A program made the translations under genes and the position numbers. This document shows, piece by piece, positions 1-64,000 of a stretch of DNA of 64,000 bases. The stretch is from Trichosphaerium sp. ATCC 40318 (taxonomy: Eukaryota > Protista > Tubulinea): positions 1-64,000 of the forward strand of contig JALMLS010000641.1 of assembly GCA_038496445.1 (NCBI GenBank), in the 5' to 3' direction. Numbering within the stretch: the stretch's first letter is position 1; each line of letters begins with the position of its first letter. The notes under the pieces were generated by a model. The model was not told the origin of the DNA. It searched no databases and saw nothing but the letters and a program-made list of their open reading frames with translations.

Positions 1-480
1 GATGGCAAGGAATGTACTTTCATGGCACAAGACAGTAACCACACTGTTAATGCTGGGTTTCTTATTTTTAAAAGAACAGAAAAAATGCTGAATTTTCTGA
101 GAATGTGGGAGTATGAAACAGCACGTGTTAGTGGTCCTACCTGGCAGAAAGATCAAGGACCACTTCAATCTGCTATAACATTCAATGCAAGCATCTACCT
201 TAAGAAAATATGGACAGATTGCACTGTTAGACCAGTCGGTCTAAGGAACTTTTGTTACAATGATTTAATGACTAGATATGGCTTACCTCTTTTCAATAGA
301 ACATTTGACACTTTCTGTTTCTGGAACGACTCACCAGGAGAACGAATTAACATGCATGATTATGAAGAAAGGGATTACCGAGATGGTGACTTTCTATACC
401 ATGGCCATGACTTGTATAAACTCCAAACGCTACTTAAAGCAGTACATGAAAAACCAAAAACACCAAGTAAAGCAAAATGA
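1..480 (+). CDS. Glycosyltransferase, GT34/MNN10-GMA12-like (5' end outside window)
   Basis: Frame is open from base 1; motifs NAGFLIFK, W-x2-DQG and GDFLYH resemble the GT34 catalytic C-terminus. Confidence 0.6.
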   Translation, partial: DGKECTFMAQDSNHTVNAGFLIFKRTEKMLNFLRMWEYETARVSGPTWQKDQGPLQSAITFNASIYLKKIWTDCTVRPVGLRNFCYNDLMTRYGLPLFNRTFDTFCFWNDSPGERINMHDYEERDYRDGDFLYHGHDLYKLQTLLKAVHEKPKTPSKAK

Positions 481-525
481 ACTCAAGGATAGATAGTGCA
501 GTGTCTTGGCTGTTTGTTTCTATTT

Positions 526-1684
526 TTATGACTTGATCATCTGCTTTATTGTGTCTCCTCCGAATACCATACATACAGTCGCCCATACACCAAGACCGAT
601 ACGTGGTAACACACCACGGAAAAATCCTTTGACACCATTATGTTTATAAATAAATTGAGCTGTTTCAGCCATTGTTCTCTTATTAAACTGTACAGATCCT
701 TCTTTCAATGATACCTTTTGCATCTCTACTCTAATAACTTCAATAGGGTGATTCCAGCAAGCTAAAATCCAACAAGTTAATAAATGACATTTTTTGAGTA
801 ACAAAGACAAAGAACGTTTACCTAATGTCCCTCCAACAACACTTGCTAGTAGTCTCTCCCATGTCTTCAATCTTCTTTCTGTGTTGCCCATGCGTATGAT
901 GTGCTCAACACCCTTTGAAATACCTTAAGAAGTAAGAGAACTCTACAGTAACAAGTATTCTATTGTACCAAAACGTGATCCCCAGTTTGTCATTTGACGA
1001 ATTGCAACAGCATTAACACCTCTATAAAAACCGCGTATACCATTCTCACTCCAAACTTTCCTAGCAATAGCCATTGCATTACTGCCACTATGTTTCCTAG
1101 TAACTGTTGAAAATAAATAAAACTGTCAAAGACATAGGTGTTAAAAACACAAACCTTCGACAGTAACCATAAATGTACAGAATCCCATTGTAGTGTAGGC
1201 CTGACATATGCCTCCACCCATGCCACCAAGCGCTGTACACGTGTTAGATTATCCAATCACGTGAATACTTACCTGCTGCGAGCGGTCTAGATGCTCCTAG
1301 ATGGCTACAATAGTTTGTGATTTCTGTTTGAGACAAGAGTAGCACACCTAACAATAAATTCTCAGTAACTGACCCTCATGCTCGAACAAAGAGGGTATTG
1401 CTCCCTGTAAAACGTTACCTCCTTTGGAAGCGCACTCTATCCAAGCCCACGGAATAAGACCTTGTAACGTTAGTCACAGTACATTTTATAGACATACCTT
1501 GGTAAAAGCCTAATAGTCCACCTCTGGCATACGTTTTACGCACTGCGTCACGCCAGGAGTCATTTCTAAATGCGCATTGATGCGTCTTTAGCACTTTAAA
1601 CGGCTGTCCAAGCGTTGTGATCTTAAAAACATCCAAACAAGCGCCTATCAGTAGATTTTCTACAGGGAAGCGCCGTGATGTCAT
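526..1684 (-). CDS. YHM2: Mitochondrial carrier, Yhm2-like citrate/2-oxoglutarate carrier (multi-exon)
   Basis: [25 protein letters not shown]...[10 protein letters not shown]|LIPWAWIE and [13 protein letters not shown]...[25 protein letters not shown] match yeast Yhm2; GT-AG introns join the ORF fragments. Confidence 0.9.
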
Positions 1685-1929
1685 TATTGGAGCGATTTAA
1701 GCTAAGTGCACTCTAAGGAATACGTACAGAAGGACAAACACTTGCTTAATTATCACGTGGTAATCGCCAGCGGTATAAGCATCTGAAACGTACAAGGAGC
1801 GCGTTTAAATTATTGTTGGTAACATTAACGAATTAAAAGCTGTTATTCACATTAACTTATTGCTAAATAGCTAAAATACAGCGTATTCAGACCACCTAGA
1901 TCGCGTACGTTGGTAATTTCAAAAAAAAA

Positions 1930-3442
1930 ATGGCCAACGTGGCATACACGCCAGTAAATGTACTGCAATCATCACCGGTACGCGGAATGGATGTTAACAT
2001 TAACTCATTGCGATAGTTGAGTAAACATGGCTATACACCAACTTATTCAAGCCCAACGAACTACTCTAACAAATTGTACATGTCACCGCAATTATCTAGA
2101 GAAAAGAAGCAAGTTTGGGCAATACTAAAACACGACACGGCCGTACAACGTATGCTGATGCTCTTTGCGGTATTTGGTGTGTCTTCCCTTGTCACAATTT
2201 TCTCTGCGTATCGCATAGGCTGTGTGGGTAAGATGAAATGTCAAATCAGATAGTCTCTGTATCTGATAGATTTTAGCACTGCTGGCGTGCGGATTTCACG
2301 CGTTATTTCATTGTTGTGCAACAGGAATAAACTTAATCGGGCGTGTATGGTCAAAGTACAGGCCTTCTCGTACAAGCACATATGGCTACGATAGGTAGGA
2401 CTAACATCCGTCTTGTTCAATCCTGTTGCTAAGCTTGCTCAGATACGAAATAATATGGGGCTTCACAAACGGCACATTTTTAACGTTTGCTGGTTTATAC
2501 TCCTTCTTTGAAGCATTGGAACGTATATTCTTCGAACCTTCTGAAGTAGACGCAAACGGACTGCTCTGGGTTCCTATAACAAGCTTGATTGTACGCCTCA
2601 CTAGAGTTTTCTGATTTTTTTTTTTCCGAAATTGTCTACTTTTCTATCAACTTTGTGGCTCTCCTAACACGTTCAGGTACACATAATAGGTGCAATGTAT
2701 TTTACACAGTACCTCACAGTGCGCTCAGAGTCTGTTATTTCAGCCAAGACAAAAATTGCTGATAGACTTGTTGATGTCACAAATATCGCGCTGCCTTCGC
2801 TGCTAGCAACGTACCAATGCATCTATTCTTAGATTAAGAACCATTCTAAAAAAATTGTAGAGTTACTATCGGATTACTCAATATACACTCACAATGGCAC
2901 CACGCAGACGCTTACTTTGCCTTGGCCATCGTTGGTTTAATTTTTTTTACAGCAGTGCCGGTTTGCATGAGGTACGCTTTTTTTAGCACGTGTGGTGCCA
3001 CAAGTGTTCACCCTATACTAGTACGGGGCGTGTATTGCTTTTGGGTACACCTTCGACATTGCAAGCTATTCTTGACAAAAATCTGCAAGACGTTGTAATG
3101 ATACCAGGAGTACAGGTAGTGGTTGTAGTTGCAAATTGAAGTATTGAAAATGATGCAGGAAGTAAAACGAGAAAGTACTCATTTTTGGACGTACAGCCCT
3201 GGTGTATTTGTGGGGACGCTAGTAGTTCGCACAGAGGTACAAAATATTTTGGGTAGTTTTTAATTAAAAAATGCTGTTTCGATTAACGTAAAACTTTTCG
3301 CTCTTTTACTCATCGGCGTGTGTAGATGGACGCGGACGACCAGCAGATTTGTCAACAAATAACGCGTATATTTAGACCCATAACATCACATTTGACAATA
3401 CAAGTCGAAAAAGACGATTGGATGCAAGGGCGTGTACAATAA
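1930..3442 (+). CDS. Cation diffusion facilitator zinc transporter, ZnT6 (SLC30A6)-like (multi-exon)
   Basis: Spliced product has YGYDR|YEIIWGFTNG...FEALERI, HFWTYSPG and C-terminal LTIQVEKDDW (ZnT6 has LTVQIFKDDW); no His-rich loop. Confidence 0.8.
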
Positions 3443-3540
3443 AAGGGTTTAAAAGGAGAAAAAGATTTTGTAGTTATCTGATAACGCACAAAGCAGCAAA
3501 TGCTATCTTTAGCATCTCTTAGCGTAGCGGTAGTAAATCA

Positions 3541-3670
3541 GACCATTGCGCGTAGATACTCCGTCAGAGAGTTTGGCTATTCTGCCGTGAATAGGGCACT
3601 GCTCTAATAGCAACAGTCGCAGGTAGAGCATGCTATGGAGTTAGACAGATGGCCGAAATAAATTTGGGTA
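3541..3670 (+). ncRNA. Candidate structured non-coding RNA (nested three-way junction followed by Sm-like AAUUUGG)
   Basis: Nested stems 3558-3564/3635-3641, 3577-3582/3589-3594 and 3600-3606/3624-3630 plus an outer stem, in a GC-richer intergenic patch. Confidence 0.3.
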
Positions 3671-3831
3671 AAAAAAAAAAAGCCTTTACGTTTATTTTAC
3701 TCAATTAGCCTTAAAATACGTAGAAGCCACCCCAAAAAACGCCCTTTCGTCTCAAAGTCTCCTTAACTGCGCGGTTTTTAAGTAAGTGCAAAAATAGAAA
3801 ATATTAAAACTCAAACAAACATCACAACAAC

Positions 3832-4212
3832 ATGTCGTGGCAAGCATACGTAGACAACAGCTTAGTCGGAACAGGCACTGTATCACAAGGCGCTATCGTA
3901 GGCCTCAACGGCGGTCTTTGGGCCAAATCTGCTGGACTAAATGTCGGCGGTGACGAAGTAAAGGCTATTTTGGCCGGTTTCGCAGATACACAAGCAGCCA
4001 CACGCAACGGTATTAGAATTAACGGAGTCAAATACTTCTGCTTGAAGTCTGACGGTAGATCAATATACGGAAAGAAAGCCGCTACTGGCGTATGCTGTGT
4101 CAAATGCCAACAGTGTGTTTTGATCGCTTGTTACAACGACTCTATGCAACCTGGAGCTTGCGCTCTAACTGTCGAAAAACTTGCTGATTATTTGATGGAG
4201 AACGGCTACTAA
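3832..4212 (+). CDS. PFN: Profilin (intronless)
   Basis: MSWQAYVDNSLVGTG...DGRSIYGKK...VEKLADYL, closely like Acanthamoeba/Physarum profilins. Confidence 0.97.
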   Translation: MSWQAYVDNSLVGTGTVSQGAIVGLNGGLWAKSAGLNVGGDEVKAILAGFADTQAATRNGIRINGVKYFCLKSDGRSIYGKKAATGVCCVKCQQCVLIACYNDSMQPGACALTVEKLADYLMENGY

Positions 4213-4771
4213 TTAGTCTCCCTACAGCACTCAAATTGTAACCTACAACTCGTAGAGTTGTTTATCGATTTAATAAATCAACTTGTACCTCATCTTCGTT
4301 TGATCAACCGAAAAGTTTATTTGAGCTGCTTTTCGCGTCATAGATCGCACTATCGCTTGCGTACTGATATAACCAGTGCGCGTTTGTAGCGGATTCTTTT
4401 TTGCTGTACAGCAAAAGTTTGGTTTTAGCCCCCGCACTCAGTTTTATGCTTGCATCAAATGGTACGACAATAGGGCGAGTGGTTGCGATTAACGGCTACG
4501 CGTGGTTAGTGTCACTTGTCATGCTCCACCTGTAGTTTCAAAAAAATTTAATTAAATCCTATTTAGTCGCGTTCCTCAATGATTGACTATGACACGTAAG
4601 CTGTTGTGTGACTATAAAGCGCTTTTACAGTTTTTTTTTAGGACTTAGTAATGCGAATTCTGGAAACGCCTTTATTTTTAACAACACAACGCTTTTGGCA
4701 TATCGACCGTTTGAAAAAGCGAAACAACGACATGCGATCGTAGTTAACGTTGTACAACATCAAAAAAAAAA

Positions 4772-7700
4772 ATGGCTACTCCGCCTGCAAGCGCTACCAC
4801 ACCGATAGTAGTAACGCTCCCAAAGCCGCGTAGAGGTACAACCTTTTGCAGTTTTTAGCATTGCTTCAAATTTCTGAGTGGGTTGAACAACGTCTGGTGC
4901 ACATGTCGTCTTATTTGAACACCACGCTCCCACAGAGTGCTCCAGCCTGCTCAGAAGAAAAAAACGGCTGTCACAGCGTTGATTATGTTGTAAAAAACTC
5001 ACGCAACGGAGGTTCTACAGGCTCTGCCACGCTCGTTGAGGAGCAAACAACAAAGGATAAGAGTAGTTCGAGACTAACAGACACACAATCGAGCACAGAT
5101 AATAACACTAAGCGTACGTGAAACTGTTATAAACGACGTTTGTAAAAATACACTGTGAACACAAAAACCATTTGTATGTTCCGTATTGCGCTCACACCGG
5201 TATTAGGTAGCTCTGCGACGCATCAAAGCTCCAATGGCTCTCTTCAACTGAGTTCTAGCAGCAGACAAAAAGTAAAACGATCAAGTAAATGGCAACAAGC
5301 ATACGTGTACGCTATTTTAGAAACCATGCTGTAGTAGTCTTTTTTAGGCTTTTCTTTTTTTTTTAAAAAACCTGTTTTTGTCGATCCTTTAAACGTGACG
5401 CGTCGGTTCTCACCCTTCCTTTAGGTCGACTAAACAGAAGCGAAAATCTGCTGAAAGAAGACCTTCATTACTAGGTGAGTGTAACCTAACTACGCCAGGC
5501 CCTTTTTTAGGCATGAGAAGCGAAAGGAAGAATAAAACTAAACTTCCCAAACGCACAAAAAAAATCGAACCATTTTTCCAAGGCTTGCTATGTTTTTTTT
5601 GACATATTGTTGTGGCTCTGCAACTCTTCTCACTCTTTCATTTAGTTACTGCAAAAAATCAAAAGCGAAAAAGCCAAAAAGCGCGACGTAATAGCCACGT
5701 ACCAAGAGTAGATAAAACGAAAAATGTAAGCTTGCCTCCACGCAGTAGCTCAGTTAGTATAAATGATTTGGACACATTCTCAAGGCCTCGCCGAAACAGT
5801 CACTCTAGGACTATTTCCGGTGGTAGTGGAGTTACAACAGCTATACCTCGATCGTTCAGCATGGAGTATGGCGCATCTAGACTAGTTAACGTGGATTCTA
5901 TGCAAAGTTTCCCACAACAAAAAAAGCCACGACCAAAGAGCGTTGATTATAATCGCATGAGCGTCAAAAGAGCTCTGTCAGAGATTGCCGCATACGAAAG
6001 TACACGTGAGCCCGAAAAAAAGAGGCGTGGAACGTATGGTGGTGTAGCAAAGCGTAGAGGAACAATTGGTGGCGGTCCTGCACCAAATGTAGAAGAGGAA
6101 CAAGTTGACGTCAAATTATTTCGAGTTCGTTTGCCTGGAGGTGCGTTAACCTCCTATTAGTGTAAGTTTTTTGTAAAATTTTTTGTTATAGGGTGCTTGC
6201 GATCTGTGCTGTTTGAGCCTGAGCGTCTACTTAGCGCTGTTATTAAAAAAGTGTCAATCAAACAAAATAACATGATTAACAATACATGGGTTGTCAAAGC
6301 CCCTGATGGAACAGTCCTTGATCAAGACAAGACATTAGGAGAGTTAAATGTGACTGAGATTTATTGCTCCCCAAATGGTACACACATTTATGTACCTCTC
6401 ATTTTCTTACTTTTCTTTATAGCCAAGAACGTTGACATCGGCAATGTACGTGACACATCTCATGACATTATTTCTCGGCTTTTTTGTTCTGAATTTTCCT
6501 TGTAGGTAGGAGATAGTGAAGATAGTGTTGCAACTACTGATGGTGATGATAAGACAGCAACCCAACAAATGCTTGCCAGTTTCGTGCCTAAACACGTGCA
6601 ATGTACGCTTTTCCTGTTTCTTTGCACATACTGAAAGTAACGCTGTTTAGCTTGGTTTCTTGATAATAAAACAAAGTTGGTTACACCAAAAGCGGATGAG
6701 GTCTATGCATGTGTTCTTTTCGCTGATATTTCTGGATTTACTCCGCTCACTGAGAAATTATCTAAACTTGGAGACAAAGGTTCGTTTGAAATATTTTTTT
6801 TCTAAAAGTGATTTCTGTCTTCTCATAATTGGATGTAGGCGTGGAGCTACTCACAAGACATTTAAATGCCTATTTTGGACAAATGATAGAGCTCATTGAG
6901 AAACATGGTGGTGATGTTGTAAAATTCGCTGGTGATGCCTTACTTGCCTGGTGGCCTTCAAAGTGTATGTATTATTAAGATTGAATGAAATCAAACTAAT
7001 GTTATTCCAAGCAAAATCGGGATTATCGATGTGTGTACCACTTGCGAGTCAATGCGCGATAGCTATGACGAGAGATCTTGTTGGTACTGATATGGACGGT
7101 TGTACTTTGACGCTTCACATTGGTGTTGGTGCAGGTAAACAGCTTAGTTGATTTTTTTTTACAATATTAATTGTTATTTCTTAGGCAAAGTACACGCTAT
7201 TCATGTTGGTGGTCAGAATAATCGAGTAGAATTTATTATAGCAGGTAATGCCTTGGATCAAGTTAGCGAATGTGAAAAAGCCGCTGGTTCTGGTGAGGTG
7301 TTTATCTCAAGGTATGTACTTTCTTTTATGGTGTTCTATGTTTCTTACTTTACAAAGACCTGCCTTGAAGTGTATAGATAATCCTAGCTCTGTAGAAGTA
7401 TCGTATTTAAACAAACGTGGTACTTACTCAAAACTTAAACAAGGGAAAAAGAGCAGGCGGCTATCCAGGAGGACGAATGGTAAGGTTTTTTTGGTTCATA
7501 ACGAAATGTTAACTGTTTTTTTTGCAGCAAAACTAGCTTCGTACCTTGAAGCATTAACTATCTTTCGTCTTGACAATATCGAGCATGTTGAAACGAAGGC
7601 ACCTAATAAATTACCGTTCACGCCTGAATTGCAAAGCTTGCTGGAACCTTATGTCCAGTCTGCTGTTCAGAGTCATTTGGGATCTGGTCAAATGGTATAT

Positions 7701-10700
7701 TTTTGATTTTCTTTTTGAATGGTGATTAACCTCCCATGTAGGCATCTTTTTTGGCTGAGCTACGACATGTGAGTGTCATTTTTGTAAATCTAGAATTGAC
7801 ATACAGTAAACCTTTGTTGGCCAAGCTACAGGTGCGTGGGTTGTGTTTTTTTATTTGCTTTGACACTTTTTGTAGGAAGCTGTGTGTGAAATGCAAAAAG
7901 CAGTGTACCTCTATGAAGGTGTTGTTCGTCAATTTATTGTAGATGATAAAGGTACTACTATTTCCTTATTATTTCAACTTATTAACATCTTTTCAGGGAG
8001 TGTTCTAATTGCTGCGTTTGGACTACCTCCAAAGACGCATGAAGATGATCCTTCACGTGCTGTAAAAGCTGCAATAAAGCTCCGAGAATGCCTTACAAGG
8101 CTAAACATTCAAAGTAGTATTGGTGTAACTACAGGATCGGCGTTTTGTGGTGCTGTTGGAAGTAATCTACGGCGTGAATACGCTCTTGTTGGAGATATAG
8201 TGGTATGGTTTTCAACTAGCTTTTTATTATTATTTTGTAAGCCTTACGTATTATCTATAGAATCTCTCTGCACGTCTCATGGTTGCTGCTGGTACAAACC
8301 AAATATTTGTAGATAAGAAAACGTACCTAGCGGCTAAGTGTGTTGACTATCAAGCTCTTGCTCCTATCAAAGTTAAGGTATGTAATTTATCTTCGTTTAA
8401 GTCAAATACACGCTGAACGAACTTGTTAGGGTAAAGAAAGACCTGTAGAAGTTTTTGCACCTATCCAACATCAGATATCGAAGCGTACACTCAGTATAAG
8501 TAGTTTTAGACCTCAAATGCTTCAGACTATGCGTCAGTCTGGTGCACAAAGTGTATTTGTTGGAAGGTATTGTACTCTCTTCGAAATGGTTGATATTAAT
8601 TTGATGATTTGTCATTAGATCCGGTATTCTAACAAAAGTTTTTGAAGCAGTTGGCTCTGCTGTTGCAAAAGAGGGTAAAAACGCAAGGGTATTTGTAGTA
8701 GAAGGTAGCCCTGGTATAGGAAAGACAGCATTGTTAAAAATGATGAACTCCAGATGCGGAAAATTAGGTGCCAAAGTGAGTATTACAATTTTTTTTTCCT
8801 CTTTTGTACTTAATGGTTTTTTCTTCGTATAGACGTCTATTGGTGTTTGTGATGCCATTGAGAAGAATGCACCTTACTTTCCTTGGCGTAATATTGTCCA
8901 TGCTATGCTACAGGATATATCCAATAAATCAGACAAGGGGACTAGTCAAACTACTATGAGTCTTTTGACAGTACTTGTCAAAACATATGCACCTGACTTG
9001 ATTGGTTCAGTGTCTGTTCTCGCAAGTAGCTTGGGTGCGTCTTGTGATCATTGGATGTTTTTATAGTACTTAATGTATTTTTGTTGTAGGTACTAGAACG
9101 AGCGGTCAGCATAGAGATATGGAAGCTCATTTGCGATCAGATAAGATGCTTAAACTTATAATGAAGCTACTTGAATCAACTGGCCAGCATTTGATTATAT
9201 TCGATAATGTTCAGTGGTACGCACTTTCTCTTTGTATAAACCTTTTGCTATGAGCTCTGTAGTACTACGTACAAATACTGGATCAGTCCTACTCCGTCAG
9301 AGATGGGTTCATGCGCTTTTTTTTTTGCTTTTTTTTAACTATTTTTGGTTTGCTCAGTTGTTGCATTAGGATGGATTCAAAGTCTGCTGAGCTTATACAA
9401 GCAGCAATAGAAAACCTTAAAGATGTTGTTATAGTACTCGCTCTACGCCCATCAGATCCACCAATTCAGTATATTGCTAAGATTGCCTCTGCTGATAGCA
9501 CAAAGCAAATTTCTCTGAAGGGATTAACTAAAGCAGAGGTAATTGTTTTGCTGTTTAATACATCCTGGTTGTTTCTTACGGCGATTTTTAGGTTGCCAAG
9601 TTAATCAACAAGCATTTAGAAGTGCGTATGGTTCCAAAGACATTCCCAGGAATGATTGAAGTGGCGTCTGATGGAAATCCTATGCTTGTAAAAGAAATGC
9701 TAGATCACCTTCTTACAACCAATCAACTAACAGTTCGCGGTGGAGAATTAACGTTGTCCAAAGGCAGTACGTATATCTATATTGTTTTGAATTACTCTAA
9801 TGTATGTTCTCCTATCTTTAGTGTCTATATCAGGTCAAGCAGCTATGCCTACAACGCTTACAAGTGTTATAACAGCCAAGATTGATTTTCTTACAAAAAA
9901 GTTACAAATTGTTTTAAAGGTCGCTTCTGTTATTGGAAGGTGCTTCTCTCTTGATATCCTTAAAGCACTACTTGATGTATATCAAGAAGGAGAAACCTCA
10001 AAGGTTTCATTAAGAGAGAGTCTCGATGAATTATCTCTTAGTGGCTTGGTTGCAATCGAAAAATACGATAGCGAAGGAGATGCTAGTGTTTATCGTTTCG
10101 AACAGATAGTTACACTAGATGTAGTATATAATACTATGCTTTATGCCCAAAGAAGAGAACTACATAGTCGTATTGCAAAGGTAAGATAGAACAACCTTAT
10201 GGTCTCGACCTATAGCAATTACGAAACAACTTTTAGAAAAACAAGTTTTTTTTTCTACTGCTGGATTTTTTTTTGACTCTAAAGTTTGTTTGTATTTATA
10301 TCGTTTTATTTTTAGGTTCATGAAGAAAGAGTAAGTAAGGATGGTGATCATGTTGATTACTCTATTCTTGGACATCATCACAACTGTGCTGGTAACCAAG
10401 CTAAAGCTATACATTACTTTTTACTTTCTGGTAAACAAGCGATGAATGAGTGTGCGAACAGGGAAGCTATAAAGTTTTTTAAGCAGTGCTTGGCTATAAA
10501 TGATGATGGAGATAAGTCTTTTAAATCAAATAGGCTTAAATTCGTTAGTATACATAGACAACTTGGACAAGCTTACTGTGGTAAGGCTCGCTTTTCTTTG
10601 ATTTTATTTTTTCGGTTGTACTTTGTAACATTGTTTGACGTTTTTGTACTAGCCTTGGGTCTGTTAAAACCCGCTGAAGATTCTCTAATGGAAGCACTAA

Positions 10701-12545
10701 ATATTATGAATAAACCTTTGCGGGTTCATAAGAACTCAAAGCTTATGTCTGAAGCTAAGAAGAATAAACGCAAAAGCGACTCAAGTGGTAAAAAAGTACA
10801 GGTAAGAAGATTATCGTCTTTTTTTTTCTTTATCTTAACCTTATCTTAAAGGGTAAGGAGATGGCTCTTGAGCGTGTATGGACGCTTCTCACATTATCAA
10901 AGATATACCACTATAACTGCATGTTGAGTCACATGACTTATTGTACTTTTACTGCGCTTTCACTTGCAGATGCGTTTGGTGTTACAAGAGCTTTATACGA
11001 GTCTTATGGGTACTACATAGCATGCCACCTTTTTTAATGTACTCACGCAAGAATCTAGGTTCGCTGTTGTAGCGTCTGGGATTAATAATGATCATACACT
11101 CGCTACTGAGTGTATAACTAGAGGAGGTGTACTTCATGCCAAACTTACACACAAAGAGGATGCATTAGCATTCGATCAAGGGAGTGCTAATTATCATCAA
11201 TTGTGTGGTATGTATATGGCATCTCGGTTTAATTGGATAGAAGCCAAAAACCGCTTTAATAAGGCTATAAAATGCTCTCAATTCATTAGTGATGCAAGGT
11301 GAGTTTTGTCAGATTTCTTATTTCTTGTTTTTTTCTTTAAATGTTTATGTATCTTGTAGGCGTATTGAAGAGAGTCAATTGTACTTATCCACGATTAACC
11401 ACTTATGTGGGAATATCCAGGATAGTCTAAAACTTACAGAGAACGCATTGGAGTCAGCAAAGTATAGAGGAGATTTACAGAATGTTATTGCTGCGCATAT
11501 GAATAATGCTAGAGATTACCTTGCATTGTCTAGTCTTGATGCTGCTCAGATATCACTCGAGAAGATATATTCTATTCTATTGAGAGAAGCAACTCATGGT
11601 AACAAGCGAACTAATATCTTCTGCCTTGATGCTGCTACAAACATCACTTATGATGCCTTGTACACCAAGTACCGCATCTACAGGGTATGAATCATTGATT
11701 GTTTTTTTTTATTTTTCTTGACCTTTTTTGAAATACCTTGTGTTTTCTTGCTTTGGTTTTTGGCTTTCTGTGTCTTATGGTTTTTTCGTAGGGCGAGTAT
11801 AGTATGGCTTTTAGTATGGCAGAGGGAACAATAAAGAAGTTAAACGATATTGACCCCACGTGCTTCTTTATGTTTCCTGCTTTTTATGCTCTTCCAGAAA
11901 TTTTTATACTTCTTTCAAAAGCTATAAGTACTGGAGCTTGGGTATTACGACGTACGTTATAAACTGCCCATTAAAATTTGAGTTCTTTGAAGGCCCGAAA
12001 TTTGCGATTCAATTTTTTTTTTGTGATAAAAGTTGTTCGTGTTTCTTTGCTTACAAGTATTTATAGCTGGTTCAGATATTAAACCTAAATTACCAAAGCT
12101 CATAAAGGCTTCTTTAGCAGCATTGAATAAGTTCAGTTCCATTTTTAAGTTTGCAGAAATGCAGTACCTCTTGTGGCAAGGTATGTTCTCATTTTTTTCT
12201 TTCCTTTTCTTTTGGTTTGTTGACACGTTACGTTTTTAGCGTTGTACTATATTAAAGTCGCAAATAAGCAATCACAAGGTGTACAGATTCTAAAGTCTTG
12301 TGTGCCCCTTTCAAATTCTCTTGGTACAGAGTATGACAAGTGTCTAGCTCAATATCACCTTAATAGCTTCGGTATTGTTCCTGATAAACGGTACGTGTCA
12401 CGTGCTTTTTTTATTTGATTTGTTGCTTACAAGGTTTATTTAGGGTGAAGGCTTGTTTATTGGTAATTGGTATAGAGCCAAGTAAGTTTATCTACGAGTC
12501 CTTGAAATATTTCAAATAGAGTTGTTTTTGGGATGGGTGTTGTAA
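4772..12545 (+). CDS. Soluble class III nucleotide cyclase (ADCY10/Dictyostelium SgcA type): low-complexity N-terminus, RBD/ubiquitin-like domain, C1+C2 cyclase, STAND P-loop, TPR-like tail. Start is 4772 or 4903; end is 12519 or 12545 depending on the last intron
   Basis: Spliced motifs FADISGFT, KFAGDAL, RQFIVDDKG, HEDDPSRAV, RREYALVGDIV|NLSARLM, GSPGIGKT, GNPMLV, LKVASVIGRCF; the exons I spliced through the cyclase and P-loop region join in frame. Confidence 0.92.
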
Positions 12546-12735
12546 AGTAAATGTAAATAAACACAAAGTACAGAAATACTTTAAAATTTGTGTTGGTTTC
12601 AATCCATCCACAAAAGAAGCAATAGAGTTAGCAGACTCTTACCAACAGAAAGAAGAATGTGCGCATGAAATCGCAGTACTTTCATGGAACCAAACTCGTC
12701 AAAGAGCAGAGGAGATAAGTTTATCTACGAGTCCT
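12483..12735. repeat. Exact 20-bp direct repeat TAAGTTTATCTACGAGTCCT (12483-12502 and 12716-12735) flanking 213 bp
   Basis: Direct sequence identity. Confidence 0.85.
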
Positions 12736-13341
12736 CGCTAACACCTCCGCTCTTGGCAAGTTCGGTTCTATGCAGAACAGAAATTTCGTGCGTGTTCAAC
12801 AATATGTAACAAGGGATACAGCAATATGTGTGGTGTTGTAAATAAGCTCTACACATAACATATGGTTGCAATAAAACGTTATACCTCGGACTCTTACGGA
12901 GGGCCGTTGACTCTCGGAGCATAAACTGAATATCTTCTCAATATTAACCGACTTTAAAATTGCAAGCTATATCGCTGCCATTGATGCACCTTTTGCGTCC
13001 CACCTACTGTAAAACCTTGGTTATGCTGAAGTAAGCGACATTTACGCTATTACAATAACACTCACCCTTTTGGTTTGTTGTTAAACGTCATATTAACGCA
13101 AGTTCTTTGGAGTAAATTTTGTTACAACCAAAATCTACTTCTACAAATAGCGTATGCACACGTGTTAGTCATTAAGTCAACACCCAACGAAGACAGTTTA
13201 CTACAACGGACCGCCATTGCTTACCACATTCGCCGTATATGAAACAGCTTCTGAATTTTTGTAAATAGCTAACGGACGAAACCCTTGAGCCACCAAGTAC
13301 AACTGAAAAAGAGGAGATAGAACTGAATCCTATAAGAAAGA

Positions 13342-13895
13342 ATGGAAAAGAAAGAAAAAAAGACAACTACCAAAAAATGTTATCTATTGCACCTGCCAGT
13401 GGAGCTACATGCATGTATTATTGATTTAGACCATGATGTATACAAAAAATGGCCTATTTTAAATAAATATGCAGCAATGACTTCAAGGTTTGACTAGATT
13501 TGAAGAAACATGGTAAGTGGTCAAGAAAAAAAAGACACTTTTTGGATTGGGGTTTGTGGGATAATTTGAGGACAGAGTGTTGGTTTTTACATGACAAACT
13601 TGATGGTGAGTGCAAACTTTGGAAAAACGGTGTTTTGATTTACACGCGTCAGTACATCAATGGCAGATTACATGGTGATTACAAGTCTTGGTGCTGTTTT
13701 GGACAATTGCTTAAGCATTTTCAGTACGTCAACGATCTATTAGAAGGAGAATACAAGGAGTGGTATTATACAGGTCAACTATCGATTCAGTGTTATTATG
13801 TTGCTGGTGTTATTCACGGAGAGTACAAGAAATGGCGTATAGACGGTACATTAGTGGAACAATGTAAATATGTGTACGGCGAAAAAGAGAAATAA
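13342..13895 (+). pseudogene. F-box-like + MORN-variant repeat protein, frameshifted (1 nt missing) at about 13495
   Basis: ATG13342 gives MEKKEKKTTTKKCYLLHLPVELHACIIDLD...WPILNKYAAMTSRFD* and then (D)LKKHGKW...MORN repeats in the -1 frame; the intact paralog at 17384-18011 reads TRFDEELNKHGKW. Confidence 0.75.
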
Positions 13896-14593
13896 TAATT
13901 GTCACACACGTGAAATACCATTAGATTAACGTTTGTGTAAAATTTTACGTAAAAATGACCTTTTTCTTGAATTCACAGGCTTGCCTTACAGCGTTTAATC
14001 GATGGTTAGTAGTAAATTCGATACAGATAACCAGGGAGGCTCTTTAGTAGCAAGAACTTTCGCAAAACTGAAGTAACGTGATTCTTACTTTTTTATGAAC
14101 TAAAGACAATATAACGAACTGCGAGTGAACCTGCAGTACTGCAACCCAAAATGTCCTACTTTCATGTCTAGCAGTGGATGTTGCGAAGGTTGGGACACAT
14201 ACGACTAATAAGTTTGACTTTCATGTTTCATTTAACCGCCAGTTAGCGCGGTTTTTTTCTTTACAGTGCTTTCTTCTTCCTCACCGGCTTGTGTAACTCT
14301 AAGATATCAAGTAGGGTATATAGCAGTGCAACTCGTTTTCTTTTGATTTTCGCTTGTTGATTGCCTAAAATAGTACAATGTCCTAAGATGTCTCGGTGAT
14401 GCACGTCACTACGTATTATTACTTCAAAAATTGAGAAGTGCAACCTGGGTGATAGTACACCGCAATAAAAACCCAAAAGTCACGGAAATTCATTATCGAT
14501 ATTGGTAACGATCAGCTGCTTTCTGGCTGCTTTTACATGTATCAGACGATTGCCTAGCGTCAAAATAGCTGTTTAATTGTATTTGTGTTGAAA

Positions 14594-17101
14594 ATGCCTC
14601 AAAAAGGGAAAAAAAAGGGTGGATCTAAGAAGCCATGCGAAGGTACATAATTTTTGATGGTTGTTTGGTACAATCTGTATTTAAATTGTTTTTTTTTTTT
14701 TACACAGGTTTTGTATTCTGCCTCAGCGGTGTTCTATCTGAAACAAAAGCGCTACTGACGAACAAAATCACTCGTAACGGTGGTAAGTAGGAAAAACCTT
14801 TCAAAATACTATCATCAACTCTACAATGTATTCTCTGTTATCCAGTGAGTTCTAACGTCTGGTTTTTTTTTTTTGAAACAGGCGTAGTAAAAAAACACCT
14901 ATCAAGTGCAGTAAATATACTCATATCAACAGAAGACGAGGTTAGTCTACAAAGTAACAAAGTAGAAAAGGCAAAGCTGCTCTCTGTACCAATTGTTCAC
15001 GAAGACTATCTTTTCGAGCTACTCGCTAGAGAAAAGCCTTACCTTGAGGATTTTTTACTTTACGACGAGGAATATGAAGAATATGAAGAATATGAGGAAT
15101 ATAAGCAGCGAGAGCACGTGCCAAAACCGAAAAAAAAAGTTACAACGAAGAAACCCACCAAAAATTACGCAAGTACACGGAGGGGAGTTAAAAGAAAATT
15201 AGATGATAGTCGTACGTGCGAAGCCATTCTAGACGAGATTTATCAAGAGCGCAAGGTGATTTAACTTTTTTTTTTTTCGATTTTTTGCTTTCAACGGCTA
15301 AAACCTTTTTCTTTGTACTGACTCTACAAAAAAAAGGGTAAAAACCGTAAAACTATTTTAACGAGGTTATCTGGAGAGTTTTATACAGCTATTCCTCTTA
15401 AACTTGGTCGAAGTAAGGCATTGTCTAGCGCTTCTGTAAAATCAACAAGGAAAGGGAAGAGTGAATTGGTTCAGCTTGTTAATGATGTCGTTAACGTATG
15501 TTTTTCGGTTTTGGGTTTTATTTTTTTTTTGGCTACTTGCCGGCCATTCTACAACGTTTTACAAAAAGTCAGGTAAACTCCTGTGAAAGAGGAGATGCAC
15601 CATATGCGGAAGAATTAGATGCTAAATACAAGGCTCTTGGTGATGAAATCAAACACGTAATATTTTTTTCCGCCTTGGCGTTACGTGACGTTTTGTACTG
15701 ATTTTTTTTCCCTTTCAATAGCTTAAGCGTAACAGCGCTGAATGGAAAAAAGTTATGACCCAGTTGGTATTGATGCAAGACCAAGACAAAAAAAATACAA
15801 TATCTAGGCCCTCTATGGTATCAATAACTGTACGACAGGATATTTAAGAAGTAATCAAGATCTAAAAGCGAGATAGTGTCCTGGATTGGGTAAGAAGGCT
15901 CATTTGTGTGTAGAAGCGGAGAGATGCTTAAGATGCGGTATTGAGCTCCATAAGGATCCAGGATTTGCAGAAAAGAGTTGGTACGTTTACTCTTATGGAA
16001 AAAGCCCAGGTGGACTCACATTAACGAATTCGTTAGGCTACGCATTGTTTACGAGGCTGTAAAGTGTCTTCATAATGAGCGGCAACCCCACTCCAAGTTC
16101 TTCCATTACAAGCGAGATATATGTAGTTATATAGATAAACACTGGAGTGCTCTGTGTCCACAAAAGAAACGTACGTGCACTGTTTAAACTAACACGTAGT
16201 AAAATTTGGCTACGTAGTTGAGCAAAACGCGCTTTATTGTGATTCTTACTGTATTTAGGGACGTCCACTTGGAATAATACGGTGTCTGCTGTTATTACAA
16301 CTCATAGAGGCATATTTCAGTCAAATCAGAAACAATCAGGATTTTGGACGCTAAGGCCAACTTCTGAGGATGATCTTTATGACACAGTTGGTTCAGAGTC
16401 CCCGAATAATCACGAAGTTCATTCGCTTGCTTCACCACAAAAACTGCACTCACCAAAGAGAAAATCGCAGGGTACGCGTTTTTTCATGTCTCACTTGAGG
16501 AAAAGACCGGTTCACAACAGTTTGTCCTGAACCTTTCTGAAAAAAAGCTTGTTACTGACTTATTCTGACTTTTTTTCTTTTTCAAAAAGATATGTACTAC
16601 GATGAGTTTTGTGAAGAAGATTTGGTTGTATCACCTCCTCAACCTTTACGTAAGAGAAGAAGGTATAAAGAAACACCAGATATATGGTTACGATCAACAC
16701 CACAAAAGAGAAAATCAAAAAACCCGAAAACAATTGAGATAGTCGTACCTGAATACTTGTATGAGAAGGCAATGAAAGATATGGAAAATATACGTACAAT
16801 ACCTGATGATATATTGGTACCAACTTGGAGACCAGTCAAATGCTACAGGAGCGAGTGCTCAAAACTTTTAAAAAAAAAAGAATTCATGAAAAAACAAAAA
16901 ATGGATATTGATCGCTTTGATCCTCTTGAAGACTTCTATAGCTTTTGTCCACAAGAAGAAAATATGTATGATAGTGATGGTAATATAGTACAAGAGAAGA
17001 GAGAACGTTTTGAAGATGAGTTTTATCATAAATTGCATTCTCCTTATGAACAATGGGAAAGAAGGAACCTAAGGCCCAAAAGAGAGGAGATACGGTTTTA
17101 G
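14594..17101 (+). CDS. Chimeric nuclear protein: BRCT + PARP regulatory-like helical domain + ASH2-like winged helix + PEHE-like motif (multi-exon)
   Basis: GFVFCLSG...ITRNGG...KVEKAKLLSVPIVHEDYL (BRCT); LTRLSGEFYTAIP...LDAKYKAL (PARP_reg); SWLRIVYEA...FFHYKRDICSYIDKHW...TWNNTVS (ASH2 WH); ILVPTWR...EDEFYHKLHSPYEQWERR (PEHE). Confidence 0.65.
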
Positions 17102-17383
17102 ACAAAAACTGATAAACATTGATCAATAAAAAAAAAAGCAAAAGAAAATCGAAACAATAAAAATACCAAACCCTTGTACACTAATAACAGACTTGCAATT
17201 TGATTTATACACTGGAAATGTTGTTTTTTTTTAGTAGTAGACTACTCTTGAAAGTACAACACATTGCAGCCCATTGTGAGCAAGCTTACGCTAATCCATC
17301 GTGCTTTTTGCAGAAGGTACTTCAATCATTGTTTAAGTTATTTTTGTACATCTTGAAATCTGTTTGTTTTAAACGTTGCTAGC

Positions 17384-18011
17384 TTACAAGCAAATACATG
17401 ACATTGAGCATTGTTCATAGTGGTCACTCGCTGGTTCTTCTTCTTTCTCATAGATGTAAAAACCTTGTGCTTTAAATTGACCATCAATACCCCACTGTTG
17501 AAACACACCATCCATAACGTCATTGGTGTAATTACCTTTCTTTGCAATTTGACCATTCGGGAAAAACTGCCTAAACTCACCCTCTAGTTTGCCTCTCTTA
17601 TAGTTCTTAGATAAAACTAAACGGCCTTCATCATACGCCTTGTACTCTCCATCTAGATTACCATCGACATAATTCAAAGTAAAAGATAGGATATTATTTA
17701 CGTATATCCTTTTTTCTCCATGAAGTTGGCCATGCTTCCAGCTCTCTTCATATCGCCAATTTCTTTTCCATTTGTTTATCCGCTTGCGTATCCACTTGCC
17801 ATGTTTGTTTAACTCTTCATCAAACCTCGTTGTTATTGCTGTATGTTTTGATAACAAAGGCCACTTTACTTGTACTTCAAAGTCAATGTCTATCATATCG
17901 AGATGAAGTTCCACAGGAAGACGAAGAAGTTGACAATCTGATTTTGGTTGTGGCTATTTTATATGAAACGAAGCTAATTGGCTTATTATGTACCTCATTT
18001 ATTAGTTCCAT
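17384..18011 (-). CDS. F-box-like + MORN-variant repeat protein (intact; one short 5' intron)
   Basis: MELINE|PQPKSDCQLLRLPVELHLDMIDID...WPLLSKH...HGKW followed by G..HGE..Y..NG type MORN repeats. Confidence 0.8.
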
Positions 18012-18372
18012 TGATAAAGTTTTAGCCTTTGTACTGTATTTACAATAATGTGCCACGCGTACTAAAATTGAACTGAAATTGTATGGACAATAATCACGTG
18101 CCTTTTTGTTGCTTTTTTCGTACGTGCTGAATTAATAAGAACGACTTAAGTGTAAACGACCATAAGCTAAGATCGTGCGGAACGGCAGTACCTCACTTTA
18201 ACGGTTTTAAACAATTTGGCCGATGATAAACGTGTGTACTGTACGTTTCGAAATATTATTCTATTCAAAAGATGGCCTTTATTGTCGCAAAAGTCCACAC
18301 ATAAACACTGACAAGGTGTTTAGACGTTAATATAAATTAAAAAAACGCCAAGGAACTTCACTAAACGAAAAG

Positions 18373-19599
18373 ATGATTTGTAATAATGCAGGAAGACTTA
18401 ATTCAACTGGAGGTTGCGTATGCTTACAATTTTTTACAGGCACGTGCTTCTTTTTTTTTCTCAGTTATTTGACAAAAAAAAAGGGACTCAGTGTGAGAAC
18501 AATTTAGCGGATGTCTTGGGACCGCATACTATGATGTATTTTCAAATAGTGGGCGCAATACTGTGGGGCAGTCTATTGTTTATGTTGGTTCCAATGATTA
18601 TCATTCAAAGACCTCGTTGTCAGTATATTAGTGGACTTCAGTTCAGCTCTATTTTCGCAGCAATTGCTGGTAAGTATCTAAGTCCTTTCACTGTTTCTCT
18701 GATAAGCTAGTACGTTTGGTATGGCTTGGGATAGATCCATACTCGCAAAGAGGTGTCATGCCACCAATAATAGATGCTGTACTACAGGCTATGGGCGTAT
18801 CACTCGTGTACGCTATCGTTCTTGTTGATACCGAATCCAACTTTTACAACTAGGTTTGCTGCTTGGCTTCTCATGATGGCCCAGTTCTCTAGTGCCTTAT
18901 ATATACTATACGATTACAAGTTTAAAATATTTAAAGTACTCAGAACGCTATTGATGGGTTTATGCCTGATCATAGCTGGGACAGAAATAACGATCTATGT
19001 GCTTCATGTTACTGCTACCCAAGATACTTTCTTGTGGGGAATCGATTACGGTATTGTTGCCTTTTTTATAGGAGCATGTTTACTTCTTGGCGCAGCAATA
19101 GGAGCTAAAGTACTTCGGATTCCACGTAATTTTAGAAAATCAGCTCAAGTAACTGGTATTTTACAGAGGGTAAGAATCCTTCTTATTTTTTTCCGTTTTT
19201 TTTTACCTACTAAAAGTGTTAAGGTAAATTTAGTGTAACCTTACTTAAATGTCTATGAATTTTGTTGAGTTTGTGTTTTTATTATTCTCATGGGTGTTAA
19301 CTTATTCGTGTATTAAGGTGTGGACATTTTTACTTCTTGGTGGCGTGATGGCAACGATTGAAATAATTTCTGTCATTTTACTTGCAGAAAGAGCAAACCT
19401 TGGTATTTTCTCTTCTCAAGGACTTAAAGAAGATACAAGAGCGAAGTTTATAATGCAATGTATTATAAGATCGGTAGAATGGGCTTTATGCGCATTGATA
19501 GCTTTATTGAAGTTTTGGAGACTTAAGAAAACAAGATCACATCAAAATGTTGATAACTATCATTCAATATATACAGACCACACCACACTAAGCCAATGA
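18373..19599 (+). CDS. Multi-pass (7TM-like) membrane receptor with an N-terminal EGF-like motif
   Basis: MICNNAGRLNSTGGCVCLQFFT|GTQCE formed across a GC-AG intron (18440-18483), followed by several hydrophobic helices. Confidence 0.65.
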
Positions 19600-19661
19600 A
19601 TGCCTTCTAAATACAATTGTTTTCCTTTGTACATTATTACTGTTACGTTAGTTTTCCTACT

Positions 19662-21750
19662 CTATAGGGACTCATCTTCATCTACATCTCCTGGTTTTGT
19701 GTTATGTACAAGACTTGCAAGTTGTTGTGCTTTTACTGCAGCTGCCGCTTTTTTCTTTTTTTTCATTTCCTTCTTGTTCTTTCTTGCTTTTTTCTTTGAT
19801 GTTACAGTATCTGTGGTACCTATTGCGCTTGGTGGTCTAATACAAGGCCCAGATGCATGTGATTCTACAAGGGAAGACTCTTCAGTTTCTTGTGAGTCTT
19901 CATCTTCCTCTTCTGACATTTCTAGAATGAAAGAATTGTGGTCTTTTACCGCTGTTTTTATGATATCGTCATTAGCCAAAACCTCAGTAGAGCTACCTCC
20001 CGTTGTCACAACGCGGTTTGTGCTGCTAGCTCTAAAAAACGTAGTCAGGTATTTGCTACTCTCACTTTTTTCTTACTTTTTTGCTTGTCCTTCCAAAGTC
20101 CAGAAAAGGCGAAGTACTGGCCACGCAAGGTATATAAGCACGACACATGCTGTGAATTCTAAAACAAGGCCTGTAAAAGCGAGAATAAAAGCGAATGTGT
20201 TGTATATTAGCTGAGCTTTAATCAACGCTTCATGTCTTTCACTAAATAACGTCATCAATGCAACGAACAGAAGTGACAATTTTCGTACAATAAAAGCTCT
20301 AGAAGAGGATCCTTTGCGCTTAGAACTTGAGTCATATTTCCAAACCAATGTACAGCATTGACAGTCAAAGAATTATTTATACCAATACTCTTTGCGGACT
20401 AAGACAGTTAGCCAAAAGTATTTGGCAAAAAAAATAAAAATCCTTGCATCAAGTGCAATTTGTCTCCACTCATCAGTCTTATTCAAGGCAATAACAACAT
20501 CAGGCTTTGCCTGAATGCAAATAGAAGGGTTAGATAATGTATTTGAGAGACTAGGTGTTTAATCGTACGAGTAATTCTTTGCTAAACTGACGTTCGTCTT
20601 CTTTAAGCAAAATATCCATTTCGTGTCGATGTTCTTCTTTCAAAACAAGAACCCTCAATAGATTATTATATTCCTCCCTATCTCGGAAATAACCTAATGC
20701 GACTATGAGAACACAAGATCACAACGTTCAAAAAAAACAACGTACCTTGCTGAAATACCAAACTGAGAGCACCACGTTCGTACGCTGTGTATTCATTCAA
20801 CTGAAACAAAAAAATCAAAACAACTCATGTGACATTATTGTATTTTTCAAGCTGCGGTAGGTTGTTTTGATGTTAAAAGAGCGAACGTACTAAGTTGAAG
20901 CGAACAATAGCCAATAATTGACGACTGGATTGCTCAATGTCCGTGAAGCTCTCACGGAGACCAAAATCAAACAGCTGTCTGTTTAAATCCGTGTAGTAAG
21001 CAAGCGAATTAGTACCCGATACTTCCAGATCAGAGATCTATGCAGTAGGTAAGATTTTGAAAGGCATCTGTGCGTGTGTGTACGCAAAATCCGCAATGAA
21101 TCCATACCTTTATTCTATACGCATTGAGCGTTTCTAGGGACTCTAATGCTTTATCCAAGATAGCATACTTGATAGGGACGCTATCACGGTCTTTTCGGAG
21201 TCTGTACACTTGATCGTCCACCGTTCTCCTTGCAGTAACTAAAACAGGGTATTAGTTAAAAAAGAAGAGTTGTAGACTTGAGTACTCAATTCGGATTTTG
21301 ATACGGTGCCATTACTCGCAATGAATAAGGAGCTAAGACCTCTTTCTACCCCGATAGCAGCAGTGACATCGACTGTATCGCTTATGAGTTTCTCCCTGCT
21401 TCGATAAACGCTCACGTTGTAGATATCCGCCGTGATTGTCAAAAAAAAGTAAAAGAAGATAACTGCGCTTGCAATACCTAAAACAGACCAAAATTAGTTA
21501 GAAAGAATAACAACACCATATAGCTTTGCAATTAAATAGGTTAAAGCGTTATAGCTTTCCATTCTATAAAAACAAAATCTAGGCGCGGAAAAACAAATAG
21601 ACCGTACCTACAAGCGCCCGAAATATTCCTGAGCGTAGACGTGTCCTTACAGCGCGTTGACTCTTATTCCTTGCTGGTATACATCCACATAATAGGTTGC
21701 ATTGATAGAGTACCATTATTACTTACTCTGATTGTTAAAACGACTATCTG
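19662..21750 (-). CDS. Two-TM membrane protein with an extracellular NIT (nitrate/nitrite-sensing)-like domain and a short low-complexity tail; 5' end uncertain
   Basis: TM GIFRALV|GIASAVIFFYFFLTI; AIGVERGLSSLFIASNG...TARRTVD...LETLNAYRIK...AYYTDLNRQL...YERGALSLVFQQGYF; second TM AFILAFTGLVLEFTACVVLIYL. Confidence 0.6.
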
Positions 21751-22393
21751 AAGGTTTATTGATGAGTTGTTGTAAAAGAGGTATTTAAAGCGAAAAAATG
21801 ACTAGTTTTAGGTTGCTTTATCTTGTGCAGCATTGTAGTATACTAAATAAAATAATCAACATGCTATGGAGATAAAAAAACAAGACGTATATAGAATAAA
21901 AGGTTTTGATTATCTAAATAAGGCATGTCAATATAAAAAAAAGTCAGAAGTTCGAATAAATCAGTTTTTTGTTTGGTTTATTTTTAAACTCTTGTTTAGT
22001 TCTCTCTTAACGTACCCGTTTCCAATGACGATAACGTTGATCAAGAAAAAGGCTGTTAAAGTAAAGAAAAGCAATCGGTTGGTTTGTGGTTGAAACATCA
22101 AACATCTACCAGTGCTGTGTAACTACTTTCTGAGCGTTACCGCCTGCGAAACGTTAGTACGACTGTTTATATTGTAGACTGAGGTCACCAAGTGACTGGC
22201 ACGTACTGCATTCCGTTACCATCTGACGTGATCTAATGTCATGATGCAGCTGAGTCTATCCTTAAATAGAAGGCTACAGTATTTTCTATAGTTTCCTTAT
22301 CTTGTGATGATGATAATTAAATAATATCTCTTTATTACATAAAGCTAACAGCGTCGTGCGGCTCTTTCAACAGAATAAACAAAAAAAATTGTT

Positions 22394-23276
22394 CTATTCT
22401 GCTTCAACAGCTTTTTTCTTCTTCTTGGATTGACGTGCTAGTCTTTTCTCTTCTTTTGCTGCACGCTCTTCAAATGTCTTTTCAATAAGTTCAACAATAA
22501 CAGCTTGGTGTTCTTCTTCAAGATTCTCCCAACCATCAACATCATCAGGCTCCTGAATGATATTTTCGAGTTTTTTTGCGTTTATGAATTTTTTGAGTAT
22601 GCAATCTGGATGAAACCTATTGATGACCTTATGTTAATGATAAAGCCCAAGGTATTGATGAATAATGGAAGCCAGTATACGTACCATTTTGGTCTGTAAA
22701 CTCCAGCATGAAAAGTGGCATACTTGTTACCAATACGCAAACTTCCTTTTTCGATCCTTGGATTAGGACATTTTGCGCCAAGACCGCACTATTAGGATGA
22801 TGTGTCACATTCTTGTTTGATAAACAGGTATGGGGTATTGACATACCTTTGAACGAGCATTTTGAGCTATGTCTGCCATGAATTTGCGATCCTCAGATGC
22901 AGGTGCATCATTTGTCCATGGAGTTTGCGGGCGGCGTCCACTAGAGCCTGAACTAGGCGTGTCCTAGCAATTAAGAGTTGGTTTCAACGCGTTTGAAAAC
23001 TAGGTGGTTATTTTCATTCAAGTTGGTTGTATACGCTGCCACCGCGTAGAGCTACACAATTCTATGCGTACATTTCCTTCAGGGTCCCAGTCGCCATCTT
23101 CACGAAGAAATACGCCAGTGTGGAAACTCTTTGCGGATATACGATGTACTCGTGTATTCAAAGGTACTACGCGCGTTTCTGCAAATACGTCATTAATATT
23201 GCGTAAATAACCTAGTTAGTGTCTCAATATACGTACGACGCGCTAACAAACTGGAAGAAGACAATCGCACAAGCAT
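22394..23276 (-). CDS. Small stand-alone PARP-type zinc-finger protein with a predicted mitochondrial presequence (5 exons)
   Basis: MLVRLSSSSLLARRYLRN...SAKSFHTG; AQNARSK|CGLGAKC...IEKGSLRIG...W|FHPDC...DDVDGWENLEEEHQAVI. Confidence 0.75.
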
Positions 23277-23410
23277 TACAACAGAATGTTATTCTTCCTC
23301 GCTAATTTCTGTATTGAAGTGACACTACTGCCAACTTTACTGATCTGAGCTTACCAAGGCGATGCGAACTACTTTGACTTGTTTTTTTTGTTGTGGTTCG
23401 TCTTGCAACC
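23277..23410. promoter_or_regulatory. Putative bidirectional promoter between the zf-PARP gene and FANCJ (134 bp)
   Basis: Divergent start codons at 23276 (-) and 23411 (+). Confidence 0.5.
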
Positions 23411-26400
23411 ATGCAGCGCGAAATAATGATTGGCGGTGTCAATATTTCGTTCCCGTATAAGCCGTACCCTTCTCAATTAGCAATAATGAGCCAAGTAATT
23501 CAGGTACGTTCAAATTACGCGCTTCGCTTTGGAAATGCCGTAAGGTTTGCGCAAACCTTTAACATGCGCGTGTGGATAGTACAGGAGTGGCAGAATTCGC
23601 AATTTTCCTCGCTCATTTAAATATTTGAATTGTAACGTGTTATCTGTTGACACTCACGTAGGCGCTGGAGCATTCACAGCACGCGCTCATAGAGTCGCCA
23701 ACTGGTACTGGAAAGTCTCTATCACTATTATCAGCTACACTAGGCTGGCAGGTACCCATTTGCTATTAAAAGTGTTTGTAAAACAGCAAACGCTTGTGTA
23801 ATTTATGTTATTGTCACTACAGTTGTGAACGCGTTTACTAACGTATGTTAGAAAGCGTACTTGCGTAAACAAATGGCCAACCAGGCTAAAGCGCCTGTAC
23901 CTACTCCTGCAGCCAAAAAAACTCCAAAGTCCGTAAAAACCTCCAAGCATGTAAATGTTGAGTTTGAGGTGCGTAGAGTAAGCTTACAACAAGGTCTAAC
24001 AGTCGTTTCTGAAGAGAAAATCACCTGTCAAAAAAAAGAAAAAGAAATCTGTGATTGACCTGTGTGATAGTGACTCGGAGGATGATTTTAAACCATCAAA
24101 ACGTTACACATCGCTTCACAAACGAAAATTATCTAAAAGTAAAGAGCGTTCAAACAGTAAAGCAAGAAAGAAGCAGAAGTCTCCTCAAGGTAAACCAGCC
24201 CGTAAAAAAGTAGAACGAAAGGCTAGCAAGGAATCTGTAATACCAGTCAAGCCTATAGACAAAGTTAAAATTTACTTTGGCACAAGGTAGGCGTTTTGAG
24301 AAGACAATTTTTTTCTTCTTTTTTTCCATCTAGGAAAGAATTTAATCTTTTTTTTCCTCTTTAGGACTCATGCACAAGTTACTCAAATTGTCCGTGAGCT
24401 AAAGAAGACAATGTATAGACCACAAATGGATGTTTTATCGGCTAGGTTAGAGTCACTCAGTATAGATTAAGGTGTGGAAGTCTTACAACGTAAAATTAGG
24501 AAACAGTACTGTATTCATCCTGAGATATCTATTCAGAGGGATAAAAATACTGCGTGTAAGCGCCTAATGGCTACAGAAGAAGGATGTTCATTCAAGGTTC
24601 TTAAAAATCACTATTATAAAGATATATGAATTTACTGGGTATTTAGAAACGTTACAGGTCTTTGATTATGGCTCCTTCACCAATACTTACCGGCGGTGCT
24701 CATGAAGTATGGGACATTGAGGATATGCTACTTGTTGCCGAGAAACATAAAGTACGTTTTTGAAAATCATGATGAAGTCGAGTCAATTTTTTTTACTTAT
24801 CATTGATAGGCTTGTCCTTATTTTACTGCAAAAGGCCTTATACCTTATGCAGATATTGTATTTTGTCCGTACAATTATATTGTTGATCCTGGGATAAGGT
24901 AGCAAACAAGAAAAAGAAGTGGCACTAAATTTATTCATAGACACTCCATGGGTATCACACTCAAGGATAATATTGTGATAATCGATGAAGCACAGTACGT
25001 TCTTTCCAAAAATAGATACAAACACGTGAGTTGATGCGTTACTAACTTAAAGTTTTTAAGTAACATTGAAGATGTTGTACGTGATGCTTTGAGTATGGAT
25101 ATTCCTCTATCTGACTTGACAAGTACGTGAGACAGCTATAATCATATAGTAATTAGCTTACTCGTTTCATAGCGACAAGCGACGTGTTGTTGAGTATTGT
25201 AGATGCGTACCCAGCACTTCTTGGTGTTAGTAGCGTACGATCTTTTTTTGCTTTGTATCAATTTACGTTGTCAGGCTATTGGTGGTATTCTTGAATGGGC
25301 AGAATCTGCTTTAGAGCGTCTACAACCCTCTGGATTTGAGAAAGATACTCTTATAATAAATGCTTCGGAGTTTAAGGACATGCTGGCTATGCTAGGGTTA
25401 ATTCCTAGCAACATCGAAAGTTTAGAAAAAGGTATGTTCTTGCATGAACTCTTGTGGAGTCACCCGTTGTCTAAAGATCTTCTTCACATTCTTTAAATGT
25501 AAAACATCAATAAGACTGTATAGCCTGGTATTTCTGACACTATTTGATGTAGCTGTTGATAAAGCCATGGATGACTATGATGGTGATTTGGATGGTACTG
25601 CTGTAATGACAATTGAAGGGTTGTATCGGTTGTTTGTTCAGATGTTGGCACCATCATTTGATTATTTAAATGACTACAATATAGTCATTGCAAGGAACAA
25701 GGAACAACGTGGAAACGGTAAGCTCTAAGTCTTTTTTTGTCTTTTATTTTTCTGACGATTGTTTAGGTTTTATGTTTATACCTTACCTTCATTTATGGTG
25801 TATGAACCCTGCAGTAGGATTCAAAGCACTCAAAGAAGCTAGATCGGTTGTTTTAGCTTCAGGTACTATCGACGTTTTTTACGCTGTTGCAAAACAAAAC
25901 ACTAAAAATACCGATTTAGGTACACTTCATCCTCTAAATTCTTTTGGACCTGAGTTGGATTGCAAGTTTGATAGGTTACTTAGAGCGCCACATAGTGCGT
26001 TACTTATATCCCCGACCACATTTTACTGAGTTATAACACTTTTCTTAGTTGTACCAGCAGCGAATAGACTTGCTCTTGTTGTTCCTACTTCAAAGTTTAC
26101 TTGGCAATCAAGAAATAGTTTTGATGTTACAGATAGCTTAGGAAGAGATATTTTAAACATTATTTCTAACGTACCTAATGGTGTACTATGCTTCTTTCCT
26201 TCATATCATTACATGAACAGATGTATGACACGGTGGAAACAGACAAACTTGTGGTAAAGTGTTCATCCAGTATTTTTTTCTGATTTTTTTCTGCGAAGGT
26301 TTACGCTTTCACAGACGAAGCATATTCTTCTTGAACCACGTAGACAAGGTGTTGAGTTCAAAAAATGTATAGATAAGTATTATAAACATGCTAAAGCAAG

Positions 26401-27102
26401 GAGCAAGAACGCAAAAGGTGCCTTGTTATTCGCAGTGTACAGGCGAGTCAGACAGAAAGCGAAAAAGATGTTATTAACTTTCACTGTAGAGGAAAAGTTA
26501 GTGAAGGTTTGGACTTTACTGATGAATATGCTAGAGCTGTTATAGCTGTTGGTATACCATACCCACAACAGTACGTGTAGAGGTGTTATACTATGAGAAG
26601 ACTAACAGTAGATTAATAGAGCTGACTTGCAAGTCAAACTAAAACGACAGTATAATGAACGCAAAAAAGGACAAAATCGGATAAGTGGTTCTGAATGGTA
26701 TGGCCTTCAGGCCTGGCGTGCTTTGAACCAAGGTACTGAATCAAAACATTTAATGTACATACTCTTATTACCGCTTAGCCATTGGACGTTGTTTACGGCA
26801 TATCAACGACTACGGAGCTATTTTATTGCTAGGTATAGCTTGTTGTCAGATACTATGTTTTGTATCTCATTTTTTTCTTTATAGACCAGCGTTTTGCTCA
26901 AGCATATAATTTGAAGCATTTACCTACTTGGGTACAAAAGACTGTTCAAGTATGTAACTCCCCAGAGGTTGTTCGAGCAAAGACTAGTGCTTTCTTTGAG
27001 GGAAGGCGTAGACCGGTAGTTAGGAGGACTGTTAGAGCACCGACAAGAAATATTAAATCAACATCACGTGATAATCAACGTAAACTTGACAGTTTCTTTT
27101 AA
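23411..27102 (+). CDS. BRIP1: FANCJ/BRIP1-like Fe-S DEAH DNA helicase with a C-terminal PIP box (multi-exon)
   Basis: [39 protein letters not shown], four Fe-S cysteines, DEAH|NIED, AVYR|[14 protein letters not shown]|AIGRCLRH; ends QRKLDSFF*. Confidence 0.9.
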
Positions 27103-27449
27103 ACACTCCTAAAACTTCCAAAACAAAAATTATCCATCAAAACTGATGGTATAAATATATCCTTGTAATATAGTTCACTAAGGTCACCATTCATTGTTGG
27201 TCTTGTACAATAAAAATAAAAACTTTTTTTTTGTATTCTTCTAACTCAGAGTGATATTTGACTTTCGAGATCACTCGTGGATATTTTTCTCAATTGAAAA
27301 AGATCTCCTGCATTTGACGTTACTACTCCTACAATTTGGGTAATGGTGGAAACAATTATTGTATATGACTTCAGTTGACTTTCATTGAATAGTTGTTAAG
27401 GTGCTGGTGATTTTAGTTCATCAAATAGTTTCAATCACCAACGACAAAG

Positions 27450-28271
27450 ATGCATCAACGCACGCGAATATCCAAAGATAACAAATCAGCCAATAATAAC
27501 AGTAAAACCCAAGCAGCAGTGGCACGAAGGCTCATGCGTTATCGTCAGAGACAAAGACTCGAGAACACTTTACATAACCGTACCAATGCGCTGTGTATAC
27601 ACTCAGGACAATTGCAATCGATAAAACAGACAAGTCAATCAAGAAACATAAATATCGAAACAAACGACTCTTCTATCATCTTGCGTGTACCTAAAGAAAA
27701 GGCAATACGTCTAAAGAGTATGTTTAAAGAAGGAACGATTATGATAAGTCCAAACTATGAAATAGGCTCCGGACAAGGCTCAGTCGGTACACAGTTTGCT
27801 AGTTGTGTTCTAAGACTAAAGCCAGCCAACACAAAACGAATGCACATTATAAAATTTACTTCCGAAAAAATTAGCGCAAACTATTGCCCACGTGATGATA
27901 TTGACTTTTTCTTCGCCGTTAACCTGCTTGCAACTATCAGTAAACATCAAGGGGCTCATGGGATAGCAAAAAAGAGACAAAGAGACGAGATGTGGAGAAA
28001 TAATCAATCAATGAAGAAAAGGCGTATTTCTCCTTCTAACGCCGAAGCAAAGGATCCACAGGTTCTTAGTGTATGTTATAATCAACGTAAAGTCGGTTTT
28101 CGTCTTTGGCCGGGTTGCGCAGTACGAGATGTAAAGACGAGTATCACGCGGTACTCTTTATTCGGCTCTGATTTAAACTATCAATACAGTCGTCTTGAAG
28201 ATGCATTTGGAACTGCTTTAAATGACGATACGCCAATATCAGAGTCTTGCGAACTATACCTTTGTCTCTGA
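27450..28271 (+). CDS. Hypothetical intronless nuclear protein (bipartite NLS-like KKRQR..KKRR; C-terminal ubiquitin/PB1-like segment)
   Basis: 273-aa ORF with ATG in A-rich context; no family recognised. Confidence 0.6.
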   Translation: MHQRTRISKDNKSANNNSKTQAAVARRLMRYRQRQRLENTLHNRTNALCIHSGQLQSIKQTSQSRNINIETNDSSIILRVPKEKAIRLKSMFKEGTIMISPNYEIGSGQGSVGTQFASCVLRLKPANTKRMHIIKFTSEKISANYCPRDDIDFFFAVNLLATISKHQGAHGIAKKRQRDEMWRNNQSMKKRRISPSNAEAKDPQVLSVCYNQRKVGFRLWPGCAVRDVKTSITRYSLFGSDLNYQYSRLEDAFGTALNDDTPISESCELYLCL

Positions 28272-28301
28272 GAATGATCAATCAATCATCTATTTATTCA
28301 A

Positions 28302-28799
28302 TCAAAGTGATCGGCTTCCACTCGGCGGTATTATTTCATATTTGATTGGGGTTAAGACTACAAAAGCAATGTAGTTTTCTGTAAATAAACTTTTTAAAGT
28401 TAAGTTCCTGGGTTCCTGGACCACTATAGGACCTAGTCTAGAAAACCGTAATATGTTCACCCAAATACTGTCGTATTTTCTAGGAAACTCAAATAAAATC
28501 CGCCTAAAGTTGACTTTGTTGTGGAGGTAGGAATTGTTCAAGGAATACGTGTTACTACGTAGAGGATTTATCAGTTTTACTTTTACATTCAATACCATCT
28601 GATATTTCCTTGAGTCGTTTTGCAAGTTAAATAAGTTGGAGAAAACTTTTAGAAAAAGCGTTGGGTTGCTTGTTACAACGTTTTTCTGAAGCAACCGATC
28701 TAGTCACGACAACGAATAATATTATTAGCCCTGCAACAAAACAACAATCGTGTTCCAAATCCGATATCAGTTCGTGATCTACCAGAGATATTGACGCAT
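28302..28799 (-). CDS. Hypothetical small protein; 5' structure unresolved
   Basis: 130-codon open frame 28302-28694 plus an upstream hydrophobic segment in another frame; cannot be spliced cleanly. Confidence 0.3.
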
Positions 28800-28979
28800 G
28801 TTCGGAGTTATTCAAACAACAAACTTTTTGTAGGCGCTAGTAGAATTTTGTTCGCTAATCACGTGATTTTAGAACTCGACTTTAATAAAATCCACAACTT
28901 GAGAATTAAGCACATATCAAGACAATAGTAATAACATAAATAAATACAAGAAAACTAAAGAAAAGAAATAATAATAAAT

Positions 28980-30972
28980 TTACATTGGTATGCTGACTAA
29001 TGTTTTATCAGGCCTGTATATATCTCTAATAAAGATCGCTCCATGCTTTCCTGATTTACTCTTATAATGACAAATCCCATCGGCTGAAATATGAGATATA
29101 TGAAGCTGTTCACCATATTCAACAAGTTTACCTTGCATAACAGCAACAGCTCTAAAAAACAGAAAAAAATCAGAAAAAAAACAACTAAGCGAGTTGCTCA
29201 AAATACAAACTCCACAAAAGCACTTTTTATGATTTGTTGATACGTATGCACTTGCATAAGGTTCTTTTGTCGAAAAAAGGATGTAGTAGCGTTTTTTATA
29301 GACATGGGATACGTACTTGAAGTCTTTTTCTGTTGACCAATCTAACGAACACTCCCAATGTCGATTTGAAAGTTTGTCAATCTTTGGAGGAGCTGTCCAA
29401 CATTCTATCTTGCTACATACGCCGTACATCATGCGTATTAGTTTAGCAGCATCAACAGCTGGGCTAGAATGTAAGTGGGTAGCAACACCTTCGCAACAAG
29501 CTCTTTGAAAGACTCCTGGATTTTTTTCATATCTAACACGATGTGGTTAGTTTCTTTCTTTTGAGCTTTTTGTATGTACGCTTTTGGCCAATTATTATTC
29601 ATTACACCTCCTGGTAGTAATGCAATATGGTGGAAAAACCGTCTAAACGAGATGAGTAAATAAAGAGTAAGGCAAAAAAGATGAAAAAAGACCATTAAAA
29701 CAGATACCTACCGTTCGGCTAGCCACACTAATTTTATTGTCTGCATCCATAATCCAAACGTTACATCATCATTAATAAACATTCGTAGTTTGTCCTTGTT
29801 CTCTAAAAAACGGGTCAAATCACGTGACACTAGTCGTAGAGTGAAGAAAATTAACCAAGGCAATAATTACATATTTTCAAGAGCCTTGAGACTTTTAAGA
29901 TTTACCCGTACCCCATATGTATATAGCAATATCACGTGAAAATCCCCAACCATATCCAGACATATACGGATGGTAAACATTCTTACAAACATCATATTCA
30001 TTATCACTGTTTTTATGTCCTGTACGAAGTACTCTTGACCTGGCTACTGTTGCTCCATGAAATATCCGAGGAGCATCAGGAGCCATATCAAGGTACGTAT
30101 GACATAATTTCTTTGTATCCAGATACGTATCATCGCTTGACTTAAAGTAAAACCTAAAGAGAAAAAACATGAGCTCCTTTAAAGCTGACAATAAACGGGC
30201 AAAATCACATTGGGTTTTGAGTTTTTAGCACTATGTCTATCCAAGAATGAAGCTTGACATTCATGTCCACCCCATATAGATTAGTTGCATCTTCCAGAAG
30301 TAACATATCGCCTAAGTTTTACTTGAGAATCTCAACCATTGAATAAAAAATCGATGGTCTTTCTGTTACAAAAGGTCACGTACCGAACTCGTTCTGCTCT
30401 TGTTGAAGAGACTGTATAGTTGATGCAGCAAGACCTTGTGTACCAATAAGGAATTTAGTAGACACTGTACACCACAGGTGTCTTTTTTCACTATAATAAG
30501 CGCGTTCCAGGTTTCTAACAAGCTTATAAGTCTTCCCAATACAAATACAGTTTTTCGAGTTTAAATCGCACCCATGACTTTTTGCCCACGTTTCTCGTAT
30601 AGCGTCACGCCTTTTTTTTCCTTTTAGGTCTAAATGACACGTGATTAATAAATAAAATGCCAAAGGTTGTTAATACGTTGTTAGGTACCTGTAGTAGTGA
30701 ATACACCTACAGCTATAACAGGTTCGCTGCCATTTGACGAAAAATTTGATTTACGCTTTTCTAATGGTTTAACGCATTCTGTCTCCATATGTGCGATTGC
30801 TTGGGATGTACGAAGAGTAATGTCACGTTCTTGAAAGCTATGTAATTGGAAGAGCGTAGAAAAGAGCACCCCAGCCTAGTTTTGAGCACGTGAATAAAGG
30901 TTGAAGAGTTTATAATACCCAAAAGATGAAACCGCAAACTATAAGCCGTTTACAGTTAACAACAGTGATCAT
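28980..30972 (-). CDS. GT31 beta-1,3-galactosyltransferase-like type II membrane protein with a C-terminal extension (multi-exon)
   Basis: N-terminal signal anchor; RRDAIRETW, KFLIG, EQNEFG|DMLLL, FYFKSSDDTY, YMSGYGWGFSRDIA, DDVTFGLW. Confidence 0.8.
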
Positions 30973-31122
30973 CGTTTTTGATCGTTACTGGTGACAAATA
31001 GGAGCTTCAACGTGGTACAACAAAAAAAAATCCGAAGTCCAAAAAAATCTTGAGTGCCTTAACAAAGAATACGCGATTACTTAATTTGTACTCAAAGGTC
31101 TATCCGTTAACCTCGTCAAATC

Positions 31123-32620
31123 ATGTATTTACCTTGTGTTTCTGTTGATCAAGCGATCACATACTACAGGAAGAACCACAAAGACGAATTCAATAAAATT
31201 ATTGCAAAGCAACCTGAAACATTCGTAAAACGACTTGAAACAATCTTAAACGCTTCAACTACGAGCCTTGTACAACAACTTGACAAGTATCTATCCAAGA
31301 ACATCGGTACAGCCGTTAGTGCAACCATACACCCCGAAGTACATTCCAGGGGCACAGCAATGCTAAAACAACTCTCAACGCTTTCAGAAGACATGGTGTT
31401 ACCAAATCTCAAGCAAACACTACAGTACGTACTCACTGCACACTCATTTTACTAAAGATGGTCAATAAGAGCACAACCAATACCACACAACACGCCAAAT
31501 ATACTTAGTTTTCCTCCAGAAGTTATTTCAGCTATCTTGCATCATACAGATGCAAAACAAAGATTTGCTATTGCTCAGTCATGTCAGTTGATGTCTGATA
31601 TCATCCACGATGTTGTTGGATAAAAAGGTGTATATTTATGACATCCCAGATATCTTACAAGTAAGACAGTACAAGGGTGTCATGAACAACACAAAAATAG
31701 TTTTGAATGTTGAAAACAATACTCTTTATTCACTATTGTCTGGGTGTAACAACCTTGATACAAACTTCCTTAGAAGTACAGCTGAGTTGCATAAGAAAAG
31801 CAGTGTTATCAACGATCACGATCTAAAGGCACTTGCAGGTATCCATTCCATAAACCTCACTTGTTGTAAACATATGACAGATGAAGGTATCAAGGCATTG
31901 AAAGGTGTACACACTATTGACCTTTCTCGGACTATAGTGTCAGATGATGGAATCAAAGCACTTGCAGGAGTTCATACAATAAACCTTGAAGAGTGCAAAA
32001 ATATTACAGATGAAGGTATCAAAGAATTGAAAGGAGTTCATGATATTAACCTGTCTTGGACATCAGTAACAGATGACGGTATCACAGAATTAAAGGGAGC
32101 TCATAGAATTGTTCTTTCAGGCACTTCAGTGACCGATAAAGGTATTAAAACACTGAAGGGTGTTCATACTATTTATGTCAACAGAACGGCAGTGACAGAT
32201 GAGGGAATCAAAGCTATGACAGGTGTTAAGGTTATTCATGTTGGAAGGACATCAGTAACTGATGAAGGTATCAAAGCACTGAGAGGTGTCCATATCATTG
32301 ATCTCTCCAGTACTGCAGTGACAGATAAAGGTATAAAAGCACTTGCAGGAGTTTATGCTATCAACCTTAAGCGCACTTCAGTTACAGATGAAGGTATCAA
32401 AGCACTTATGGGTGTTCACACCATTGGTGTCAGCGATTGTGAACACCTGACACGTGAAGGTATTAACTCGCTAAGACCTGATCTTTATGCCGTTGATGTA
32501 CATTGTTTCAGTTCAAATGAAGAAGCATTGTATGAAGTATGTGCTAAGCAAGTTGATTATTATATATTTTTTATAGAAGAGTGTTTGAACGTTTTTAACG
32601 GAACCCCGGGTTATTTTTAG
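31123..32620 (+). pseudogene. N-terminal domain + F-box + leucine-rich repeats (GIKAL.GVH.I.LS.T.VTDE type), frameshifted at about 31615
   Basis: A 33-nt intron joins ORF 31123 to PNILSFPPEVISAILHH...SCQLMSDIIHDVVG* (F-box); LRR ORF 31610-32620 is in a different frame. Confidence 0.7.
31820..32470 (+). repeat. About 10 tandem 63-66 bp LRR-coding repeats
   Basis: Recurrent acagatgaaggtatcaaagcact...gttcat units in DNA and protein. Confidence 0.85.
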
Positions 32621-32832
32621 TTCTCTGAACTTATTACAAATAAAAACTGTTGGTTTATTGGTTAAGTTAACAGGTATGAATACAACATACTCTTTTTATT
32701 CTTAACGCGGTAGCATTTGGTTAAGTGCATCACTGTCCTATTACTATTTTGCTTTTTCATCTTCGTCATTTGTGCTCGTATATGTTGTTGTGTGCACGTT
32801 GTTGACATACTTATAATGCTTGACCAAATTTC

Positions 32833-33890
32833 CTAGCGGAGACCAAACCTTGAAGTCTCTTGTTTGCCAGCCTTGTAATAGGACAATACTTTTAACTGAC
32901 CATTTGTATGAAACGACTTAAACTCTCCTTCCAGCTTGCCACCAACGGCAAAGGACTGAAGCCGAATTGTTCCATTTTCGTACCAAATCTTAAGCTGGCC
33001 TTCGCGCACGTGGTTCACATGTTTAAACTCCTGGCTTAAGGCACCATTTTCATGATAGATTGTACACGGTCCGTCATACATTCCATTAGTAAACCATCTT
33101 TGCACCTGCAATTGTCCGGTTTTATACCATTTCTTTATCTCTCCATGTTTCAAGTTATTAACTAAAGTTCCGCTTTCAGCCTGTAGGCCGTTTTCATGCC
33201 ATACCTTGTACTCAATCGTGTTCTCTCCCTTGAAAAGGTGATGACGTGAGCGTTTGCCGTTTTCGAAAAACATCTCATTCTCTCCAACAGGCTTCCCGTT
33301 GTCCCAAACACCTTCTTGCTTTAGAACACCACTGTCGTAGTACATCTCGTAGACCCCATGCTGTTTCCCGTCGATGTATCCACCATTTTGCTGAGGGTAA
33401 CCGTTTTCATGCCAGCTGTTAAATTGACCGTTGAGTATTCCATTGAAATAGTTACGCCACTCGTTGATAGCACCAGAAGGATACCACGATGTAGTTGCTC
33501 CATGGAGTTTACCATTACGATACATAGACTTCTGTGCTAGTATACCATTGTCATACATCCACTTGCACTCCCGCTCGTTTGTCATCTTGATAGATTAGTA
33601 GCTCCTTCTCTTTACCATTGGTGTGCCACTTTCTCCATTTGCCCTTTTTTTCTAGCTCGCTGTTGTATCTTGTACTGGTTGCTGCTAACTTACTCAATAC
33701 CGGCCAATTGTGATAGATGCAACGACTTTTATCTAGATTGATTATATCGCTTATTACTTTGCTAGGTAATTGTAGCAAATTGGGTGCCAGATTTGATTGA
33801 TTTTCAGGTTTTTTTAACTACATTTGTTGTTAGAAAATGATTGATTCTTTTTCAAACCTAGCGTACCTTTTTACGTAGTGGAAGTTCCAT
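32833..33890 (-). pseudogene. F-box-like + about 11 MORN-variant repeats, frameshifted (apparent AG deletion) at about 33570
   Basis: MELPLRKK|LKKPENQSNLAPNLLQLPSKVISDII...WPVLSKL...KKGKW...YQDDKRAG then ECKWMYDNG in another frame; restoring GGA-GAG-TGC gives the regular 24-aa repeat period. Confidence 0.75.
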
Positions 33891-34380
33891 GTGGTACGAG
33901 TTAACCGCTAGCTTTTCTATCTGTTGTTGTGGCCTTTGTTGTTGAAGTTGAATAATATTAAGTAATAAATTCAAACAACTTCAATAGGGTGAAAAAGACT
34001 CAGACACAAGCTAATCAATCAGATCTGTGAACCGGGTATTCATCAGTCCAAATAACAAGTTTTCATATACTTCTCAAGAATGACGAATAGTACTTGTATG
34101 CTACATACATAGTTTACAGATTATAGACCATCTTGTACTATTCAATCAAAAAGAAAAAAAACCACTGTGTAATACTGAACAACTGACGGATTGCGTGGAG
34201 CAAAAATCAGCGGTTCCTCTGATCAATCCAGCTCCTACAAAGCTACAGCCTATGGTTACATAGTTTACACTGCATTGTTCCATTCTCATTGAACAGTTGT
34301 GCAATAAAATGGTGTTCTGCATATTTTAGCCGGAGTACTTTGTAAAACACAAACTATAATGCGAAAAGAAGACAATCTCG

Positions 34381-37300
34381 CTATCTACGTTGTTTATTGT
34401 TATTATTATTTCTTCTATTTCTTCCACGTCTTTTTTTTTTAGTTCTTTTAAGGACATGGTTAAAGTTATACTTGCTATGCATTAACAACTCATTAAACAC
34501 TTCATCCTTTGCAAGCTTTAAAACGAGAGTCTCATTTTGAATATTCTTCATTTGTAGACCTCTCTGAGGAGCATTGAAAGGAGATATAAGCCTATAAAAC
34601 AATAAGTTCAGAATATAAAGAGGAAAATGTGCCAAATGCTTTCTGTCTAGTACCCTTGGCTACTGATTGGTGCAGGCTGGTATGGAGGTGGTGAAGACGA
34701 TGCATTGCTGACCCAGGTAGACTCTTGGTACTCCCCAGCTTCCTTCCAGTTAGCCATGCGTCTAGAGCGTTCAGATTGAAGCCGTTGAATGTCATGCATT
34801 GACATGTTATTCGCTGTTGAGCCATTTTTTGCCGACCACACAACGCTACTACGAAAAAAATAGTGAACAAACACGGTCAAACATATTTTGAAAGCTAGTA
34901 ATGCCAGAAGGTAGAAAACGTGTAAAGAAAATGACAAAGACTTACTTTTGTTGCTTAGGCTGTGCAAGAGATAGTGATCTTCCTCTTCTATTCTTCTTCT
35001 TACGGTTCTGAGGCGTTGCATGTCTTTGCTGATTTTTAATAGGGAAACTTGTTGATTGCTTCGGTTTAGGCTTATTATTTTGACCAGAGAGCGACGGCCA
35101 TGAATTATTAGGCACACTTGATGTTGAATGTGAAAGAGAAGGCCAAGACCCGTTGGCGCTTGGTTGACGAGTCCGTGGCGCACTGCCGTTGCTAGTTACT
35201 TTACCACGTGTAGGAGAAGGCTTAAGATTGCTTCCAGTACGCTTTCTACCATTGTTACGCTTAGGAGAACTCTTGATTGGTTTGGGCTTCGAAGAGCTTT
35301 TAGGAGACGTTAAAGGTCGGTTCTGTTGTTGCTGTTTTGATCGTTTTGGTGAAGAGCCTAACGTTGGCCACGCGTTTGTCTTATTGTGTCCATTGACGCT
35401 TTTCTTGGGAGACATACTATTGCTAAGGGAAGGCCAAGAACCCTTCTTTGCAGCGACGCCAGGTCTAGATTGCTGGCGACGAGATTGTTGATTCTTGTTT
35501 TGAGGGGTTTTTGGCGTTTGCTTCCTTGATGGCTGACTCTTAGCTTGCTTAGGTGGAGCATTTTGAGAGCATCGGGGCTTGTTATAAGGTACATGTCTTG
35601 AAGCTGGCTTTGATGGTTCATACGACTTTGTTCTCTTGCGATGTTTGTTATTCATCGAACCTTTCTTTGGTGATGCTTTTTTAGCAATACTAGAGGATTT
35701 TGAAGCATGTGGTACGTTTATCTTGTTATAGTTCGATGAAACCATTGTTCCTCCGGGTACTGAAGGCTTTGAACTACGAATAGGTGTTGAAGGTGTAGGT
35801 TTCTTTGTTACCTTTTGTTTATGAGGTAAGAACTGATGTTTAGGTTTTGTAGTATCAGCATTGCTATCAATGTAGGCTTGTAAACCAATAATATTAGAAG
35901 CAGAAGGACGAACACCCATGTTTAGCATAACTTCAAGGTTATCCGCTTGATACTTCAACAAGGCGTTTTCTAAATCGGCGAGTTCAAGTTGTTGAGCGAC
36001 ATCGTAGAGGTCAGACACCATAGAGAGCTTAATGCCAGAACAGATTGCTTTCTGAAGAAAGGTAGCAAGCTAAATAAAACATACGATAAGCGCCAACAAT
36101 ACAGCAAACAGTGCATCAGTGAGAGCAGTATTTTGACGAAAAACAAACGACAACACGTGCAAAAGGGCGTACACAAGTTGAATTCATGACCAGGAGATAA
36201 GACGCTACCGCTAGAATATCAACAAGCTCAACAATTTGCTTTCCATCGAGTGCTGGCTTTTCTTCTGTGTAAAGGTACTGTAATATCGTATGTATACTCT
36301 CTGGCGATGCTTCAAGGTTGATCTCTGACAAAGAGCTCTATAAAGCATTGTTAGAACCCAGTCCATCAGTGCGAGAAGAGTGAATATTTGAATTACAAAA
36401 CATTGGTTACCTCTTGCCATGATTGACACAACATGGCGTTAAAAAAGTCCGAACGGCATGATAGAAACACACGGGAACACATAAACCTCTTGGAACCTGT
36501 CACAAGTGAAATATCACAAAATTCATCCATCTTTGTTTGAGTTTTGTTGCCTAGTTTTTTCTTTAGGCTAGTTTGGTTAAAATATACTCTCATACTCATT
36601 GGTTTAGGTGATAAAGTCTTCCACCATTCAGATATGGCTTTGTTTCGTATAGGTTTTGCTCTTACTGTGAATTTATCGCGGTTCCACGAGGCATATTCAA
36701 GCGGAAACGAAAAGCGTTCCATTATCTTTATCAAAGACTCCATTGATTTTATATCATGAAGTGCTAAGCCATTTGCACCATACAATAGAGATATGAACTC
36801 GTCCACGACATCAAACTCGTCACAAGGTAGAGCTGAATAACAGAAACTTTAATACAAAGTAAAAACCCAAAAAAGAAACATACCTATCTTGCTTGAACTG
36901 CGGATCATATCACGTAGGTCTGGAAGCCATGATACTACTTCTTTGTGTACACCAACTATTAAAGAATAATATGAGATGATTTAAACGTAAATGGTACAAG
37001 TTGTACCTTCATGACCTTCACAAGTGAAAAACGCATTGTGAGGTATTATTGGGTTTTTATCTAACGCTTTGATATCCGAAACTAGCCATCTTAGACTACT
37101 TTCATCCAACTCTTGACATAACTCACACTTAGTGATACGTGGTACCAAAGCTAAGTGATGATGCTAAAGAAACAGTATCAGAAAAGAAGCTCCAAACTAC
37201 AACGCAAAAAAAAAGCGTACATCTGAAGCAACAATATTTTTAACACGAAGTCTCATCTTATACTTTTGAGCAACAATAACATTTCCATAACTGACTTCCT

Positions 37301-39177
37301 TAGGATCCCAGTAATATACCATACCATTTTGCATAACAGCAAAGTACTTTGATTCTCCATAATTAGATATCTTATGAGCCTTTCCAGGTACAATAACCAT
37401 TTTAAGACACTTGAAAAGAAGAAATAAGAAAAAAACATAAAAATTATCGATACAAAATCTATAACACCACTGCGTAGACTTCTTCATAGTTGATAACGTA
37501 CATCTTGTTTTATCTTACGAGATACATTAGTTGATCCATCTTTTGTAGGGAAAACATATGAGTAAACATGATGTGTCTTGAGGAGAAAAGCAATAGATGT
37601 TTCGTTGACGCAAGCTTCAACAGGTATGCGATTGAATACATCAGCATTGAAAGCATTTTTCCTTCTACCAAAATCCAACCTTAGAGGATTAGGTGAATGC
37701 ATACCACGACCTACGTAAATACAGTAAGAACTCTCGAAGTGAGAAATCTCAACAACAAACGAACCTAGTATAAATATATCGCCTGTAGACGCCAAAGCAC
37801 AACAATAAGATGCGCAACTTGCTACACTTGCTATATCTAAGCCTATTGGGACTTTTCGTGGATTGTTCTCCGATTGAAATGAATGAGAACCTAAGAACAT
37901 TGTCAATATTATTCAATGAAAAAACTTGGCAAGCCATTGAGATAGCATGCAACTTTCGGCGTTTTATAGCGTACCCAATTGTCCATTTTCTCCATTTCCC
38001 CATGCATACAAGTGATGATCACGATCCAAAGCGTAGTACGTTGTCTTTAAGCTTATATTTCCTGAAGATATTTTTTTACCATAACTATCATGTGTCGCAA
38101 CAGAAGAAGTAGCAACAGATAATTGAGTTGCATGTTGTAATGGTGTAGACTTCAACCAAGGTACTTGACCAGAAGGGTACAAATAACCCTTAACACAGTC
38201 CTTACTTATTACTGATAACGTTACATTCTGTGCTGCTGCAACTGCTGATACATGTGTGGTGAGCTTTTGAGGGATAGTAATCTAATAAAGAAACTACATA
38301 AGCAACAAGGTCTTCGAAACAAAAAAACAACTTTTTTAGTTGCAAATGTTGCTTTAAATTAAAAAAAGGTCTTCATGTCTTACCGGTGATCTTTTACGAT
38401 CAGCAAGGCCCCACACCCATAGGGTAGAGTCTTTTGTTAGTGCCCAAGAGTGACATTTGGAGCAACCGATTTTTTCAATTGACGTTTGCCCGAACCAGCG
38501 CTTTGGCATTTTTGAAGGTACTTTAGACTGAGTATGCGAACCGCTAGGGCACCGATTAGATACGCGTGACATACTCTACAAGAAGGAACCTATATTATTG
38601 ACGTACACAGTGAAATAGTGTGAGTGTCCCCATGTGAATACGTCAGCGTCGCTTTCTTTCTTCTTCTCCCAAAGATCAAGTTTTTCGGCTACAGTTATAT
38701 TGTTAGTAAGTAATAGTGTAGCGTGATTTGTTACCACATACCTATTATATCGGCTGGCGTTAGCTGTGCAGTCACTAATTTTTTTTGGTCTTTCCAACAT
38801 ACTAAACGCTGTTATATAGATGAATAGTACTTATTGGTGGCGTACCTGACGCGTCTTTATGTGCGTCGTGCCCGAGATTCACCAAACTAAGTAACGCGTC
38901 TATACGACCTTGGTTGGCACACCTTTAGCGTCGTTAACTAAGTTGAAGGCGTTAAAGCGTACCAATGTGCTAACGACCAATCAGAATCTTTGTAATTAGC
39001 GTCATCACTCGCTGCTCTCTCCACAATCTCCTTCACCTATCGTTTTTGAGAATTTCGCCGCATATTTGCGTGAATTACCTTTGTGAAGTCATCGTGCGCG
39101 AGAGCAGCGCTAATTTGATCTAAACATTTGTAGACATTCTCGGGTGCAACTACAGAGACATTTTTTGTTTTTTGCAT
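34381..39177 (-). CDS. Ankyrin-RCC1-BTB protein with a long basic disordered C-terminus (IBtk/Btb1-like CUL3 adaptor; multi-exon)
   Basis: WSLAHW|CANQG (ankyrin), DVFTWG, LWVWG, LYAWGNGENGQLG (RCC1), FCDISLVTGSKRFMCSRVFLSCRSDFFNAML...ILQYLYT (BTB), repeated WPSL motifs. Confidence 0.8.
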
Positions 39178-39946
39178 TCAATAAAATACTTTTGGTCTAG
39201 TAGATCTTTAATACCGTGTAATACCTTTAAAACTATTGTACGTTTATTTGTAATATATAGCGCGGCTTCTTCGCTTATCATCTACTCAGGATTTTGGTCA
39301 AAAAGGTTTTTTATTCGTTTTAGGAACAATAAATGCCCGTGTTCAAACGTATGTTTATAATAATAAGTAACAGGTGTGTAGATACTATACCAACAATATA
39401 CACCAAAGGCTATGAGCACGTGGCAAGCACCATGAGTCAACATCAGTCTCGAACGTTTGGTGAAACGATAGCCAGGACACTTCCGTATGGGTAAGCTTAG
39501 ACTGCTTACACTAGGCTCAGATATTATTTGCCGTGCTGACGCAATCCTACTAGTAACTGAGCATGATGTCATCCGATAATATCTTGAACTATTTTATCGT
39601 GCTACCTTCACTATAAACGATATTAGCTATCTGTCGTGCGTATGTACGTCCTTTTGTATCCAGTATCGCCTGTTAGCATTGCCGCAAGCTATACTAGGTC
39701 GTGGAAAACCTAAAGAATAAGTACAATTCAACGAAGCGCTTTTTGCAAAAATAGCAACTTGCTAGTTAATTGATTGGTTGAGTCTTTTGTTTCTGTCAAT
39801 GAATTTGAAGCGTCTGTTGGAAAGGCGGAAAATCAGAAAGCTGTTTGTGAAGCAAAAATATCTGCTAATTTTCTCATCAAACTAGCTTAAGTGCATGGCC
39901 AATAAGTAATTAGGGAATAGAAAGTAAAGTGTAAACAAAGTTCACA

Positions 39947-42406
39947 ATGGCTGAACCTAATACCACTCCGCTTACTGTGGAACAACAATACGATTTAATT
40001 ACAAATGACTTGCAGGAAATACCTCTCTCTGATGTACCTCGCCTGAAAGCGCTTCTAAAAGAGCGTAACGAAAAGGGTGAACCTGTGAGAATATACTGGG
40101 GCACAGCAACAACCGGCAAACCGCATTTTGGCTACCTTGTCCCGATCTTCAAGATTTCGGACTTCCTAGCAGGTTTGAAGCCTATTGTAGCTTTTGTAGC
40201 GTTAACGCCTCACTTTAGCTGGTTGTCACGTCACTATCCTTTTTGCTGACATTCATGCGTACTTGGATGACATGAAGAGCCCATGGGACGTTTTGCAGCA
40301 CCGTTGTGAATTTTACGAAAAAATCATCAAAGGTACGCTATCAGACCACTGCATTGGTTGCTCCATAATTTGTTGATGCTAAAACGGCTACTTCAGCCAT
40401 GTTATCTCTTGTTGGATGTCCACTAGAAAAGCTTCACTTTGTAAAGGTACTGTACGCTCGTAAAATACTCAAGCATTAACTTGGTAATCATTCAGGGATC
40501 GGATTTTGAGCTTGACAAAAAATACACCCTAGACGTACTAAAAGTTTCTGCAATGGTAACCACACACGATACAATAAAGGTAAGAGCATACGCGTAAAAA
40601 AGACGGTTTGTTTTACGCACAAAAATACGCCAACTCTGTGTCTAACACCTACACCAAGGCTGGCGCTGCTGTAGTTCGCCAAACAAAAACACCAAAGATG
40701 AGTTCTTTGTTATACCCAATTTTGCAAGCTCTAGATGAAGAATACTTGGGCGTAGACTGCCAATTTGGCGGTGTAGATCAACGTAAAATTTTCATGTTTG
40801 CAAAAGAACAACTACCTAGAATTGGTTACAAAAAGAGGTAAGTAACGCAATGACCTCATCTCCAACTGTTTTTATTTGTTTGGTCGCTAACCACAATTTT
40901 GTAGAATTCATTTAATGAATCCTTTGATACCTGGCCTTACTAAGGACGGAAAGATGAGCAGCAGTATCACAAACTCTAAAATTGATTTTGATGACAGTGA
41001 CGATGAGATTAAGTGCGTTTTTTAACCAAGATACTTTGGCTAGTAAAACATATTTCTGACACTTTCTAGGCGAAAGATTTCTTGCGCTTACTCTATAGAT
41101 GGTGTTGCCGAAAATAATGGCATGCTTTGCATGTTAAAATACGTTTTATGGAGGTACGACGAACGTAACAAACTACAACAAGAACTACAATGTGAAAGAA
41201 AATTTGTTTCTGTTTGGCACCCCACAGAAATATTTCTTACTCTTGTAGACGTTTGTGTAAGAAAGAAAAACCTGGTTTGGCTGTTATGCAAGGTGATAAG
41301 ATAGCATTTTTCTCTACCTACGCTGAATTGGAAGAAGCTTTCACAAACAGTACGTTTCACTTGTTTGAATACTTTTAACTCAACCACCTTCAGAAACGGT
41401 TACATCAAAACAACTCAAAGCATCAATTGTGGATGAACTCATAGAGTTAATCAAGCCTCTTCGTAAGGTCTTGGAAGAGAGCAAGGTACAAAATAGTCTT
41501 TTAAAACACATTGTATCATTGTACTGATTGTGACACGTATTTATCATTTTTTTAGGCTTTGCTCGCAAAAGCTTACCCTGTAGACGAAGAAGAACAGAAG
41601 CGTCTTGCTGCGCTAAAAAGTGTCGTTACTAAGGGTACAAAACCTACAAAATTTCTTTAACGCAAACTCACCTTTGTACTATCTAGCTGCTTCAATCACT
41701 GATTTCGAGATTAAAGTTGGTAAAATTGTTCAAATTGAACCAGCAAAAAGAGGCAATAAGTGCGTAGTAACCAAAACTAAAACCAATTGATTTACGCTTT
41801 AGATTATACCTCTGTAAAATAGATGTTGGAGAAGACGAACCACGTGATGTTTGCGCTGGATTACGCCAATTGATGACAATTGACAAATTGCAGGTAAAAG
41901 AAAAAAAGTCATTTTGATAAGTATTGGTAAACAAAGTCTAATGGTATTTTGTATTGCAGGATAAGACAGTATTAGTTGTTAGCAATTTACCTCAAGTAAA
42001 GTTGATGGGCTTCCCATCCAATGGTATGATCCTAGTAGGCTCAGTGGGCAAGAAAGAGGTAACGAATGACTTCTTTTTTGTAAAGAGAACTAAACCTTAT
42101 CTTTTAGTTTGCACTCGTTGAACCACCTCAAGGTGTTGAGATTGGAGAGGTTATAACCTACGGATCACTTGAAGGTAGTCCACTACCTTCTGCGTCATTG
42201 ACAAAGAAAAAGATTGCAAAAATCTTGAGTGTACGTGAACACAAAGCAAACAAACAACTTGTTTAATCAACCATCTTCTTTTTTTTATTTACATATTTTT
42301 TTAGTTTTTGAAGACAGACGCTGATGGTATGGTCATGTGGAAGACAACACCTCTTATTACATCCAAAGGAAACTGTAAATCTCTCCCAAACGCTAATGTG
42401 AGCTAA
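39947..42406 (+). CDS. YARS1: Cytosolic tyrosyl-tRNA synthetase (haloarchaeal/opisthokont type) with a C-terminal EMAP II-like tRNA-binding domain; 14 introns
   Basis: [48 protein letters not shown]; then [10 protein letters not shown]...[20 protein letters not shown]...SNGMIL...NANVS*. Confidence 0.95.
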
Positions 42407-42462
42407 AAACAGAGAAGAGAGAAGAGAAAACAATAAAAAGAGCGTTTCTATCTTTCTTTTTT

Positions 42463-43001
42463 TTAATCCACTTTTTTCACAATTATCGGAGACTCATCCA
42501 AAGGTCTGTATGGGACATTATTACTATTCATCACATCAATAATATCTTGATTAAGTCTTGCGAATACACCTGCAGCGTAACAACCTGGAACCCATTCTTT
42601 GATGATCGATTAGTAAAATTATTGTAATTTTTTTCGTTGTACTTGGATTCATGCGCGTCCATTTTGCTACCCAACTCTTGTTTGGGTCTGTCATTGTGAT
42701 TATTCTTGAACGAAAAATGTTACGTTCATTTATTTACAAAATTTGAGCGCCTACCCGTTGAAATTGGTTGTAGTTAGGTCCACAATATCGTCATCTTCAT
42801 TTGTATACAGAAATTGAAAGCGAGAGCAATTATCACAACGATCAAGTCTGAATTGTTGCTCAGTCTTCACTAGGCCACATATCAAACAAGCACGAAGCCT
42901 TGTGAGTTTGTTTGGGACAACACCCATGTCTTCGTAGCTGAGGGCTCAGAATTAGTATGTAGGGAGTTTTTTCGATTAGAAAATGCGAACCCGTCATGCA
43001 T
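42463..43001 (-). CDS. SPT4: Transcription elongation factor Spt4 (4 exons; absent from the ORF track)
   Basis: Spliced MHDG|YEDMGVVPNKLTRLRACLICGLVKT...CDNC...TTTNFNG|IITMTDPNKSWVAKW...PGCYA. Confidence 0.93.
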
Positions 43002-43107
43002 TGTTGGTGTTGGAGGGATAGAAAACTGTAGCCAGCTTTCTGACCTTTTCTGACTCTGCGTTTTTCTCTTTGTATTTTGTTACACAAAGGCAGTACGACA
43101 CAAAAAA
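43002..43107. promoter_or_regulatory. Putative bidirectional promoter between SPT4 and PFDN6 (106 bp)
   Basis: Divergent start codons at 43001 (-) and 43108 (+). Confidence 0.55.
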
Positions 43108-43755
43108 ATGAGCCTACAAGAACAATCACGTAAACTAGAACAAGATTTAGCAAAGCTTCGCAAATTACAACAAGGTACGCGCGATATTATAGTATAAACA
43201 GTTAATTTAATCAATTTAGATGTTGTAAAGGCACAACAGCAAAAGAGAAAACTAATAACGCAACAAAATGAAAATCAAATGGTCAAATTGGTACGGCATT
43301 GGCCTAATTGTACCTTCAGAATCCTCACATGATCACATAAAGGAGTTGGCAGAAATTAAAGATGATGGCACAGTATACAAACTCATTGGCCCTTGTCTCG
43401 TAAAACAAGACCTGAGTGAAGCCAAAAAGACGGTAGAACAGCGTCTCAAGTACATTGGTGGCTTACTGTACGTAAACCACGCCCAAATGACTTTAAAATG
43501 ATCTACACAGCGCTGTACCACATGTCAAATCTTTTTACATATTTTAACGCGTACAGAACTTAAAAAACAATCCGAGGCACCAGCCTACAAATCGTTTTAT
43601 TTTCGTCCAATTTCACATCTAAGCCACTTTTCAGCGAAGAATGCGAGAAGCAAACAACAGAATTTCAAAAAAAATTCACTACCCAACAACAACAGACTCT
43701 AGTACTACAACAACAAGTCCAACAAATGGCTCAACAACGTGCAGCTGGAAAGTAG
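43108..43755 (+). CDS. PFDN6: Prefoldin subunit 6 (4 exons)
   Basis: LITQQNENQMVKL|ELAEIKDDGTVYKLIGPCLVKQDLSEAKKTVEQRLKYI. Confidence 0.92.
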
Positions 43756-44052
43756 GCTTGTTTTCAAAAAAAAAGTAATAAAAACTGTCTCAAACAACAA
43801 ACACTAGCAAGCCTTTGTAATCAATTTCCAATCAGTTTACAGCGTGATATTATTGGTACTGTCGATCTTACCAACGACTGAACGGTTTCTAAATATCACG
43901 AAAGAAATGAGGTTTTAACAAACAAAAAAATTTGATTCGTCAGAAAAAAACAGTTGGTTAAATAGTACATTTATTAGGGGAGTGGTTTCATCTTGAAGAA
44001 AGGGAAAAATAGGAGGCAACGAAAGAACATACTTTCAAGCAGTTTAAACTAC

Positions 44053-47000
44053 TTAACTGAATGTTTTCAAAGTACCAAGGTTAGCAGGCTTAGGTGGAAC
44101 AGCAGGCGTATAAGCGTCAACAGCAGGTAATTTAGGACCACCACTGCTATCAGTATCAGACTCCTCAGCTAGATGAGCATCAATACTCTTACTCTTCCTT
44201 AAAGTCGATAACCCAAGACCAACTGGCTTCGAAGGTAAAGGAGGTGGCGGTCTCTGAACCTAAAAAAAAAAGTTAGATGGTTTTCTTGGTTTTTTCTTAA
44301 AAAGCACTTACTTTGCGTTTCTTTCTTCGTCTTCGTTTAGAACGTTCACTAGCATCTAAGTCACCTTCTTGTTGTGTTGGAGAGGTTTTAATACTAGAAC
44401 TAGCATCAACACGTCTACCACTCTTCTTGCGTGCGGAACCAGGTTTTTTGATTTTTCTATTACTTTTATTTCCTCTTGCGCTTTTTTTCCCACTTGACAT
44501 TCCAGAACTATTATTTGTCTTCGTAGGTAATGAAATTTCAAAGTCAAAATCAGCTTTTCCTACTAGTCGAGGAGAAGAAGCTCCTCTAGGCGAAGAAGGC
44601 CCTCTTGGAGAAGAAGGCCCGTCATTAATAGTATTGACTTTTTTTGGGTTTAATGGCCCTTTTCTTGCTCTTAGGAAGTCACTTTTGAACGTCTCGTCAG
44701 TCTCCAATTGAGCAATCAAGTCAACACCAACATTTCCTCCGAGTGTCTTTCTACGATTTCTTCTTTCTTTCTCCTTTTCTTTTTTCTTTTTACGTTTTGT
44801 AGAACGCTTAGTTGAAGCCTTTGCAGACATATCAACAGAACCACGTGTAGGTGGTACAAGTGGGCCTCTTGCAGCTTTAGGACTTGTAGGTGGTGAAGAA
44901 GAAGTAGCTGTAACAGCTATACTCTTAGCTCTGTATTTCTTTTTCTTTTGTTTTTTGGCATAAACTTTATCTGATTCTGCAGCTGCTTCTGAAGAAAGAC
45001 CAAACTTAACTCCTTTACCAGTAGGACTCTTACTCTCTTGTGTTGCATTTTGTGGTATAGGTGGAAGAGCCATAGAAAGCCTCTTATCATTAGTAGAGAA
45101 AGAAGCGTTAATTTGTCTTTGAGCTATGTTGCCCACTGGTGCAGTCTCAGCCTATAAAAATAGGTAAGAAACAACATTTCACAGGAGGACAAAAAAACCA
45201 CGTTTCTTTTCCCAGACGGTTTCAACGTACACGTGCTACAAAATCACTACTTGGAGCAAGACCAGATGATGTTCGCCTTCCTGTTCCTGTAGAGCTTCCA
45301 GCTGAGTTATTAGATCCAATAACCTACAATCTCGTATAAATGATAAAGCAAGGCATTGTGATGAACTCAAGATATAGTAGTAACATTCTTCTCGCGTACA
45401 TGTTTTAAAGAAGCTGCTGACTGAGCAACACTTGAATCTTCAGTGGGTTTTTTCAAAATAGAACCTTTAGGTGACGCCGAACTTGATGCAAGTTGTTTAC
45501 TACCTGCCGTAGAGAATACTCCACGCATAGATCCAGGTAATGGTGCTGTACCCGATGTACTAACAGTAAATTGTCCTAGGGTACCACGTCTCTCTCTAAT
45601 CACTACAGGCTCATCATAGAAAGAATAACTGAGGAGATTAATAGGTGGAATGAACTTTGATTTTTCCTCAAAAGGAATAGGAAATCCACCAAGTCTAGTA
45701 CTTTATAAATGTAGTTAGGATATTATATATTACCTTAGAGCCTCCATGACCATCTTAGCTGAGTGTATTTCTGATAAAGATGAAAGTATTTTAGGCAATT
45801 GGATGTCATTAGATTCAACAAAGTCCACAAACTAAAAAAATGGTTAGTTGTTTTTTATCATCCACGTGTTAGACTTTTCGTACTTGTTGTGGAGGTGTTA
45901 CAGTACTTATATTTTCAGTAAATCTAGTGCCTCCTTTATGGAGCTGTTGTATCCATCCAATTACATTGACTTGTCCAGAAGATGTAATAGGTTTCTTGAG
46001 AGGACACCACCTAATGACAAACCATTACTAAAATGTTACCATAAAAAAACAAACTAACAAAACACGTACCAGATGCCTATACCATTAAACTCATGAATAC
46101 GTTCATACAATCTAAATAAACTGAACCCTTCACGTGGTTGTTCCTAATAATCAAAATATTAGTCTTTCAATTCAAATCAATAAAAAATCTCGTACAGTAA
46201 AAGCATCTTGAAAGTTAGTTACATTTCTCGTTATTTCAGCAAGGAATAGCTCTGGTTCTAGAGTATACTTATTTACAAGTTTCACTATTAATCCAACACG
46301 TGTATATGCTGTGTTTGTATGTAACTTTGTAAGGGAAGGTAGTATACCAACACCATTGTATACTATGTAAAACAAAAAGTCAACCTCCATAAAAAAAAAA
46401 AAAGCTAGATCTACGCACATAAAATATCGCCTGTTTTGAACTCGTCACAGTGTTGTTTGTATGAAAAGTTATGCTTAAGTTCATATCCAGAACTTGGAGC
46501 AGGAAAATAAGGAGGACTAGTTATTTGTTCCTAACCACGTGCGTGTCAGACTCAAAGCAAAAATGACGTGTGTTCAAAAACCACTTTTACTTTTTGAATT
46601 TCACACAGAAAGTCTGCAGGTTTTAGTGAAATAACATGCACAATACCTTTAGTTGGGTGTAAAAGAACCGTGCGTGAATGTTTCCAACGATTTCCCTCGG
46701 ATTTTTCTATTCATGACGGTGAGAAGAGACCACAAGGTCGCCTAAGCGCGTGTAGTAGTTTAATAGGTACCTTAGAGTTCGCTAGTATACTTGCTGGAGC
46801 TTGTACATCTGTCCATTTGTCGCACACAACTTCTTTCTCAAAATCTGATGGAGAGCAAAGCTCACACGTCTATACATGTCAGGGATTACACGATCGTCGC
46901 TAGTTTTGTGCTCAAAGCAGAAAAATACCGTTTAAATACTAACGTACACCCATTAGCTTGTCTCCACCTAATTTTCCTGTGCTTGACCATATTTCTAAGG

Positions 47001-47364
47001 TAATAGGAGTGACAGCATCAACAATTTCGCTACATCCAGAATACGTAAGTTGACGCGTTCGTGTATTACCGTACAGCATAAATATCTCGTTCCACACTGG
47101 CTCTTGGGTTTTCTTTACAACTTTCGTCTTGAAACGCGGTTTGTGGTACACAACGCGAGCGTACGGATTACCGACTATAATAATGAGTCTTCTGGACAAA
47201 TGAAGAATGTTTACCTTTGTTTTGTTGTAATAGGCCAACGCCTTCCATAACTGTAACAGTAAGTGCCAAATACAATATAACGCAATAGTACCATAAACGA
47301 ATAGCTTTGAGTCCGCATCATCGAACAGCTCTTCGAGCTTGCCGGATTTGGCCTTTGCTTGCAT
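44053..47364 (-). CDS. C2 domain + degenerate permuted papain-like (YiiX/NlpC-P60) domain + long basic/proline-rich disordered tail
   Basis: GNPYARVV...FKTKVVKKTQEPVWNE (C2); FKTGDIL|VYNG...YTRVGLIV...IHSAKMVMEAL (permuted amidase pattern lacking His/Cys). Confidence 0.7.
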
Positions 47365-47477
47365 CTATTGTCACAGTCACGCGTTTTTGAGCGTAATTGA
47401 CCAAACTTCCGAAACAAAGACCTAGAATTTAACATTTTATTTCCTCAGTTTGCTCACCAAGCAGCAAATACACTTAG

Positions 47478-49301
47478 ATGTATTTTTCAGCTGATGAAGA
47501 TGACATTACATCCACTCCGGTTGAAGTTGGAGGTACATCGTACGAGTACAATGAAAACTCTACCAGTGTAACAATTGGTACGTGCATCTCGCTAGTATAA
47601 ATTCTGGAAACAGTTTGGTGACAGCGTTGTTATTTTACAGGACAAGGACAGCAAACTATACACCAGGTATGCTATTCAACAGTAAAAACCATTTGACAGT
47701 TACAGCGGAATGAATACAGGTTGCTTTCATATTTTTTGGCTGCTTTCGCGTTTACACAGTTGTTTGATACCATATTTTCGTTCGCTGTCAAAATGTACGC
47801 ACTGGAAGCAAATTCGAAAGAAAAGCAGAAAAAAACAATTTGACATTTACCTTGTAGAGATTCTAAACCCAACTTGCATGTTACATACAAGGAAATGGTT
47901 CAATTCCGTACGCTCAAAAGAAAACAAGTTGATCACAAGCTGAATATTCGGCTCCTTACTTATTACTAGTTCCACCAATAGCTAGATTGCTTATATTATG
48001 GCGTGTGTATTTCTTTAAAATTAAAAAGGAGAACAATAAGGCTTCCCTAATCGAGGTAATTCCAAAACAAGCAAGAGACTTTTTTTTTCTTACAATGGTT
48101 TTTTAGATTTTTATTTTTCTGTTTCTTGCTTGTTTATGGCTTCTTGGGTCAGGTACATCACCTATCAATGTATTAAAAATCACGTGGCTTATACTATAGG
48201 TGTAAATATTGCCGCTCACGGTAATGGCAGAATAGTGAATGGAATCAACAAGCAGTGGGATGCGTTTAATGCAAATGTTACTTTTCCTCCGGAATTGAAA
48301 CTTATTGCAGGTGATTTGGATACTTATATTACCGTTAGCATCTATTTTATATATTCTTTTATACTCACAGAAACATAGAGTCTTGAACGTGTACAAAAAG
48401 GGTTACTTTTAGTCAGCGCATACTTCGGACATTGTGCGTGTTTTTTTTTGGTTGCTAAAGTGTATCTTGTGTTAGTTAAAACGAGTCAATGTCACTTTGC
48501 ACAAACGAATAGTTTTAACGTTGTTGTTCTAATATTTTTATAGTATGCTTTTATATACTATTACTATGTTTGGTAATTCGTCAATGGGTACTAACACTTC
48601 TTTTTTTTTGAAGGGTTTTTTTCAACGAAATAACTCGTTCTTTAGCTCAATCCTTTACCTTATGTTCCAAAACATAATTTATGGCACATGACACTTATAA
48701 TAGTGTCAGCAGTAGTTTTTGGCACTAGTACTTTAGCTCTATCTATTTACAAGTATGCCAATTTAAACGGTTTTTCAATGTCCTTTTTTTTGACATAGTA
48801 GTTTTTTTTTGGTTTGTTAACGGCTTTGTTCTAGAAAAACAGTCCCTTTAACTATTATATACGCTGTTTTAAACATTATTTTTGGTATATATGTCTTTCT
48901 TTTAAGAGAGAGATGTTGTGAGAGATTAGAGAGAGCAAAATTTAAAGTACGTCTTTTTGTTGTGTTAGGATGTACGTTTTTTCAGCTAACACTCTATGAT
49001 ATAGTATAACCAATATATTAATCGATTTGACGGCGATAAATCTAGAAAAGCTTTTCGATGGAAGGAGTACCCATGTGCGTTTTGAGTTTTTTGTAAAAAA
49101 AAGAAGAAAAACTTGTCATGGATTGTTATACGTTCTAACCACCTTTTAGTGCTTGTATTCCTTATCACATCTGCTTTGCCGATGAGCTTTGGACTCATAG
49201 TGTACGCTATAGTATATTTTGTTGCGTAAAAAGAGATTGAGAGGTCTCATATTTGACACAGTAGTGTTGCCTATAATTCGCTTACTTTGCCTTGTAAATA
49301 A
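47478..49301 (+). CDS. Multi-pass (7TM-like) membrane protein; exon limits approximate
   Basis: Series of hydrophobic exons bounded by GT-AG; N-terminal NENST glycosylation site. Confidence 0.45.
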
Positions 49302-49689
49302 ATTTTTCAAAAACCTCAAAAAGTATTTGCTCAAAGCGGTTGTAAAGTATGTTATACTTGGCCAATACGATGATTTGAACGACACTTTGAAAAGCTTGGC
49401 TACGTAACCTTCAATTATTCACTGCACACGCGAAAATCAATGAAATTTAGCGAAATTTCTTTTCTTTTTATAGTTTTTACCTCCATTTACTTTCTGGTTT
49501 TTTGGTTTTTGGTTTGAACTATGTCTTTCATTTCGTTTTTATTTTTAACAACGTACATTCTTCTTTTTCATCAGTTTGGAATTTCGCCTAGTTTTTAGAA
49601 TGAAATTATAGAAATCAGAATATTCACCGTATGCCATACTCTTTTCTTTAGTGACATCGTACTCTCATTAATAAAAAAAATATACAACA

Positions 49690-51528
49690 ATGGCGTCGTC
49701 TGTTACAAAGACGCTACCAGTAAAGCTATTACTGTTACAGTCTGAAGGGCTAGTAGATGTTAAAGTACAATCTTATGGCACTTCGAAAGGACCAAAGAAA
49801 CAAGTCACACTTGACTCTGATGGTTTCACAACAGTACGTGTATATAAGCAATTGATAAAAAGTTGTCTTCGCTTGCTAACTCTGGATAAGGTTGTAAGAC
49901 GCAAGTCTGTACAGAAGGCAAAGACACGAAAGACAAAGCCAAAATCTACGCAACCTAGGCGCCAGCAAGCATTGAAGAGTGTCCCTAGACGTACTCCTCA
50001 GAAGGTGGTTACAAAGGAGGTTGTAAACAAGTCCAAGCGTGTAAATTATAACGGCAACGACAATGTTTGGGACGTGATTGAATTTGTTTCTCCAGAGCAA
50101 GAGCGAAAAGTTCAGAAACAAACAACAAAATCGCCTAAAGTTGTAGCTTCAAAAGAACTCCAGAATCCTTTGCCTCAAGTGCATGTAGATACTAGTGATC
50201 TTTACAAAGTATCTAAAGCTAGAGACATTGATGATTCCGAAGTAGAGAAGTCACAACAGTCACAAAAGTTAAGATGTTTTGATACAAACGAACACTTTAC
50301 ACAACAAGTGATTGGATTGCCAATTTCAATTCGAAGACGTAATGATTACTACTACCTTGATTGTCCTTTTGTTTATCAGAGCTATCAAAGCTTTCATTCA
50401 AAGAAGACTAGAGAGACATCGTGGAAAGAACGTTTTCAACATTGGTTGCCTCTATGGATAGACGAAAAACACGCCAGAAGGTAATGGCTTTTTTTATCTT
50501 TTTTTTTTTTTGAAGGTTTTTGTTTTGTTACGAATCTCAGTCTCACACTTTTATGTAGAGCTTCAGTTCATGTTGATAAAGCCATTTTAAATATATGGAT
50601 GGATCTTCAAAAACGTAACTTTGGTAGATTCACAGGAGATTACTGGACGATGCCAACTTTTGCGCCAAAAATGGTTTTGGAGGTTATTCCACCTTTGATG
50701 AGCAGTATTGTTTCGAGACTCTACAGCTGGAAATCAAAGAATATATCCGCACCAATCGAAGCATACCGTGCTTGTCATAGATTGCTTATTAGCTACGTTG
50801 AGAGGTTCCCTGCTTTGAGAAAAATGGTAAACCAAATCGCTGTAAAGTTTATTCGAAGTGATGTTGAGAGACGAAGCTGGTGGGATCTAAATGAGTTCTT
50901 ACAGATGGCGACAGTACGTTGAATTTTTGCAATCATGCTTTTCTGGTGTTTACGAAACGTGTTGCTTATTTTTTATTGAAAGGTCGCTGATAGAGTTACT
51001 TGGAATCACTTGTGTTTTCCTTTTTTGAAGGAACTTTTTGAAAGAGTAGCAAAAAGATCTGCACGTGTTTTCCCTAGGAACAAAAATGTTCCTGCAAACT
51101 TTACACTGAAGACAGCAGTTCCATGCCCAGCTGGTACGTATCTGCAAACGACTTTTAAGGCGAATCTGCTTTTTTTTTTTCAATAATTGTATCTTATTTT
51201 TTTCTTAGATAACTACCGTAACGCGACTACCTTCGAATGTAACAGTAGGACTCTAAAGATTGCTGCCATGAATGTATATTTTTTTACACATGTTGCTCGT
51301 ACTCTTGGTATTGCAACAGAGAGCACAACACTCGCTTATGATGCTGCACTCAGCTTGCCTTCAAAAAGCATGATAAGCTCTATTTCACAAAAATTAGCAG
51401 AGATGGACTCCATGAAGTCTTTTGATGCTTTTTTCCTTCACATGGGTATAACACCAATAAAAGGTAATACCCTAACTGCTTGGTTACTCCAAGCAACAAA
51501 AAATACGTCAAAACGACAAAGGAACTAA
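49690..51528 (+). CDS. Hypothetical protein with an uncharacterised domain (LRCF...HWLPLWI..H...HRLL) that I recall from protist/fungal UBC-fusion proteins; no UBC domain here
   Basis: Four long exons joinable by GT-AG introns; conserved-looking motifs. Confidence 0.6.
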
Positions 51529-51731
51529 ACATGTATAACAAAAAAAATAAAACTACAGTTCCTGTGAAACAGTTTCGTGTAAAATTATCACTTGAAATAC
51601 TTGGTTCCTACCTTGTTTATGTCTGCGCAAATCCAAATCATTATCATCACGTGTTCCAAGTGAGGCTTACTTGGATAAATGTCTAAGTCAGACACGTGCT
51701 AAGTAAGTGTCAGGAACTGAAAGTTTAACAC

Positions 51732-54463
51732 ATGGCACAGGGACGACGACCTTCTATTAGGTTCTACGATGCGTCACAGTACAAATTACAGTCGTTACCA
51801 CACGACGTTTGCGTTTTTGCTTCTTCAAGGTGCGTAATTGATACTGACTGTGGTAATACAGAAAAAGTAGCAGTTGAGTTAGCCCTAAACTTTTTTGACG
51901 ATTTATTTTTTTTGTACAGCCAGAATCGTTCTCTGACGGCCAGCATGGGATATATTGATACAGTACCTTACGTAGAGCCCGGCGAGGTTATCTTTCGGCA
52001 AACAAGATTGTATGTCTAACAAATAGCTTTAAAATAGTCAAAGTAATCAACTGCAGAGGTTTTGTTGGATTTATTTGTGTTGGAAGTCCAAGTAATCTTG
52101 CAAGGGCTGTTTGGAAAGCTCTTTGTGGTGCACAAGACCATAGGAAGCAATCAGTACTTTTCGATGTACCCTCACAAGGTAACAACCTTTAGAAAAAAGA
52201 CAACGAAAATGTTTAATGCAATCAAACATTTTTGTTTTGATCACGTGATTACTGATTTTATCTTTTTTAATAAGAAATGACACAAATACATGCACAAAAG
52301 GTTGCAGATGTCTTGAATAACACTATCACGCAGTTTGCAAAGCGTAATTTAATGATAAAAACGATTACTCTGCGCATCAATTCACCAAGAGAATTCAAAA
52401 TTTTCCAAAATACATTGGGTATTCAACGAAGGGAGTACCGGCAAGATATGAATTCTGAATATCACCTTCGAGCTCGCAGTGTGCAACTTAATCCAGGATA
52501 TCCACAAGAAACACCTGATCGAAATGGCCGTATAGCTGTGTCCCGTCAGCTAGGCGAATACGACTACGGACAGCATTTCAGAGGAGACGGGAGTTACTCT
52601 CAGATGTCTCCTCGTAAGAAGCAACTAAATCATTACGAGTCTGATCAAGACCCTTATGCACGTGTACCTATTCCTTCAGGAACTCCCAGAGATTATACGG
52701 ACCGTGAAAGAAGTATCGAAAGAAACTACGCATCCCAAACACAACCAGAAGAACCTTCTATTCTTGCTTACACAGAAAATGAATACGATGAAACTAATCG
52801 TGAATCCTATGATCCTTGCGCGGATCAGACGTACCCCAATTTCGATGTAAACGCTGAAGCAGAAGAGGTAGCCAAAAACCTAATCTCTGTTTTTACTGGC
52901 AAAGGGAAAAAGAAGTTGACAAAGATTAAACGGTAATAATTGTTTTTTGTAAACGTTTTTTCACATTATTTTTAGAGAACATCCTGATGTAAAACAAATG
53001 GCATTATTTAGACGTCTAGCATCTACGTTTGGCCAGGTGCGATTCTTCTTTTTTTCAGCATCAAGTTTCTTCATGTCACCTAGTAAACATTTTTATTAAC
53101 TAACACGTTTTTTTTTACTGAAAACAGCCAAATCACCCTACATCAACAAGGAATACAAGAGCTTTTATGAATGATGTATCAGATGAAGTCTACGAGAGAA
53201 TAGTACGATATTATCTCTTATGTGTTTCATACACCTACTATTACGTATTTAATGAATCTGTCTAGATTGCAGCACATATTAAAGAATGTGAAGCAGACTT
53301 AAAGGAAAAGATAAAAGAAAGTAAATTTAAAAAAACCAAAGCAACTGTTAAATACGCTGCACGTGATTTGTACTTTGAAGCGAACTTTTGTGAAGAAGTG
53401 ATATATGCAACTATAGTAAACGAGTGTTCAAGACGCAGTTTGCATAGTAGCTCTTATGCAAAGCAGATGAAAATGGAATATTGCACTAAATACAAGGTAC
53501 CAAAATTACAAACAGAACTTGATGAATTGAACGAAAAATACAAACTGCTGGATTCTACATGTGAAAGATTGAGATCGGAAAAAGAGAACCTGGTAAAAGA
53601 GGCTCGAGAGAAAACAGCCAAAAAGAATGCTGCAATTAAACAGTGCAAAAGAGTTGAACAACAACTGGACAAAGCTATGCTTGACATCGAAAAGTTGGAA
53701 GACGACCTTGAGGTTAGTGAAGAGAGAGAACATAACCATGCAAACCAAATTGCACTATTAAGGAGCCAACAAACAGCAACATTCAAAGATTTGGAGTATT
53801 ACAAAAGTGAGTCAGTAACCTTAAAAAGACATAGCGATGCCTTGACAGTACGCACTTTATTTTTTATCTTTATTGAAACCGGAACTCTAGAGCGAACTCC
53901 ACACCACCAAAATAGCTTTGAAAGACTTAAAAGTAGAATTTGGTATTGCGATTGATGAATTAGATGACCTTAAGAGAGAAAGGGATAAACTCAATGTATG
54001 TATCTCAAAATTATTGAGAAAAGAAAAAAAAACTTCGACCTTAAATTTCTGTTTTAGAAGGACTTGCGGGATAGTACAGAAAAAGCACGAAGACTACAAA
54101 GGGAAAACAAAGAGTTGAATAATACGCTTGTACGTTGTAGTAAGTAACCTTGTCCTTAATAGTCGTATATAACAGAGGAGAACAAGCGCTACGAGCAGTG
54201 AAAATCTACAGCTTGAATATAAAAAATTGGTTGCTATGCTTAATGGCAAAGACGCACTAATACAGGAGATGTCATCAATAATTGGAGACAAAGATCTACA
54301 CATTGAGCGCTTACAGAATCAAGATAAGGCACGTGATTTTCATTGAAAGGATCACTCACGTTTTAACTCGTTTTTCAAAGGTATCATCAAAAACTATAAA
54401 AGATTTGAGAACAGAGGTTTTAGGACTTCAACATCAAGTTGACAGCAGTCACCGGACTGTCTA
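51732..54463 (+). CDS. Hypothetical coiled-coil protein (multi-exon; GC-AG intron 54329-54380)
   Basis: ORFs 51732, 52277 and 53368 linked by canonical introns; heptad-rich EL/KL C-terminal half. Confidence 0.55.
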
Positions 54464-54757
54464 GTCACTTCAATTACAATCGTGGACTCTCGAAGAATCC
54501 CTCAGTGTCCGCTACATTACTGTTGTTCTTATTTAGTGGGTTAAACTATTGCTATGCATGTAAAACTATTCACGCATCCTCCTTGTAGAAATTAAATCCT
54601 GGAACGATTTTCCTATTTGAGCATCCAAGATTTTTTTTTGACATTCAATTATCTAAATTTGGTTTATACTGTGCAATAGCAGTGTGAGCACTTTGGTTGT
54701 GTACTTGCACTCAAGGAGCAGCAATATCTGCTACATTACAAGCGCAAAACTCACCGT

Positions 54758-57700
54758 ATGAGCCAAAACACCACAGGAGGCGAGGGAAGTAGTGACTTGC
54801 ACGGTACGTAGTGATTGCAGAGTAATCGAAAACGATCGGACTTGCTTGACATGTACCTTATCTTATACGCTTCGATATAGCCTCGGAAGAATCCTCAAGC
54901 GAAGAATACGTTCCTCGCTTTGCCGTATTCAATCCAAATCAATTTGACTCAGATTACGTTGCAAGTGAAAGCAGTGACAGCGATACGCCAGATATGTTCT
55001 TTGGAGATAGCAAGTCCAAAAGAAACGTAAATTTGGGAGGTCGCTCTCAAAAAGCGCAGAGCAAGCGTACATCGATTGTGAAGTTACAAAAAAGCCGCCA
55101 GGACCGTGAAGAACAGCGGTTAAACGAATCAGCTGCTATTGTCCTTCAAATAAGGTTTTACGCCGTTTTTATGTGTATCTAACATAAAGAATAGGTGGAG
55201 AGCGTATTCTTTGGCTAAAAAAACTCGAGCTAAACAACAAGAGCAAGCTGGCGCTCAAATAGACCAATTTTCAACAGGTATGTTTAACTGCCAATGCCCC
55301 GCTAAATATTTGTCCGCAATTACAATCTTACATGTCGTAGCACCTACTGCAGATGCGTTATACGCGGCTATACGTGGGTATCTATTGACTGCGCCATTGG
55401 ACGACACTACATTCTTCAAGCTTTGCAAATTTGTATTACGGAGCCTTAAGCAGAGCAAATCCGAGCTCAACATCATCCAATACGCTTCATCTGTACGTTA
55501 ACTATTCTTGTGGTATTGTTTAATCTTGTTGGCAGCAAGAAACAAAGGCAGGATTTATTCTGAATATGAGGCGACTAATTCGGTATTCTTTACCACATTT
55601 GGTAAGTCGCTGCTTTTGTCTTAATTTGACATTGTGTAGCAAGGAAATGACTTAAAAAAAATGGCTGTTCCTTTGCGTGTATTATTATCACTAACTGATA
55701 CTTCATTCTGGGCTAGTACTACAGCGCCTGCAAATGTTCAAAAGTTAGTTCCTTTACAATTAGCAAGGTTAGTTGAAAATACCCAAGTTGAACTATTATT
55801 TGTTTCTGACGTGCATAGGTACTTGGTCGAAAATAGACCCTTTGCACCTATTTATAAGATGTTTGTTCTCTCGCATACATCAACTACGAAAAAAAATGAA
55901 GACACGTCAAGCATGGGTGCAATGACGAGCGTTGTATGTTACTCCTTCTTTTTTTTGAATTACAAAAGTTGTTTACATTCATTAACTGATATTAGTTGTG
56001 CAATTTGATCAATAGCTACAGTAGACTACTTCCGAGTGATCAAGTGTTTCTGGGATTTCAAATAGTTGTAGAACTTCTTCATGTGCCATCTTTGTCTTCC
56101 AGACTACCTCCTGTTTCCCAAAACCTGCTTTTTGTTCGATCTTCAGAGAATTTACTAAAACTTGCACTCCCTTGTATTGGTATGTACTGATATTACACTT
56201 ATACAAGCTAACAAAACTCGTCTTAGATTCCGTTAATTTTCCGCCAAAATCATTCGCTGCACCAGATAACGGAGTTGGCACGTGATAAAATATGCATCTG
56301 TTAAGGGTTTATTAACAAGATAATAGAACATGAAGAGGATGATGTAGATGAAGAAGCCACATCAGCTGTGCTATTAATGCTAGAAAATCTAATGGAGATA
56401 CTTCTTGAAACAAAGATATCCGAAAAGGTTAGTACTACACATGTGTAGCTATCTTCGTTAATTTCTGTTTTTCTTAAATTTTTCTTAGGCTGCTACAGAT
56501 ATTTCTCGTTGTCTTGTTGTTTTGTTAAAGCATCTCGACAAAGCTCCTTTAGATTCCAAAAACGCTGTCCAAAAACTACGTTACTTCACACGTGTAGAGG
56601 CGTATAATAGTGTGTTTAAATACTTGCTTAATCCAGGTGATTCAAGTCCAGAAGAATTAACACAATCAATACACTTGGGATGCTCGCTCTATGGTACCAA
56701 AAATTGTAACATCCTTTTGCTAATGCCGGACTAGTACATCTACTTGGAAAGTTTCCAGATCTTGCTGTTTCTCTATTGAACTTGCTGTCCTTTACGAGGT
56801 AACAGACAAATGTGGGTTTTTTAAAGTTATTAATTCTGTTCTTAGACGAAATATTCTTTTGATATGTCTATGGAACTGGCTCAAAACAAACGGTGGTTTT
56901 GAGGTCATGGAGAATCGGAGTACAAATCCACATTCCTTTTTTTGATGATTTCTCATTTTATTTTGTTAGGAGTTAGTGAAAAGTACACTAAAGTTGTAGA
57001 AATTGTAACACTATTTGTTGTTTGCTATGGGCATTTGCTTATTGGTACTAATTTAGTTTACAAGCCTGCCATATCTTACAGTTCTTAGTTTTGAACGATG
57101 ATGAATTTTATGAGACTAAGAGACCTCTGCACACCGTACGAGGGTTATGTGGTTACGTTCATAAGCTAATATTTATACTCTAGGATGAAGTAAGTAGATT
57201 GGTATCAATGCTAAAAGAGTGGATCTTCTCGTTGTATATTGAAAATGATCACACTAAAATCACTGAACCAGAAAAAGTTCTAAGGTACAAGCAGTAAATG
57301 AATGTTCTAATTCTAATGTTCCTTTTTCAGAGGTATTTCTAATCGTGTTTTGGTTCAATTACACGATCGTTTTGTTAGACGCAAGTTTGGTGATGCTTCT
57401 ATGTGGAAACTTTTACAAGTTCAGAATATGAACTTGATAGAGTAAGTTAATCATGAATGAATAAGGGATTCGTCTAATGTTTTCTTCAACATTAGGTTAA
57501 GTAGGGTGTTTACAGGAGAGGCAGTGCCTAGTTTATTAACATATATACCATTCTGTTTCCCCTTTACTGATCGTTACAACTACTTTCGTAATCTAATACT
57601 ACAAGATATCTCTTCCTCAACGTACTGATTTTGTCTTTCAACAATCTAACACTTGGTTAGGGTACATAGTATACAATGGCCAGTAGTCCAAATAAGAAGA

Positions 57701-59147
57701 AAAATGATAGTAAGAGACGGATTTGAAGCTTTTGGTAATGCTGGGAGTAACATGTTGAAAGGAAAGCTAAGGTATTGATTATCAAAGTTTGTAAACCACT
57801 TTTTCTGACTTTTGTACTCAGAATTTCTTTCATCAACGAGTATGGCGTGGCTGAAATTGGTTATGATATGGGTGGATTATTTAAAGAGTTTGTAACAGAG
57901 CTTGTAAGAACAGCATTCGCTCCAGAGTTTGGTATGCCACCGAGAAACAAACTTTTAGCATGTGTTTTAAATTAACTTTATACTTTAGGGCTTTTCTGTC
58001 GTAACACAGATGGTGACTTATACCCAAGCCCTATATCACATAAAGTAGAAAACCATCTTGAATTGTTTACCTTCTTGGGTTCAATTGTTGGTAAAGCTTT
58101 ATTCGATGGTACCGTGTTTTAATACGACGATTTTTGTTTTTTGTTTGGTATTTATTTTCCATGTTAGGTATTGTTGTAGATCTCCCTTTTGCTAGCTTCT
58201 TTTTAAATAGAATGCTCGGGAAAAGAAACTCAATAGACTTGCTTAAGTCTCTTGATCCACAGTTATACAAGAACTTAATGTTTGTCAGAGATACAGATGA
58301 TGTCAAAGCATTGATGCTCACTTTTTCTATGGCTTCAGATAGCGATGAGTTCCAAGGACGAAAGGAGATGGACCTTATACCTGGAGGCTCTCAAATTGAA
58401 GTTACTAAGGATAACCGCATTGAGTATATTCATCTTGTAGCAGACTTTAAACTAAGCAAAGAAATCAAAAAACAGACAAGAGCATTCCTTGCAGGTACCT
58501 TCTTTTTTCTACATCTCCTGTACTGCAAGTCACAATATATGTTAATACTCCATATAGGCTTCCGTAAGATTGTTCAAGTCAATTGGTTGATGCTGTTTTC
58601 TCAGCATGAGATGCAGATACTCATATCTGGAGATAACGTTGATATTGACATTGAAGATCTTAAAGCAAATACTCAGTACGATTTGAATTCATGTTATTGT
58701 TGGTTTTAGTCACAACCCACTCTTATTGTTTCCCTTCTATAGGTACAAAGGATACACAGCAAGATCGTGGACAGTAAAAAACTTCTGGAGCGTGTTAACT
58801 TCGTTTTCAAAGGAAGAAAAACGGAAGTTTCTGAAGTTTGTCACTTCATGTTCAAAGCCTCCAATGCTGGGTACTTGTTTCGGGTTTTTTTTGAAGACAT
58901 ATGTCTACTCACACCGTTATGTCTAGGATTCAAGAATCTATTGCCTCCTTTTACAATACAAAAACTTGAAAATGGAGCGAACACAGGTGTATCATTTTTT
59001 GGCATTGGTGTTAACGAACCGTCAAGATTGCCTTCTTCTCACACGTGTTTTAATACTTTGGATCTACCTCCTTATCGTAAGCAATCTACACTACGTGATA
59101 AATTGCTATATGCTATAAATGCTCAAGCAGGTTTCGATAATTCTTAA
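54758..59147 (+). CDS. UBE3C: IQ-HECT E3 ubiquitin ligase, UBE3B/UBE3C family (second possible start at 54994)
   Basis: MFFGDSKSKRNVNLGG...AAIVLQ..WRAY; ISFINEYGVAEIGYDMGGLFKEF; LKSLDPQLYKNL; RLPSSHTCFNTLDLPPY...LRDKLLYAI (catalytic Cys present). Confidence 0.88.
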
Positions 59148-59714
59148 TGACAGATAAAGGTTGTCTAAGTTGTACTTGTAAAAAAAAAAATACTTTCAGA
59201 AAAAAAACCAAAAGCTTTCATGAAAGGGGTGGTATAAACCTTGCTCTTAATCATGCTTACCTTGCGTAACCAGTGATAACTGGGTATGAGTTATTATCAA
59301 AATGTGACATAAACTATGGATACAACGCAGTATTGAAGGATTTTTTTGGAAAGTTTTCTTTTTTTTGCCAAATCGAAAATTAAGTCTGTTTTCGCTCATC
59401 CTAAAACAACCATTCTGCACTTCAAATCAGACAACACGGTACGTAAAAGTGTTATCGTTTATTTTAAAGAGCAAGCCATACAGCGTGAAAAGAACGCTAA
59501 AGGTAGCGCTATTTATCAGTGTACTAACACTTTACGCACTTTAGAACGCTTAATAAACGTACTGAATACGTTACTACTACCAATTAATTGTCGTTGACAG
59601 GAAAACCGCTAGTTAATCACATTCCAAGTACGATAAGCGTTATCAGTATACTAGCTATTAATCCGCTTTATTAGATCAAATTTAAAATAAGTGCAACCCT
59701 CACTGTTAGGCAAT

Positions 59715-62700
59715 ATGAGCCAACAGAACCAAACAACGCCTAAAAACAATCGTAACACTGCTTGTAATGCTTTTGAACCTCAATTATGGCGAAGAAATAA
59801 ATGCAAACATTGTTTTGTTTCAAAGACGCTTCATATAACTACGTACGTGTACTTACATACGTATACTCATTTATAAAGGTGTCAAAAAAAGGCCTCGTTC
59901 CTAATATTACTTTTTTGCTTTAGATCTGAAAACGAAACAACGTCCACAGGCAAAGACACATCTACAGAGCCCAATCTAGCACAATTAATTTTTAGTGATC
60001 ATCGCGAACCGCCGGATGGCGAATTAAAAGGCCCAAGGTCTACTACTAGTGCTAACGTGTTGTCTAAAATTAATCTATTCGAAGCTCTTGTACGTTGACA
60101 CGCAAAAAAGATGTCACAATGAAAAACTTTGTTTTTTTTTTGAGAGAATTCGCAAGAAAGTGCTCCGCTTTTACGCAAAGCGGTGTTGTGCTGAAACTCC
60201 TTGAAAAGCAAAAAAATTATCTCGCTTTATTTAATTATCCTCATGCTAATTATTATGCTATAGGTTCCAGAAGAGACTATGGACTCTCCAACAGAAAAAC
60301 GGTTGAAGTACGAGAATTTTATCACGTGTCTTTTTTTGGTTTTTTTTCTTCATTTTTGGGTGTTCTAGAACTATATTTTTTTCTTGCCTCGTTCCTCACT
60401 TTTATATCAGACAACATCAGAGAAATGTCGTTAGTGAAGGTGCATCAGGGTTTGCTGCATTAAAACGACCAAACAAGAAAACACATAGGCATTACGTAAG
60501 CGTTACACCCTTTGTATTTGGGTTTTTTGGACTAATTAGTATTTTTGGAGTACTGCTTATTTTTGGCGTTCTAATGACTCATTGGTAGGTTTCTGAGGTT
60601 ACTGGATTTAATGATAGTTTGGAAGAAGGCTTACGCGCATCTCTAAGGCTAAGCCTTCATCAAATCAAAGAATTACGCGAAGAAGGTGGGAGAAATAGAA
60701 CTACAAGTTTGGCAAGTGATCCAGATGCAGGAGTGAATCCAAATGCTGAAGTTGATGAAGAAGCTGAAGTAAATGATAGTGAAGCTCAGAAGCAAGGTAC
60801 ATTAAACAATGCCATGGAAACATTTCAGCTGTTTGCTTTCGCATCATAATTCGTTCCTTACCTGATGTACAGCTGAAGTGAAAGGTGTTTCAAGCGATGA
60901 AGTCATTTCTGAGATGGATGGTATGATAGCTATGCTTGAAGCAGGTATGTTACTAGAAAGTTACAACACAATTAGAACTAACGTACTTTTAGGTAAATTT
61001 GATGAAGTAGCACAAGGCTTGGACGACTCCACTAGACCTGGTAAGCGCATTATTTATTATTCATCTTAGCACAGATTCTCATACATTTATAGAAGGTGCA
61101 GCAGACAGTAAAAGTCAAAACACAGATGCTGTTACAACAGAAAAAACAGAAGAACCTAAAGACATACTCGAAGAACTAAGCGTAAAGAAATCACTCCCAA
61201 AAGTACCTGAAAAATCACAAAAAACAAACGGGCAACCAGATTTTGTAGTACTAGAGGTACACGTGATACACTAGAGTCAGGGGAAAAGCTTACAATATTT
61301 TTACAGGAAGTACCTGGAGATGCTCCTTCACAAAAATCTCCTCGTGCAAAGAAACCACTTCCTATTCCTAAACGAAACGTTCATGCACTAAGAGTATGTT
61401 TAGTATTTTACAGGCATACCGTTGTCTTATTACTTGAGCCTAGGAGTCAGCCACACGTTCTTCAACATACTCTGGAAGTGCAGCACAAGGTAAACTTTTT
61501 TTGTTCTTTTTTTCCTTTTAACACCTTTGTTGTGTAGTCGTTTCCAAGCCTTCAAAAGCAACAAAGGCGCTTAAACACATGTGGCGCAGATCTAAACTAC
61601 CTCCGAAAGAGGTTGGAAGTAAGCCAATGCTAGCTCCTGGGTACTATAATCGCAACTTGCTATTTGTTGTAATTTTTTTTTACAGACGATCAAACTCGGG
61701 TAGTAAAGGTAACCGGTTTACTATCAACTTTCAAGGAACGCCTCCTTTACAAGCACACAAGGGATTACGTAGGACATAATCACACCAACCATATTTAACA
61801 AGAAAAACAGGGCATGATGACGGGACAGTGTCACAACTTCGGATTCGTGATGTTACAGAAAAGAAGCCTGCTTCGCCTCGTCGCAGTATTTATGTATCAG
61901 CAGATGTACTGATTACTCTTAAATGTTGTTTATGATACTAACTTGATGGATGTTTAGGGTAGTGCAGACAAACCTCAAGAACCAGGTAGTCATTGTACAG
62001 ATCTTTTCTTAAGTTTGCTAATGATTTGTTAAGCGAGCTCAGCACCTAATGTTGACGTTTTTGAGGAAATCAATGATATAGAGGAACAAATGGAGAAAGA
62101 ATTCAAAGCTATTGAACTTGAGAGATTCAAGGTTTATGTTGATAGCAGAGAAGAACCAGCAACACTCGAAGATGCTCTAGAAGAGATTAAAATAGTAAGA
62201 CAATACAAGTCTTTTTTTTTTCTTTTAATTGAATGTTTTTATTTCTTACCACCTTATAAAGCTACGAGCTGGTGCAAAAGATCTGCAACGTGCATTGCAT
62301 AAACAAACAGAAGTCAATACCACATATAACAAAGATTTCGAAGCTGACATGACAAAGTACTTAACTGATAACTGAAATTAACTTCACGGGGTTTTTTACT
62401 TATTTAAATTTGTTATACCACTGTTCTAATGTTTTAATGTAGGTTACGTAGTCAGATGAGTAAATACAGACGTGAAGCAATGGAACTTAAGGTACTGAAA
62501 AAAGGCTGATGAAGCGATATTTGCCTGCTGTTAAGTGTAGACTGTTTTCTCACAATTTTTTCAAAAACAGGCGTACAAGAAGATTGTGCATGGTAAATTA
62601 GCCAGTATGGGTGCTCAAGGTCTTGATATTATTGCCGAAAAGAGTGGTTGGCTTGAAAAGAAGAATGTAAGCAAGAAGCTACAACAATGGAAACGTAGAT

Positions 62701-64000
62701 TCTGCTGCTTGACGCCTGAAACATTATACTACTTCAAGAGCCAAACAGTGAGTGCTGCCTAATTTCTTGATCTTCAAAAAAATGACGTAACACGTGATAA
62801 TAGGAACTTGAACCTCAAGGAAAGATTGACCTACGTACAGCTACATTCAGTAAAACAGATGATTCAGCAAACATCAACAGCATGTACAGTTTTGAGGTAA
62901 GACTTTCAAGTCAAAGATGTTTTTTGTTTAACACTTGATAAAGGTCAATGTCAAGGGACCTCCTGATTACCAAATGTACTTTTTTGCAGATACAGCTGAA
63001 GATAGGAATGAGTGGTTATCTACAGCGAGATACCTAAAGGAACAGATTCAGGTACAAAACACGCATTAAGTAAGTTAATCACTCACTTAACTGTTAGAAT
63101 CCTTTGGCTCGTTGTGGTGTCAGTGATCGTGCAACATTGCTAAGAGTACGTAACTGGTTTGTATGTAAGTAAAAGATACTAAAGACAATCAAAATAGATT
63201 ATAGTGACTCCTCCATATAAACTTATGACTGATTTTGTAACACATACATCACTTCAAGACGGAACAAGTGCGGGTAAATCTGTACTAAATATATTTGATG
63301 CTAGAGGAAAATTATTGGATCTAATGATGGTACTCATATCTCAGGAGATAAATAACACAAGTACGAAGGTTTCTTCTATATATTGAAGCGTTATTTTTGC
63401 TGAGAGTTTTTGGATTGGAGTAATGTATTTACTAGGAACGAATGGAACACTTTTCAGAGGAACAACACTTGTTAGTAAATTCCTTCGTGAGTACTTCAAT
63501 AGAGTTGCATCAAAGTATCTTCGTGGAACATTGTATAGAGTACTTACAGATCTCATTCTTGAAGATAAAAGCATGGAGGCACGAGACTAACTATTTTTGG
63601 GTTTTGTAGTATTTAATAATTCTTGATTCTTGGCATCTTTTCTAAAACACCTTCAAGGTCCGCCCTAATATGATTAAACCTGGTGAAGATTTATCTGCAA
63701 ATGCTTATAATATACAAGAAGCTACACAACGTATACTTAACGCTATTCTATCATCTGTAGACCGCGTGCCTCCGTAAGTCTTTTTTGTTTTGTTACATCA
63801 ATCTTTTCGGTTACTAATATCCAACGCAAAGGGAAATGAAGCATATTTGTTGCCACTTACGTAAATGTGTATTAAAGAAGTTTCCAAAAATGCAACACAC
63901 AAGTATAGGTGGCTTAATATTTTTACGGTACGTACAAGACGACAGGAAGCCAAACTGACTTTTTTCCAAAAAATTATTTGCTCACCTTTTCCTAGTTTTT
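59715..64000 (+). CDS. PH-domain RasGAP with an N-terminal MPRIP-like CxxF...KCxxC..H motif and a coiled coil (3' end outside window)
   Basis: CNAFEPQLWRRNKCKHCFVSKTLH; KSGWLEKK...WKRRFCCLTPETLYYFK (PH); GTLFRG arginine finger; GGLIFLR. Confidence 0.85.

Follow-up and report, generated by a model that had tools for sequence, protein, structure and literature searches.

Chimeric genes that arise by partial duplication or exon shuffling are known, jingwei in Drosophila being one example. Three further described systems are relevant to the locus considered here: the BRCT-bearing enzymes of the PARP1/PARP2 type; ASH2L, a subunit of COMPASS/MLL; and MSL1 and KANSL1, which hold the acetyltransferase MOF. 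The window analysed here comprises the first 64,000 nucleotides of contig JALMLS010000641.1 (C202 below) from the protist Trichosphaerium sp. ATCC 40318. It contains a chimeric gene that is specific to this lineage and arose by partial duplication, in which a PARP-derived front half is followed by a winged-helix back half, and both halves remained coding. We put the probability that this gene makes one fused protein of 603 amino acids at roughly 55%.

In the assembly, the gene has ten exons that form a single open frame of 603 codons (Table 1), from an ATG at 14594 to a TAG at 17099-17101, and these limits had been placed correctly by the initial annotation, made from the sequence alone. Each of the ten exons reads open in its frame, and real residues result at the five codons divided by introns (G, G, W, R, and D), the last three of which are backed by a transcript open reading frame (ORF), P0001. 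The exons were searched and scored one by one, and continuity of the frame was followed by arithmetic and with P0001. The sequence strings on which the initial annotation drew are all present: LTRLSGEFYTAIP in exon 4, LDAKYKALGDEIKH/LKRNSAEW across exons 5 and 6, CPGLGKKAHLC..CLRC in exon 7, the winged helix in exons 8 and 9, and ILVPTWR with EDEFYHKLHSPYEQWERR in exon 10. Two elements of an initial splice model, a donor at 15818 and a 29-nt intron at 15981-16009, are excluded by P0001, which uses a donor at 15830 and an intron at 15981-16036. Translation of 15845-16060 with the ciliate code (TAA/TAG as Gln) yields an unrecognisable protein, where the spliced frame yields a winged helix instead. 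There is no match to Rfam within the window.

Table 1. Features of the chimeric gene, in positions of the window.
Feature	Position	Strand	Content
Exon 1	14594..14642	+	Start codon; basic N-terminus MPQKGKKKGGSKKPCE; phase-1 end
Exon 2	14708..14782	+	BRCT, first half (FVFCLSGVLSETKALLTNKITRNG)
Exon 3	14882..15255	+	BRCT, second half; acidic EEY repeat; basic linker; in-frame deletion joint
Exon 4	15337..15495	+	PARP helical (regulatory) domain, middle (LTRLSGEFYTAIPLKLGRSK...)
Exon 5	15573..15656	+	Helical domain, end (..LDAKYKALGDEIKH); 68% identity to paralog
Exon 6 (junction exon)	15722..15829	+	Final PARP-derived residues LKRNSAEWKKVMTQLVLMQDQD, then 14-residue tail KKNTISRPSMVSIT
A6 run	15746..15751	+	Site of the one-base difference between transcript and assembly; one fused frame or two
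Intron 6	15830..15876	+	47 nt, GTACGA..AG; absent from P0001
Exon 7	15877..15980	+	CPGLGKKAHLCVEAERCLRCGIELHKDPGFAEKS-W
Intron 7	15981-16036	+	Per P0001
Exon 8	16037..16170	+	ASH2L-like winged helix, first half (LRIVYEAVKCLHNERQPHSKFFHYKRDICSYIDKHWSALCPQKK); P0001 and Pfam ASH2L-like_WH
Exon 9	16259..16471	+	Winged helix, second half (TSTWNNTVSAVITTHRGIFQS..GFWTLRP), then disordered linker
Exon 10	16590..17101	+	Disordered basic region; IVVPEY.. and ILVPTWR; acidic stretch; PEHE-like helix ERFEDEFYHKLHSPYEQWERR; stop TAG

From which gene does the front half derive? Exons 1-6 go back to a complete BRCT-WGR-PARP_reg-PARP gene on contig C38 (G000:C38:~167170-170120), of which they are a partial and diverged copy; the matches in the C38 gene comprise BRCT, PARP_reg at 34.2 bits, and a PARP catalytic domain at 26.8 bits. 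Exons 2-6 are collinear with this paralog and share 51-70% of their amino acids with it; the positions and phases of the introns are retained, and DNA similarity is found in exons only. Exon 1 is collinear with the paralog's MPPKKKKKIVKNPCE/G and ends at an identical intron place; exon 2, whose splice sites are deduced from GT..AG and the paralog, is 58% identical to the corresponding exon (E 4e-7). Among BRCT-bearing PARP1/PARP2-type enzymes the C38 gene is the nearest, and the window copy has in common with it the start, the BRCT region, the helical domain's second half, and the intron positions of exons 1-6. The duplication took place at the DNA level, so that introns are kept in the copy.

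Scored separately, the exons remain under the Pfam cut-offs. BRCT (PF00533) reaches 17.8 bits in exon 3 alone (E 0.0039; profile positions 38-78 of 78; cut-off 21.3 bits), its first half sitting in exon 2, which was scored apart; the paralog's equivalent exon reaches 21.3 bits. PARP_reg (PF02877) reaches 16.6 bits in exon 4 (profile positions 67-111 of 135), against a cut-off of 26.8 bits. Exon 4 is 70-74% identical (E 2e-15) to the paralog's exon, which at 34.2 bits is a true PARP_reg exon, and this identity establishes descent from PARP_reg.

The proposal of a PARP front end without a catalytic domain is supported by the paralog match and by a genome scan with PF00644, none of whose 90 matches lies on C202; similarity to the paralog ends at window position ~15790, ahead of the paralog's LYHGS exon. 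The loss goes beyond what had been described and takes in WGR as well as the first half of the helical domain. Both are missing through an in-frame deletion inside exon 3, the two ends of which match paralog stretches ~1.1 kb apart (L021 3430-3606 and 4747-4803); the joint reads ..KRKLDDSR/TCEAILDEIYQERK. WGR (PF05406) has no match on C202 and a weak one in the paralog (C38:167973-168041). PARP1/PARP2-type proteins have WGR, a full helical domain, and an ADP-ribosyltransferase fold. In the window copy, the first and last of these are missing and the helical domain is without its first half, so that the copy cannot be an enzyme. The conserved His in the FYTxIPH motif is also gone from the helical remnant (IPH to IPL), whose fold may differ from the original.

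Is the front half still a coding sequence? Between the window copy and the C38 paralog, dN is 0.29-0.30 over 204 codons, dS is ~1.8 or not computable (saturated), and just 41% of third positions are identical. The saturation of dS means that the duplication is old. A recent gene fusion, as the initial annotation had suggested, is therefore right in kind, a partial duplicate of the C38 gene being set on a gene that stands alone elsewhere, and wrong in age. Alternatively, the front half could be a dead PARP fragment, with no role left for its exons but that of 5' untranslated sequence in front of the winged-helix gene. Such a fragment would fit with the loss of every catalytic part, the scores under the Pfam cut-offs, a rate of change ~3.5x that of the parent (14 changes in the window copy versus four), and the fact that the transcript ORF caller left the front and back halves unjoined. 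It fits poorly with a dN of 0.30 against a saturated dS, with ~283 codons free of stops and frameshifts in DNA of 36% G+C, and with a clean in-frame internal deletion that left the start codon and all five GT..AG pairs of the exon 1-6 region preserved. With so much divergence, neutral decay would have interrupted the reading frame repeatedly, which makes a dead fragment very unlikely. On this sequence evidence, the front half is an old PARP copy maintained as coding.

The back half (exons 7-10) belongs to a rare family, with 10 clusters among 5.8 billion, whose members in other organisms are standalone proteins of ~350 amino acids with their own ATG; BRCT/PARP exons are absent upstream of the standalone relatives P0002-P0010. 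Exon 7 corresponds to the first coding exon of these relatives, minus their first ~19 codons: it matches PGLGHRQVKGQSLTVNRCEQCGVEFFVHPPFAASS of L031, whose ATG lies 19 codons upstream and whose next intron has the identical phase. Exon 8 is 64-70% identical to the relatives, and the winged-helix block of exon 9 is invariant across all of them. In the Cys/His segment that had been pointed out in exon 7, the CxxC is conserved among relatives and the rest is not.

An ASH2L-type winged helix had been recognised at the outset, and P0001 indeed exceeds the Pfam cut-off for ASH2L-like_WH (PF21198; 31.8 bits against 25, E 1.9e-7). As in ASH2L, a CxxC-bearing segment precedes the winged helix, at the position that the PHD-like finger has in ASH2L. 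By contrast with ASH2L, P0001 carries no SPRY domain: the winged helix is the only Pfam family detected on it. A better genome match to ASH2L-like_WH is located elsewhere (C13:476247-476384). In the AF2 model of P0001, residues 63-160 are folded as a winged helix (block-mean pLDDT ~59-91) and the remainder is disordered. Among solved structures, the best matches to this winged helix, and its nearest relatives, are the winged helices of MTF2 (Z 8.3, rmsd 2.0, 78 aligned), PHF1 (Z 8.1), and Polycomblike (Z 7.5), a set that does not include ASH2L.

The C-terminal tail shares with MSL1 and KANSL1 the motif order (I/V)PxW(R/K), acidic stretch, and helix (S/E)Dxx(F/Y)xxxHxxxExxE(K/R). A C-terminal PEHE motif had been proposed, and a PEHE-like pair is consistent across the family; the Pfam cut-off is never reached. 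In seven of eight C-terminal pieces taken from family members, PEHE (PF15275) is the top Pfam family (E 1.4e-4 at best); no piece passes the cut-off of 34 bits, and the window's protein scores 12.6-15.8 bits. In searches of the PDB, a C-terminal family profile (A2) reached MSL1 in two MSL1-MOF entries (4dnc and 2y0m) at E 0.47, and nothing relevant was returned with the whole-family profile (A1) or with exon 10 alone, which equals P0001 residues 201-369 (100% match). An ESM Atlas search with the C-terminal part, whose model is disordered, gave meaningless structural neighbours only, and a scan of the genome with the PEHE profile gave no match, the control genomes being likewise silent. Unlike in MSL1 and KANSL1, the sub-cut-off match covers only profile positions ~22-46 of 127, and the family proteins are much smaller, carry a winged helix, and are without the other MSL1/KANSL1 regions. 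The genome contains three MYST acetyltransferase genes, on C5 (~53.7-54.5 kb), C2 (~12.3-13.0 kb), and C44 (~198.6-199.0 kb), all of them intron-split.

How are the two halves joined? In agreement with the initial annotation, there is no intergenic gap between them. The exon 7 frame is closed by a TAG at 15874-15876 that overlaps the acceptor. This closure, together with the absence of an ATG from exons 7-9, means that exons 7-9 need an upstream coding exon; the upstream in-frame ATGs found all lie in exon 6. The exon 6 tail KKNTISRPSMVSIT has no PARP similarity, and the paralog match stops at exon residue 22. P0001, which comes from an MMETSP transcriptome, is 100% identical to exons 5-10 and lacks introns 5-9. 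One spliced RNA therefore spans the junction and joins the PARP-derived exons 5-6 to exons 7-10, while exons 1-4 are outside its coverage. The donor at 15830 is taken from this transcript (..SMVSIT/CPGLG). Retention of intron 6 would terminate the protein at an in-frame TAA (15845-15847); it had been considered that transcripts might stop here, and P0001 splices this TAA out and runs from exon 5 to exon 10.

The transcript differs from the assembly by a single base. P0001 starts within exon 5 at the ATG at 15619, in another frame (residues 1-12 correspond to 15619-15654), and has one base more, A or G, at the A6 run. It reads NGKK/VMTQ, with base 15752 used twice, and the extra-base version would be seven A or AAAAAAGG at 15746-15752. 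With this base, the winged helix is no longer read in one frame with the BRCT/helical part, so that the halves are in frame in the assembly (603 codons) and off by one base in P0001. The A6 run of the assembly retains the ancestral PARP frame, the paralog reading EWKKVMSHL at this place, and eight other A runs in the gene (6-10 bases) agree with the transcript or the paralog frame. As the sole transcript on record breaks the fused frame, a single polypeptide from both halves is only somewhat more likely than not; should the transcript be correct and the assembly in error, there would be no fused protein. Among proteins of 203-646 amino acids in the protein collection there was no fused protein; the exon 1-4 product had no match in a search able to show only proteins of 86-274 amino acids, the predicted split ORF having 275.

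If the true sequence carries the extra base, the locus would comprise two overlapping ORFs and no fusion protein. The front ORF would encode a BRCT and helical-remnant protein of 275 codons with a stop near 15805-15807, and the back ORF a separate winged-helix/PEHE-like protein of ~345 amino acids, beginning at the exon 6 ATG at 15755, 15773, or 15815 and expressed from an internal transcription start or from the same RNA used twice. The P0001 ORF requires one base beyond the assembly, and Illumina-based transcript assemblies seldom miscount a run of six or seven bases. Furthermore, the relatives of the back half are standalone proteins of ~350 amino acids, and the ATG at 15815 is within a few codons of their start (L031 MSRPES.. 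against ISRPSM in the window, a resemblance too short to serve as evidence). However, two events are needed, a derived frameshift and a mistake in the assembly that happens to bring back precisely the ancestral frame, in a gene whose eight other runs of 6-10 A are consistent. The front ORF would stop before four spliced introns and without a 3' end of its own, which is a poor design under purifying selection, and the back ORF would lie behind a 275-codon ORF on one RNA. We consider two overlapping ORFs possible and rather unlikely.

The one-base difference might also arise in the RNA, by polymerase slippage or neighbour-copying insertion editing, and fused and split messages would then come from one gene. 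The extra base does repeat a neighbouring letter inside the run. Conversely, slippage typically affects runs of more than six bases, the eight other, longer runs in P0001 are unchanged, and there is no sign of nuclear RNA editing here; a change at the RNA level is extremely improbable.

The history of the gene, which we prefer to read as encoding a single fused protein, is as follows. The first six exons of a BRCT-WGR-PARP_reg-PARP gene were duplicated as DNA, the parent lineage surviving on C38, and the copy lost WGR and half of the helical domain by in-frame deletion, as well as everything from the catalytic domain on. The truncated copy now runs, gap-free and in frame in the assembly, into a small chromatin-adaptor gene that encodes a forkhead-type ASH2L-like winged helix and a disordered tail ending in the PEHE-like motif pair. 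As in jingwei-type chimeras, the duplicated 5' part gives the neighbour gene a promoter, a start codon, and N-terminal domains, and the junction exons are phase-compatible (0/0). Unlike in jingwei-type chimeras, the event is old, dS being saturated, and the in-frame message is contested by one base.

What might such a protein do? Its winged helix would be the DNA-binding part, and its PEHE-like tail may grip a MYST-family acetyltransferase in the way that MOF is held by MSL1 and KANSL1. The BRCT/helical remnant could act as a protein-protein module from the PARP pathway, for example by binding the parental PARP or BRCT partners, and would thereby link the adaptor to sites of C38 PARP action. 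MYST/MOF binding and the recruitment to DNA-damage sites that the initial annotation had suggested are purely inferred. Very tentatively, then, a real 603-aa protein would carry a PARP-derived BRCT/helical module on a minimal MSL1/KANSL1-like adaptor and bring a MYST enzyme to DNA under PARP-pathway control, and, separately, the standalone ~350-aa proteins would be an undescribed family of small protist MYST scaffolds; we regard this full picture as doubtful.

Should the extra base be real, the locus would be an ordinary truncated paralogue that overlaps a neighbour gene. Production of the fused protein would mean that a PARP remnant without catalytic activity has long been retained by a chromatin adaptor as a module for targeting or interaction, and the gene would then constitute a natural experiment on the role of the BRCT and helical parts of PARP without the enzyme. 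The rare family of the back half, in which an ASH2L-type winged helix and a PEHE-like tail are found in one protein, may illustrate how MYST acetyltransferases are tethered in organisms that have no recognisable MSL1 or KANSL1.

The gene lies in eukaryotic DNA whose G+C content is about 36% and whose introns are short and bounded by GT..AG; ten exons are read between the ATG at 14594 and the TAG at 17099-17101. Together they measure 1812 nt (603 codons plus the stop); all are stop-free in frame, with split codons for G, G, W, R and D. Similarity searches were run exon by exon. The genome searched was an assembly of 70.3 Mb in 642 contigs, in which the window is contig C202.

Exons of the gene model, in window coordinates
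Exon	Position	Strand
1	14594-14642	+
2	14708-14782	+
3	14882-15255	+
4	15337-15495	+
5	15573-15656	+
6	15722-15829	+
7	15877-15980	+
8	16037-16170	+
9	16259-16471	+
10	16590-17101	+

Where do the first six exons come from? Searched singly against Pfam, the window exons give weak matches to BRCT (E 0.0039) and PARP_reg (E 0.0083; profile positions 67-111 of 135). A paralogue settles the question: exon 4 matches contig C38 at 168856-169023 (74% identity, E 2e-15), and exons 2-6 are collinear with the 10 kb around this match, at 51-70% identity and with the same intron positions and phases. Judged from its predicted domains, the C38 gene is a complete PARP: BRCT scores 21.3 bits, PARP_reg 34.2 bits (cut-off 26.8) and the catalytic domain, which carries LYHGS, 26.8 bits within a single exon, and there is a weak match to WGR. 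By this comparison, the front half is a truncated copy of a PARP gene. Missing from it are WGR, the leading half of the helical domain and everything past residue 22 of exon 6. The ends of exon 3 match stretches of the paralogue about 1.1 kb apart, joined in frame between ..KRKLDDSR and TCEAILDEIYQERK, which accounts for the loss of WGR and the first helical half. The PARP front end without a catalytic domain described in the initial annotation is thus borne out by the paralogue and by a profile search of the genome, in which none of the 90 catalytic-family matches falls on C202. Within exon 3, a perfect GAA-TAT-based repeat at 15065-15097 reads EEYEEYEEYEEY; the paralogue has a plain acidic run there (DDMDVGDDDEDESEEE).

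DNA similarity between copy and paralogue is confined to exons (67-74%). In an alignment of 204 codons, 64% of the nucleotides are identical, with 69, 81 and 41% at codon positions 1, 2 and 3; dN was estimated at 0.29-0.30 and dS at about 1.8 by LWL85, where it was computable at all. With other PARPs of the genome as outgroup where usable, 14 changed sites are placed in the window copy and 4 in the paralogue, counts that are not independent since several outgroups were pooled; the His of FYTxIPH is among the changes. By these figures the window copy evolves faster than its paralogue, yet far below the neutral rate. Its start codon and five splice-site pairs are preserved too, and about 283 codons run without a stop; the front half is old and still coding, not a decaying pseudogene. 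Given this retention and rate, it is improbable that the front exons are untranslated.

The back half has a different distribution. Exon 10 is single-copy in the genome, and its one match in a library of 1.84 billion proteins is P0001, a 369-aa ORF identical to it over residues 201-369 (100%). With P0001 and then the family alignment as queries, only nine more clusters (P0002-P0010) were found among 5.8 billion. Complete relatives are 349-351 aa long, with their own Met about 25-28 residues N-terminal of a conserved CxxC, and the contigs of four relatives carry no BRCT or PARP exon upstream. On this evidence, the back half is a gene that stands alone in other organisms, and the small winged-helix/PEHE-like family appears to be undescribed. 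On L031, the contig of one relative, the first coding exon (MSRPESRASQAPPAGARPGPGLGHRQ...FAASSW) matches and the next intron shares its phase with window intron 7, which indicates that window exon 7 (CPGLGKK...) is that exon minus its first ~19 codons. A Cys/His segment had been proposed here; its CxxC is conserved in relatives, but the remainder is not. The exon 6 tail at 15803-15817 reads I-SRPSM (ATA TCT AGG CCC TCT ATG), and the relative's N-terminus (L031 9631-9648) M-SRPES. If the two are homologous, the adaptor gene's former ATG has become ATA and exon 6 contains the join; so short a match is not significant.

The predicted ASH2L-type winged helix was recovered, P0001 scoring 31.8 bits against Pfam ASH2L-like_WH (cut-off 25). 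The AlphaFold model of P0001, from a 7-sequence alignment, is confident for residues 63-160 only. With weak E-values, Foldseek returned winged helices of the forkhead, Polycomblike and linker-histone types; VIA-align ranked MTF2 highest (Z 8.3, rmsd 2.0 over 78 residues), ahead of PHF1 (Z 8.1) and Polycomblike (Z 7.5). Residues 63-160 are modelled as a winged-helix fold, and a Z near 8 alone does not prove kinship. Despite the ASH2L-like winged helix, the back-half protein is not an ASH2 orthologue, since no SPRY domain was found in P0001 and a better ASH2L-like_WH match of the genome lies on contig C13.

The C-terminal tail has, across the whole family, (I/V)PxW(R/K), followed by an acidic segment and the helix (S/E)Dxx(F/Y)xxxHxxxExxE(K/R). 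Its likeness to a PEHE motif recurs in the family but stays below threshold: PEHE is the top Pfam family for seven of eight C-terminal pieces (best E 1.4e-4), but every piece is far under the 34-bit cut-off, and the matches are confined to profile positions ~22-46 of 127. A profile built from the pieces reaches MSL1 chains (entries 4dnc and 2y0m) at E 0.47, and a full-text literature search returned no paper pairing 'PEHE domain' with 'winged helix' or 'ASH2'.

Are the two halves transcribed together? P0001 is the TransDecoder ORF of an MMETSP transcript (Transcript_3671/g.4070), and its pieces are all identical to window sequence. It starts at ATG 15619 within exon 5, in a shifted frame, joins exon 5 to exon 6 through the PARP splice sites and continues through exons 6-10. 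One spliced RNA therefore joins PARP-derived exons to winged-helix exons. The transcript fixes the introns 15830-15876 and 15981-16036. The intron with TAA 15845-47 is spliced out, so this transcript does not end at that stop, and the single transcript expected across the join is found. A GT at 15818 would make exon 6 as long as the paralogue's (32 codons, phase 0); the donor in the transcript is the GT 12 nt 3' of it, at 15830 (GTACGA). Since both keep the frame, the two donors may be used alternatively.

P0001 reads ..NGKK-VMTQ.., a reading for which the assembly is one base (A or G) short at GG-AAAAAA-GTT (15746-15752). Once that base is added, the BRCT/helical frame stops after 275 codons, near 15805-07, leaving the winged-helix frame on its own. 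A search for the product of exons 1-4 among proteins of 86-274 aa gave no match, a size range just below the 275 of the split ORF. A fused protein is somewhat favoured (probability about 0.55). Two ORFs split by the extra base are a more doubtful reading, to which the transcript lends the sole RNA evidence, together with the standalone relatives and an ATG at 15815 near their start. Against a split, the paralogue has EWKKVMSHL in the frame of the assembly, which makes the in-frame state the ancestral one; eight further A runs of 6-10 bases in the gene fit the transcript or paralogue frame; and exons 7-9 lack an ATG, the acceptor's own TAG closing the exon 7 frame. It would also be odd for a conserved front ORF to end ahead of four spliced introns and have no 3' end to itself. 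Insertion of the base at the RNA level is even less probable than untranslated front exons.

MORN-repeat ORFs flank the gene at 13500-13895 (+) and 17384-17914 (-), in opposite orientation and converging on the locus (Pfam MORN_2, E 7e-4 and 1e-4, under cut-off); possibly they are paralogues that mark where an inverted duplication took place. Across the genome, catalytic-family PARP matches at exon level number 90, spread over dozens of contigs; for PARP_reg the count is 16. Identical scores in PARP-family matches (C28:248759-249091 and C340:4808-5140; C15:264661-264825 and C311:2247-2411/20464-20628) suggest very recent duplicates or uncollapsed assembly copies.

The data show that the front half arose by partial duplication, which parts it lost and that it stayed under constraint; they also show the winged helix and an RNA shared by the two halves. 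The recent gene fusion suggested in the initial annotation is supported as a fusion, a partial PARP duplicate on a gene that is standalone elsewhere, but by its dS the copy is old. Chimeric genes formed by partial duplication are a known kind of event; the BRCT/helical plus winged-helix/PEHE-like architecture was not found in the protein collection or literature search. MSL1 and KANSL1 hold MOF through the PEHE region, and there are three MYST acetyltransferase genes in this genome. The winged helix would bind DNA, the tail would hold one of the organism's three MYST acetyltransferases, and the BRCT/helical remnant may link the protein to the parental PARP or its partners. A large and diverse PARP family seems to be present in the genome, which is raw material for shuffling events of this sort.
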